Made by a program: the position numbers and the translations under genes. From Vicugna vicugna (lineage: Eukaryota): a stretch of DNA of 64,000 bases. Below are positions 1 to 64,000 of this stretch, one piece after another (the first letter of the stretch is position 1; every line of letters begins with the position of its first letter). The DNA lies in NCBI GenBank assembly GCA_013265495.1, contig MU057796.1, positions 434,001 to 498,000 of the forward strand, given 5' to 3'. Below the pieces are notes generated by a model that was not told the DNA's origin, made no database searches, and was given only the letters and a program-made list of their open reading frames with translations.

Positions 1-300
1 ATACGTGGTCCAGCTTGGAGGGGCAAATGTATCATCAAGGAAATCAGGCTCTTTCTGTCATTTGTTCACCTATTCATGGCCCTCGTCTCCATGATCAAAG
101 CTTGGTGACGAGCAAGACCTCATACCAGAAAAAGAGATGGAAAAGAGACGAAAGAGGGTAATCATTTGCTTTTAAGAAAGTGAACAGGGAGTTTCACACA
201 GGATTTCGGCTATTGTTCTAAAACAGTAGTTACAGGGGACCTGGGAAATGCAGTCTCTCACTGGGCAGCTGTGACCTGGGGTGAAAAACAACTATTTGCG
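1..300 (-). mobile_element. MaLR LTR fragment (MLT1-like)
   Basis: CTGGGAAATGCAGTCT..CTGGGCAGCTGTG motif. Confidence 0.5.
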
Positions 301-999
301 GTAACAACCAGCACCGTGCCTCAGTCTTTTCCACTGGCCACCCAAATATCTGTAGACATATTTATTGCTACCAGTAGAACCCTCTCTTCACAAGACAGGC
401 AATTCAAAGCCCCAGAGAGTTGGGGCAAGCAGTTCCAGATTCACAGTTTCTGGGTGACATTTGGTTGTCTCCACTGGGTCTGGCTGTGTTGCCTCATCGC
501 CTATCAATCTATGGTGACAAACTGTTGTGTGCCACCATTCTGTACTGTGATACAGACGTACCTAGAACGCAATGGAGAGGAAGAACAGCAATGAAACATC
601 CCTCTCAAGGCCCGGAGAAGTTATCCAACCCTAGTGGTCAGTAACTGCAAAGCCTCCTTGTCCCAGCACTAAGTCCCTTGTTCTGCCCACCTGCCTACAC
701 CTGGTTTTACTCTCTCGCAGAGTCACTCCCTTGTCCGTTTTATTCTATGGTCCCTGTCATGCCCTCTGAGTGTCTTCCTCGTCCACCTAGAGCCACGTCT
801 GAAGGTGTTCAAGAGTAAACCATTCTTGGAGACGCCACAGGTGAAACAGTCATGGAATTTTGCAAGTTAGGTTTTTAGATTTTTTTGATAGCACAATTGT
901 CTCAAAATTTTTCATAAGCTTCTAAATCTACTCGCTTCCTGTCCCAGTAACCACAACCTGAACTGTTTGTGGGCATTGTTCTTTTTGTTGTTGTTTTTG

Positions 1000-2290
1000 T
1001 TGTCATTTAATTGAAAAATAATGCCACTGTAAAATGCACAACTTTTAAGTGTACAGTGTGATAAATATTTAGATATGTACACACTGTGTAACTATCACCT
1101 AGATAAGATATAGAACATTTTCAACATTTCAGAAATACCTCTCATGTCCCCTTTGAGTCAATATCCCTTCCCCCAAAAGGAACATAAAGGAACCTCTATT
1201 TTGACTTTTATTACCATAGACTATTTTTATCTGTCCTTGAGCACAAATGCTAACACTCCAGCCATCCAGTTCTGTACCTTGGTTGTTTTGTTTTGTTTTA
1301 GCCCATTAAGAGCTTCTTCATCAGAAAAACTGTGGTAATAAGAATGCCTACCTTACAGAGTTGTTGCACAAATTAAATACATTTGACATACACAAAGCAC
1401 CAAGAAAATGCCAGGCATTTTGTAGCCTCTATATTAGTTTTTTATTGCTGCATAACAATTACTACACACTTAGTGGCTTAAAGCGATACCCATGTATCAT
1501 CTCACAGGTATGTAGGTCAGAGCATCATCATGGCTTAGCTGGCTTCTGGGCCTGGGTCTCATAAGGCTGAAATCATGGTGTCAGCTGGGCTGCATCCTCA
1601 CCTGGAAGCTCACCAGGAAAGAATTTGCTTCTAACCTCTCTCAAGTTGTTGGCAGTTGTAGAATTTATGGTAGCTTATTTCTTCAAAGCCAGCGATGGGA
1701 AAGAGTCTCTCTGCTTCTTGGAATCTTTGTCCTCAGAGAATTCCTAGGTCCACTATTTTTTTAAATTCAGATATAATTCACATATCATAAAATCCATCCT
1801 TTTAAAGTGTAAAATCCAGTGGCTTTTAGTACATTCACAAAGTCGTACCACTATCACCATACATACTCCAGAATATTCTCATCACCCCCAAATAATCCTT
1901 TACTCATTAGCAATCCTGCCATCATTCCCCTTCTCCTGCTGCAGATCGATCTCTCTGTTTCTATGGATTTGCCTACACTAAACTTTCATGTGAATGGATT
2001 CATACAACATGTGGCTTTCTGCGTCTGGCTTCTTTCACTTAGCGTGTTTTCAGGATGCATTCATGTTTTCCTTTTACTGATATACCCTATTGATAGATAT
2101 GTAGTTTGCTTCCAGTCCTTGGCTATTACAGACAACACTTGTTATCCGATTACAAACAACAACGGATATCATTGAAGAAACATGTCAACATTTCAAATGT
2201 GAATGAATATATGTGTGCTACAAATTTCTAGAAGTAAAAGCGCTAGGTCAAAGGTTTACGTGTCAGTAATACTGACAGTTTTGCTGAGTT
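1000..2290 (-). mobile_element. Old L1ME/MB 3' fragments (~1000-1240 and ~1755-2290)
   Basis: TTTTAAGTGTACAGT, TCTGGCTTCTTTCACTTAGC motifs. Confidence 0.7.
1430..1745 (-). mobile_element. MaLR LTR (MLT1-like)
   Basis: ATTGCTGCATAACAATTACTACACACTTAGTGGCTTAAA, AAGGCTGAAATCATGGTGTCAGCTGGGCTGCA. Confidence 0.8.
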
Positions 2291-2404
2291 ATACCATTAT
2301 ATTCTGTCTTTAAAAGTACTGTTTTGAAGAAGGGAGGTGAAATGGTGTGGTGATTAAAAAGCACTGAGTTCAGGACTTTGTTTTGCCACAAACAGGAAAG
2401 GTCA

Positions 2405-2800
2405 GCCTAGAGTGGTTATTAAGAGCAAGGGCTTTGAAGGCATGGGTTACCTGGGTTAGAATCCTTGTTCTGCCACTTAAAATCTAAATGACATTAAGGA
2501 AGTTAAATAACCTCGCTGCCTCAGTTTTCTTTTCTGTAAGATATGGATATCATTAGGTCTTTTTGTGGGGATTAATGAGACAATACACCTAACACTTTTT
2601 TTTAAACTTTGTTTTTCTTTTTTAAAAAATCTTTTTTTTCTTGGAAGAAAGTAATTAATTAGTCATCTGTTTATTTTGATGGAGGTACTAGGGATTGAAC
2701 TCAGGACCTTCTGCATGCTAGGTGCATGCTCTGCCACTCCCCTGCAAACGTAACACTCAATACCAGTGCCTGGCACGTAGGACGTGCTCAATGAATGGTA
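2405..2800 (+). mobile_element. MIR SINE (split by the younger SINE)
   Basis: CTGGGTTAGAATCC..TCTGCCACTTA, GCCTCAGTTTTC..TGTAAGATATGG, AGTGCCTGGCACGTAG. Confidence 0.8.
2597..2750 (-). mobile_element. tRNA-derived SINE (camelid-type), inserted in a MIR
   Basis: GGAGGTACTAGGGATTGAACTCAGGACC (B-box, minus strand), T-rich tail, TSD TAACACT at 2590-2596 and 2751-2757. Confidence 0.85.
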
Positions 2801-3402
2801 ACCCTTCTTCATAGCTTGTTATGGGATCTCGGGCCACTGTCTTCAGATTTTTAAAATGAGGAGTTGAACTGGATTATTTTCATGTTTCCAAGTTTAAAAA
2901 GACAGTTGTGGTCTCTGGGTATTTAATTATATACTATCTCATTGTTCTCTAGTGTTCCTCACGTTGTTATTTTGTCTATTATGAAGGGTAGGGTATTTTC
3001 AAACTTTGGAAGCTCTTTCTCCGGAAGCTTGTGCATCTGTGGTAGCCCCTCCCATTGTACCCACCCCTCGCAGGGTTTGTCTAAGTATGCATATATAAAC
3101 AGATATGTGGATGCCCTCTGTATCTCACTATGTTAGTTTTCCTGAGATAGGTGGGAGTTAGCAAGTTTATGCCCCCTCTATCCCTCTCCTGTAGCTGACA
3201 CTTCACCTTTAGGTCTCTGCTTAGCCATTAGCATAGATCCTAGATTTATATATATTCTCCACTGAACGGTAAACATGAAAGATGTAACCATAGCCATTTG
3301 CTTCGGAATCATATCCTTAGCATATAGCAGTGCTTAGCCTCCAAGAAGCAACTGAAAAATATTTCTAATATTGAATAATAGTGTTATCTAGCTGAATACA
3401 AA

Positions 3403-3500
3403 TTTTTTAAAAGGTTTTTGTTTGTTTGTTTGTTTTATTTGTTTATTTTGGTAGAGAGGTATTTTTTATTTATTTTCAATGGAGATACTGGGGATTGAAT
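3403..3500 (-). mobile_element. 5'-truncated tRNA-derived SINE
   Basis: AATGGAGATACTGGGGATTGAA preceded by a T-rich tail. Confidence 0.7.
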
Positions 3501-4504
3501 GAACATTGTTCTCATCCCTTGCCTCCTTTATATCCTGACTTCTATGTTCTAATAACATACCAAAGAAGAAGAGTTGATGGGAATGTCTGTTTAGGGTACA
3601 GGCCGTAAGGGGGTGTATTATCTGTGGAAAATTTGAAAGCGATGATACACCAAAGCATGGACTGCTGTTTATTTTCTCTGTACTCTGGCAGTTATAAACG
3701 ATCTTAGTGATATAATACACCTCTCCACTGAGGCAGAAAGCTCTCATAGCCCCAGCTCCTTTGGAAGACTTGCTTTTCACCAATCCTCTCCATCAATATA
3801 ATGACTGCTAACTTAAGATAACCTAAAACAATAAGCTTGGGTGGGAAGGCACCCCTTAACTTGAGATTTGCCCCAGCCTTACCTCCACTTGACAAAGAAT
3901 TCTTAGTTGACCTTTGAGAAAAGTCTGTTCTTGCCTAAACTGATCTCTTTTTGTTAATACTTTGCTAAAGTCAGTGGAGAACATCCAGTGAATCATAATA
4001 ATCTGGTGCCTGTACAGCAACAGACTTGAGAAGAATTCGACTTGGGCTCCAAGCCATCAAAGGCAATAGTTGTACCAACTGTATTATCATAGGACACAAA
4101 GAAGCACCTGTTTTCCAACCTATGAGCCTGGTTTCCTTGTAGACAACCACCCGTCCTCTCAGTGAATACAAAGTGTGTGTGTATGTGTGTAATGATGGCA
4201 GTATTCCACTTCTGTTACTAATATTAAAAACTTTTAAAAATATGAAAGCTTGGCTAGTGTCCATACACACTGATTTCAGGATAATGTTAACCCCAGGGAA
4301 GGAAAGGAAACAGGCATGTTGGTAGATTCAACTGTGTCTGCAACATCTTATTTCTTAAAAAAAAAGTATTTGAAACAAACATCAGAAATATGTTAAGCTT
4401 TTAAAAATATTGATATTAAGTGCAGACTACCTACTATATTATGCAATTTCTGTATGTTTGCAGTGTTTTCATCTTCTAAAGAAATTTTAAATGTTAAAAA
4501 TATA

Positions 4505-5200
4505 TGTATGTACTAACTCAAAAAGGTATCTGGCCCCCAGCCATGTCCATAGCAGCATTATTTACAATAGTTAAGACATGGAAAGAACCCATGTCCATAG
4601 ATGGATGAATGAATGAGGAAGTTGTGGTGTGTGTATTTATATACAATGGAATATTGTTTGGCCATAAAATACAGGGAAACCCTACTGTTTGCAACAACAT
4701 GGATGGACCCTGAAGGCATTATGCTAGGTGAAATAAATCAGAGAAAGATGAATACTGTATAATCTTAAATATATGTAGAATCTAAACAAACCAAAAAAAT
4801 CCCCAGAACAAATCTTACAGAAAAAGAAATCAGACTTGTGGCTATCTGAGGCAGAGGGCAGAGAAACGGGGAACTGGGGAAAGGTGGCCAAAAGGTACAA
4901 ACTTCTAGTTATAAGTACTAGGGATGTAATGTACACCATGATGACTATAGTTGGCAATACTGTATGATATCTAGGAAAGTTGTTAAAAGAGTAAATCCTA
5001 AGAGTTTTCATCAAATAAATTTCCCTTTATCCTTTTCTTCTTCTTTTTCTTTTGATTGTATCTACATAAGAATATGGATGCTAGCTAAAATTACTGTGGT
5101 AATCATTTCACAAGATATGTAAATCAAGCCATCATGCAGTACACCTTAAACTTGTACAGTGAATGATGTGTGTCGATTATTTCTCAATAAAACTGGAAAG
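4505..5200 (+). mobile_element. L1 3' end
   Basis: GCAACAACATGGATGGACCCTGAAGGCATTATGCTAGGTGAAATAA...CTCAATAAAACTGG. Confidence 0.85.
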
Positions 5201-8200
5201 TATGTGTGTATATGTGTATACATGTATTTGGTGTATATATATATATGTGTGTGTGTGTGTATGTGTATACATATATAAATGTGCTTAGGTATGCATAAAA
5301 TACTTCCAAAAGATTACACAAAAACTGGGGAAGGAAATGGTATACTAAGGTATTAGGTGCTGAGGGAGATCGAACCTTTAAAAATTCTGTGCTACTTGTA
5401 TGAATTTACTAATCTAACTAAATAAATAATATACCAATAAACATGATTTTCTTTGAAAGTCAGGGCACTTTAAGTCATTATAAGGGATTTCTCACAAGGT
5501 TATCTTAGATCATTTCTGGGCATTATTTGTATTGCTTTATGTGTATTGTTAAATGCTACCATTTTGGAATTCTGTCTCTGGAAATCCTTGGGATAACAAT
5601 GTTTTAAATATCTAGTCCTCTTGCCCCCTTCATCAAGAATTTCATTCTTGAAATTTCTCAAGAATTAATCCCGCTAGAATTTGACAGCCTGGATAGTTGG
5701 TGAACATACTCTTTGCAAAAACAAACAAAAAACTCTTAAGAGATAATGAGCCACAGACTCTTGGATTTCTTTCCAGGTTAATGATAAATGTTACCTCCTC
5801 CTTTCATTATATCCACAGTTGGCAATTCAAATACGTTAATTTACCAGAAAACAATAATGTGCTTGGTTTCTTAAAAATTCTTTAAACCTTGGTTTTAGTC
5901 TTGACCTTCTAATCTAGTTCTGTTCACACACCACTTAAATAGAGATATATTTCTAGAGTTTCAGTTTTAGATATAGGAACAATAGGAAATGTCTTGATCC
6001 ACAAAAGGATGCTTTATTTGCTAAACTCCTTCCTCTGCACTTTGAAGCTGACCATTTCTTTCAGTTAGAGTCTACTTCCTCCCTTACAACTGTCCTCAAA
6101 CTCTTTGGTTCATGTTCAATGTATTCAGTAAGAGTACAGACTAGTTGAGAGAAGAAGCGTTCTTTTCTTCTTAGTTATTCCAAAGCAATTTAAAAGAAAA
6201 AAATCACAACTTTGTGTTAGGCACTGTGACAGGTGCCAGATGTAAAAAAGCACCTGTGACACTGGGCCTCTGAGAGGTTCACAGTGTTCTTCCTCTATAT
6301 CCTTTATTAAGTGTTCAATAAACTCTTATTTTAAAGACAAAGAGAGAGAAACCAGTCTTGTTCATCTACCCAGTCAAGGGAGAATCTTGGTAAGAAATAT
6401 AATCCTATAATCCCCTTAACAATGTCTGAACATACATTAATTTAATCAATCATATACTACATTTGAGGAAAAAATACTTCAATTAGGACCCCAGATTTCT
6501 CTCTTCTATATCTTGGGGAAATGACCAATTTGCATCAAGGTCCTCTGTCTACATCATGAGTAGAATTTCATTCTCCAACATTGTGCTTCTGTTTTTTGAA
6601 CAATCCAAACTGTAAGCAACATTTTCTTGATTTCTAACTGAAAAATTATTTCTGGTCTATCGTTGAATGGAAATAATGTGTCCAACTATTCCAACAACAC
6701 AGAAAACCTGCCATTTATGACCTTCTCTTGATTGGTGCACTGGATATAATACAAATTACTTTCCATACTCAGATCCTGAAATGCTTATCAACTATGGACA
6801 GGCCCAAGACAAACAGAAATTCCACTAGGATTTAACTGGTTCTTTCACAAGTTCTCCGAAGGGGAAATAGATAAAGCAAGAGACTGTCATTTTGCATCCA
6901 GCCCAGTGAAATTGTGTAACATAAATAAAGGGTGAATGGAACTGCCTTCACCCTTTTAAAACTTACTTCCTAAGCCAAAGGAGAAGCTATTTTTCAAAGG
7001 CACTACAGGAAGTGAAAGAAAAATGCAAAAATTGAAACTGGTCAGATTTTGTTTTTATGAAGTCAAATGAGAATTTTCAATTAGGTCACACCAGGTATAC
7101 AGTGGAGCTTCCAGGAGAAAGACGATCAAGGGTTGGGCAAGGTTTCTGGTGTTTGCACTTAGAATAAAAGAAAGAGGTTCATTAATAAAAATTTTAGGTA
7201 GGGCCAGTCTGAAATTCAGAATGGAACTGCATGAAACTCAGTGTGACTGTATTCATTGTGAGAGTTCTTATCCAGAAACAGAACATTCATTCTTTAGTTC
7301 AAAATTCCACTAGAAATAGGTCGTGTGAATTTTTGATCATTACAATAAGCATTTATAGTCACAGCATAAGTAGCTGAAGCAGATTTAAGGGCCTGCGTCA
7401 CAATTGGGGGTGAGTTCTGTGCTCCCTGTGTCAACATGGTGAGTCCGGAATCTTCTTTTCTGGGTTTGGGCAACATTCCAGCTTTCTACCTTTCTGTTTT
7501 GAGCAACAGTATAGTCCTCTGTTTTTCTTCATTCAGTAAGGGCCTCAGCTGGTAACCCATACTCCATTCTGTCTTAAATTTCTTTCTGTCTTTCACATAC
7601 TTGGTAGAATCTAGTGATTCTGGATATTTGCATCAATGGAGAATGGCTTTGGGGAGAAACACAAGTGCTAAGACGCCTTAAGGAACAGTGTTGGAAGAAG
7701 TCAAGCAATCACAAGGAGGAGACCCAGTGGAGAGAACAGGGGCAGGTGATGTGGCCTGTCTCTCCTGTGTAATCCCTCCAGCCCTGTCATGTGCTGCGGG
7801 TGGTTACGATGCTGTCATGGCACAGAGCAGAGAGTGCAAAAAAGATCTGAGTAATACTCTGCTACAGGAAGGGGTTTTGTGGTATACACAAGTCCTATTA
7901 AAATCGACTGCGTTGACAGCCTTGCATGTGGTTCTTGGGCTATTCAAAGAAAATAAAACCTCCTAAGTTATTTCCAGGCACATGGGTCTTTCTCTTTTGA
8001 ATTACTCAGAGATTACGAAGTACCTTGACAATGAAAACTGGGTCCTGATGACTCAACCTCCCTCAACCAAAGTTGTGAACATTGGAGGAAATAATACACA
8101 TTGTTAGGCACTATCTGACAGAGAATAGGCATGCAATTAATGTTTGTTTTTAAAAAGCTGCTGAGCAGTAAACTTGAAGTTGGCATTTTTTGTTCCTTAA

Positions 8201-10699
8201 ACTTTAAGGGAAAGGGACATGCAGCTAAATTTGAAATGATGGACAGCGTGACCCAGAAAAGGCCTTGCTATATTGTGAGATACCATTGGCTGTCCAAAGG
8301 ATGAGGTAAGACCATAGTTGCTCCATATTTCCTTCACTAACTACAGATTTTACCTCATCAGTAAAGACAGGCCCAGGAAAGAATGTGCAGAAACCCATTT
8401 TCTTGATTGAACACAATGACATTCTTTTGCATAACCTCTAGGGAAAGAGAGAAGACAGGCTTTTGTCTTTCACGGGCATGTTCAAAAGCATCCCAGTTCG
8501 CTAGAGGGAAAGGTAAGTAAAGCAGACTGAAGGGCACTGAGAGGCTGAAGAACTTATCTGCTTCAATGCAGTTTTATCCATACAAGCGAGTTCATACATA
8601 TCTTTGCATTTCACATCAGATGGCAACCTAGTGGAGAGAGATTTGGTGGTGCAAGTGAGAGCTGTAAACTTACACAGGATTGAAGAACACTTTATTTAAT
8701 TTAATTAATTTAATTACTAAATTTCAAATGCAAGGTCCCACTTAAAAGTAGGCGGAGGAGCCCACCTATATTTAAGAACAAAGAAGGTATCAGTGAAATA
8801 GAAACAGAAAAACAATGAGGAATCAGTGAAACCAAAAGATGGTTTGTTAAGAAAGTCAACAACATCAATAAAACTGATAGATTAGGAGTATTTGAGCACA
8901 TTGCAAATGGATTTATGACATTTATACCCAAATATCTTTTGCAATAACCCATATATCAATATTATCCATCTCATTAATTAAGACATGAGATCTACTGTTA
9001 AAACTGAGAAACAAGTTTCAAAGAATAAACTATGAAATAATCACAAGCGATTAACATCTCCGGGCTATTATGTTGCTAGATTTATTGGGCCCTGAGAGAT
9101 AGGACAAAGAACAGGTAAGTTTTTATCGGAGGTTTGGGGGAAATTAATATTCATTCTTGTTGAAGGCAGGGCCAAGGCAGTAGGAAGAATTATGCCTTAT
9201 GCTGAAAGGTGATTCTGATTGCATCTCCAGAATGTTTTCTCCCATTTGGACATTTGGATGAATGTGTAGATTGAACTGTGACTTGCATTGAGCCAGCTCT
9301 GTTAATTCTTTCATTTTTACCCTTTATGTATAATAAGATGCAAAGAGGTTTAGCTCTCTGTTGTCAGAAAGTATATACTACAGAACAACAGAGAAGGCTA
9401 CTACTTGGAACAGTTAAAAAAAATACCATGTTTGAGGCACAGAATCACACACACACATATCTGCATCTATGTATATAGGCATGTACATAAGTCTCCAAAT
9501 GGCTATCTGTGACATTTCACTGAAGACAAGCAAGTGAGTTGGTGTCCAAAACATGACATATAGTGTAGAAACCCACTTTGGACAATGAGATGTGTGATGG
9601 CCTTCATGAAGCTATTATGGTAGTTGGAAGCCTTCAAGGTCCTGCTGCCCATAATGGATCCTAGAAGTGAACGTGTTTGGGCCTCAGAGTTATCCTATAT
9701 GAGTCTCAGCCTGTCCTAGAGAGTGTGTCCTAGGCTGGAAGGCCAGTCTCCTGGGACTCAAGTGTAGAGTCTATGTTTCTGCTCATGAGTATCCTGGACA
9801 GTGGAATGGTTAATACTGACACAAGACCTTGGACCTTGGCTCTCACTCTCTTCCCATCTACGCTCAATTTCCATCAGCTACTTTGATCAGATTTGTAACC
9901 ATTTTCCTTGTCTAGAACTCTGGCTGAAGTTGTCTAAAGGTCTAGATAGGATCCAGTCTGCTTGAGTGGGGCAGGTATAAGATTGTTTACATCTTACTTC
10001 TGAAACAAGTAATTTTGAAAAGGGTGCATAAAGCCAGAGTGACAACACTGCAAATGTAAGTGACAGAAATCTTTATGTGTGTGTTGTTTATACCTTTAGC
10101 AAAAGCATTGCTTTAACAACACAAAAAAGTTGAAATCATCACTCTGTACTCAACATAAAGGCAAAGTGAACAGGTTATGAATGAATTAGTGGGTAGTAAG
10201 AGTGGTGAGTGTGAACACCATAAAAAAAAATCAACTGAAATTTCTTGGAGCATAAATAATGAGACTGAATGAACAATTTTTTTTTTCCCTCACCACCTTG
10301 ATTCACCTCAGAAGAAACAAGATAGAAATACTGTCATGTGTAAGGGAATCTTTTCTAGGCTTATCGTAATTTTGATAATTCATTCTTGTTTGTGATCATT
10401 CTCTCTGAACTGGATACGTGATTGAAAACTGTTGTCCCTACTTGCTCTGAAGTGGCAGATCACCCTTCCGGGTATAAAGAACTATTGCCTTCACATGGAT
10501 CTATGTTGACTTTTTTCAGGAGAGACTGTGAAACATTTTCAGAGGAGGAATCCTTTGTTTTAAAATTCCTAATGTATCTCAAGTTGTCTGGTTGACATAT
10601 TTGTTTGATAAAATCATTAACACACTGTATTTTCCAATGGAAATCACAGATTTTCTCTATCCCCAAATGGTTCTATTTTTTTTCTCTTCTATAAATTTA

Positions 10700-12050
10700 A
10701 TTTTCACACAATTCTACAAATCACCATCCTTAAAACTGGAAGTCATCTCTAGTTTTTCCCCTCTTCCTAAGCCCCACAACCAACCCATCTCCAACACTTG
10801 ATGATTTCTCCTTCCAGTCTTTTCTTTGTTGGCCCTTCCACTAAGTCACTTTAATTTTAAAATTAAAATTTCACTTTAATTTCTTATCCATCTTTTCATT
10901 CAAAGATGACTGTAAAAACTCCAAAATGATATTCCTGCCTCCAGGCTCAACTCACTCACCTGTCTGACACAATATAATTAAAGGAAATTAAACCCCTTTC
11001 TTATTCTTCATTATTTACATAGCTACCCAAATAAAAACCTTCAAAATCTTCCCATATTTTTATTTTGTCATCCAAGGTCTTCCATAGATGTCTCTCCTGC
11101 ACAGGCAATAAAGAAGCCATGCAATCTTTTTGAAAAGACCTGGTTCTGGGGTAAAAGCATTATTTTAAGAAAATTAGGATCATCTCAGTTTTCAAGTGTG
11201 TTTCCATATAGAGTGAAGCTGGAGATAAGGGTTCTTGCTCAGGTGATTAAGGTAGTAATCCAGGCATGGGGAACCAATCTGTGTCCTCTAGCAGGAGCCC
11301 TGAGACTGGAAGGGAAGAGCTCTATGTGATGCAAGCAGAAAAAGAAATGAGGACACACAAAAATAGCAGGTGATGGATAGCATAATAACAGAAATAGAGA
11401 AATAATAAAAATGAGCCAATTTAGGGGCTGGAGAAGGAAAATTAATTCTAATTTGGCTGTTCTGAGTTTGAGGTGAAGGGATGCAACCAAGTAACAATGG
11501 CCAGTAGGTAATCCAGGACTGGAACTCAGGAGATGAACTTGACTGCAGATATAGATTTAAATTATCCCCCTAGTTAAATTGTTGATTGCGGATAGTTTAT
11601 ATGTGGGAGAAAGTATAGATGAGGGAGAGCAGAGGTAATGAGGACTTATTTTGTAAATAGCTATAGTTAGGGAGAGATTTAAAAGAAAGAAATTGGACAC
11701 AGGGGAAACTGTGAAGTAGAGGGGACACTGCATAATTTTGTCACAGAAACCAATTAAGAGCGGAGTTTCAAAAGAAGAAGTTGAAGACAAAGATAATGAG
11801 CAGTCAGGATGTCATGAAATTGATGACGAAGGCATTGGTGACCTCTGTAAGGGCACTGTCAGACCCGTGATGGGGAAGGAAGCCAGATTTCAGGATGTTA
11901 GAATGGGTGGTAAGGAGTAGAAAACTGGACTTTAAGGAACTGACAGCAAACACAAGGAAAATAAGATGGTAGCCTGAAAATTCACGATGGTCATGCTTCC
12001 CCCTCTCCAAACCAAGGAAGACTTGAGCTTTATTTGAAGTAGAACAGAAA
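10700..12050. mobile_element. L2 LINE fragments
   Basis: TGAGTTTGAGGTG, GGAACTCAGGAGATG, GCATTGGTGACCTCTGTAAGGGCA, AGCCAGATTTCAGG motifs. Confidence 0.6.
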
Positions 12051-13649
12051 GAAGGAAATGGTGTAGATGCCCCAAAGGGGGGGGGGTACTAATAACAGAA
12101 AGAGTGAAGACAGAGGATATTTACTTGAGAAAGAATGTAAGGCCCCTCTCCTCTGGAAAAAAACACAAGAATATAGATCTAGAGGAAAAAAATGAGTTTT
12201 GGGTGAATAAAGGGGTCATGTTAGCTGTTAGAACAAGACTGCCGTGGAGGACATGAAGACCGGTTTGAATAACCACTTGCTCTGTGTATATACAAAGTTT
12301 AAAACTAACCCAATAAAAGATGTGAGAACAACAATAAAATCCTGGCTGAACACAGTGGTGTGGCTTTTTAATGATAAACATTCAAAGAAACCACATCATT
12401 GTTCATCAACATTTACTGATGTACCCTCTGTTACTACTTGCTAATTAATTCACTAAGATTGATGAAGATTAAATTGGGATAGTGAGATACTGGAAAATTT
12501 TATTTCCTGATCCTACGCGCTCACACTCAACGTGAGCCAAAGCCCTGGTTGTCAATGGTTACACCACTGCGATTCAGAAGAAAGCTGTTCCACATTAGTA
12601 AATTAGATGAAAAACACACTGTTACTTTCAACATTAGCAAAAGCCACATGGTGTGTTGCAACAAAGCCGAGGATTAGGGATCATAAAATCTTTCCACGCT
12701 AAGCAAGGCAGCAGGAGTGGGTAGTCCTTACTCACTTGGACCCTGGGGCCGTGAGAATTGTTCTTACTTAAAAGGCAGAATTAATTCTGAGGAAAGAGAA
12801 GAAAGGCACTATTTATCAGAAAGACCAGAAAGTGAGACACAGGTGAGGTAGAGATGGAGTTCTGTTTAAGAAGTGTGAGGGAAATTGGTAAAAGCAATGA
12901 TATCCTGAGAAAAAGAGAAAAGCAATTTAAAAAGTAGGAAACCAGTGGCTGCTGTGATTAACTGGCTAAGAAAGAGGCAAGAACTAGAAATCCAGTCAGT
13001 ATTATAAGTTGAAATCTAGGACAGTTTTCCTACATTCGTTTTTCCCTTTATTAAATAGGAATTGAATTGAAATTTGAATGTAGCTTCCCAGAACAAATCT
13101 CGAAATGTGTCCAACCCTGTTATCCTACTTACAAGGTCAATCTACTAATATTTTAACAGCACCCATTTGTCTATAATTTAGGATTATTTCAAGCTAGGTT
13201 ATTACAGAGGAGATTCTTCCTGTATTCTTGACCCCTTAGTGTGGCCCATCCTGGAGGGGACATGAGTCTGGACACTTGCAAACAAAGAAAATGACCTGAA
13301 TCCATTCTGCTTTGAGCTTAATGACATACGTTATATATGCAGCCTTTAATTATGATAACAGCATGATCCCTGGTGTCTCACACATGTTGAACCAAAGATA
13401 AGACACCAAGAGACTTTTCTCCCCAGAGAAATTTGATTGGTGTCACAGAAATCAGTAGAGTACTTCCTAACAGAACACTTTTATGAGCATGCTTTCAGCT
13501 CTGGAGACAAGGATGGACTACTGGAAGGGCTGGAAACATAACACACGGATTCTACTTAACACTAGCAATCAGTTTCTGTTGAAAGCAACTGCACCAGTGG
13601 CTCAGGATCCGAGCAGGGACTACATCAAGTAGGAAGCCATCTATTTCAT

Positions 13650-14520
13650 TTAAACACATGGCAGGTAGCAACATTAGGAAAGAGACCAGGCATGATTCCT
13701 TCATGAACCCAGAGTGGATGATGGATCAAAAAGACACCTCATGAGTGAAAATTTACAGATAGCTCAGAGGGAGAGGCTGGAATAGTCCATGTTCTAATTG
13801 ATTAGAATTAGAGACATCAGTATAAACTCATGTTTATCTTAATGTTGATACTAATTTTTGCATGTGGAAATATTCATACACACACACACACACACACACG
13901 TTAGATTATACATACATAATTTCCTTGCTCTGTAATCTGAAGACTCAGTAGCAATAAAAACACCAGTATCCAGATCTTTGTTTCTAATATTTTTTTCCAG
14001 TAAAAGGAACTAGGGCCCTTTGGTGAAATGGTTAATTCTAGGACTGGAGTAGTGAATAGACAAAATGAGCCTGGAGTACCAGAAAATAAGGAAATATTAA
14101 AAAGAAAAAAACCCACAGTGATGGGACATGCCAAAGGGACACAGGAGCCAACTAAAAGCACTCCCAATAGCCAAATAATTAATAATAATAATAATAACAA
14201 CAACAATAATAATAGTTTGAGAAATAAATAATTAAATAAATTTAACCCAAAGTATAAAATAAACACACATGAGTCTGGATGGATATAAATAAATAACTGG
14301 GTAAATGAATATGTGAGGGGGTAACAGATCTCCTATGCAGAAACATCTCCTAATAATTTATGTGGATACATGGTCCTCAAGGAGGGTAAGCATGACTCTC
14401 CACTACTTAAATGTGGGCTGGGCACAGTGACTTCCTTACAAAGATTACATAGCATGGAAAAGGGGGTGGTAACATTACAATGGGGAAACCTGGTGAACGC
14501 TACCTCAGGCAGGTATCAGT
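13650..14520 (+). mobile_element. L1ME-like 3' fragment with (CA)n 13878-13899 and (AAT/AAC)n 14175-14214
   Basis: CTCCACTACTTAAATGTGGGCTGGGCACAGTGACTTCCTT motif; microsatellites seen directly. Confidence 0.6.
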
Positions 14521-15087
14521 CACTCAGGGAGCTAATTGAGGCCAGTAGAAAGGGGCTGTGTTTAAGCAGTTTGTTAACTGTAGGTTGTGGTTTTTGCTCA
14601 GTTTCACTGTTTTATTACTTGTGTATTCTTTAGCTTTCCATTTCTCAGACAATATTTTACTGCAAAAATATTTGTGGCTCCAGATTTTGATCTATTTTCC
14701 TTTAAAAAAATGGTTTACTAAGCTGCTAATGACAGCTTATCATTAAAAATAAACCCTCCTGATTAAAAATCTTGATTGATATTGAGAGGGAACAAGGGAT
14801 TCAACGAATCCTGTTAATGGACAAATATCCCACCTAGAAAGTTTCCTCATCCAAGGGCGAATAAATAAAAAGCATCATAGAAGTTTATGAAAACATTGTA
14901 CAGCACAAATAATAAAAGAAAAGTTGCATGGGATGATGATAAATTTAGAAATGATTAAACAAGAAAATAAGTAATTTTAAAATGATTTTGCTTTCATCTA
15001 AATGAAATAAACCTAATTATTCACCCCCCAAAATGAGTTAAAAAATCACTGAACTAACCTCCTAGAGGAAAATTAATTCCAATGACT

Positions 15088-16902
15088 TTATTTATTTATT
15101 TTTATTAAGTTATAGTCAGTTTACAGTGTTGTGTCAATTTACAGTGTAGAGCACATTTTTTCAGTTATACATGAACATACATATAGTCATTGTCACATTC
15201 TTTTTTGCTGTGAGCTACCACAAGATCTTGTATATATTCCCCTGTGCAATACCGTATAATCTTGTTTATCTATTCTATACATGCCTGTCAGTATCTACAA
15301 ATTTCAAGCTCCCAGTCTGTCCCTTCCCACCCTCTCTCCCCTGGCAACAACAAGTTTGTACTCTATGTCGATGAGTCTGTTTCTGTTTTGTGATTATGTT
15401 AATTTCTTTTTTTTTTAGATTCCACATATGAGCGATCTCATGTGGTATTTTTCTTTATCTTTCTGGTTTACTTCACTTAGAATGACGTTCTCCAGGAACA
15501 TCCATGTTGCTGCAAATAGCGTTATGTTGTCATTTTTTATGGCTTAATAGCATTCCATTGTATAAATATACCACTACTTCTTTATCCAGGTGTCTGTTGA
15601 TGGACATTTAGGTTGTTTCCATGTCTTGGTTACTGCAAATAGTGTTGCTAGGAACACTGGTGTGCAGGTGTCTTTTTGTAGTAGGGTTCCTTCTGGATAT
15701 ATGCCCAGAAGCTGGATTCCTGGCTCATATGGTAAGTCAATTCCTAGTCTTGAGGAATCGCCATACTGCTTTCCTCAGCGGCTGCACCAAACTGCATTCC
15801 CACCAGCAGTGTAGGAGGGTTCCCTTTTCTCCACAGCCTCTCCAGCATTTGTCATTTGTGAACTTTTGAATGATATGGCCATTTTGACTTGTGTGAGGTG
15901 ATACCTCATTGTAGTTTTGATTTGCATTTCTCTGATAGTTAGTGATATTGAGCATTTTTCATGTGTCTATTGATCATTTGTATGTCTTCCTTGGAGAATT
16001 GCTTGTTTAGGTCTTCTGCCCATTTTTGAATTGGGTTGTTTGTTTTTTTCTTATTAAGTTGTATGAGCTGCTTATATATTCTGGAGATCAAGCCTTTGTC
16101 AGTTTCATCTTTTGCAAAAATTTTCTCCCATTCCATAGATTATTGTTTTGTTTTGCTTATGGTTTCCTTTGCTGTGCAGAAGCTTGTAAGTTTAATTAGG
16201 TCCCATTTGTTTATTCTTGCTTTTATTTCTATTGTTTGGGTAGACTGCCCTAGGAAAACACTTTTGAGATGTACGTGAGATAATGTTTTGCCTTTGTTTT
16301 CTTCTAGGAGGTTTATTGTATCTTATGTTTAAGTCTTTGACACCTTTTGAGTTTATTTTTGTGTATAGTGTAAGGGAGTGTTCTAGCTTCATTGCTTTAC
16401 ATGCTGCTGTCTGGTCTTCCCAACACCATTTGCTGAAGAGACTGTCTTTATTCCATTGTATATTCTTGCCTCCTTTGTTGAAGATTAGTTGACCAAAAGT
16501 TTGTGGATTCATTTCTGTGCTCTCTATTCTTTTCCATTGGTCCATATGTCTGTTTTTGTACCAATACCATGCTGTTTTGATTACTGTAGCTCTATAGTAT
16601 TGTCTGAAGTCTTGGAGAGTTATTCCTCCAGTCTCTTTCTTTTTCTTCAGTAATGCTTTGGAAATTCTAGGTCCTTTGTGGTTCCATATAAATTTTATTA
16701 TGATTTGTTCTAGTTCTGTGAAATATGTCCTGGGTAATTGGATAGGGATTGCATTAAATCTGTAGATTGCCTTGGGCAGTGTGACCATTTTAACAATATT
16801 GATTCTTCCAATCCAGGAGCGTGGGATATCTTTCCATTTTTTAAAAGTCATCTTTAATTTCCTTCATCAGTGTTTTATAGTTTTCCGTGTATAAATCTTT
16901 CA
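15088..16902 (-). mobile_element. Young 5'-truncated L1 (ORF2 3' part + 3'UTR)
   Basis: ORF 16192-16851 [19 protein letters not shown]...[10 protein letters not shown] is L1 ORF2. T-rich tail at ~15088-15105. Confidence 0.95.
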
Positions 16903-17016
16903 ACAAAAAACAACTCAGTTAGTAAATTTCCGTATATAAATCTTTCAACAAAAAACAACTCAGTTAGTAAATTTCCGTGTATAAATCTTTCAACAAAAAA
17001 CAACTCAGTTAGTAAA
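16882..17016. repeat. 3 x 45-bp tandem repeat spanning an L1/L1 junction
   Basis: TTTCCGTRTATAAATCTTTCAACAAAAAACAACTCAGTTAGTAAA at 16882, 16927 and 16972. Confidence 0.95.
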
Positions 17017-17855
17017 TTGACAAAGGACTTGAATAGACATTTCTCTAAAGAAAACATACAATAGCCAATAAGCACATAAGAGTCTTACCATGATTAGCCA
17101 TTAGGGAAATGCAAATCAAAACCACAGTGAGGTACCATTAGAATGGCTTTATAAAAAAAAGAAAAAAATTAGTGTTGGGAAAGGATTTGGAATAAGTGGA
17201 ATTCTTGTATATTGATGATGGGAATGTAAAATGTTACTGCTACTGTGGAAAACAGCTTGGTGGCTCCTCAAAGTTAAACAGAATTACCATATGATCCAGC
17301 AGTTCTACTCTTAGATGTATCCCAAAAGGATTGAAAGCAGAGATTAAAACAAATACTATATACTAATGTTCATAAGAACATTATTCACAGTTGCCCCAAA
17401 GTGAAAACAATCCAGGTGTTTATCAACAGATGAGTAAGTTTGTAAAATTGTGACATATACATACAGTAGAGTATGAGTCAGCCTGAATAAAGGAATGAAA
17501 ATCTGATGCAATCTAAAACATAAATTAACCATGAAAATTTTATATTAACTAAAGTAAATCAGATACACAAAGACAAATGTTGTATGATTTCATTTATATG
17601 AGTTACCTAAAACAAGCAAATTAATACAGAGAATAGAGAAGAGGTTATTAAGAGTTAGGGGAACAAACAATAGGGGGTTATTGTTTAATGAGTACAAGTT
17701 TCTGTTTGGAAAGATGAAAATGTTCCAGAAATGGACAGTAGTGATGATTTCGCAACATTGTGAATGCACTGAATGTCACTGGATTATACATTTAAGACAA
17801 TTTGAATAGTAAATTTCATGTGTATTTTACTACAAGAAGTGTATTAAAAAAAAGG
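16993..17855 (+). mobile_element. Older L1 (L1MB-like) ORF2 end + 3'UTR
   Basis: KDLNRHFSKENIQ, GGGAAATGCAAATCAAAACCACA, CCATATGATCCAGCA; A-rich end at ~17845. Confidence 0.85.
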
Positions 17856-18334
17856 AACATAGCAAACAACTTGAAGGGACTCCTCCTATCAAAGATGAGA
17901 TAATGTGAACATCAAAAAGACTAGTTAGGGTAGTGGACTAAAACATAACAAATATATAATAAACCATGAGCTCATAATTGCATAAAAATAAAAATAAAAA
18001 TGATAAATAAAAGGATAGCTAATGATTTATTTGGCCTATCATATAAACTCTATTTCATTAAAAGAGTTAATTAGGGAATGTTCTTTTTCATAGAAAAATT
18101 ATAAGTAATACATTCAGACAGAATGAAATTAGAAAATTACCATCTTTTTCACTCCTCATGGAATAATGGATCTTGACAACAATGATTAAAAACTCAGCAA
18201 TCATAGTTGAAAAGTGGAAGTGGGAAGATCAAATTAGCACCTTAACTCACTGATCAATCTTAGCATCCTTAAGGTAGAAGCCCTGATGCCCAATACCATG
18301 CTGTTGGAAGAAGCACTACCTTTGAGGTATTTTT

Positions 18335-18388
18335 TAGATAGATGATAGACAGATAGATAAATGGATAGATAGATAGATAGATAGATAA
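18335..18388. repeat. (GATA)n microsatellite
   Basis: Direct reading. Confidence 0.9.
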
Positions 18389-18459
18389 ATTTCTTTCTCT
18401 GAAGTCCAATATGGTAATCACTAGTCACATCTGTCTATTTAAAATTAAATTTAAATCTA

Positions 18460-21400
18460 ATTTTTTATTGAAGTTTGTAGTTGATTTGCAATGTTAGTTT
18501 CAGGTGTACAGAAAAGCAATTCAGTTATACATACACACACACACATATATATGCACATATATTTTCATATTCTTTTCCATAATAGCTTATTATAAGAAAT
18601 AGAATATAATTTCCCTTATTAAACAATATGCTCCCATTGTTCATCTACTCTATATACAGTAGTGTGCATCTGCCAATCCCAAACTCCTAATCTATTCCTT
18701 TCTGTACCTTTCCCCCATAACTACAGTCCATCCTCTATGTCTGTGAATCTATTTCTGGTCCATAAATAAAATTTGTACTTTTTTTTTAGATTCCACATTT
18801 AAATGACATCATATGATATTTGTCCCTCTCTGTCTGACTCACTCCACCTAATATAATAATCTCTTAAATCCATCCATGTTGATGCAAATGGCACAATGTC
18901 ATTGCTTTTTATGGCTGAGTATGTATATCTGACATCTTCTTTATCCATTCATTTGTCAGTGGACATGTAAGTTGTTTCCATGTCTTGGCTATTGTAAATA
19001 GTACAGCTATGAGCATTGGGGTGCATGTATCTCTTCAAATTATGGTTGTCTCTAGAAATATGCCCAAAATTGGATTGCTGGATCATATAATAAGTCTACT
19101 TTTAGTTTCCTAAGGAACCTCTATACTGTCCTCCATAGTGGCTGCATCAATTTACATTCCCACCAACAGTGAAAGAGGGCTCCTATTTCTCCACACCCTC
19201 TCCAGCATTTATTATTTGTACACTTTTTAATGATGGCCATTCTAACTGGTGTGAGCTCATACCTCATTGTAGTTTTATTGATTTTTTTCTTTTTTTATAT
19301 CTCTATTTTATTTATTTCCTCTCTGATTTTATTATTTCCTTCCTTCTGCTGACTTTGAGTTTTGTTTGTTCTTTTTCTAATTCTTTTAGATGGTAGTTCA
19401 GTTTGCTTTTGAGATTTTTCTTATTTCCTGAAGAGGACCTGTATCATGATGAACTTCCCTCTTAGAACTATTTTGCTGCATCTCATAGATTTTGTCAGAC
19501 TGTGTTTTCATTGTCATTTGTCTCAAGGTATGTTCTGAATAACTTGTTGATTTCATCGTTGACCCACTGGTTTTTTAGTAGTATGTTTTTCAGTCTCCAT
19601 GTAATTATTTTTCTTGTTTTGCTTTCTGTGGTTGACTTCTTGTTTCATACCCTGTGGTTAGAAAAGATGCTTGAAATAATTTGTATTTTCTTAAATTTTT
19701 TGAGGCTTGTTTTGGGTCCTAGTATGTGGTCTATCCTAGAGAACGTTCAAGTGCACTTGAAAATGATGTGTATTCTGTTTTTGTTTTTGCTTCTGTTTAC
19801 CATTTTGTGTTTTGACGGTTTTCTATTGTATTCTGCTTGAGGTCCTTTCTTTTTGCTTTTTGTGAACTGTTATATGATTTTGATTTGCAGCTACCTGGTT
19901 TTCAAGTATATTAACCCATACTACGTCTACTTGCCTAGATAGTCATGTAAGTACCAACACATTCTAAAAGATCTGCATTTTTTACTCCCCTTCTCCACAT
20001 TTTGTGATTTTGATGTCCCAAGTTACATCTCATGAGTATCCTTTTGCTGTTAATTGTAGTTATAATCATTTTTACAAAAAAATTTTTATTGTTTTTAATC
20101 TGTGTACTGATTTATTTAAGTTATCTTCAATCCTTTTAAATATTTGCCTTTCCTGTTGCATTTTCCCCTTTTCTATAGATTATTGCTTCTTTTCCATTTG
20201 GAGAAGAATTTTCAGTGTTTCTTTTAGGTTAGGTTTAATAGTGTTTGTTTGTTTGTTTGTTTTTAATTTTTGTTTGTCTGGAAAATTCTTTATCTCTCCT
20301 TCTATTGTAAATGCTACCCTTGCTGGGTAGAGTATCCTAGGTTGCAGGTTTTTCCATTTTAGGATGTTGAATCTATCATGTCACTCCCATCTGGCATGCA
20401 AAATTCCTGTAGAGAAGTCAGCTGATAGCCTTAAGGGGGTTCCCTTGTAACTGACTCTTTGTTTTTCTCTTGCTGTCTTTAGAATCTTGTCCTTATCTTT
20501 AACTTTTACCATTTTAATGATATGTCTTAATGTGTGCCTGTTTGGATTCATATTGTTTGGGGACTCTGTGCTTCCTGTACCTGAATATCTGTTTCCTTCT
20601 TTAGGTTTGGGGAAATTTTAGCCAGAACTTCTTCAAATACATTTTCAGTCCTCTTTTCTCCTTCTTCTCCTTCTCCAACCTCTATTATGTATGGGTTGAC
20701 ATGCTTTATACTATCCCATAGATCTCATATGTTGCTTTTATTTTTTTATTTGTCTTTTTGTCTGCTGTTCTGATTAAGTGATTTTCATTATTCTGTCTTC
20801 CAGATTACTTATTTGTCCTTCTGCATTATTTAGTCTGCTATTTATTGCCTTATCTAGGTTTTTATCTTGGTAATTGAGTTGCCTAATTTTGATTGGTTCC
20901 TCTGTATAGTTTCTAGTTCCTTGTTACAATGATCTGCATTCCTATCTGTAAACTTGCTTAATTCTTTTATCATTTTCATTAACTTCTGTTTGAACTCTGA
21001 TAGATTGGAGACATCTGTTTCATTGTTTGTTCTTTCAGGGGATTTCTCTTGTTCTTCGAATTGGGAGTGGTTTCTCTGTTTTTTTCATTTTACTTAAAGT
21101 CTCTGACTATGAATTTAGGAGAAAGAGTTACCTACTGTGGTCTTCAAGGATTGTTTTTATGTGTGAGCATTCCTGCAAAGACTCTGTGAGTCCAATCTTT
21201 TTGGTGCAAGGGCTGTTTTTGGTATGGATGCCTGCCATGTCTTTCTCAGAGTGTTCTGTCTATTGTCCCCTTGATAGGGGATGTGTTTGGTGTTGTAGTG
21301 ACCAGAATCAGCACTGGATATTGGGGGAGGACTCCCATGGCTGTCACAGCCCTGGTTCCCAGTTGTTGGAGTAGAAGCCCTCAGAACTGGTTCTAAGTTG

Positions 21401-21909
21401 TGGCATAAGGTAGGTGGGACTGGAGCACTCCCACTGAGAAAGGAGCCACTGTGTATTCCTCCCCAGGTTCTGTCCACTGGGGATGAGAATATGGGATTCT
21501 ATGATGCTGCTAGCCACCTGGTGTGGTGCCAACAAAATCACCTGCTTCTGGAGTCACTCTTAGAACCACTCCACTGAGGGAGCACTCATAATCAGTCCCA
21601 CCCCCGGTAAGTGTGCACTCACAAAGCCCACTTCTGCTGAAGCCATGCCCCACTGTGAGCACACTGACAATGGGACTGTTTCACAGCTCCTTCCCAGGAG
21701 TGCTGGTCCCATCCTGATTCCTTTTTGCTTCCTTTTCATCCTACCTAGTTATGTGGGGATCTCTCTTACAGTTTCAGTTTTGTAAGAGATCTTATCTCAG
21801 CTTTAAGTTGGTATTCTGTGGGAATTATTCCACATGTAGATGTATTTTGATGTGCGTATGGAGAGAAGTGAGCCCCACATGCTTCTACTCTGCCATCTTA
21901 ATCTCCCTC
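18460..21909 (-). mobile_element. Internally deleted L1 retaining both 5' and 3' ends (~3.45 kb)
   Basis: 3'UTR and ORF2 tail at 18460-19275, joined to early-ORF2 sequence, then ORF1/5'UTR-like sequence ending in minus-strand GAGGGAGATTAAGATGGCAGAG at 21887-21908. Confidence 0.8.
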
Positions 21910-24329
21910 TGAATTAAAATTATTATAATTTTTGAGAATCTGGTTGAAGGCTTCATGGTATCACCACAAACAACATTATTTGAGAGCCTAAAAATTCCAT
22001 TCAGTCATTTCAAAAGATTTTAGTGGGGGCTTATTTCTCAATAAATCTGACTTTCTGAAATAGAAATTATCTTTAACATTTCTCCTTGTCTTAAGTGGTA
22101 ATAATGTCAGGTGCACCATTCAGGTATTTATATGGTCAAATCATCAGGTTGTTATGATGAACTGCAGGATGAATTTAAAAAATAACTCTTTTCAAGAATA
22201 ATGTACTGTCATGGCATTTTAGACCAAGAGTAAGACCCCCACAAAATACTTGTTGAGTGTGTTAATCAACATCTTGAAGATTTCCTTTTTCAATCATAAT
22301 AGTTTGAAACATTCATAACCTTTCTTGTACTCTAGTACCATCACATATATGAGCAACTAGATGATTATATTAGAATGGAGTTGACTACCTCCACCTTGGG
22401 TAATGTGTAGACATTAATGAAGATAGGAGACCATTTACAAAACTTTCCCAAAGTTGAGCCTGAAATTTCATGGAAAAAAATCTAACTGAAGTCTCCTTAC
22501 TTCCAGAATGAATGTGTTTTATTATAATACCTTTCCTTTTTTCACAACTTCTTGGAGGTTAAATTAAACCATTAATGTGTATTATATGACAAATAAATTG
22601 CTTTTTTGTTTCAATTCCAAGTACAATTTCAAAAATAAGTTTACAGTTGAGGTTGGATTGCCTTCTTTTTTTATTGAAATTTTAATTTTCTTAAAAATTC
22701 TGTAATGTAATTGCATGATAAAAAGAAATTGAATAAGGGTGTAATTATTCCTTGATCAGTCATGCTAATTAAGACCTACCTTCACAAATCCTTTGATTTA
22801 AGATGCTTTCTATGAAATCAAACAGTTTATTTCTTTAATTTCCTAGTTAAGCCCTCAAAAAAGCTGGGTACTTACATATCTAGTAGCTTTTAACATCCAA
22901 AATGTTTATGACTACTATGATGAAAACTTATGGAAAAAATGAATTCATTAAGCATGAACTCATTATGGCTAAAAATACATCTTTTTCTGTTGTTATTGAT
23001 AACCCAGCCTTAATAATAATGTAGTAAAATTCCTTTATATTGCTTGTTGATTGTAGAATCCCAAGGAAACCATCAGATAAAAACACTGACTAAGCAGAGC
23101 TAAGTTTGTCCCACATACTGTACTGAGAATGAATACCACCTGGATGGGAAGGTAGATGGTTGGATACGTGCCTGCATGCATGAGTGAATAGATAGATGAT
23201 AGACAGACAGGCAGGCAGGCAGACAGACAGAAAGATAATAAATGGATGGATGAAAGGAAGTGTCTTGGTAGTATATTGAAAGTAGGAAGTCAAGAGAAGA
23301 AAGATTTTTTGGAAATTTGTTTTCAAGTGGATGAAGGTAGGGAGATGATGGGATTGGACACATTCATGACATGAATAGTTAGGATTCATGGATACAGCAA
23401 GATAAGGGTCTGCAGTCTTGATAAGAAAACTGTTTTCTGAAAAGTGAGTTCTTTGCTCAAGTGAGCAAGCTATTGTCCAAGTAGGAGAGCAATTTGCCCA
23501 CAGAAGCAAATTATTAGCCTGAATAAATTGGTTGGCAAGAATTTTTTGAAGCAAACTGTAAAGTAATATGTTGATTTAAGGTTTTATCTTCCTGGAAGAA
23601 ACTGTCAAATCATGTTGGCACCAATGGCCTTAAATCTTAGTCCCAGAAGATAAACTGTTGATACAGGTTGTATCAGTACTTACTTGAACCTGTTTTCCCT
23701 TGTATCAGGCTGTCCTCAATAACACTCCTTTAACAGATCCTAAAATTAAGAGGTGGTGAACATGCATTATGGTTTAAGCCTGAGTCTAACTTCAAGTTGC
23801 CCCAGTGTGATTAGACTTTCTCCCACAGAAGAGCAGAAGAGCTAATGGTACATTGGGACTCAGACTGCTGATTGCCTGCTTATTCCAGCTGTCAGGCTGC
23901 TGTTTCACTGACAAGAAGCTTAGTGGGTCATATATTTTATACTACATACTATCATAGCTAAAATGGAACATGGAAATACCTGGGCAGATGTTTAGCTTCA
24001 TAGGGAAGAGCTTCACGGGATGCCAGCTCAAGTGAAACTGGAGTTCAATCACTCCTTTCTAATAATTATTGAGAAAACAGGAAAACTGATGGAGGAGGCA
24101 GAGGGAATGGTGGGGGTTGGATGCCCATGGCTTGAAAAATGGCTCAAACCTGAGTTTTCTTCATTCACGATTTAACAAGGCTACTTAAAGGAATCCTTAT
24201 AAGTAGAAGTGAAATTGTAATGCAATGTATGGACCGTTTAAGATAAAAGGAACACTGCTAGTCTTCGTGTCTTAAATACTATACTGGACTGTAGAGAGGT
24301 GGCAGGACTATACATTAAACTCAAGTCTG

Positions 24330-24438
24330 ATTTTCTGTGACAATGAATATATATATGTTCATGTATAACTGAAAAATTGTGCTCTACACTGGAATTTGAC
24401 TCACCATTGTAAAATTATTATAAATCAATAAAAATGTT
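24330..24438 (+). mobile_element. Very short young L1 3' tail
   Basis: Matches the 3' end of the copies at 35508-35617 and 15088-15200. TSD AAA(C/G)TCAAGTCTG at 24317-24329 and 24439-24451. Confidence 0.9.
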
Positions 24439-25039
24439 AAAGTCAAGTCTGGGAGGAGGAAAATTGGGTGGGGAAATATAGGAAATCATTAAGGAGCTTA
24501 TAGAGTGAGAGATGAGAGAGGATTTTCCATTCTAAGTAACCTTGCAGGCACTTTAAGGCACTGGTTTATTCAGTTTCTGTTGGCAGGTCTTTTAATGGCA
24601 TTGTATGGCACCCTGGCCCCCAATTCCCCAAAGCTGTTCTATCCAAAAGTTACTATTTATTCCCCTCTAGAAGTAGAGTTGCTCCCACCTGCTATTTCTA
24701 AAACTACTATTAATAGAGCCCCCAAAGCACTCCTGTCTGCTGAACAAATCACAGAAATAGTAACGTATTGCAATCTGCTATGGAAACTTGTCAATTAAAA
24801 TAATGGATCTTTAGCCACAAGTCGTTATCACAGTTTGACTTTAAAGTGAATGGATGAAGTATGACAAGGGTAAAGGAAGGGCAATGACAAAGAGAAACAT
24901 ACCAAATTACTCCAGTATTGGGTGGTTTTATTCAGAATGCAGGTTACTGTGGGGTTGAAACTGGCTCAGTGGGTATTAACTCTTCTGGCAGACCGAGAAA
25001 CCTGGGAATTCTAAAGCTTCTTAGTATTTCTTTTTTAAA

Positions 25040-25645
25040 AAATAAAAATGTTCAATTGAGGTAAAATAAACAAACATATATGTTACGTATACGTGCAGAT
25101 AAGGACCAAAGTTCACAAAACAAATATGTCAATGTCACCAGCACCCAGAAAAGGAAAAGAAAAGGAACCGACCATCAAACCCTCAGTTTCCTCCCTTCCA
25201 TTCCCAGCAAACCTCAGATGTATTTCTGTCTTTTATTGCCACGGATTATTGCTTCCTGCCTTTCTGCTTCTGTAAATGGGATCATATCACATTTACTCTT
25301 TTGTGCACGGTCTCTTTTGCCTGATATTACGTCTGGTGAGGCTTATTTATATCATTTGTAGTTTATTCATTCTCATTGCTGTCTAGCATTGCGTCTTGTG
25401 AATACACCGCAATCTACCCTTTCAGCTGTGGAGGGACGTTTGAGTGGTTTATAGTTTTTGGCCACTAGAAAATCATATTGCTGTGAAAATTCTAGTACAT
25501 GTCTTTTGTTGAACATATACACACTCCTCTCTGTTGGGTATTTTACTAGAAGAAGAAATGGTGGCTCATAGAGAGCATGTGCACAGTTACCTTCAGTAGG
25601 TTCTGCCAGCAGTGTTCCAAGCTGGTCATGCCAGTTTACACACAT
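25040..25645 (-). mobile_element. L1ME-like 3' fragment
   Basis: TTCTAGTACATGTCTTTTGTTGAACATATAC and CAGTGTTCCAAGCTGGT motifs. Confidence 0.7.
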
Positions 25646-27654
25646 AGTTAGGAGACACAGTTCTTGAAGACTGCAGTGTGGCCAAGAGGCTCTAAGTCAA
25701 ACACCGGGACCCAGATATAGTGGTGAAACAATGTCAAAGTTCTGTGGGGTGAAAGGAGGTAACGTTCAGGAGGCTAAGCCTTTTTTTCCTGGTCATGAAA
25801 AATGAATATTCCCATTACAGAATTTTGGTCATGAAGTACAGCAAAAATCATCTTAAATTTATAAAAAGGGAAGTTTATACACAGAGGCTAAATGTCAAAG
25901 GCCAACACCCTTAAACTCAAGTACATATGTGCATCTATGGTGTTTTTCCAGAAGGCTAGATTGCTTTTTTGTTACGAGATCATGTATACGCTCTTTTAAG
26001 TGGTAATATCCCAGATTAGCTCTGCTGAATGTTTCTGTCACTCCATACATGTGTTTATCTTTGTATCTCCTATTTAGTTATTCATCAATTTGTTTCATTT
26101 TTCATTATCTGACTTCCTGACTAGACTATATTTCATAAGGGGAGAAACTGTTTTACTTATTCACTTTTCAGTATCCAGTACTTTGATCTATCTTTTGCAC
26201 AGAGTAGGTACTCAATAAACATTTTAGTGGGAATAAAGGAATGACCACTGAAAGGAGTTTCGTAGGTACACAGAAGGATGAAGATTTTAAAACAACTGAA
26301 TCTGATGGGAGCTAGCTTACATTTAACAATTTAAGATTAAACCCTTTATGGCAAGATATTTTGAGTCCATTGTTAAAACAAGTCTGTAGACAGCCTCACC
26401 AAGAGTTGGACAAGCTGGCATGTCAAGACTGAGGAGGTTAGATAGAATTACAAGGGCAACTTCTCAGTGTTCTTTCCTGTCTTAGTCTGAGTTACGATAT
26501 TTGCCATTAGTTTCATGTTTCTTAACTAATTAATCTGTACTTTTTTTTAGTATCTAATATTGTCTTCCAGTGATGGGGGAAGCTTATTTTGATCCATAAA
26601 GCAGCTGCTACATTTTCTCACTATTTTTAGCTCTTATGAGTACCAAGTTTAGATATAAAGTGTCAAAGTATTATTGCATGTATTTGTTGTTTGCTGTTTT
26701 ATGACTGCGCATCTAAAGAAGTTATGTAATTTGTTCTTCTATTTCCAGGTATTTAGTGATTTCAGATACATCGCCCTCTACCAAATTCTTAAATTTTTTA
26801 TGGAATGAAACAAAATAACATTATCTCTTTTGGTATCACACTGGAGCCTCGTATCCCTAAGCTTTAGCAATCTTCTTTCTGTTTTATCCTTTCTTGTGAT
26901 ATTATAGTTTGAGTTTATGCCTAGCTCAGAAAAGTGCTTTCCCTTTTGAGTTTTAAAAAATCAGATGGCCTTTCTTCCCCTTGTTGCCCTCTGACCCAAA
27001 GGCACACTGTCCTGTCTCATGCACAGTTATGCTGGTTCTGTCTTGCTGCCCCCTCTAATTTGCATTGTAGCTAATGTAAAGGTGGGTGCTGTGGTTTGTA
27101 GCCACAAGAATAGCAAATGTAGAGGTGTTGAAAATACTGTCACAGTTGTCGGAGAGAGTCTCTGTCAGCATTTTTCAGAAGGAAACAGCAGGAGCCCTTT
27201 ATAATGTAACTTTAATTATAATGGCCAAGCACCCTGGCATAGGCTGAGGTTGTGTTTATGATACACCTGCCAAGACTAATTTGAAATGCCTAAGACATGT
27301 GTCTCATAAGTGGTGTCACCCCCTACAGGTGCTAGGCAGCACTCCTTTCTTTCCTTCCTCTGTCCCTGGTCTCTGTTCCCTCTTGGTCTGGCTGCTCAAA
27401 TACATAACAACTTAAAAGAAAATTAAGAGCCATAATCAATGAGGCGAGATTAACAAGCCACGCAGTAAAACCACCGTATACGTGACAAGGCTAATTACCT
27501 CCAATTTTCAAGTTGTGGTCTGTGGAAATCTAAATTAAAAAACACACAAATGAAATGGATCATTTCTCACCTTCTAATATTAAGTTTATTTGTGGAAACT
27601 TAATATTTTGAATGTGACCTTCAAAAAGTCAGATCATGAAGCCTCAGAACACCA

Positions 27655-27670
27655 ACCAGCAGATGGCAAT
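27655..27670 (+). promoter_or_regulatory. Candidate CTCF motif
   Basis: ACCAGCAGATGGCAAT fits the CCASYAGRKGGCR consensus in non-repeat sequence. Confidence 0.45.
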
Positions 27671-30600
27671 GTACAGACTTTCCTGATTGTTCTGTATAAG
27701 AGACTGTTAAATATGTTTAGTTTGGCCAGAGATAAGCTTTAATCCAAAGGAGAGCGAGTAAATTTACCTACTGGTGTTTCTAATAATTTTTTGCAGGTAA
27801 TTTTGCATTTTCTTTAATCCTTGGGGATTATATTTTAGGTAGTAATCACTAGGATTTCTAGTTCTCTGTTTTTAGCATAACTCCTTGGAACGTAGTTGCC
27901 TAGAAAGTTAAACTTAGGGGAATCTTTAAGCATTTTGAGCAAATTGCCATATTTGGGGTTTTATTAACCATAAGAAACATTCAAGACATTGTTAAACTTC
28001 CTGATGAATTTATTTTTCACAGTCCCTGATGTTTGTACAGTCTACCGAAAACATTTCCAAAGGAGATTTTCAAAATATTTCAGAATTATACACTAATATC
28101 CCAGTAAGAGGAATATATGACTGTCTGTTCCAAGAGGGGTTATTTCAGTGGAGGAGTTAATGAAAGCAAATGCCTATGCTTCCAGGCCATTGAGAGGCTA
28201 AAACCTGCTCTTCTCTCTTCAAACTCTTTCTCTAATGAGAACAAAAATGAGAAGTTATAGGATCTCCTCTTCCTCTCCTCTCTGAACACTGAAGGCACCT
28301 GTCGCTAATCAGGTAGGGACGGATGAAACAGAGTTCATTATTGTAAGTTGATAATTCTGACGCTAGTCTGCCTCAGAACACAAAATGAAAGGTGTTGAGC
28401 CCGTTATTGAATATGGCACAGCTCTTTCTCTAATGGAATTATAATCTGCTAGTATTAATTACCAGCCAGCACAGGAGATCTAATTCAGAGCACTATTACA
28501 GCATTCTTTTTCTCCTTGTATATTCTGCTAACTCATGCACACCAGGGATATGAGGGGATACTGGAATCAGTAGCAGATGAATGATGGATGGATCATAAAT
28601 TGGATTGTGTGTTGGTTTATTTAATTAGTTTATTAGAGTTCTCTAGAAACATCTAGGCACTGTGCAAAATTAATATATACAAGAATGTTTAGCTGTCCAA
28701 TTAGGAAAACATAAATTAGTCATATCATCTATGCTATAAAAACCACAAATGCCAAAAGCAATTAAACAAATGAAAGGCTAATAAAAATAAATGTTTGGCA
28801 TGTGTTCTGAATGCCCTGTGTATGAAGGCAGTGAAGGAGCCTCAGTTTATTAAGAGGGCAACTTCTTTCAAATGGACCTGGTCATTTGGAATGGTCAACT
28901 TCACCTATTTTTAAAATTTATTTTCCTGCGTATTGATTGATTGATTGGCTGATGATTATGAGGAGGTCTTTGCAGTAGCAGAATTTATGAAGTTTCTGAT
29001 TGTCTTTTATACATAAAATTTTATTACAGAACTAGAAAAACTGTTAGAATATATCCTTTTCTTACATACTTATCTTTTTAGAAGCTAAAAATTCTACTTG
29101 GATTAATCATCTGTTTTGTACCTGTCTGCCTTGAAGATCATAAGCCATTCACTGAACATGGATCACCATTGTTGTTGAGCAGTAACTGTATTTAAAAGGA
29201 AACTTAATTCACATTCACAAGGTGATCTGGTTTAACATGAGCTACATAGACTCTGAAATGTGCTTTTCCTATCCAACAGTCAAATTTTTTTCTCAGTACT
29301 TTCTCCTTATCAATAAATCATTGAACATAAAAAATTACAGAATCTGGACTAGAAGAAAAAAATGAGTTAATTCAATGACTTTATATCCCATGTGACAAGT
29401 TTTAGGGTTTAACCATTTCAAAACCTTCAGGTTTTTGGTAATTATCAGTTAATGTTAAAAATGAAATGACTACCCATCAGGAGAAAGAGGTGGTGGATTT
29501 GAACTCAGTCTTTGTTTCCAATATCTCTGAAGATTAAATAACTAATTTTCATTTGCAATTCTGGGATCATAGGGCTTTCAGAGGTCTGGAAATATCTGTC
29601 ACTGACTGTACCACCCAGCAGACAGAATTTGTGTAAAGCAGAGCAGGTGCTGCCCACTCAGAGCTAGATGAACTCACGGCAAGTTTCTGGCAGAGGAACA
29701 AAGAGAAACCAGTGAATTAAATGAAAAAATTGCCAGGAATTTATGAACCCTTTGAAAACATGCACATAAGCACACACCAAGGAATGGCTAAAAACACTCG
29801 GGCTGTTCTGAGTATCGATTGACAGTACTGAAGGTAGAATTTAGTCCTGTGGACAGCTCTGGAAACTCTTACCTGAATCCCTTACCACCAATCCATGTAA
29901 CTTCAAATCCAGCAGCAGATAGCTCTCTTTTCATTTACCTAAATGTTTAACTATTTCTTTGCTTACTTTTTCTGTACATTCTTTTTTTTTTTTTTTTTTG
30001 CATTTCAGACCTTGCTTCTGGAATTTTTGAGGCATACACTTTAGCAGTTCCATTAAATAATGTCCATTGGTGGTGAACCTGCGTTTGTTTGCCTGAAATA
30101 TCTTTATGCAACATTGTTACGGGGTGATAGCTTAGCTGGAGCAGAATTCTGTTTTTCACTTACTTGATACATTTATATTGCCACGTGATTGCCATTGCAT
30201 TGCAGAATTATCATTTCTCCTAGTGGTGGGAACAATTAAGATCTACTCTCTTAGCAAGTTTAAGATTTATAGTCTATTATGTTGTCTGTAGTCCCCATCC
30301 TGTCTAATTAGATCTCTAGGTCTTATTTATCTACTAGTTGCAAGTATGTAACCTTAAGTAACATCTCTCCCATTTCCCCATCTCCCAGCCCCAACTAATC
30401 TCCATTCCACTCTTTTTTTGTTCTGAGTTCATTTGAGTTTCCACATATAAAGGATCTTATACAGCATTTGTCTTTCTCTGGCTGACTTATCTCAGCATAC
30501 TGTCCTCAGGTTCCATTCATGTTGTCACGAGTGGCAGGATTTCCTTTATTCTCATGGATGAATTGTATTCCATTGTGTGTATACCACATCTTCTTTATCC

Positions 30601-31183
30601 ATGGATGTTGCGATTGTTTCTTTATCTCGGCTGTTGTGGATAATGCTACAATAACCATGTGATGGCATATATCCCCTCGATAACCTGTTTTCATTTCCTT
30701 TGAATAGATACTCACAGATGGGATCACTGGATCTTACAGTAGTTCTATTTTTTATTTTTGAAGAACCTCCATATTGTTCTTCAAAGTGGATGGACCAGTT
30801 TTTAATTCTGCCAGTGGTGCACAAGGGGTTCCCTTTTCTCTGCATCTTCACCAACACTGATCTCTGGTCTTCTGGATGATTGCCATTATAACAGGTGTGA
30901 GGTGATCTCATTGTGGTTTTGATTTTCATTTTCACAATGAGGAGTGATGCTGAACACATTTTTATGTATCTGTTGTCCATTTGGCTCTTTGGAAAAATGT
31001 CTATTTACTTCCTCTGATTACTTATATATATATATATATTTTGTTGTTATTGAGTTGCATGAGTTTTTTAAAATAAATTTTATATATTAATCCCTTATCT
31101 CATACATAGTTTGCAAATATTTTCTCCCATTTTGTACACTGTCTTTTCATTTTGATTGTTTCTTTTCCTGTAAAGAAGCTTTT

Positions 31184-32631
31184 TTATTTTATTTTATGAA
31201 AAATGTTTTAATTTTAAATCAAAGTACAAAGCAGATACTTGCAAAACAGCATACAAAGTAGAACTCAGATGCCTCCTGTCCCCAGGCTGCCTCTGAGCCC
31301 CTCAAATCGAAACCCAAGCACAGGACAGCCCCTGCTGCCAGGGCTGAAGGGGAGGAAGGGGTGGGTGCTGACAGCGAGACGGCCTTACCCGCAGAGCCGG
31401 TGGTCCCTCAGAGGACAGTGGGCCCCTCCCCACACCCTGGGGCTTGGGGCCCGCCGGACACAGAGTCCGCAGGAGTGGCTCCGGGCACCTCCGAGCGTCA
31501 GAGGTGCCATGAGGGGCTGCGAGTCGACTCTGAAGCCTCCGTGGCTTCCATCTGTATGGCTCTGAAATGAACTTTCCACCCAGTGCCCCACGGCCTGCAG
31601 GTGTGGGCGGCTTTTGAGGACACGGCAGGTCTGACTGGGACAAAGGTTCCAAGGACAAGACACCCAGTTTTGTTAGCGACACGGCCTGCCACAGTCTGAG
31701 CCAGACGCCCACGGGGCCCCACCGCTGCGTGTATCAGAGATGAGGCTGGAGGAGAAGCGCGTAACAAACGAGGAAGTGACATCGCGCGGGAACCGGCGAC
31801 CCGTGACAACGGCCGGCCGAAAGTGACGAACAAAACAGCCTCAGTGCTTGACGTGGGGCGAGGGTGCTGAGGTGGGGTCCTGGGCCCCTGACGGACACAG
31901 GACAGATGGACGGAGCCCAGGTCCCTTCAAAGTGCAAGGCGGACAGTGGCTTCTCTCCGGGTCTCTGCAGGTGACAGGAGGCCCGGGGCGGCCGTGGGGA
32001 CCCTCTGCTGCAGCAGCTTGAGGCAGGGTGGCCTCTGCCTGGTCTTCTCCTGAGTCCAAGAGCAGAACTGCAGCTGGCCGGCTGGTCCACACAGCCTTCC
32101 GCGGGCATCTGGGCACCTGCTTTGCCCCGCGCTGGCCCCCAATGCCCTGGGGCACAGTGTCAGCCAACGGGGTGCAGCCCACCTCCAGGTGGGGACAGGG
32201 TCCCGGGGGCTGAGGCTGCCACACTGGCCCCAGCAGCACAGGCGCTCGTGGGCCCCCATCGAGGTGCGTAAGCACTGGGTGTAGACCCGCTTTCCCACGC
32301 CCGGCCCAGGACCGACGCCCAGGGCTCGCCCGCCAGCACTCCCTGGAGGCCGTCCCGACAGCCCCTATGGACAAAACACTCTGGAACCAGAGCAGAGAGG
32401 GAAGCCTAGGCACTCAGCATCGCTTAGGCTGAAAACACTATCAATCTGACTTCCTAGAAGCCGACTAAGGAGTTTACTTAAAAACACCCACAGAGCGTGT
32501 GCAAGAGCCCGAGCCCCGAGCGCCTGCTGGGTGGTGGGGGGCGGTGCCCCTCTCTGACCCAGGCTGCTCAGGCCCCTTGGCCCTCTGGCCAGGCAGGTGC
32601 CGGAGGCCTCATCCCGACTCCACAGTCCCCC
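31184..32631 (-). pseudogene. Retrocopy of a GC/CpG-rich mRNA 3'UTR (parent gene not identified)
   Basis: 14-bp TSD GTAAAGAAGCTTTT at 31170-31183 and 32632-32645. A-tail at 31184-31196 and ATTAAA at 31207-31212 (minus strand). Abrupt GC shift inside an AT-rich L1 that resumes after the TSD. Confidence 0.85.
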
Positions 32632-34229
32632 GTAAAGAAGCTTTTAATTTTGATGTGGTCCTATCTGTTTATTTTTTTCTTCTGTTTTTTGTACTTTTGT
32701 TTTCTTATCCAAAAAATTATTGTGAGACTCAATGTTGAAGAATTTCTTTTATATGTTTCCTTCTAGGAGTTCTATGGTATCAAATCTTATATTTAAGTCT
32801 TTGGTATGTGTTCAATTAATTTTTGTGAGTGGTTTAAGAATAGGGTCTAATTTTATTGCTCTGCATATGGTTATCCAGTGTTCCCAGGACTGTTTTTAGA
32901 GGAGACTATGTTTTCCCCATTGGATGTTCCTGGATTCTTTATCAAATATTAGTTGTCTATATATGCAAGAGTTTAATTCTGGGCTCTCTATTCTGTTTAG
33001 TGTCTATGTGTCTTTATTTTTTTTTTATGCCAGTGACATATTATTACTATAGCTTTGTAGTATAGTCAGAAATCAGAAAGTGTGATGTCTCTGATTTTGT
33101 TCTTCTTCCTGACTGATTTGGCTATTTGGGGACTTTTGTGGTTTCATAAAAATTGTAGGATTGTCTTTTTTTCCTATCTCTATAAAAATGTGTTGGAATT
33201 TTGATAGAGATTTCATTGAGCTTGCTGATTGCTTTGTGTCACCTGGACATTTTAACAATGTTAACTCTTTCAGTCCATGAACCCAAATGTGCATCCATTT
33301 GTTTGTATTTTTGTCTTCTTTTAACAAAGTTTTGTAGTTTACATTGTACAGATCTTTCACTCCCTTGGTTAAATTTATTCCTAGGGTCAAAAAAAAAAAA
33401 CGTTTACAGAAATCATAGTAAATTTTTGTTAAGAGAAAAAAAAATTATTCCTAGGTATTTTATTGTTTTTGTTGCAGTTGTAAGTGTGATAGTTTTCTTT
33501 TTCAGATGTTTCATTGTTAATTTATAGAAATGTAACTTATTTCTGTGTATTGATTTCTATACCCTGAATTCATTGATGAGATCCAACAGTTTTTTCAGTT
33601 GTCTCTGGGATTTTCAATATCTAAGATCATGTCATTTGCAAATAGCCACATATGTACTTCTTTTCTTGATTTGGATGACTTTTGTTTGTCGTCTCTGTTT
33701 GTTTTAGCTAGGACTTTCAGCAAAATGTTGAATAAGAGTGATTAAAGTGGACACTCTTGTCTTGTTCCTGATCTTAAAGGAAACGCTATCAGTTTTTCTT
33801 CATTGAGTGTGTTTGTCACATATGGCTTTTTATTATGTTGAGATATGTTCTTCTATAGCCAATCTCTTGACAGTTTTTCATCATGAAAAAATGTATTTTC
33901 TCAAATGCTTTTTTCTCTATCTGTTTAGATGATGTAATTTTTACCTTTCATTCTATTAATGTGTGTATTACATTTATTGATGTGTATATGTTGAACTATC
34001 CCTGCATCCAAGGGGGACATCTTCCCTTTAATGAGTTTTTCACTTTAGTTTGCTAATATTTTGTTGATTATTTTTGCATCTGTGTTCTGTATGTTGCTCT
34101 GTAGTTTTCTTTTCTAGTACTAGCTGGCTTTGATATTAAGGTAATGCTGGCCTCATAAAACGAGTTTGGAAGTGTTTCCTCCTCTACAATTTTTGGGGAG
34201 AGATTGAGAAGCATTGACATTAAATCTTT

Positions 34230-34352
34230 ATTTATTTTGAAATTTAATTTTATTATCTTTTTTTTTTTTAATGGAGGTGCTGGGATTGAGCCAAGTGCCT
34301 CATGCATGCTCAGCACGCACCTTTCCACTGAGCTACACCCCCACCCAGCCTC
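34230..34352 (-). mobile_element. tRNA-derived SINE (camelid-type)
   Basis: Minus strand GGGGGTGTAGCTCAGTGGAAAGGTGCGTGCTGAGCATGCATGAGGCACTTGGCTCAATCCCAGCACCTCC followed by an A tail. Confidence 0.9.
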
Positions 34353-34916
34353 AAGTCTTCTTTAAGTGTTTGATAGAATTTGCCAATGAAATCTTCTGGC
34401 CTTCGGGTTTTCTGTGTTGGAAGGTTTTTGATTACTGACTCCATCTCCTCACTCATTATTGATCTGTCCAGACTTGTTCTTTCTTCCTGGTTCAGTCTTG
34501 GTAGGTTCTGTGACTCTAGAAACTTTTCTGCTTCTTCTAGTTTATCTAATTTGCTGTTGTATGATTGTTCGTTGCATTCTCTTGTGATTCTATATGTTTC
34601 TGTGGTGTCAGTGGTAATTTCTCTTTTTTTATTTCTGATTTTACTCATTTGAGTCTTCTATCTTTTATTCTTAGCCTTGCCATAGGTTTGTCAAATTTGC
34701 TTATCTTTTCAAAAAACCATCTCTTAGTTTTATTGCTCTTTCTATTGGTTTTCTGGTCTCTATTTCATTTATTTCCTCTCTGATCTTTATTATTTTGTTC
34801 CTTCTACTGACTTTGGGCTTAATTTGTTCTTTTTCTAGTTCCTTGAGGTGTAAATTTAAATTGCTTATTTGCAGTCTTTCTAATTTCTTAATATGTGCAA
34901 TTATCGCTATAAACTT

Positions 34917-35617
34917 GCCACTGTGGAAAACAGTATGGAGATTCCTCAAAAGACTAAAAATAGACTTACCATATGACCCAGGAATCCCACTCCTGGGCTT
35001 ATATCCAGAAGGAACCCTACTTCAGGATGACACCTGCACCCCAATGTTCATAGCAGCACTATTTACAATAGCCAAGACATGGAAACAGGCTAAATGTCCA
35101 TCAACAAACAACTGGATAAAGAAGATGTGGTATATTTATACAATGGAATACTACTCAGCCATAAAAACTGACAACATAATGCCATTTGCAACAACATGAC
35201 CATTACTCAAATCTGTGGACAAATTGCTCCTGGAGAATGTCATTCTAAGTGAAGTAAGCCAGAAAGAGAAAGAAAAATACCATATGAGATCGCTTATATG
35301 TGGAATCTAAAAAAAAAAAAAAAAAGCAAAAATACAGAACAGAAATAGACTCATAGACATAGAATGCAGACCTGTGGTTGCCAAGGGGGTGAGGGAAGGG
35401 AAGAGATAGACTGAGATTTCAAAATTGTAGAATAGATAAACAAGATTATACTGTATAGCACAGGGAAATATATACCCGATCTTACAGTAGCTCACAGAGA
35501 AAGGAATGTGACAATGAATATATGTATGTTCATGTATAATTGAAAAATTGTGCTCTACACTGGAATTTGACACAATATTGTAAAATGATTATAAATCAAT
35601 AAAAAATGTTAAAAAAA
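34917..35617 (+). mobile_element. Young L1 3' fragment nested in older L1
   Basis: [27 protein letters not shown]...CTPMFIAALFTIAKTWKQ is the ORF2 C-terminus; ends AATAAAAAATGTTAAAAAAA. Confidence 0.93.
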
Positions 35618-36599
35618 GAACTGCTTTTGCAATATCACATAGGTTTTGATATGTTGTGTTCTTATTTTTATTTGTTTTACTCTTTGATTACCCTTTGACT
35701 TCTTTGATCCATTGATTGTTCAAGAATGTATTTATTAGTTTTGACATATTTGCAGACTTCCAACCTCTCCTCACACTGTTAACTTCTAATTTTATACCTC
35801 TGTGGTCACAGAATATACTTGTATTATTTCAGTCTTCTTTAAGTTGCTAAGGGTTGTTTTGTGTCTTCTCATATCATCTGTCTTTGAGAAAGAACAGAAT
35901 TCTTACTTTAAAGTTATTTTCACTCAGAATTTTGATGGTGTTAGTCACTACAGTCTTTCATGTTTGCTGTGTATATGTATGTATATGTGTGCATATGTAT
36001 ATATATACTATATATATGTATATTTCTAGAAGCTCAATTTATTTCTTTGACACTCTGTCACTTTTTATAGTTCTTGATCCTAGCATAAGTTTTGGATTCC
36101 CACTTTTTTTTCCTTTAAAATTGTAATTATTAACCTTATTCCTGTGTCTGCTAATTCCAGTACTTGACATCCTTGGGGTTCTAATTATGGCTTTTTGTTA
36201 TTTATGCAGCTTTTTGGCCAATATTGCTAACTTCTTTGAGTGTTTAGTCATTTTAGGCTAAGAGTTTAAATTTGGTGTATCTCAATCTGTGGACAGATTG
36301 AGGGGCCTGGCATCTGGATGCTTTATTCCTGAGAGGTTATGAGTATCTTTGTGCAGGCATCCATGGCAGCATAGACCAAAATTAGTTTCTTAGCTTTATC
36401 TACTCCAGGCCACCCAAGGAATGCCAGTAGGTAAGTATTTTATAGCCCTCTCTTTGACTCAGTTGTAACTTTTGATGTCCCAAGCTTATGTGAAGACCTC
36501 AGTTCCAGTTTCCCAAGCTTTTGTGTCTTATTCCTTCTCAACCGCCAAAATCCGAGTAAGCCAATGTCTTCAGGGTGTCATTGACCTTTTTTCTCCCCT

Positions 36600-38030
36600 T
36601 TGCTAGAGATAAAATTCACATACCTTAGAATTCATCTTTTACATAATTCAGTGGGTTTTAGCATATTCACTAGGCTGTGCACCTAACACCACCACATAAT
36701 TCCAGTGTATTTTTATTTCCCCCAAATAACCCACACCCATTAGCAGTCAATGCCCATGCCGTCCTCCCTCGGATGCTGACAACTACTAATCTGCTTTCTG
36801 TCTCTGTGGATTTGCCATTTCCAGACATAGCACATAAAATGAATTATGAAATTAGAGTTTTTGTGTCTGGATTTTTTCACTTAGCATAATATTTCTGAAG
36901 TTCATCCCTGTTGTAGCATGTATCAGTCCTTCACTCCTTTTTTATGGCTGATTGATACTTTGTTGTGTGGATATGTCATATATTGTTTATTCATTCATCA
37001 GCTATGGGCATTTGCATTGTTTTTACTTTTGGACCATTACTAATAACGTTGCTATGCATATTCATGTACATGTTTTTGTATGGAGTTTTTCATTTCTCTT
37101 AGATTTATATCTAGGATTGGGATTGCTGGATCATATGATAACCCTGTTTTTAACATTTTTTAAAAAACACCAAACTGTTTTACAAAGCAACTACATCATT
37201 TTACATTCCCACCAGCAATGTATGAAAGTATAAATTTCTCCACATCCATGCCTACACTTGCTATTATTTCTCTTTTTTTTATTGCCTCTTTAGTGAGTAT
37301 GAAATGGTGTCTCATTGTGGTTTTAATTTTCATTTTCCAGTGACTAATGATATTGAGCATCTTTTTGTATGCTTATTGGCTATTTGTAGATCATCTTGGG
37401 AGAAATGTCTATTCAAATCTTTTTCTCAAATCTTTTGCTCATTTTTAAATTAGATTGTCTTTTTATTGTTGAGTTTAAGACAAGCCCTTGTCAGATATAT
37501 GATTTGCAAATACTTTTTCCCATTCTGTGGGCTGTCTTTTCTCTTCCTTGATAGTGTTCTTTGAAACAAAGAAAAATACCGTATGAGATCGCTCATGTGT
37601 GGAATCTGAAAAACAAAAACAAAAACAAACAAAAAAACAAACAAAAACAAAGCGTAAACACAGGACAGAAATAGACTCATAGACAGAGAATACAGAATTG
37701 TGGTTGCCAGAGGGGCGGACGGTGGGAAGGGATAGACTGGGATTTCAAAACAAAANNNNNNNNNNNNNNNNNNNNNNNNNNNNNNNNNNNNNNNNNNNNN
37801 NNNNNNNNNNNNNNNNNNNNNNNNNNTCACAGAGAATGTGACAATGAGTGTGTATATGTCCATGTATGACTAAAAATAATTGTGCTGAACACTGGAATTT
37901 GACACAACATTGTAAAATGATTATAAATCAATAAAAAATGTTAAAAAAAAACGTTAAAAAAAGTTCAATTTTGATGAAGTTCATTCTTTGGTCACTTGTA
38001 CTTTTATGCCATATCTAAGAAACCATTGGG
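36600..38030 (-). mobile_element. Old L1 (L1MB-like) 3' end
   Basis: CATTCCCACCAGCAATGTATG, TTTGCAAATACTTTTTCCCATTCTGTG and related L1 3' motifs. Confidence 0.85.
37567..37962 (+). mobile_element. Young L1 3'UTR fragment containing an assembly gap (N 37756-37826)
   Basis: Colinear with 35270-35617. Confidence 0.9.
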
Positions 38031-38269
38031 ATACTTCTTTACTTGTCAATTATGTTTTAGCTCCTTCTTTAATTTTGATCCTTGAGGATTTCTCTTACAT
38101 TTGTGTAGGCTCAGGCATGCATTTAATAGGCAGTATGTTGTAATTTTTTGCATTTCTAGATTTTTTTTAGTGGGAGGGAATATCAGAACATCGTATGCCA
38201 CTTATTTTCAGAAGTGGATATGACAATTTCCACTACCTTAATGTTTGAAGTCAGTAGAGCACATGCCAA

Positions 38270-38750
38270 ACAGCGCTTTCTTGGGAACTGAAGAGACCTG
38301 AATTCAAATTTTTTTCTGCTGCTTAATAGCTATATGCCTTTGAGGATGTTATTTAATCTCACAATCTGAATATCCTCATGTTAAAATGGAGATAATAATG
38401 ATACCTAAGTCATACAGTTGTGAGGGTTAACAAGATAATACATACGGCTGAAAAATTCTAAGAACTCAACAAACGTTGTGTAGTATATCATGATTAGTAA
38501 TGCAGTTCTCTTCAAAGTGTCTTTAGAAACTGCATGTGTCAACTATTTACCCATTTCTTTTCTTTTAGTAAGAGTGAGATATTTTGAGAATGCTACATTT
38601 TCCTGAATGTTAATTTATTGAGCACTCCTGTATTTATTAACTTGCTTTACAAAGAAGGACACTGAGGCTGAGGGAAACACACTGATGAAGTTCACAAAAA
38701 TCAGTAAGTGAGTCGAACTGAGATTTGAACGCAGCTTGTCTGACTCTGAT
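38270..38750. mobile_element. Two MIR fragments (plus ~38290-38480, minus ~38635-38750)
   Basis: TAAAATGGAGATAATAATGATACC; ACTGAGGCT..GAGATTTGAAC..GTCTGACTC. Confidence 0.7.
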
Positions 38751-38869
38751 ACAAATCCATTTTTACTAACTTAAGAATCCCTTAAATCTCATTTCTCATT
38801 CTGTGTAATTATTCTCCACAAGTCTCCACATCCTATTATGTGTGATGGTTTTCTCTTTGAATCTGTTCA

Positions 38870-39060
38870 GTTCTACAGCTACTAACAATAAGAAGTTATT
38901 TAAATTCAAATTAATTTAAGTTGAATGGCATTAAAAATTAAACATCTCAGTTGTACTGGCCACATTATAAACACTTCCTAGACACATGCATCTATCATAT
39001 TGAACAGCACAGATACAGAACACTTCCATCACTGCAGAAAGTTCTATCGGACTTACTCTA
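38870..39060 (+). mobile_element. MER3/MER33-like hAT MITE
   Basis: GAACAGCACAGATACAGAACACTTCCATCACTGCAGAAAGTTCTATCGGAC end motif. Confidence 0.7.
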
Positions 39061-40999
39061 AATTTTTTTCGTTGAGAGAACTATATCATGGACACTATTG
39101 CAGCCTTAGTTTGCTCCATCATTGCCCTGCAAAATCATATCAGACATTTTTGCTCACTGCACTCTGCACTTAACCATACCAAAAATTGCAAGCTGGTGAA
39201 AAGACCTCAGTGTGGTTGGCACTGGTACACTGACTGCCCTGTGCTTAGGGGAGTGAGAGAGGTGCTGCTTTCCCATCTGATGCTGGCGCTTGGCAACCAT
39301 TTTCTTCTGGGGCATACAACAGCATTTCAGATCATAATGACTCACTGCCTAAATATAATTTTAAACACAGCCAAATGAAAGTGTATAAAAATTACATTCT
39401 CCGAAGAGTGAGCCCTATGTAAGCATTTATTTCTATTAGACAAATTCTAGTATTTATGGAAATTTACTGAATCCTGTATATGCCAAGCCTTTCTTTTACA
39501 AAAAGAAAGAAGAATATTGCATCCGTAAGCATTCATTTCAGTTTTAAAGAGAATAAGATATCGAATAGTAGGACAAGACACTATTAATAGACATTCTAAT
39601 ATTTGATGTATATCAAGTAAAGATCAAAGATCGCCCTTTACTTACTGTTCTTAACAACAGGATTCCTGGCAGAGATATTGAAACAGATTATAGCAAATAT
39701 ATTGCTTAATGCCATTTACACAGGTGAGGATGGGGTAGACTTCTCTGATTCTTGAATCAATGATTTAATGAGGCTTTGCTATGTTTCTGTTTTAGGGGAC
39801 TTCATGGTCAGTATAATCTTGATTTCAAGATAACTCATTAGGTAATAATGGAAGAGAAAGGGGATGAGAGCCTCTGCACTTAGGGGATACTAGACACCAA
39901 ACTCTGATTTGGCATCATCCTCATTTTACCAAATTGGAACCGTACAAATTTTTTTCTCAGAAAAAGGAGTACGATTTAATTAATTGGTCCTCAATGATAC
40001 TGAAGTGCTTAGGAAGCATAGCACTTATTCTCATAATTTTAATAGCTGTGAGGAAAAAGTCACCTTTTAACGATGGAAGTTAATAAGAAGCAGCAGAAAG
40101 CAGATATATTAAAGGAAAGGGCATCTTAAAGGAATGCTTTGTAGGGAAGAGGCTCATTGAGGACAGTGATGGGTCTGTCTTACCACCTCATCTTTTGCTA
40201 CTTGCACACAGCACCTGGCAAATACTGGTCACTCAGTAAATACTTGTAAGTTCATGTGATCAAGACAAAAGAGAGAAATCCTAAATCTTATCTTAAGACA
40301 TTTGGCCTTTCTCACCATTATTAGAAAGAATAGAAGATCAACTGCTGTTTAGTTGATTATAAGTGTGTCAAAATGGATGATGGGTTGTGGCCTGCATGGA
40401 ACATAGGAAAAGAAAGATAAAGTTTAGAAAATGTTAAAGTGATGTGTCAGCAACACTAATGGAGGTGGGGTGGGGTGGGAAGTAGCACTCTGGTGTAAAT
40501 GGCCCAGAATGGACGGTTCAATTCATCTCTGAACAGAAACATTTTCAAAGAAGGATGGATAGTTCATAAAGGCTGCAATTATTTGATGGAAATATTTCAT
40601 AAGAATGAGTATATGATTTTCTCTCCTTTACTTCATTACTTGTCACCCGAATTCATATTTGATTTTCCCATGTTAATCATCCGTGGAGGCCACATACTCT
40701 AAATACATGGCTATTCTGACTATTACTTTTCTAATGATTATTTTATAAATCAGCTTTCTCTTTTATATGTCAATCTCTTCTGTCTTGGGTTAATGTGACT
40801 CAGTTCTCCCTAAACTGATCATTCTCCAATGAACTAATGACCGAAGACTTCTAGGCCTGGAAAAGTTGGGGGACCCTTAATCTGTGGTGACTCCCAAGGT
40901 GCAGAAATGCAATAATACTCAAAGAAGCAACTACTTTCTTTGGTTTTTAATCAGTGTTCTTCTGTAACTACACCATGACTGACATAAAATCAAAAATCA

Positions 41000-43900
41000 G
41001 CTCCTGGCTTCCAGTCCTGACATATAAAGAGCTTGGAAGACATTACTCCTTCTTCCAAATACACTGAACAAAGCTGAACAAACTGAAAATCAACAACTCT
41101 TCTTAGATACATCAGAGAATTGAAGTCACAGGGCAAATTGCTGCCCTGAACACTGGAGAAATGGGCAAATATTGAGAATCACAGTTTTTTGGGAGCAGGC
41201 ATAGCCAGAAGCCAGCAATTGGTAGGAAAATTTAAACACTATTTTTTTTTAATTGCTGGAGATTGAGTGTGGGATAGCTTGAGCAATTCAAAAATACCTG
41301 GGGTCCCAACCTGAAAAGGCATCCACATTTTCATGAGTTTTACCTCCAGGAACTCAGGGTGACGATCAGAGAAAAAGTCTCTCCTGTTCCCATGAGGCAG
41401 AGGAAAAGTAACCATTTTGAATTACATCCAGATCATACTGTTCTCCTTAACAAAGGCCTGCCCTTATAGAAAAATACTTTACCGTTCTAACCCACATCAG
41501 ATTTAACAGAGCCTAACTGATCTGGGGGAAGGGAGATGCCCAACTGTAGCCCTCTCTCTAGCTATCTGTGTGACCCAAAGTGAGTGGTCAGGGAGAGCCA
41601 ATAAGTACATGTGAACATCATAGCCAAGGGGCACAGGCTCACTAAAAGGCTGAGACCTAATTGTAAGACTACAGAATGCTTCCCTTCCCATACCTTACTA
41701 CCACATCAACAGGGCTCCTATATTATAGTAGAGGATTCCAACAGAAAGAACTGCTAGACTCAGATTCTATTTAAGAAGGAGTCTCTAGGGAAAACCAAAG
41801 ACAGTAAGGGAGATAAAACTAAAGGAAATTGTAGCCAGCATCTGCAACTGTTGCAAGCAATAAATACAGCCAGCTAAACATAAAATCTTACATTAAAGGT
41901 CTATTTCCCCCAATTCCTTTGATTTAATACATCACATCAAGCTTTCAACAAAAAAAATCACAAGGTAAAATAAAAGGCAAAGAAAAAAACATATTTGGTA
42001 GAAGCAAAGTAAGCATCATAACTAGACACAGATATGGCAGAGGTTTTGAAATGATCTGAGCAGAAATTTAAAATAAATATGATTACTATGCTCAGAAGTC
42101 TAATGGAAAAGGTGGGCAATATGCAAGAACATATGAGTAAAGTCAGCAGATATATGGATACTCTAAAAAAAAAAAGGCTAAAAAAGGAATGCTAGAAATC
42201 AGAAGCAGAGTAAGAGAAGTAAAGAATGTCCTTGATGAGCTCCTCAGTAGACTAGACATGGCCGAGGAGAGAATCAGTGTGCTTGAAGATATGCCATCAT
42301 TTACCTTCTCACACTGAAAGACAAAGAGAAGAAAAAGAAAAAAAAATGGAAGAGAATAGCTAAGAACTGTGGACAATTTCATAAAGGCAGTATATGTGTA
42401 AGGGAACTACTGGAATAAATCAACAGAAAGAATATTTGAAGTAATAATGGCTAATAATTTCCCCAAGTTAATTACAGATGTCACCAAGCCACAGATATAA
42501 GCAGCTCAGAAAATGCCAAATAAGATAAATACCCAATCTCCACCTAGTTATGTGATAGTGAAACTGCTGATAATCAATGCTAAAGAGAAAATTTTTAAAG
42601 AAGCCAGAGGAGGAAAAACCTTAAATACAAGGAACAAAGATAAAAGTTATATCAGATTTTTCTTTAGGAATCTAGGAAGTAAGAAAGAGTGGAGTTAAAT
42701 ATTAAATGTTGAAAGAAAAAAAAGCCCACACTGTCCTAGAATTATGTATTCAGGGATAGCATCCTTTAAAAGTGAAGAAGAAAAATACTTTTTCAAATAA
42801 ATAAAAATGGAGAGGACTCATTACCAGTAGACTTGCCTTGCAAGAAATATTAAATGAAATTCTTCAATGAGAAGAAAAATAATACAGACCAGAAACTCAG
42901 ATGTACATAAAGAAAGCAAATACATTAGAGAAAGAATAAATGAAAATAAAAATTTTTTATTGTATTATTTTAATTGTTCTAACCTGAGAGCAGTTTGTTC
43001 AAAATCATAATAGCAACAATGTATTAATTGATTGTAACTTATAAATAAATACAATAAATGACTGCAGTGGAATAAAATACAACACAGAAGAATTAGGAAT
43101 ACTCTATTATAAATTGCCTGCACTACACATGAATTGAATAGTGTTATTTGAAAGTGTACTTAAATTAGTTGTAAATGTATATTTTAGACTCTAGGACAAC
43201 AACTAAATGTTTTTAAAAGTATATTGATATATTAAGAAAATAAATCGTTTCTCGGCCTTTTGGCTAAGATCAAGTGTGTATTAAGAAAATAAAGAAAATA
43301 GGATAGTATAAAATGCTCAATTAAAAACAAAGAAGGCAGGAAAAAGTGGAGATTAAAATATAAACAATGAACAAAGACAATAAACAGAAAAGTTGCAAAT
43401 AAGATAGATATTAATTCACCTATATCAAAAATCTCTTTAAATGTGAATAATCTAAATACATCAATTAAAAAACAGGTACTGTTTTAAACGGTGCCAAACT
43501 ATATGTTGTCTATGAGAAACCCACTTTAAATATTAAAAAAAAAACCCAAATAGATTAAAAGTAGAGGGGTGGGAAAAGATCTGCCATGTTAACAAATAAA
43601 CTGAAGGGTGGAGCAGCTATGTTAATTTCAAACAAAGCAGACTTCAGAATAAGAAAAATTGTCAGAGGTAAAGAGGCATTAAGTAATAGTAAAAGGGGTC
43701 AGTTCTTCAAGAAAATGCAATACTTTTAAATGTGTTTGTGCCTAACAACAAAGAATTAAAATAAATGAAACAAAATGTACAGAACTATAAGGAAAATAGA
43801 CAAATACACTATTGTAGTTGAGAATTAAATATCCTGCTACCAGTAAATAACAGATCTAGCAGGCAGAAAATCAGGAAAGATGTAGTTGAACAAAATGGCA

Positions 43901-46900
43901 CCATCACTCAACTGAATCTAACTGATATTTATAAATTATTTTATCCAACAAGAATGGAATACACATTCTCCATAAACTCCCTTGGTCATTCACTGAAGTA
44001 GATCATATTTGGGGTCATAAAACACATTTTAACAAAATTGAAAAAAATAGGTACAACACAAGATATGCTTCTCAGATTACAACTGAGTTAAAGTCAATAA
44101 TAGAAAGATACCTGGAAAAAATCCCCAAATATTTGAAGATTAAACAGCACACTTCTAAATGTCACATGGATCAAAGAAGAAGTCTCAAGATAATTTAAAA
44201 AAATATTTTGAATTAAATGAAATGGAAATACAGTTTATCAAAATTTATGGGATGCAGCAAAGCAGCGCTTAGAGGGAAATGTGTAGCATTAAAATAATAT
44301 AATAGAAAAGAAGAAATAACTAAAACCAGGAATCTAATTTTCCATCTGAGAAAACTAGAAAAAGAGGAGTAAATTAAATCCAATGTCAGTAGAAGGAAAA
44401 AAAACAACAGTGTAGCTATCAATGAAATTAAAAACAGGAAATTAATAGAGAAAAATTAATGAAACCAAAAGCTGATTCTTTGAAAAGATCAGTAAATTGA
44501 TAAATCTCTAACCAGTGTAACCCCCCACCCTCCAAGAAAAGAGTGAAGACATAAATTACTAATATAAAGAATGAAAATGTGGTCACCACTAATGATCCCT
44601 TAGACAGTAAAAGAGTAACAGAAAATATGAAAATTCTGTGCCCACAAATTTAATAACTTAGGTGAAATGGACCAATTACTTGAAAGATGCAACCAAGCAA
44701 AATTCACACAAAGAGAAAAAGATGAGTAATAGGCCTATATTTATTGAATAAATTGAGTCAACAATTAGCCTCCCAAAAGAGAGAGCACCAGGCCAGGATG
44801 GCTTCCCTGGTGAGCTCTAACATACAGTTAGGGAATAAGTGACAGCAGTTCACATATTCACTTCCAGAAAATAGAAACAGATAAAACATTTCTTAATTTC
44901 TTTTATGAGCCCAGCATTACCCTAATAACCAACCCAGAAAAAATTTTATTGGAAAGGAAAGTTACAGACTAATATCTTTCATGAACATAGATGCAAACAT
45001 TAGCAATCTAAAGAAAACATTAGCAAATCTAATTCCACTATGTATAAAAGAAATTAGACACCATGAAAGAGTATGATTTATTCTAGGTATGTAAGACCAG
45101 AACAATATTTGAAAATCAGTTAATGTAATCCACCCATCAACAAGCTAAAGAAAAAAAGCTCTATATAATTATTTCCAAAGGTGCAGAAAAAGAAATAAAA
45201 GACATACAGACTGGGAAGGAAGAAATTAAAGTGTCCTTGTTTGTGAAGGACATGATTGTCTATATAGAAAATATCAACAAATCAACAACAAAGAAACCCT
45301 GAAAACAGTACTTATAGCAGATTTTCAGAATACAAGGTTAATATTGAAAAGTCAGTTGCTTTCCTATATATGAACAATGAACAATTGGAATTTGAAATTA
45401 AAAACAGAACATTGTTTACATTTGCCCCCAAAAATGAAATACTTCAGTATATATAAATCTAATAAAATATGCATAAAATCTATATGAGGAGAACTACAAA
45501 ATGCTGATGAAAGATATAAAAAAATTCCATCTAAATAAATGGTCAGACTGGCAGACTCATTATTGTTAAGACATCAGTTCTTCCCAGCTTGACTTACAGA
45601 TTCAATGTAATTCCAATCAAAATCCCAGAATGTTACTTTGTGGATAATGATGAACTGATTCTCAACTGTACGTGGAAAGACAAATCAGAATAGCCAACAT
45701 GAATATCACCACTCAAATTCAGGGTTTACTATAAAGCTATAGGATTTACTATAAAGATTCTGTATGGTATCGGTGAAAGAAGAGACAGATCAGTGGAACA
45801 GAACAGAGAGCTCAAAAATAGTCCCAAACAACAACATCAACTGATCTTTCACAAAGGAGGCAAGGTGATTCAGTGAAAAAAAAAATCTTTTCCAAAAATG
45901 ACTTTGTAGCAACTGAACATTCATATGCCAAAAAAAGAATCTACACACAGACTTTATATATATATTTTTGCAAAAAACTAACTCAAAATTTTGATCATAC
46001 ATAAATGTAAAATGCAAAGCTATAGAAGTTCTGGGAGAAGTATAACAAATCTAGATGATCTTGGGTTTGGCAATGAGTCCTCAGATAAAATACCCAAATC
46101 ATGATCTATGAAAGAAAAAAATTGATATTGTACTTTGAAATTAAAAACGTCTACTCTTTAAAAAGACACTGTTGAGAGATAGATAAGTCACAGACTAGGA
46201 CAAAATATTGGCAAAATATGTATTTGTTAAAAGACTGTTATCCATAGTATACAAAGAACTTTTAAAACTCAACAATAAGAAAATAAGCCAATTAAGAAAT
46301 AAGCAAAAACCTAGAACAGAGACTTCAACAAAGAAGATATACAGATGGCATGCAAGCATATGGAAAGATGCTTAATGTCATATGTCGTTAGGGAAATAAA
46401 AGTCACAACAACCATGGGATACCACCATATTTATCAGAATGGCTAAAATTCAAAAGACTGGCAACATCAAATGCTGTTGAAGATGTACAGCCTCTGAAAC
46501 ACTCATTTATTGCAGATGGGAATGTAAAATGGCACGGCTACTGTGGAAGACAGTCCAGCAGTTTCTTACAAATCCAAACCTAGTCTTAACATATGATCCA
46601 GCAATTGCATTTCTAGGTATTTACCCAAAATGAATTGAAAACTTATGTTGTTACAAAAATCTGCATGAAAATATTTGTAGCAGCTTTATTTATAATAATC
46701 AAAAATAGAATCAAGCAAAGTGTACTTCAACAGTGGAATGGATAAACAAAGTGCATCCATACAATGGAATATTATTCAGCACTGAAAAGTGAACTCATAA
46801 CCCACGAAAGTAGATGGAGGACATTTAAATATATACTGCTAAGTGAAAGATGCTGGTCTTAAAGTATCCTTCCAGTGTAATCAACTATATGATATTCTAG

Positions 46901-47290
46901 AAAATGCAAAGCTATCAAGAGAGTAAAAAGATTACTGGTTGCCAGACATTCAGGGAGAGGGAGCATTGATAAATATGTGGAGCACAGGGCACTTTTAGGG
47001 CAGTGAAACTATTCTGTATGATACTGTAATGGTGGATATATGATATGCATTTGTCAAGACCCATAGAACAATATAACACAAAGAGTGGACTCTAATTAAA
47101 ACTAATAAAGTATCAAATTTAGTTTATCAGTTATAGTTAATGTGCCATACTAATGCAAAATACTATTACTAGGAGAAACAGTGCAATATGTGGAAAAAGT
47201 GTGTATTTGGGATCTCTCTGTATTTTCTGTGCAACTTTTCTATAATCCTAAAGCTGCTCTGAAAAATAAACTCTGTGAGTTAAAAAAAAA
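41000..47290 (+). mobile_element. Near full-length ancient L1 (L1MC/MD-like), degenerate
   Basis: 5' region, ORF1-like segment (KEKIFKEARG), A-rich ORF2 remnants and 3'UTR GTGAAACTATTCTGTATGATACTGTAATGG, ending AATAAA...A-run at 47281-47290. Confidence 0.88.
43244..43281 (+). pseudogene. RNU2: 3'-truncated (tailless) U2 snRNA pseudogene
   Basis: ATCGTTTCTCGGCCTTTTGGCTAAGATCAAGTGTGTAT matches the U2 5' end (ATCGCTTCTCGGCCTTTTGGCTAAGATCAAGTGTAGTAT). Flanking direct repeat TATTAAGAAAATAAA at 43230-43244 and 43279-43293. Confidence 0.93.
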
Positions 47291-48459
47291 TTAGTCCCAT
47301 GACTATTAGAACTAGTTGAATTATTTTCATGGTATAACTTTAAAACAATGACCAATGAATAACATTCAGTGAGCTACATGTAATCTGTCATTCTGATGTA
47401 CTAATCACTTGAAAGAACTAACAGCAGCCCCTGATGATGTCTGGCTCATAACAAAAAGAGAGTTGGGAATAAGAATCTGGCTCAAATATGATTTCCTGCA
47501 TCATCCCACCTTCAGTGCTGTCTGCCAATATGACTAATTGCTTAAGTAACTAGATTTAAAGATTTTTTTCATGATTGCATTTAGTGAAAAATTTGGGAAC
47601 TTAACGTGTTACTATTATACATTTCATGATCTGGTAGTATCACTGAAAAAAGAATTAAAAAGAAAATCTATTACTAACGTACAAGGAAGTGCTTCCATGC
47701 CAATAACAATGTACTGTCTTGCCTGCACATCCCAAAATTCAACCTGTTCACTTCTCAAAATAGTAAAAATATTCACACACAGCTGTCAGCATAAACAAAA
47801 CTGTGCTCTCTGCATCACAGAGAGAGTGTTTGTAGAAACTAAAACACAAGCATGGCTGAGTCTGTCTCTACACAGGTTTAAAAGTTATCATTTACGTAAG
47901 AATCAGCAGTATACAGCATGTTTAAAAAGTTTGAAATAAAAATATGTAGCTAAAGGCTTGCAGCTGAAACAAAAAATTCTGAGATATTATCTAACTGAAA
48001 ATAGATTTTAAAGCTTATGGTACAACTTTACCAATACATCATATCACGTAGGTAGTCCCTAACCATCATGTAACATATATGTGTGTGTGTGTGTGTATGT
48101 ATAACATAGCAGAATCCTTGGAAGTTAGAGGTCACAAAAAACATTATCTCTGATAAAGTTCAGGGACATTTAAGAGTTGGTAGGATGAAAAGACCATTGA
48201 TTAACCATTAGCAAATTGAGATACTAGCTTCACTCACATCCATCTTCAACTAGACATATAGCCTTCAGCAAGTCATTTGGACTTTCTGAGACTCAATCCC
48301 TAAAGAAGAGGCAATTATACTTATTGTGATAATCAAATGAAGTAATAAATGGAATATAAATGAATGTTATTAAACACCTATAAGAACGCCTGGTAATAAA
48401 TGAATCAATTTTCTTTTCTATTGATGGCTAGATAGGGCAATTTTGGTTTTGGTATGGAA

Positions 48460-49282
48460 TTTTTTGGATTTATTTACGTATTTATTTTACAATATCATAT
48501 ATTTTAAATTGAAGGATAGTCAATATACAATATTTTATGTTGCAGTATACAATATAGTGATTCACAATTTTTAAAGGCTATATTCCATTTATAGTTATTA
48601 TAAAATGTTGGTTATATTCCCCATGTTTACAATACATCCTTGTAGCTTATTTTATACCTGATAGTTTGTACATTTTAATCCTCCACCTCATCTTGTCTCT
48701 CCCTCTTCCATCCCCCACTGGTAACCACTAGTTCCTTCTCTACATCTGTGAGTCTGTTTCTTTTCTGTTATATTCACTAGTTTGTTGTATATATATTTTT
48801 TAGATTCCACAAGTAAGTCATATCTTACACTATTTGTCTTTCTCTGTCTGACTTATTTCACTTAACATAATGCCCTCCAAGTCCATCCATGCTGTACACC
48901 AGAAACTAATACAACATTTAAAATCAACTGTACTTCAAAAGCAAACAAACAAACAACCCACTTAAAATATAGGCAGAAGAACTGAACAGACATTTTTTCC
49001 AAAAGAGGAAATGCAGATGGCCAATAGGAACAGGAAAGGTTGCTCAACATCACTAATATCAGGGAAATGCAAATCAAAATCACAATGAGATAGCATCTCA
49101 CACTTGTCAGAATGACCATCATCAAAAAGAACACAAATAACAAATGTTGGCAAGGATGTGGAAAGAAGGGAACCCTTGTACACTGTTGGTGGGAATGTAA
49201 ATTGCGGCAGCCACTGTGGAAAACAATATAGAGGTTTCTCAAAAACCAGAAAATTGAACCACCATATGGCCCAGCAATACCA
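48460..49282 (-). mobile_element. 5'-inverted L1 insertion
   Basis: Minus-strand 3'UTR at 48460-48895 and plus-strand ORF2 C-terminal piece at ~48950-49282. Flanking GGTTTTGGTA at 48445-48454 and 49283-49292. Confidence 0.75.
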
Positions 49283-49319
49283 GGTTTTGGTAGTAGTATT
49301 TTTAAGAAAAAACTAAGTT

Positions 49320-49640
49320 TAGAGGAAGGGATAGAATGATGAATAGGTACAGTATAAGGGGATTTTTAGGACAGTGAAACTATTCTGTTGATACTGTAAT
49401 TATATTTGTCAAAACCCATAGAACTATAAACAAAGAATAAACTGTAATGTAAACTATAAACTTTAGTTAATGATGTATCAATATTTTTATATCAGTTGTA
49501 ACTCATGTACTGCACTAATGCAAGGTGTGATAACAGGAGAAACTGTACGTTGTGGGAGGAGTTTACGGGAACTCTGAATTTCCTGTACAATATTTATGTC
49601 GACTCAAAACAGCTCTAAAATCTGCACCAGCTTAAAAACT
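49320..49640 (+). mobile_element. Old L1MC-like 3'UTR
   Basis: Similar to 46970-47280. Confidence 0.75.
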
Positions 49641-51339
49641 TACTTCACAACTGTTTAAAAAGAATGAGAATGTGAAGGGAATGAAAAGGAGGAATAAGGG
49701 TGGGTATGACAGGGAGAGAAAAGTAGGGTATGCAGCTTGAGGAAGAGATATCCAAACCGAAGGGGTGGACAATGTGACAGATAAAGAACAATGAAGGGAG
49801 AAAGCCAGAGATGTAAGGAGAGAATGTGAAAAAAAAATTAGAGAGAAGCAGGGAAAAAGGAAGAGCCAGAGTCAGAATTATTTTCTGATGTCACACTTAG
49901 GTTTGGCATATGGTTTATGAGTGTGTCGTAAAAAAGAGAGATTCAAACTGGGATACACCTGCTCTAGCAGATATTCAGGGACTTTCCAGGGGATACCAAG
50001 AAATCATAAGCCTCCAGTCTCTCCTTGTTGCACTTGTATTTCTGTTAAAAATGTTAGAAATGGAGTATTCTGTCATTCTTGGGATGTGAAATATGAAAGT
50101 AACTATTTTTGATGTGAGAGTAGGGGCAATGATGGCAATTTTTGTTTAATGACCTCGCTTCTTCTATCCCTCAACTATTAGAAAAGGATGCATTGTCTTG
50201 TGAACATGGGTCCACTCAAGTTTAGGGGCTTGAATTTCATAAAATCTGGGGAACCCTCATTATGAAAAAGAATACAACTTTTTTTATTAAAAGATTATGT
50301 GCAAAAATGACTACTTGGAATGAGGAAATAAACACCCAACAAATTACATTGGTTTCAAATTTGAAAATGCTGACAAATGCTAGAAGTATCACAGTTCAGA
50401 AAAACAACTCTTTATTACTACCCAAGTGAAAAAATTCCTCATCTTTCCTCTCTGTTTTTTGCCTGCATATGTTTTGAACATTTCTTCATTAAACAGTTGG
50501 GTAACGTCATCTCCTATGGACAGAATGGAAAGATAATTCAATCTTTTCCTCTAGCAGGCTTGATGGAAAATTATTTTCTTAGTATTGACAACATAGAACA
50601 TTTTCCATCAGATTTACAACCAGTACTGGTACTATTGGTGACTGTTTAAGATTGTTGCCAAATGTAGGAAGTGTCTTTCTTATACGAGTGCTGAGATTTG
50701 CAAGAATTTTCTCAGACTAGCTTCTTGTTTTTCCTATGCTACCTACAAATTTCCTGTAGCGATGATGAGGAAGGTTGCTTCGGCGGACAAGTTCACATTT
50801 TGGCACTGTAAGTTCACATCGTGTCATGATGTGAGGAGCATGTCTGTATTAGGACAGCTATAGGAGCAAGTATACATGATCGCGACTACTTGACAGTAAA
50901 TCATGTAAAAATATCCCATCAGACCCAAAGTAAATGTTTCTTCAACTCCCTTTTCCTTTTGTGATTTTTTCCAGAAAGCCTGAGGCCACTGCAAGCACAA
51001 AGTTAGTGATGAAGGAAGGGAAGTCAAAGTGAAAAGAGTCAGCAATTAGGGCTGCACTATCTTACTGTTACACATTTTGTAAAAATGTAATGACCACGTG
51101 ACCACACTGCTTGCACGCCTCCGAGACCTGGCTTTGGAAAGCTGTGTCATCCTTGTTGTTTCAGCTTCTTTACCTTCACAGAGTATTTACTAAAGGGAGA
51201 GGCAAATGGCAAATCAAAAAAAAAAAATTAGAAAAAGTATGACCAGCAAGAATTAATGAATACTAACAATGATCTCTTTTCCACATATTTAAACATAAGC
51301 AATTTTAAAAACAGTTTTCAATTTCCATTTCCAGGCCTG

Positions 51340-53160
51340 GGTATTAGCAGGGAAGAAATGAACCTTTAAATATCTGAAGAAGCTTAATGAGCTGATTCTC
51401 TTGAAAGTTACTTGACTATTTTCAGGGGCTACCAAAATTTTCAATGTACACTGGATGAAACCTATGGGTAAAATTTTGTGTGATTTCTTTAGAACCTGTG
51501 TATATTATGCAAAAGGAATTTTACTCTACTTTACCAAATCAGATAATTGTAAAACAACAAAAAACTAAACCAAGAAAGAATTGTACCATACAAAAAATTT
51601 ATTACAGTGAAGTTATTCTAAGTGCATTCTGTCATCAATTTAATTCATTTTACAAAAAGTTTAATATAATCCACTTCATCACAAAAAATACAATTATATT
51701 CTAAGTGCTCAATCAATAATTAATTTTAGAAGTAGTTTATTATTTCATGAAATATATAGAAAAAGTATAATTGTGATGTTTTAAGATATTGATGTTATCT
51801 CAGGGCTTTAAAATGTGGTTTTGATTTAATTATTCTCACATGCTAAGCAACATTTATGGGAGGCATATAATATGTTACTTCATAAATAAATTATAATCTT
51901 TAAACAGTATATTGGATTATAACAAGCTATAGGACAAGAAATTAATTTTCTTATTTTTATGAATTAGTATGATGCTAACAAGTTGGTTATATTAGTGAAT
52001 TTAAAATTTTGCTGCCTTTTGTTCTCATTTCTTGATATGAATATTAAGACTGTATCTGAATAAAAAATGAATAGACTTTTTCTGAAAGTTGGATTGGAGT
52101 GACTGTTGACAACAGATAACTAGGCTTGCTTATTGAGATATATATAAACTATTCCCCACAAATTGAAGGACCTAAATCTGCATCTTGAAGATTTGGACTG
52201 ATCAAGTTATTTAAACATCTGATGAAATAAGAGCATTTAATAAAAATTATTGTTACAGCAAAGTTGTATTGAAACAATCAATGTTTAGATTTTTCTTTCT
52301 GAATCTATTGGATTATGTAAAGTGCTTCAAGCAGGCATAATTAATAGGCATTTGATAAATCTTAGTGAAGCCTTTTGGTATACTTCCCAGAAGTTGAGAA
52401 ACTGAAAGATTCTACTGACTAACAAAGATTTTTGCAAATTAGGTCATTTCCAATTCTTTTCTTTCAAGATATTTGAAGGGAGGACTATTCAAATTGTCGG
52501 CTCATACATCATTAAGAATAATTTTGACAATACATCACTATATGATACTTGGCATATACGTCAAGAAGAATGTGAAGAATTGATTATCATTAGTACACAA
52601 TTCCTTTTATTCTCATCTCCTTATTTAGATGAACAAGGTCTCTCAGTCTTTACAAAAATAATCACAGGAATTAAATTGAATTTGTGCTGTGCCCTATTTC
52701 ACTCTACTAATAAACAGTATTCATTTACAAATACATGAACTGATTAAAGTAAAGCAGCTTTAGTTATTTCACCATGAGATTCATTTCCAATTAAACTTAC
52801 TCTTTTCTTCCAATACATTTCCAAGTTTGTAGCATATTATATTAATTGTGTTATGTTAATGTATTACTAATAAGTCTAATAATAATTCAATCCAGAAAAT
52901 CATTTAGTGCCTTATGGTTAGAGAGAATTTAACAAAAATAAAATTCTAATTTATATACACATTTTGTGACAGATATGTATATTTTATAAAATCAATAAGA
53001 CTCAAGAATAAAATATAAGGGGATAAAAATATAGAGATGGTAAAATAGAATTTCAATGAGAAAATGAAATGTTATAACTTTTCCTAATAAAGAGTAGCCT
53101 GTTCATGAATTTTTTAATTGAAATTGTGGGTATTAAATTATTATGACATTTGGAGTTCCT
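51340..53160 (+). mobile_element. hAT/Charlie transposase fossil
   Basis: Degenerate motifs RLAY..KLKDLNLHL (~52122-52190) and TQFLLFSSPYLDEQGLSVFTKI (52595-52660), resembling hAT LAYLxDIFxKLNxLNLxL and the hATC dimerisation motif LLPFxSTYLCExGFS. Confidence 0.7.
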
Positions 53161-53171
53161 TGGATACACGT

Positions 53172-53898
53172 ATTTTTATTTTTATTTTTATTGTGGTAAC
53201 AGCATGTCTCATGACATCTTCATAGATTTTTAAGTGTCCGATACAGTATTGTTAACTATAGGCACAAGGCTGTACAGATCTATAGAACTTACTCATCTTG
53301 AAAAACTTAAAATTCACACTCATTGATGAGAAACTTCATATTTTCCCCTCACCCTGGTCACTGCTTTTGTGAGTTCAGCTTTTGCAGATTCCACATGTGA
53401 GGTGTTTGTCTTATGCCTGGTTTATTTCATTTAGAAAAACGTCCTCCAGGTTTATGTAAGTTGTCGCGTGGAGCAAGATTTTCTTCAATTTTGAGGCTGA
53501 GTTATATTCTGACAAACACTTAGATTGTTTACGTATCCTGGATATTGAAAATGATACCTCATTGAATGTGGAGGTGCAGATATCTTTTTGAATTAGTGTT
53601 TTCCTTTTCTTTGCAGAACTATCCAGAAGTGGGATTGCAGGATCATGTAGTAGATCTATTTCTAATTTTTCGAGAAAACTCCATACTGTTTTCCAGAGCA
53701 GTTGTATCATTTTGCATGCCTGTTAACAGTGTACAGGGGTTTCGGTTTCTTCACATCCTCATTCAGACTTGCTATCCTTTTTTTTTTTTTGATAATAGCC
53801 ATCTTAACAAGTATGAAGTGATATTTCATTGTTTTGATTGCCTTTCCATGATGATTAGTGACATGAAGCATCTTTTCATATACTTGTTGGCCATTTTC
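53172..53898 (-). mobile_element. L1MA-like 3' fragment
   Basis: ORF 53411-53710 LWKTVWSFLEKLEIDLLHDPAIPLL. Degenerate TSD TTGG(A/C)TACA. Confidence 0.85.
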
Positions 53899-54217
53899 AT
53901 TGGCTACATTTTTTTAAATTTTAGTTTTACTTTTGTTTTAAAACAATATTTATAGTACACCTGAATTTTCACCATCTGAAACTTATAATTAAGATTCTTA
54001 GATGACTATTTTAAAATATGCAAAATGTACATAGTTTTTAAAAATAATTTTAAGGAATACAGAAGAAAAATATTTGAAGGTTATTACTGTAAATGCTATA
54101 AAAAACTTCTGATACTATGGTTTTTAAAAAAAATAATTTCATTATTCTTGAGGGAACACATAACTTATAATTTATATAATACTATTATGATTATAATGAA
54201 AATTAGTTGTCTTTTCC

Positions 54218-54426
54218 CAAGGGTCAGCACACTAGACCCCACCAGCTATTTTTGCTTTAAAGGTTTTATTAGAACACAACATCTATGTGCATATGTTTCT
54301 AAATTGTCCGTGGCAGCTTTCACACTATAAGGACAGAGGTGAGTAGCTGCATTAGAGAGCAGATGGCCTGCATATGCTAAACTATTTAGTATGTGGTCCT
54401 TTCTTGTAAATGTTTTTCAGCCCCTG
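54218..54426 (+). mobile_element. MER58A-like hAT MITE
   Basis: CAAGGGTCAGCA...CAGCCCCTG termini, with internal GTTTTATTAGAACAC and GGCAGCTTTCACACTATAAGG. Confidence 0.75.
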
Positions 54427-54829
54427 CTCTATCACATCCTGCTCCACTCTGAGTGAAGAAGAAACTAAAACTCTTTATTTCTTCTGATATTTCACTCTAC
54501 GTTTATGAATGTCATGTATATTGTTATTATCCTACATTAAAAGACAAATACACACACATACACACACATGCACACACGCATACACAAGTGCTCCCAGCAA
54601 ACATACAAACACTTCCCTTTTTGCTTAAATTAGTATTTAGAATTTTTCAATTACTGTGACTAATTGTTAAAAACTGACACTTTTTATTTCCTTCCTGTGC
54701 AATCTTGACTTTCCTGAAATTAAAATTATTTTGATGTGTCCAAATAAAAAACAATATTAATATAACCCTCAAAAAACCTTTCTACATTGCTGGGAGTTTT
54801 CAGCAGGATTTCACTCATATACTCCTAAT

Positions 54830-55561
54830 ATAAGTGTAGAATAGTGTACAAATCTTGTGTGTGGCTTGACAAAATTTTACAAAATGTAACTGCTACCCAG
54901 AACAAGATATAGAACATTAGGAGCACCCCACAGTGTCTCTGTGTTCCCTCCCAGACATTCCAGCCCCCAAAGTAACCACTACTATGATTGCCATTATGAT
55001 AGATTTGTATTCTCTGTTCTTGAACTTGTTATAAATAAAATCATACAACAAAACTCTATTGTATCTTTTGTCATTCATGACAGTGAGATTTATTCATGTG
55101 GTTGTATGCACGTCATTACCTCCCGTGCCTGGTTTTGCAAGAAACTGTCAAACCCTCTTCCAAGATGGCTACGCCATTTTGCATTCTCATCAGCAATGAA
55201 AGAGAGTTCCCATTGTCCCACATCCTTGCCAGCGTTTGGGTTGTTGGTGTGTTGGATTTTGGCCATTCGAATAGGTGTGTTCTGGCATCTTGTTGTTTTA
55301 ATTTGAAATCCCCAATGACACATGATGTGGAGCATCTTTTTTGTATACTCATTGCCATCCGTATATTTTCTTTGGTGGTGTCTGTTCAGATCTTCGGCAC
55401 ATTTTAAAGTCAAGTTGTTCATTTTCTAATTGTTCACTTTTAAAAGTTCTTTGTATTTTTTTGGAAAACAATCTTTATCAGATGGGTCTTTTGTAGATAT
55501 TTTCTCTTAGTCCCTGGCTTAACTTCTTGCTTTCTTGACAGAGTCTTTTGCAGAGCACAAG
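54830..55561 (-). mobile_element. Old L1 fragments; left half of the host L1 split by the chimeric element
   Basis: AEDLNRH...IRMAKI...NAGKDVGQWELSFIADENAKW ORF2 remnant. Confidence 0.85.
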
Positions 55562-57332
55562 TTTTTTTGTTTTTTGTTTTTTTTTATTCAGTTATAGTCA
55601 GTTTACAATGTTGTGTCAATTTCTGGTGTGCAGCACAATTCTTCAGTTGTACATGAATATACATATATTCTTTTTCACTATAAGCTATTGAATGTTTCAC
55701 TGTGCTATACAGTATAAACTTGTTTATCTACTTTATATATACCAGTCAGTATCTGCAAATCTTGAACTCCCAGTTTATCCCTTCCCACCACCCTCCCCCC
55801 CAGCAACTGAGAGTCTGCATTCTATGTCTGAGTCTGTTTCTGTTTTATATATAAGTTCATTTGTCTTTTTTTTTTTCAAGATTCCACATATGAGTGATAT
55901 GATATGGTATTTTTCTTTCTCTTTTTGGCTTACTTCACTTAGAATGACATTCTCCAAGGGACATCCATGTAGCTGCAAATGACATTATGTTGTCATTTTA
56001 TGGCTGAGTAATATTCCACTGTATAAATATACCACATCTTCTTTATCCAGTCATCTGTCAATGGACATTTAGGTTGCTTCCAAGGCTATTGTAAATAGTG
56101 CTTCTATGAACATTGGGGTGTAGGTGTCTTTTTGAATTAGGGTTCCTTCTCGATATATGCCCAGGAATGGGATTTCTGAGTCATATGGTAAGTCTATTCC
56201 TAGTCTTTTGAGGAATCTCCATACTGTTTTCAACAAACATTGCACCAAACTGTATTCCCACCATCAGTGTAGCAGAGTTCCCTTTTCCCCACATCCTCTC
56301 CAGCATTTGTCATTTGTGGGCTTTTGAAGGATGGCCATTCCGACTGGTGTGAAGTGATAACCTCATTGCAGTTCTGATTTACATTTCTCTGATAGTTAGT
56401 GATATTGAGCATTGTTTCATGTGCCTATTGGTCATTCATATGTCTTCATTGGAGAACTGCTTGTTTAGGTCTTCTGCACATTTTTGGATTGGGATGTTTG
56501 TTTTTTTCTTATTAAATCATATGAGTTCTGTATATATATTGGAAATCAAGCCCTTGTCCGTTTCATCTTTTGCAAATATTTTTTCCTATTCTGTAAGTTG
56601 TCATTTTGTTTTGCTTATGGTTTCCTTTGCTATGCAGAAGTTTATAAGTATTACTAGGTCCCATTTGTTTATTTTTGCTTTTATTTGTATTGCTTGGGTA
56701 GACTGCCCTAGGAGAACATTGCTGAGATGTATGTGAGATAATGTTTTGCCTATGCTTTTGTGTAGGAGGTTTATTGTGTCTTGTCTTATGTTTAAGTCTT
56801 TAATCCATTTTGAGTTTATTTTTGTGTATGGTGTAAGGGAGTGTTCTAGTTTCATTGATTCACATGCTGCTGTCCAGTTTTCCTAACACCATTTGATGAA
56901 GAGATTGTCTTTATTGCATTGTATGTTGTTGCCTCCTTTGCTGAAAATTAATTCACCAAAAATTGTGGGTTCATTTCTGGGCTCTCTATTCTGTTCCATT
57001 GGTCCATATGTCTGTTTTTGTACCAATACTATGCTGTTTTTATTACTGTAGCTCTATAGTGTTGTCTAAAGTCTGGGAGGGTTATTCCTCCAGCCTCATT
57101 CTTCTTCTTCAGTAATGCTTTGGCATTCCATATAAATTTGTGATTCCATATAAATTTTTATGATTCCATATAAATTTTTTTTTATCATTTGTTCTAGTTC
57201 TATGTCCTGGGTAATTTGATAGGGATTGCATTAAATCTGTAGATTGCCTTGGGCAGTATGACTATTTTAACAATATTGATTCTTCCAATCAGGGAGCATG
57301 GTATGTCTTTCCATTTTTTTAAAGTCTTCTTT
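55562..57332 (-). mobile_element. Young L1 3' arm (ORF2 C-terminal part + 3'UTR + poly(A))
   Basis: ORF2 peptides such as [24 protein letters not shown]. Visibly colinear with the L1 copy at 15088-16900. Confidence 0.95.
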
Positions 57333-59114
57333 TTATATATATATATTTATGAAGAATTTAATTATCTATACACATAAATATTGAAAAGATTGTATTACAG
57401 TTGTTAAAGCTGCAGGTTTATTTATTTATATATTTTACATTCATGTTCATGAAAATACTGAAGCACCAGGGAACAAGGAGGAGACCTCATTCCCTGCACC
57501 GTGTGAGCGGAGAAGAACCTCTGCACAATCACCAGCACGGAGTCCCCCAAGGGGAGAGACAAAAACAGACCACTACTGTTACAAAGTCATTAGCAGAACC
57601 AGCAGATGGTACTCGAGGCGCCCCTCCCCCCGCCCACGCCGCCCCGCTTTCTGTGCTGTCGGCAACGGCTTTTTTATTGAGAGCTTCCAACTAGTGTTTA
57701 AAAGACAAACATGGCTTCAGCTACAACACATCCAACACATCAACAGACCATGAGCTCCATTCATATTAATCTGTAGAAATTCCACAGTCTAGTTAAAAAA
57801 ATGTAAACATTGGAAATTAATTGCAGGGAGACTTCTATACAGACTTTCTTGTCAAAATTACTTGTTCAAAATATGTCATTCTAAGGCTCTTTTCAGTGTG
57901 AGAAGTGAATCTGTGCAAACTGTTCTGCTGAACTTGTTTTAACTGGTCACTGAGTATCTATTTTTCTGGGGTAAGTTTTCCAAGCATTTGTTGAGACTCC
58001 TGTAATTGCTGCTGTAGGTGGGTGATTTCAGCAATTCTCAACTCTCTAGATTTGTTTGTGCTCTCAGTCTCGCCTCCGGGTCGTCAGTCGACATCTGATA
58101 TCCTGAAGCTTTCCTTCTAGTTGATGCTTTTTATCATTTAGAGCTTCTGATTCAAATTCCAAAGTCTTCTGTGCTTTTATCACAACTATGTCCTCTTGTT
58201 AACTTTGTTTCTTTGATTTAATAGTTCTTGTCTCCGGTTCCGTTCCCATTCAAGTTGTCGTTGCCCTTCAAGCTCCCGTTTTGCAGCCTCTCGTCTCTCG
58301 ATTTCTTTCCTCCGCTCCTCCTCCCTCTGCCGTTCTGGTTCCCGCTGCTCTTCCAGCTGCTTCTCCAGCTCCAGTTGTCTTTTGCGCTCTTGCTCCTGGC
58401 GCTCCCGCTCCTTCCGCTCCTGCTCCGCCCGCTCCAGCTGGGCCAGGCGCTCCTGCTCTTTGCGCTGCTGCTCCAAGAGCGCTTGTCTCCGCTTCTCCAG
58501 TTCCAGATGGCCGCGCTCGGAGTCCTCACGCTTCTTATCTTCGAACGTGACAGGTAGTTTCATTTCTAGTTGTTGCTGTTCGTCTTCTAAAACTGGTTCC
58601 TCCGGCAACCTCTGATCTACCGATGTTGAGCTTATGACGGATATCCCACTGCCAGACCGAACTCTTCTAAAGGAGGGTGGAATGTATTCTGGAGGCAGGA
58701 CCGGTGGCAGTGGTTGGCCAGACATGGCTACATCAATCAGGTGCATAGCCAGGATAAACTCTTCTGCTGTGAGTTTTCCATCTTGATCAATGTCAGAAAG
58801 ATTCCATGTTGAAGCCAGCTGAGCCTGTGGTAAACTTGACTGCATAAGTATAGTTCTTGCTTGGGGACCTGTTAAGTGTCCACTCATGGTTTTGTCATGA
58901 CTATTGAATAACTGTCTGTATTTCAGTCTGGAGGACTGGGGAACGGCCCACTCTGCGGCTGGAGGGACACTAGCCACGTCAAATGACTGTGCCTTCTGTA
59001 CTTCAGTGTTTAGCTGTGACCCTGGACCAGATCTACCAAAGGAAGAACTCTTTGGCAATGTGGCGGTAGGATGAGCAAACGCAGGCAGAGGCTGTATGAC
59101 CGGGGGTGCCCCAT
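57333..59114 (-). pseudogene. ITSN1: Processed, 5'-truncated and internally deleted intersectin-1 retrocopy
   Basis: Translation [15 protein letters not shown]...[72 protein letters not shown]... matches the ITSN1 EH2 domain and KLERQ coiled coil, with no introns. It continues through frameshifts to ...LKRALE at 57879, then UTR-like sequence with ATTAAA (57357-57362) and an A/(TA)n tail. Confidence 0.95.
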
Positions 59115-59127
59115 CTTTTGGTGGCAC
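58186..59127 (-). CDS. ITSN1: Residual open frame of the ITSN1 retrocopy (EH2 + KLERQ coiled coil), 313 codons; GTG start, first in-frame ATG at 58887 (233 aa); expression unknown
   Basis: ORF track. No stop or indel between 59112 and 58203. The frame ends after a 2-nt insertion at 58201-58202. Confidence 0.4.
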
Positions 59128-60250
59128 CTACCCATGCCCTGCTGCATGAACTCTAATCACTAGCTCCAAAGGCCCTCCGGTGGCACCCCTGGTCTGTGCT
59201 GCTCCAAGTGCTGGTCGACGGGTGACTCATGTCTCCTCCCAGTGCTGACTGGGCATCCCACTAGTGCATGTTAGGTGAGCAGGTTGCTCCCCCGCTCAGT
59301 GCAGCTCCCCTCTGCACATCAGGTCCGCGCTCTGTAGGCGGGCTCTGAGAAAATGGCAGCACCAGCCTTCGCCCTTGCTCTGTGCCAGAACCCCACTCCT
59401 TGTTCATTTGTCTTAGAGGCACAAATTCACAGAGGCACCAGGGCAAAGTGTTCCTATCTGCCTGGGGCTGTAAACAAATCTCAGTATCGCCTACGAGGTG
59501 GTGGAGCCCTTAGGTAGGGATTCAGGTTCCCACCCTGCCTCCACCTGGGAGCCGCACGCTGGAGGACACGGTGGCTGTGGCTGAGCCCCACCTCTCTTCT
59601 CCTGAGAATGCACCAGTAATGGTGCCCTCGGGATCTGCGGAGATAAAGTCTAAGGCAACCCTCCCCTCAGGGCACACCAGCAGTGTTGCTTTGCTTTTTT
59701 TTTTTTTTCATGTTTAATGGGACACTCAGGTTCTTCTGATCTGTATAGCCTCCCAGCAACGGCACACAGCACACTGCAGGTTGCCTTTGTACAGTCGACC
59801 CAAGTCCTCCACCCGGCTCGGGAAGCCTGGCCCGTCCCACACCTGCCGGCTCACGTCTAGGGTTGGGGGTCACGGGGACCTTCTGTGCCCATTTAATGTA
59901 GTTCTGTGGGTTAAGAGCTATTCCATACAGATCTGAGCCTCAGCGTATTCCCCCTGCATTCCGCTAACCTCTCCGTTGGAGAAGGGGAGACCCAGCGAAC
60001 AAGCGCTATTTCTCCTTTGCTGCTCCCTCCCCATGGGACCTGTCCTGCATTGTTTTCCTTTTTCTTCCTTCGTTTTTCCTTTTCTCCTACCCGATTAGTG
60101 GCGTATTTTGTCTTTGAAAAAGGGAATGTCCTGTCAAAGTTCAGCAGGTGTTCTGATTGGCTGAGTGGGCCCGTGGAGGTTAGTCTTGGTGTATTTGTGG
60201 GACAGGGTGAGCTGTGAGTGTCCTGCTGCTCCGCCATCTTGGCCCTTCCC
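59115..60250 (-). promoter_or_regulatory. L1 5'UTR / internal Pol II promoter with YY1 motif
   Basis: GC/CpG-richer ~1.1 kb segment starting exactly at the TSD. CAAGATGGCGG (YY1-type) at 60231-60241, in the position typical of L1 5' ends. Confidence 0.8.
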
Positions 60251-60251
60251 T

Positions 60252-60560
60252 GAGCACAAGCTTTTAAGTCCAGCTTATGTCTTTCACAGATTGTGCCTTT
60301 GGTGTTACATCTAAACATTCATCTCCTTACCCAAGATCATATAGGTTTTTTCTTATGTTTCATTCCAGAAGTTTCATAGTTTTGCATTTTACATTTACGT
60401 CTATGATCCATTTGGATTTAATATTCATGAAGGGTGTGAGGTCTGTGTCTACTTACATTTTTTTTTGCATACGAATGTCCATTTTTTTCCATTACTATTT
60501 GTTGAAAAGACTGTCTTTTCCCCATTATATTGCCTTTGCTCCTTTGTCAAAGATCTGGCT
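60252..60560 (-). mobile_element. Right half of the old host L1 ORF2
   Basis: Continues the ORF2 sequence interrupted at 55561 (GTTTTGCATTTTACATTTACGTCTATGATCCATTT). Confidence 0.85.
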
Positions 60561-60903
60561 GCTTTTAAGATTTCTTTCCTTCCTCACTTCCTTTCTTCCT
60601 TCTTTCCTGCCACTAGGCACAGAGTATTTTGTCGAAGTATGTAGGGGGTATGTAGCTGTCTACAATAGGATGTGCCTAGCTCTAGTTTTCTTTTTTCTGT
60701 CTCTTGTTTTGGATTTGTAGGCCTTCTTGATTGTGTGGCATAATAGCTTTCATTATTTTGAAAATTTTCAGTCAGGATCCCTTTTAGTATATCTTCCATT
60801 CCTTTCCTTATTCCTCTCTTTCTAGAACTCGATTTACATACATATTAGATTATTTTCTTTATCTCAACGTGACGTAGGTTTCTTTTCTTTTCTTTCATTT
60901 TCT

Positions 60904-60904
60904 T

Positions 60905-60951
<47 letters not shown>

Positions 60952-60955
60952 TTTT
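60904..60955. repeat. (TTTA)n microsatellite
   Basis: Direct reading. Confidence 0.95.
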
Positions 60956-63493
60956 TGCATTTCCTTCCATTCTGCCCTTTAGGCTAGGATTTACATTCTT
61001 TACACTATCTTCCAGTTCAGTAATCCTCTTTTCTGTGTCTAGTATGCTATTAAATCCACCACTAAATATGGTTCTTGATTTTAGTCATTGTATTTTTCAG
61101 TTCTATGGTCACTGTTAAGCTTTTTTTTTTTTAAAGACATCTCACATGTCTCTTGAAAATCCCCATCTTTTTTTATATATTCTTGAGTATATTAAACATA
61201 GTTGTATTTTAAATTGTATTTCTTATCACCTGTGGATTTTTTTCCTTTGTCTATCTTTTTCTTTCAGTTTTGTTTTTTTTTTTTTTAGTATTGTTTCTGT
61301 CTCCTGGCATAACTAACCATTTTTGATTGAATGTTATACAGGAGGTAAATCCAAGTGGGATACATCCTAGAATAAAAATGATTCTCATTTTAGACTCCCC
61401 AGTCACAGATTTGTATGTGAATAACAAAGCAGGTATACACAGACATAGTATTTACTTTAATGATATTTTTTCCAACTGGCCACCTTGTAGTAGACATTTA
61501 ACATAATGTGGACATAATTATAGTCAACTACTTGTCTGTAGGTAGTTAACTTTCATTACTCAGAGACTCACTCAGTTTTTGGCCAGCGGATACTGTTTTA
61601 AGAAAAGATTCTTTCGGTCTTACTGTTGGTCCAGTTTTATGATCTTGTTCAGTGTGGTGGCTTACATGCTAAGTAACTCAACACCAAATGTTCTCTCCTC
61701 AGAACCCAGCAGAATTCTCTATATAGGTCAAGAGTGTACCCATTCATTTCTCTTCCTCTTCATCTTTCTCTCCGTCTTCCATGTGAATGTACACACACAC
61801 ATATGTGTCAATCCAGATCTAACCAGGAAACAGAAACCACATGTATTATTTTAATAGAAAATTTAATATAAATTATTGTTAGCTAGGTACTGAAGAGTAC
61901 AAAAGGCAAATACTGACCACTTAGAGGTATCCCTGAGTAGCAGCTATTGGATCAACCAGCACTTCTAGGGCTAGGAAAGAAAAAGAGATGAGATTGGAAT
62001 TACTATAAACAGATAGCTTGGAGATGGAACCCCATGGAGCTGATACTGAGAAGGGAGCATCACCTGGCTGATGCTAGTGTCTCTGAGAGACAATGATTCT
62101 GCTTGTGAGAATGTTGTAAACCTGAATCCTCTAAACAATTGCTCCTCCACATACAAAATATTGATCCTAAATAGAAGAGTATTGCTAGAGTGATAATAAA
62201 AAGAATAGAAGCTGGAAAGCATAACAAGAAGAAATTATTTTCTTCTTCCTCTAGCCTTCCATGGTTCCTCTGACAGCCTCTAAGGAAGAGTCACTTGGAA
62301 AAAAAATGACAGTCTTATTTCTCCCACTTTGGAATGCACATTATTTCACATATAAACATATTCAAAATCAGCATGAATCTTAGAGTAGGTGGCATGTCAT
62401 GGTTCAGTGATGGTGATGTTTTTCTTTCTTAATGTCATATAAAATAATGATGCTTCTCATTATCAATAGTTTCTATAATTCTATGCAATATGATATTTTT
62501 GAAAGCATAAAATACTTTATATCACCAAACTTTCTGACCCTGGTAATGATTTTCTCTTTTAAGTTCTCACACACCATCTGTTAAATAGTTCTATAACTTT
62601 GCAAGAATCCAGTGTTAATCTTTCTGATTTATAGTTTCTGCATTTTATTTCTCTAATTAAAAAAAAATTTCCCACCTCCAGGATTATGGTAATCTTCTCA
62701 TTTTCTGTTGAATCCTCTCTCAAAGAACATGATGGCATCCTCTACATTTAGTCACTGAGAGGAGATTCTGCAGCCGCATATATGGGCCCCTTTAATGTCT
62801 TGGGGTTTGAGTCACATGGCCATAAAAAACTGGCTTAAGACTCTTTCACTTCAGGTTCAAATTCCTGGTTAATAGATTTTGTTACTCTCCCCAGTTTAAA
62901 CGGTTTTCTTCAAGTTTATGGAAACTTCTCATTATTCTTCAAGAGCATCAACTCTGACATCATGATAAGTAAATCCATGGTTTTCAGGACCTTTCCAAAG
63001 AAAGTTGAAGCTGAGTCTACAACCTTACTTTTACATTAAGGGTCACTACAAAAGTATTTTGTGTAAATCCTGTTGCCTATTTTTAAGCTTGTAACGTTTT
63101 GTGCGATTCTGGAGTTACACCTCTTCACTAAATTTTGAGTTTGATTTGAAAATGTTTTACATTTTCCCAAGAAATGTAAATATGTAGTTTATTGAAGAAG
63201 AGGTCAAACTATCCATTTCTATTTGTATTTGACATAACAATACACAAGAAAGGAAGAAACATCACCAGGGAGCACTATTGGAGAAATACAATGATTTTGC
63301 CAACCAAAACACAGGACTCTATATTATTTATTAGATTATAAATTAAGTTAGCCATTTCTGTTAACAAACTGTCTGCAAACTGAGAATTTTTGTCTGAAAA
63401 TCTCGTTCAATGAGAACATTTCGTTCTGTATAATTTCTATTTTCTAGGTTATTACAGGTGGCTTTAATCAAAATTGTACTGCCATATAATATA

Positions 63494-63692
63494 CAGTAGA
63501 CCTTTGAACAACATGGGTTTTGAACCGCAAGGGTTCACTTATATGTGAATTAAAAAGAATAAATGCTACAGGACTTTATGATCTGTGATGCAGAACCACA
63601 GATACAGAGGGATGACTATAAAATTATATGCAAATTTTCTACTGTGCAAGGAGTTGGTGCCCTTAACCCTCAAGGTGTTCAAGGTTCAGCTG
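63494..63692 (+). mobile_element. Tigger2/MER8-like TcMar MITE
   Basis: TIRs CAGTAGACCTTTGAACAAC / GGTGTTCAAGGTTCAGCTG, flanked by TA on both sides. Confidence 0.85.
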
Positions 63693-63844
63693 TAAATCAC
63701 CATTTTCTCAGGCTACTATAGGTTTTCTCACTATTTGTCTGGTCTTTTGTAACAGTTTCATTATCCCCTACTGCCTACACCCTAAGCCAGTGCCACATAT
63801 TTTAGGTTTCTTTTTTACAGAAGGATTCCTCTTGAGGATACTGG

Positions 63845-64000
63845 TATCTATATTAGCTAGTTACCACTGCCTAAAAACGGACACATCCCCACCCATGAAA
63901 AAATAAGTGGCACATAATTATCCTTTATTTAAATCTTATGGGTGTATGTTCAGTTGGGATTTGGTTGATCAAGTCTAGACTTGGCTGGTCTTGGCTCTAA
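63845..64000 (-). mobile_element. MaLR LTR fragment (MLT1-like), runs off the window
   Basis: TATATTAGCTAGTTACCACTGC...AAGTGGCACATAA...GATCAAGTCTAGACTTGGCTGG. Confidence 0.55.

Follow-up and report, generated by a model that had tools for sequence, protein, structure and literature searches.

A dead ITSN1 retrocopy between the two ends of a single L1 in Vicugna vicugna, most likely the scar of a retrocopy insertion with target deletion

Introduction

Target deletions at L1-type insertions have been documented (Gilbert 2002; Symer 2002; Han 2005, as cited in excerpts of PMC1920257). The locus described here resembles L1 insertion-mediated deletions in its endonuclease (EN)-type 3' nick site, in a poly(A)-primed and 5'-truncated insert that lacks a target site duplication (TSD), and in the kilobases of target that are missing. 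It differs from them in that the insert is a copy of a cellular mRNA, not of L1, and in that the pre-insertion allele is deduced from full-length relatives. The leftover L1 ends would frame the insert because the deleted target was the interior of a single full-length L1. The ITSN1 part also shares the features of processed pseudogenes, namely the loss of 10 introns, a 3' end at the parent's poly(A) site followed by what is left of a tail, a parent located elsewhere, and neutral decay. Unlike these, it has no TSD of its own, and it carries an internal deletion that runs from mid-exon to UTR.

Two kinds of chimeric retrocopies are also close to this locus. Template-switch chimeric retrogenes, as excerpts of PMC2104539 and PMC13174262 (U6/L1 and others) describe them, have co-oriented parts inside one TSD and an L1 3' part with poly(A), as is the case here. 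In contrast, the present unit has L1 on both sides and an EN-type inner junction, and its parts do not look contemporaneous. In the 5' transductions and spliced mRNA-L1 chimeras treated in the excerpts of PMC13174262, sense gene exons and L1 are likewise joined in one insertion, the exons preceding a nearly complete L1 and in many cases ending at splice donors. At the present locus, unlike in those described there, the gene piece lies inside the L1, and no L1/ITSN1 junction falls at a splice site.

Results

Structure of the unit

In the window, i.e., the whole stretch of 64,000 nucleotides that was analyzed, three parts lie on the minus strand inside one TSD: an L1 5' end, an ITSN1 cDNA, and an L1 3' end. 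Sequence comparison confirmed this L1–ITSN1–L1 structure at 55553-60265 as apparently real, with the elements at the following coordinates or within a few bases of them:

60252..60265, minus strand: outer TSD, 5' copy, AAAAGCTTGTGCTC (minus-strand reading), at TT/AAAA (bottom strand TTTT/AA) in an older L1
59115..60251, minus strand: L1 5' arm, true terminus and ~1.14 kb of 5'UTR, with a 5' end common to 8/8 relatives
57879..59114, minus strand: ITSN1 cDNA, coding part, 11 exon pieces with 10 introns gone, from the match to contig C6350
57348..57878, minus strand: ITSN1 3'UTR, last ~529 nt (parent C6350:192543-192015), from the match to the parent
57333..57347, minus strand: ITSN1 poly(A) remnant AATATATATATATAA, 15 nt, A/T-rich, missing from the parent locus
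55586..57332, minus strand: L1 3' arm, ORF2 downstream of the RT domain and 3'UTR with AATAAA, from alignment to relatives
55567..55585, minus strand: L1 poly(A) tail interrupted by two C, with an ambiguous boundary to the TSD, from the sequence
55553..55566, minus strand: outer TSD, 3' copy, AAAAACTTGTGCTC, from sequence comparison

The earlier note on this DNA had proposed that a single TSD at a TTTT/AA site bounds the unit, and this was borne out. The two repeats, AAAAGCTTGTGCTC and AAAAACTTGTGCTC, are identical at 13 of 14 positions, with nine bases exact; by our own arithmetic, the probability that 9 bp match exactly at both ends by chance is ~4e-6 per placement. The target site is ACTT/AAAAGC, which is of the TTTT/AA type, and both flanks of the unit belong to one older L1 in which they are roughly contiguous (~6127 vs. 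~6132 in the coordinates of L016, a related L1 copy). When the outer L1 was tested as a full-length insertion, a true 5' terminus, a TSD, and AATAAA with poly(A) were all present.

Homology to and among eight related L1 copies ends at one point, directly upstream of GGGCCAAGATGGCGGAG. Since all eight stop at this shared point, the 5' arm starts at a true L1 terminus. These eight copies were aligned after the best 40 of 2,921 candidates had been scored, and among those 40 the nearest L1 copies are 74-80% identical to the arm (top non-self about 79%). Thus, the complete L1 5' end described earlier stood, and the completeness of its ~1.1-kb 5'UTR did not: the arm ends at about position 1270 of L016, ~80-110 nt before the ORF1 ATG of the relatives. 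The ATG found at the 5' L1/ITSN1 junction is that of ITSN1, not of ORF1.

The 3' arm begins at AAAGAAGAC (57332), which corresponds to position 5461 of L016, and extends for 1.75 kb including the L1 end, with a longest sense ORF of 93 aa. As the earlier note had read it, this part continues to AATAAA and a poly(A) tail at ~55585-55567. Its nearest L1 copies are 84.5-89.1% identical (best 40 of 27,447 candidates scored, 22 of them aligned). L016 is among the nearest copies listed for the 5' arm and the 3' arm alike, and by this comparison the two arms fit one and the same L1. In L016 coordinates, ~4.2 kb of L1 is absent between the arms, a deletion deduced from full-length L1 relatives alone. 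The missing interval carries RVT_1, Exo_endo_phos, and a sub-threshold Tnp_22_trimer in L016 (Pfam, 12 open frames), in agreement with the previous statement that ORF1 and the EN/RT part of ORF2 are absent. In addition, two L1 copies were considered as members of a family of L1 shells made of a 5'UTR and a 3' end, and both were rejected: L019 is a nested L1 insertion, and L013 is a single internally deleted L1.

The ITSN1 retrocopy

The parent is one gene on contig C6350, a contig other than that of the retrocopy. All 10 removed introns are canonical GT..AG introns in the parent and were excised precisely. The retrocopy is spliced, 5'-truncated, and internally deleted; its coding part is mid-exon at both ends and spans the EH2 domain and the coiled coil. 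The translation gives a Pfam EH match, matches PDB 2kgr (Intersectin-1, E=1.6e-63), and is 92-95% identical to intersectin-1 of many mammals. A 313-codon stop-to-stop frame is present at 58186-59127, with frameshifts beyond it.

At the junction near 57878, which is as the earlier note had placed it, mid-exon sequence is joined to mid-3'UTR sequence with a 3-nt GAA overlap (57881-57879), and the internal deletion skips ~47 kb of parent genomic distance. There is no splice site at 59115/59114 or at 57879/57878, both of which are mid-exon in the parent, and no long ORF was found upstream of the 3'UTR piece in the parent. The match to the parent ends after ATTAAA...CTTCATA, that is, at the parent's cleavage point. 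A spliced ITSN1 cDNA with its own tail had been reported before; the cDNA is upheld by the 10 removed introns, while the tail is reduced to a short, degenerate A/T-rich remnant of only 15 nt.

No flanking repeat that could serve as an own TSD was found around the ITSN1 part, which is expected if target DNA was deleted. The ITSN1 tail joins L1 exactly at TT/AAAG, an endonuclease-type site (bottom strand CTTT/AATT), and 3/3 relatives aligned at this inner 3' junction read ...GGAAATT/AAAGAAGAC. The chance expectation for the preceding TT is 4.2%, as it is found at 22 of the 527 L016 positions followed by AAA. Taken together, the parent's cleavage point, the tail, the mid-exon truncation, and the lack of an own TSD point to the insertion of a retrocopy with target deletion.

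The retrocopy is a decaying pseudogene. It differs from the parent at 64 of 1,759 sites (3.6%; 96.4% identity); 12 of its amino-acid changes are derived, and three of its four indels shift the frame.

The substitutions in the ITSN1 CDS are lopsided, with 28 AT>GC vs. 7 GC>AT, and its CpGs are retained.

Copy number and read support

The 2.03-Gb assembly was searched for further copies. With a 251-nt probe across the 5' L1/ITSN1 junction, the window alone spans this junction among the best 40 of 114 candidates. Besides the window, a 1,815-nt ITSN1 probe matched the parent gene in 12 pieces, a single paralogue-like exon (66% identical), and 30 nt of L1 in one place; no other ITSN1 cDNA or 3' L1/ITSN1 junction was found with it in the assembly, the gaps of which could hide a source copy. 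The absence of a second cDNA or junction copy in the assembly indicates that there is no mobile family.

The interval 55300-60500 is without any N. Across 14 DNA runs (7 studies, 3 organism labels), 0.58-0.66 of the words sampled from a 5-kb stretch were present, a word share that says nothing at junction level and that includes one run which may be the source of the assembly. RNA runs held 0.14-0.22 of the words of this stretch. Since the parent ITSN1 mRNA could explain these words, their share is no sign of retrocopy expression.

Relative age of the parts

Judged by CpG loss and by neutral transversions, the age of the L1 arms appears to be several times that of the ITSN1 insert. Of its inferred ancestral CpGs, the L1 5' arm retains 12/37, compared with 38/39 in the ITSN1 CDS and 8/12 in the ITSN1 UTR (5' arm vs. 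ITSN1 part, Fisher p=1.6e-8). A<->T and G<->C transversions were chosen because they are unaffected by CpG decay or GC-biased conversion. Such changes occur as singletons at 23/1,624 sites in the 3' arm, vs. 7/1,759 in ITSN1 (Fisher p=0.0016), the ITSN1 count being taken against the parent with both lineages summed. For the 3' arm, maximum likelihood gives a terminal branch of 0.11, which also counts differences that the source had before insertion, and it adjoins old copies at 0.089-0.145; L1 relatives beyond those scored and aligned may be closer to the arms. The genome also contains younger L1 copies, whose terminal branches measure 0.047-0.052, so an active L1 about as old as the retrocopy was at hand.

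However, the age gap is absent from three other measures. All singleton differences, the strictest count, amount to 61/1,624 (3.8%) in the 3' arm, similar to the 64/1,764 of ITSN1 (p=0.86). Private indel events number 8 in the 3' arm vs. 9 in ITSN1, and the AT>GC rates per AT site of the two are similar (~3.9% vs. ~4.4%). In addition, because the substitution regime of the ITSN1 CDS is odd, the CpG contrast may mean hypomethylation or biased conversion, not youth.

Discussion

The unit holds a dead ITSN1 retrocopy between the two ends of a single L1 and is most likely an ordinary genome scar. Because the ITSN1 tail meets L1 at an EN-type site and the L1 arms look older, we consider it probable that an ITSN1 retrocopy inserted into a resident full-length L1, of which ~4.2 kb was lost. 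This origin, in which ITSN1 inserted and several kb of an L1 already in place were lost, is one of the three listed in the earlier note. We infer two steps. In the first, ordinary target-primed reverse transcription would have placed a ~7.1-kb full-length L1 of an older subfamily within an L1 older still, and the outer 14-bp TSD and the 3' poly(A) would date from this event. Later, the machinery of a younger-subfamily L1 would have nicked the bottom strand of the resident L1 at 5'-CTTT/AATT-3', within ORF2 and directly after the RT domain. With the poly(A) tail of an ITSN1 mRNA as the priming site, reverse transcription would first have covered the final 529 nt of the 3'UTR. From there the RT may have jumped to the coiled-coil exons through the overlap of 3 nt (GAA) and continued for another 1.24 kb until it stopped in mid-exon, and the cDNA end would have been joined to a break ~4.2 kb upstream, in the L1 5'UTR. 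ORF1, EN, and RT would be gone as a result, with no inner TSD. The deletion was more probably coupled to this insertion than made by a separate later event. Against the two-step origin, the TT before the break could be there by chance, at the 4.2% given above.

A one-step origin of the whole unit as a tripartite chimera, with one TSD, is unlikely. Here, the RT would have left its own L1 RNA and later returned to it ~4.2 kb upstream, passing from 1.75 kb of L1 to the ITSN1 poly(A) end, jumping within the mRNA, and then going on to the end of the L1 5'UTR and up to the L1 5' end. Such a path would agree with the single TSD around everything and the common orientation of all parts, and the internal ITSN1 junction (mid-exon/mid-UTR, 3-nt overlap), which is not a splice, could be an RT jump. 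Template-switch chimeras of two and of three parts are described in excerpts of PMC2104539 and PMC13174262. Total singletons, indels, and AT>GC rates also fail to separate the ages of the parts. However, three switches would be needed, one of them back to the same RNA ~4.2 kb upstream, and the L1 arms look several-fold older than ITSN1 by CpG loss and neutral transversions. The nearest L1 copies listed are 84.5-89.1% (3' arm) and 74-80% (5' arm) identical, compared with 96.4% between ITSN1 and its parent. A template switch onto a poly(A) tail requires an A-run and not a preceding TT. The L1 break, however, is at an endonuclease-type TT/AAAG site, which given the A-run has a 4.2% chance. If the one-step origin were true, the locus would record an RT that switched templates twice and came back to the L1 RNA it had left, and a promoter-bearing L1 shell with host cargo might be one way in which gene-carrying non-autonomous LINE derivatives arise.

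The earlier note had headlined the unit as a non-autonomous, gene-carrying retroelement that comes with a ready-made promoter and may form a mobile family, a reading that found no support. The L1–ITSN1–L1 unit is not a mobile element. That a chimera formed elsewhere, was transcribed from its L1 5'UTR promoter, and was retrotransposed in trans is very improbable. As the unit runs from a true L1 5' terminus through to AATAAA with poly(A) inside one TSD, a transcript of it would carry the needed cis features, and arms older than the cargo would also be allowed. However, neither the 251-nt probe (best 40 of 114) nor the 1,815-nt probe found a second copy, and the further copies that junction probes had been proposed to reveal came down to the window alone at the 5' junction. 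The headline also fits poorly with a cargo that is a decaying pseudogene, with arms that look older than this cargo, with a 5'UTR arm that keeps 12/37 CpGs, and with a cargo tail that lies at an EN-type L1 site.

An assembly artefact fusing unrelated pieces is slightly less probable still, as there is no N in 55300-60500, the junctions show a poly(A) site, an EN-type site, a TSD, and flank continuity, and the 14 DNA runs hold the word shares given above, which do not reach junction level. Least probable of all is a chimeric transcript from the parent locus, in which an intronic L1 promoter would be spliced to ITSN1 and read through into a downstream L1: although retrotransposing spliced gene/L1 fusion transcripts are documented in excerpts of PMC13174262, this origin is contradicted by the junction sequences and by the lack of L1 arms near the parent exons, since the L1/ITSN1 junction is mid-exon in the parent and without an AG acceptor, a 5' arm match is absent from the 19 kb upstream of the parent's junction exon and a 3' arm match from the 5.5 kb downstream of its poly(A) site, and a tail remnant stands between the UTR and L1 in the window.

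The CpG retention of the retrocopy CDS and its AT>GC bias raise a small question on local methylation or biased gene conversion. More generally, this locus calls for caution, as an L1 promoter, a gene, and an L1 tail in one TSD can mimic a new gene-carrying retroelement. A common process suffices for such a layout, in which a retrocopy lands in a resident L1 and deletes its middle. Three checks tell these readings apart: whether the inner junction lies at an EN-type site, how old the parts are relative to one another, and how many copies exist.

Structure of the Element

The assembly searched comprises 2.03 Gb in 12,405 contigs, and the window lies within contig C841. The element is on the minus strand, and the region 55300-60500 contains no N. 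The outer target, ACTT/AAAAGC, is a TTTT/AA site on the bottom strand.

Parts of the element in minus-strand order
Before 60265: flank of older L1
60265-60252, minus: target site duplication (TSD) copy AAAAGCTTGTGCTC
60251-59115, minus: L1 5' arm
59114-57879, minus: ITSN1 coding cDNA
57878-57348, minus: end of the ITSN1 3'UTR
57347-57333, minus: A/T-rich tail remnant
57332-55586, minus: L1 3' arm, including AATAAA
55585-55567, minus: poly(A)
55566-55553, minus: TSD copy AAAAACTTGTGCTC
Past 55553: flank of older L1

The two TSD copies are identical at 13 of 14 positions. The flanks align at 65-70% identity to neighbouring coordinates (left ~6127, right ~6132) of L016, a full-length L1 relative, so the whole unit is one insertion in an ancient L1. 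The single TSD at a TTTT/AA site that the earlier note had described as bounding the unit was thus confirmed. The structure is real and neatly preserved.

The DNA that received the insertion (window 55150-55552 and 60266-60980) is a co-oriented fragment of ancient L1 ORF2, 65-75% identical to younger L1 copies. Three layers are thus nested at the locus: an old L1 contains an L1 that contains the ITSN1 retrocopy.

The L1 Arms

The search with the 5' arm scored 40 of 2,921 candidates, among which the top non-self copy was 79% identical, and 8 of the 43 non-self rows were retrieved for comparison. In all 8 relatives, homology is lost at a common point just before GGGCCAAGATGGCGGAG, both among themselves and against the element, which indicates that the 5' arm begins at a real L1 5' end. 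The motif at this terminus (GGGCCAAGATGGCGGAG/CCAAGATGGC) is presumably a YY1 site; exact CCAAGATGGC was found in 5 of the 8. The arm ends in ...CACCAAAAG, aligned with ...CACAAAACAAAAAGG in the relatives ~80-110 nt upstream of their ORF1 ATG, and the ATG at the junction belongs to ITSN1 (parent sequence ...ggctaATGGGGCACC).

In L016, the end of the 5' arm corresponds to ~1270 and the start of the 3' arm (57332) to 5461, so that ~4.2 kb of L1 is missing from the element. Among 12 open frames scanned for domains, 4 gave matches lying in this interval of L016: RVT_1 at 67.4 bits, Exo_endo_phos at 25.5 and 32.2 bits, and, below its cut-off of 22.2 bits, Tnp_22_trimer at 20.4. These results agree with the earlier proposals that the L1 5' end is genuine and that ORF1 and the EN/RT part are gone.

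A unit of ~20 nt (AAATTTATATGGAATCA-like) is repeated three times in tandem at 57125-57195 (minus strand), within the ORF2 part of the 3' arm, as a small private duplication. L013 (G000:C4557:9661300-9668600), a further L1 whose 5'UTR is of this type, is internally deleted and has no foreign insert; at locus positions ~63-1720, its 5'UTR plus ~20-40 nt beyond the ORF1 start is joined directly to the final ~430 nt of L1 (1293 to 6770 in L016 coordinates).

The ITSN1 Retrocopy

The 1,815-nt ITSN1 probe matched only the window itself, 12 pieces of C6350 (the contig with the parent gene), one exon on C8998 (66% identical), and a 30-nt stretch of L1. The coding part corresponds to 11 exon pieces on C6350 and lacks the 10 introns between them, which have canonical GT..AG sites. 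Its translation contains an EH domain (Pfam, 2.6e-19), matches Intersectin-1 in PDB 2kgr (1.6e-63), and is 92-95% identical to intersectin-1 of many mammals. The cDNA starts in mid-exon. At 57879/57878, another mid-exon point is joined to a position 529 nt before the end of a long 3'UTR, ~47 kb downstream in the gene; GAA is common to both sides, and splice signals are absent. The parent match ends at the cleavage point past ATTAAA, after which the window carries AATATATATATATAA, absent from the parent, and immediately next the L1 sequence AAAGAAGAC. A spliced cDNA with its own tail, as first read, therefore holds for the splicing and the 3' end, and the tail survives as the A/T-rich remnant AATATATATATATAA.

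The coding part differs from the spliced parent at 38 of 1,234 sites and by 4 indels, 3 of them frame-shifting, whereas in the UTR part 26 of 525 sites differ and there are 5 gap openings. Comparison with 9 outgroup intersectin-1 proteins polarised the 13 amino-acid differences (L>P and F>S included) of the first 303 codons: 12 are derived on the retrocopy side and 1 on the parent side. The frame between stops spans 313 codons. The ITSN1 cargo is a decaying pseudogene, and the L1 5'UTR arm has a CpG o/e of 0.38 with most inferred CpGs lost; no function of the element is indicated. In the aligned piece, residue 163 is Ser in the parent (G000:C6350:192015-264918) and Thr in the retrocopy; of the 9 outgroups, 6 also have Thr, 2 have Ala, and 1 has Val. 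Here the retrocopy shares the state most frequent among the outgroups, as would fit its having kept the older residue.

From parent to retrocopy, AT>GC accounts for 28 of the 38 differences in the CDS (57879-59114) and GC>AT for 7; of the 12 retrocopy changes that were polarised, 10 are likewise AT>GC. CpG survival in the CDS is 38/39 and CpG o/e 0.74-0.92, the effect being strongest at 58200-58700. The L1 arms are dominated by GC>AT (AT>GC:GC>AT of 40:65 and 19:41), and the UTR part was grouped with them as showing ordinary GC>AT-biased decay, though its count is 11:11. Germline hypomethylation confined to ~1 kb would fit this pattern in the CDS, as would GC-biased gene conversion over that stretch.

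Origin of the Element

On balance, the element probably arose in two steps, by insertion of an ITSN1 retrocopy into a resident full-length L1. At the inner 3' junction, all 3 relatives aligned there read GGAAATT/AAAGAAGAC. The ITSN1 tail was therefore joined at TT/AAAG (5'-CTTT/AATT-3' on the bottom strand), which by its motif is an endonuclease-type site. Priming at a nick in L1 DNA predicts this TT, which in L016 precedes 22 of the 527 positions followed by AAA (4.2%), whereas a switch of the reverse transcriptase from L1 RNA onto the ITSN1 poly(A) tail does not. Such a single-step template-switch chimera seems unlikely here, although Gogvadze et al. (2007; PMC2104539) documented tripartite template-switch chimeras that provide a precedent for it.

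Relative age also bears on the choice. The 3' arm was aligned with 22 copies (20 of 43 non-self rows, L016, and a further L1 locus, L017), to which it is 84.5-89.1% identical. Its ML terminal branch is 0.11, a value that takes in any pre-insertion differences of the source and reflects few sampled relatives; the arm clusters with copies whose branches measure 0.089-0.145, and those of younger copies are 0.047-0.052. At positions on which 80% or more of the remaining copies concur, the arm differs at 132 of 1,624, and a 3'UTR-only probe gave no match above 85% among 40 scored of 8,652 candidates. Between ITSN1 and its parent, 64 of 1,759 sites are different, a sum over the two lineages. A<->T plus G<->C transversions number 23/1,624 among 3' arm singletons vs. 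7/1,759 in ITSN1 (p=0.0016), and this class counts 19-25 in old L1 copies and 3-7 in young ones. Inferred ancestral CpGs are kept at 12/37 in the 5' arm vs. 38/39 in the ITSN1 CDS and 8/12 in the UTR (p=1.6e-8), a contrast that the odd substitution pattern of the CDS may inflate. As a single-step event would have it, there is no age gap in all-class singletons (3' arm 61/1,624 vs. ITSN1 64/1,764, p=0.86), private indel events (8 vs. 9), or AT>GC per AT site (~3.9% in the L1 arm vs. ~4.4%).

A spliced or read-through transcript of the parent locus was ruled out, as the junctions have no splice sites; no 5'-arm match was found in the 19 kb that precede the first retained exon, and no 3'-arm match in the 5.5 kb downstream of the parent poly(A) site. 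The mobile family or remobilised chimera considered in the earlier note was also rejected, since a 251-nt probe across 59114 found the junction spanned by the window alone among 40 scored matches (114 candidates) and the 1,815-nt probe found no second ITSN1 cDNA copy in the 2.03-Gb assembly, and there is no evidence for either mobility or activity.

For insertion into a resident L1, the junction sequences suggest that the ITSN1 cDNA jumped at the GAA overlap and that its 5' end was joined to the L1 5' arm with an overlap of 0-1 nt. The ~4.2-kb loss of L1 may have been coupled to this insertion, because an inner TSD is absent and target deletion coupled to insertion has a documented precedent (PMC1920257). 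Law and Burns (2026; PMC13174262) catalogued chimeras with foreign RNA on the 5' side of L1, often at splice donors, whereas here the gene piece lies between the two ends of one L1, an arrangement for which the abstract and sections 10 and 13 of that article describe no example. Taken together, the element represents a fresh instance of an already known type of event.
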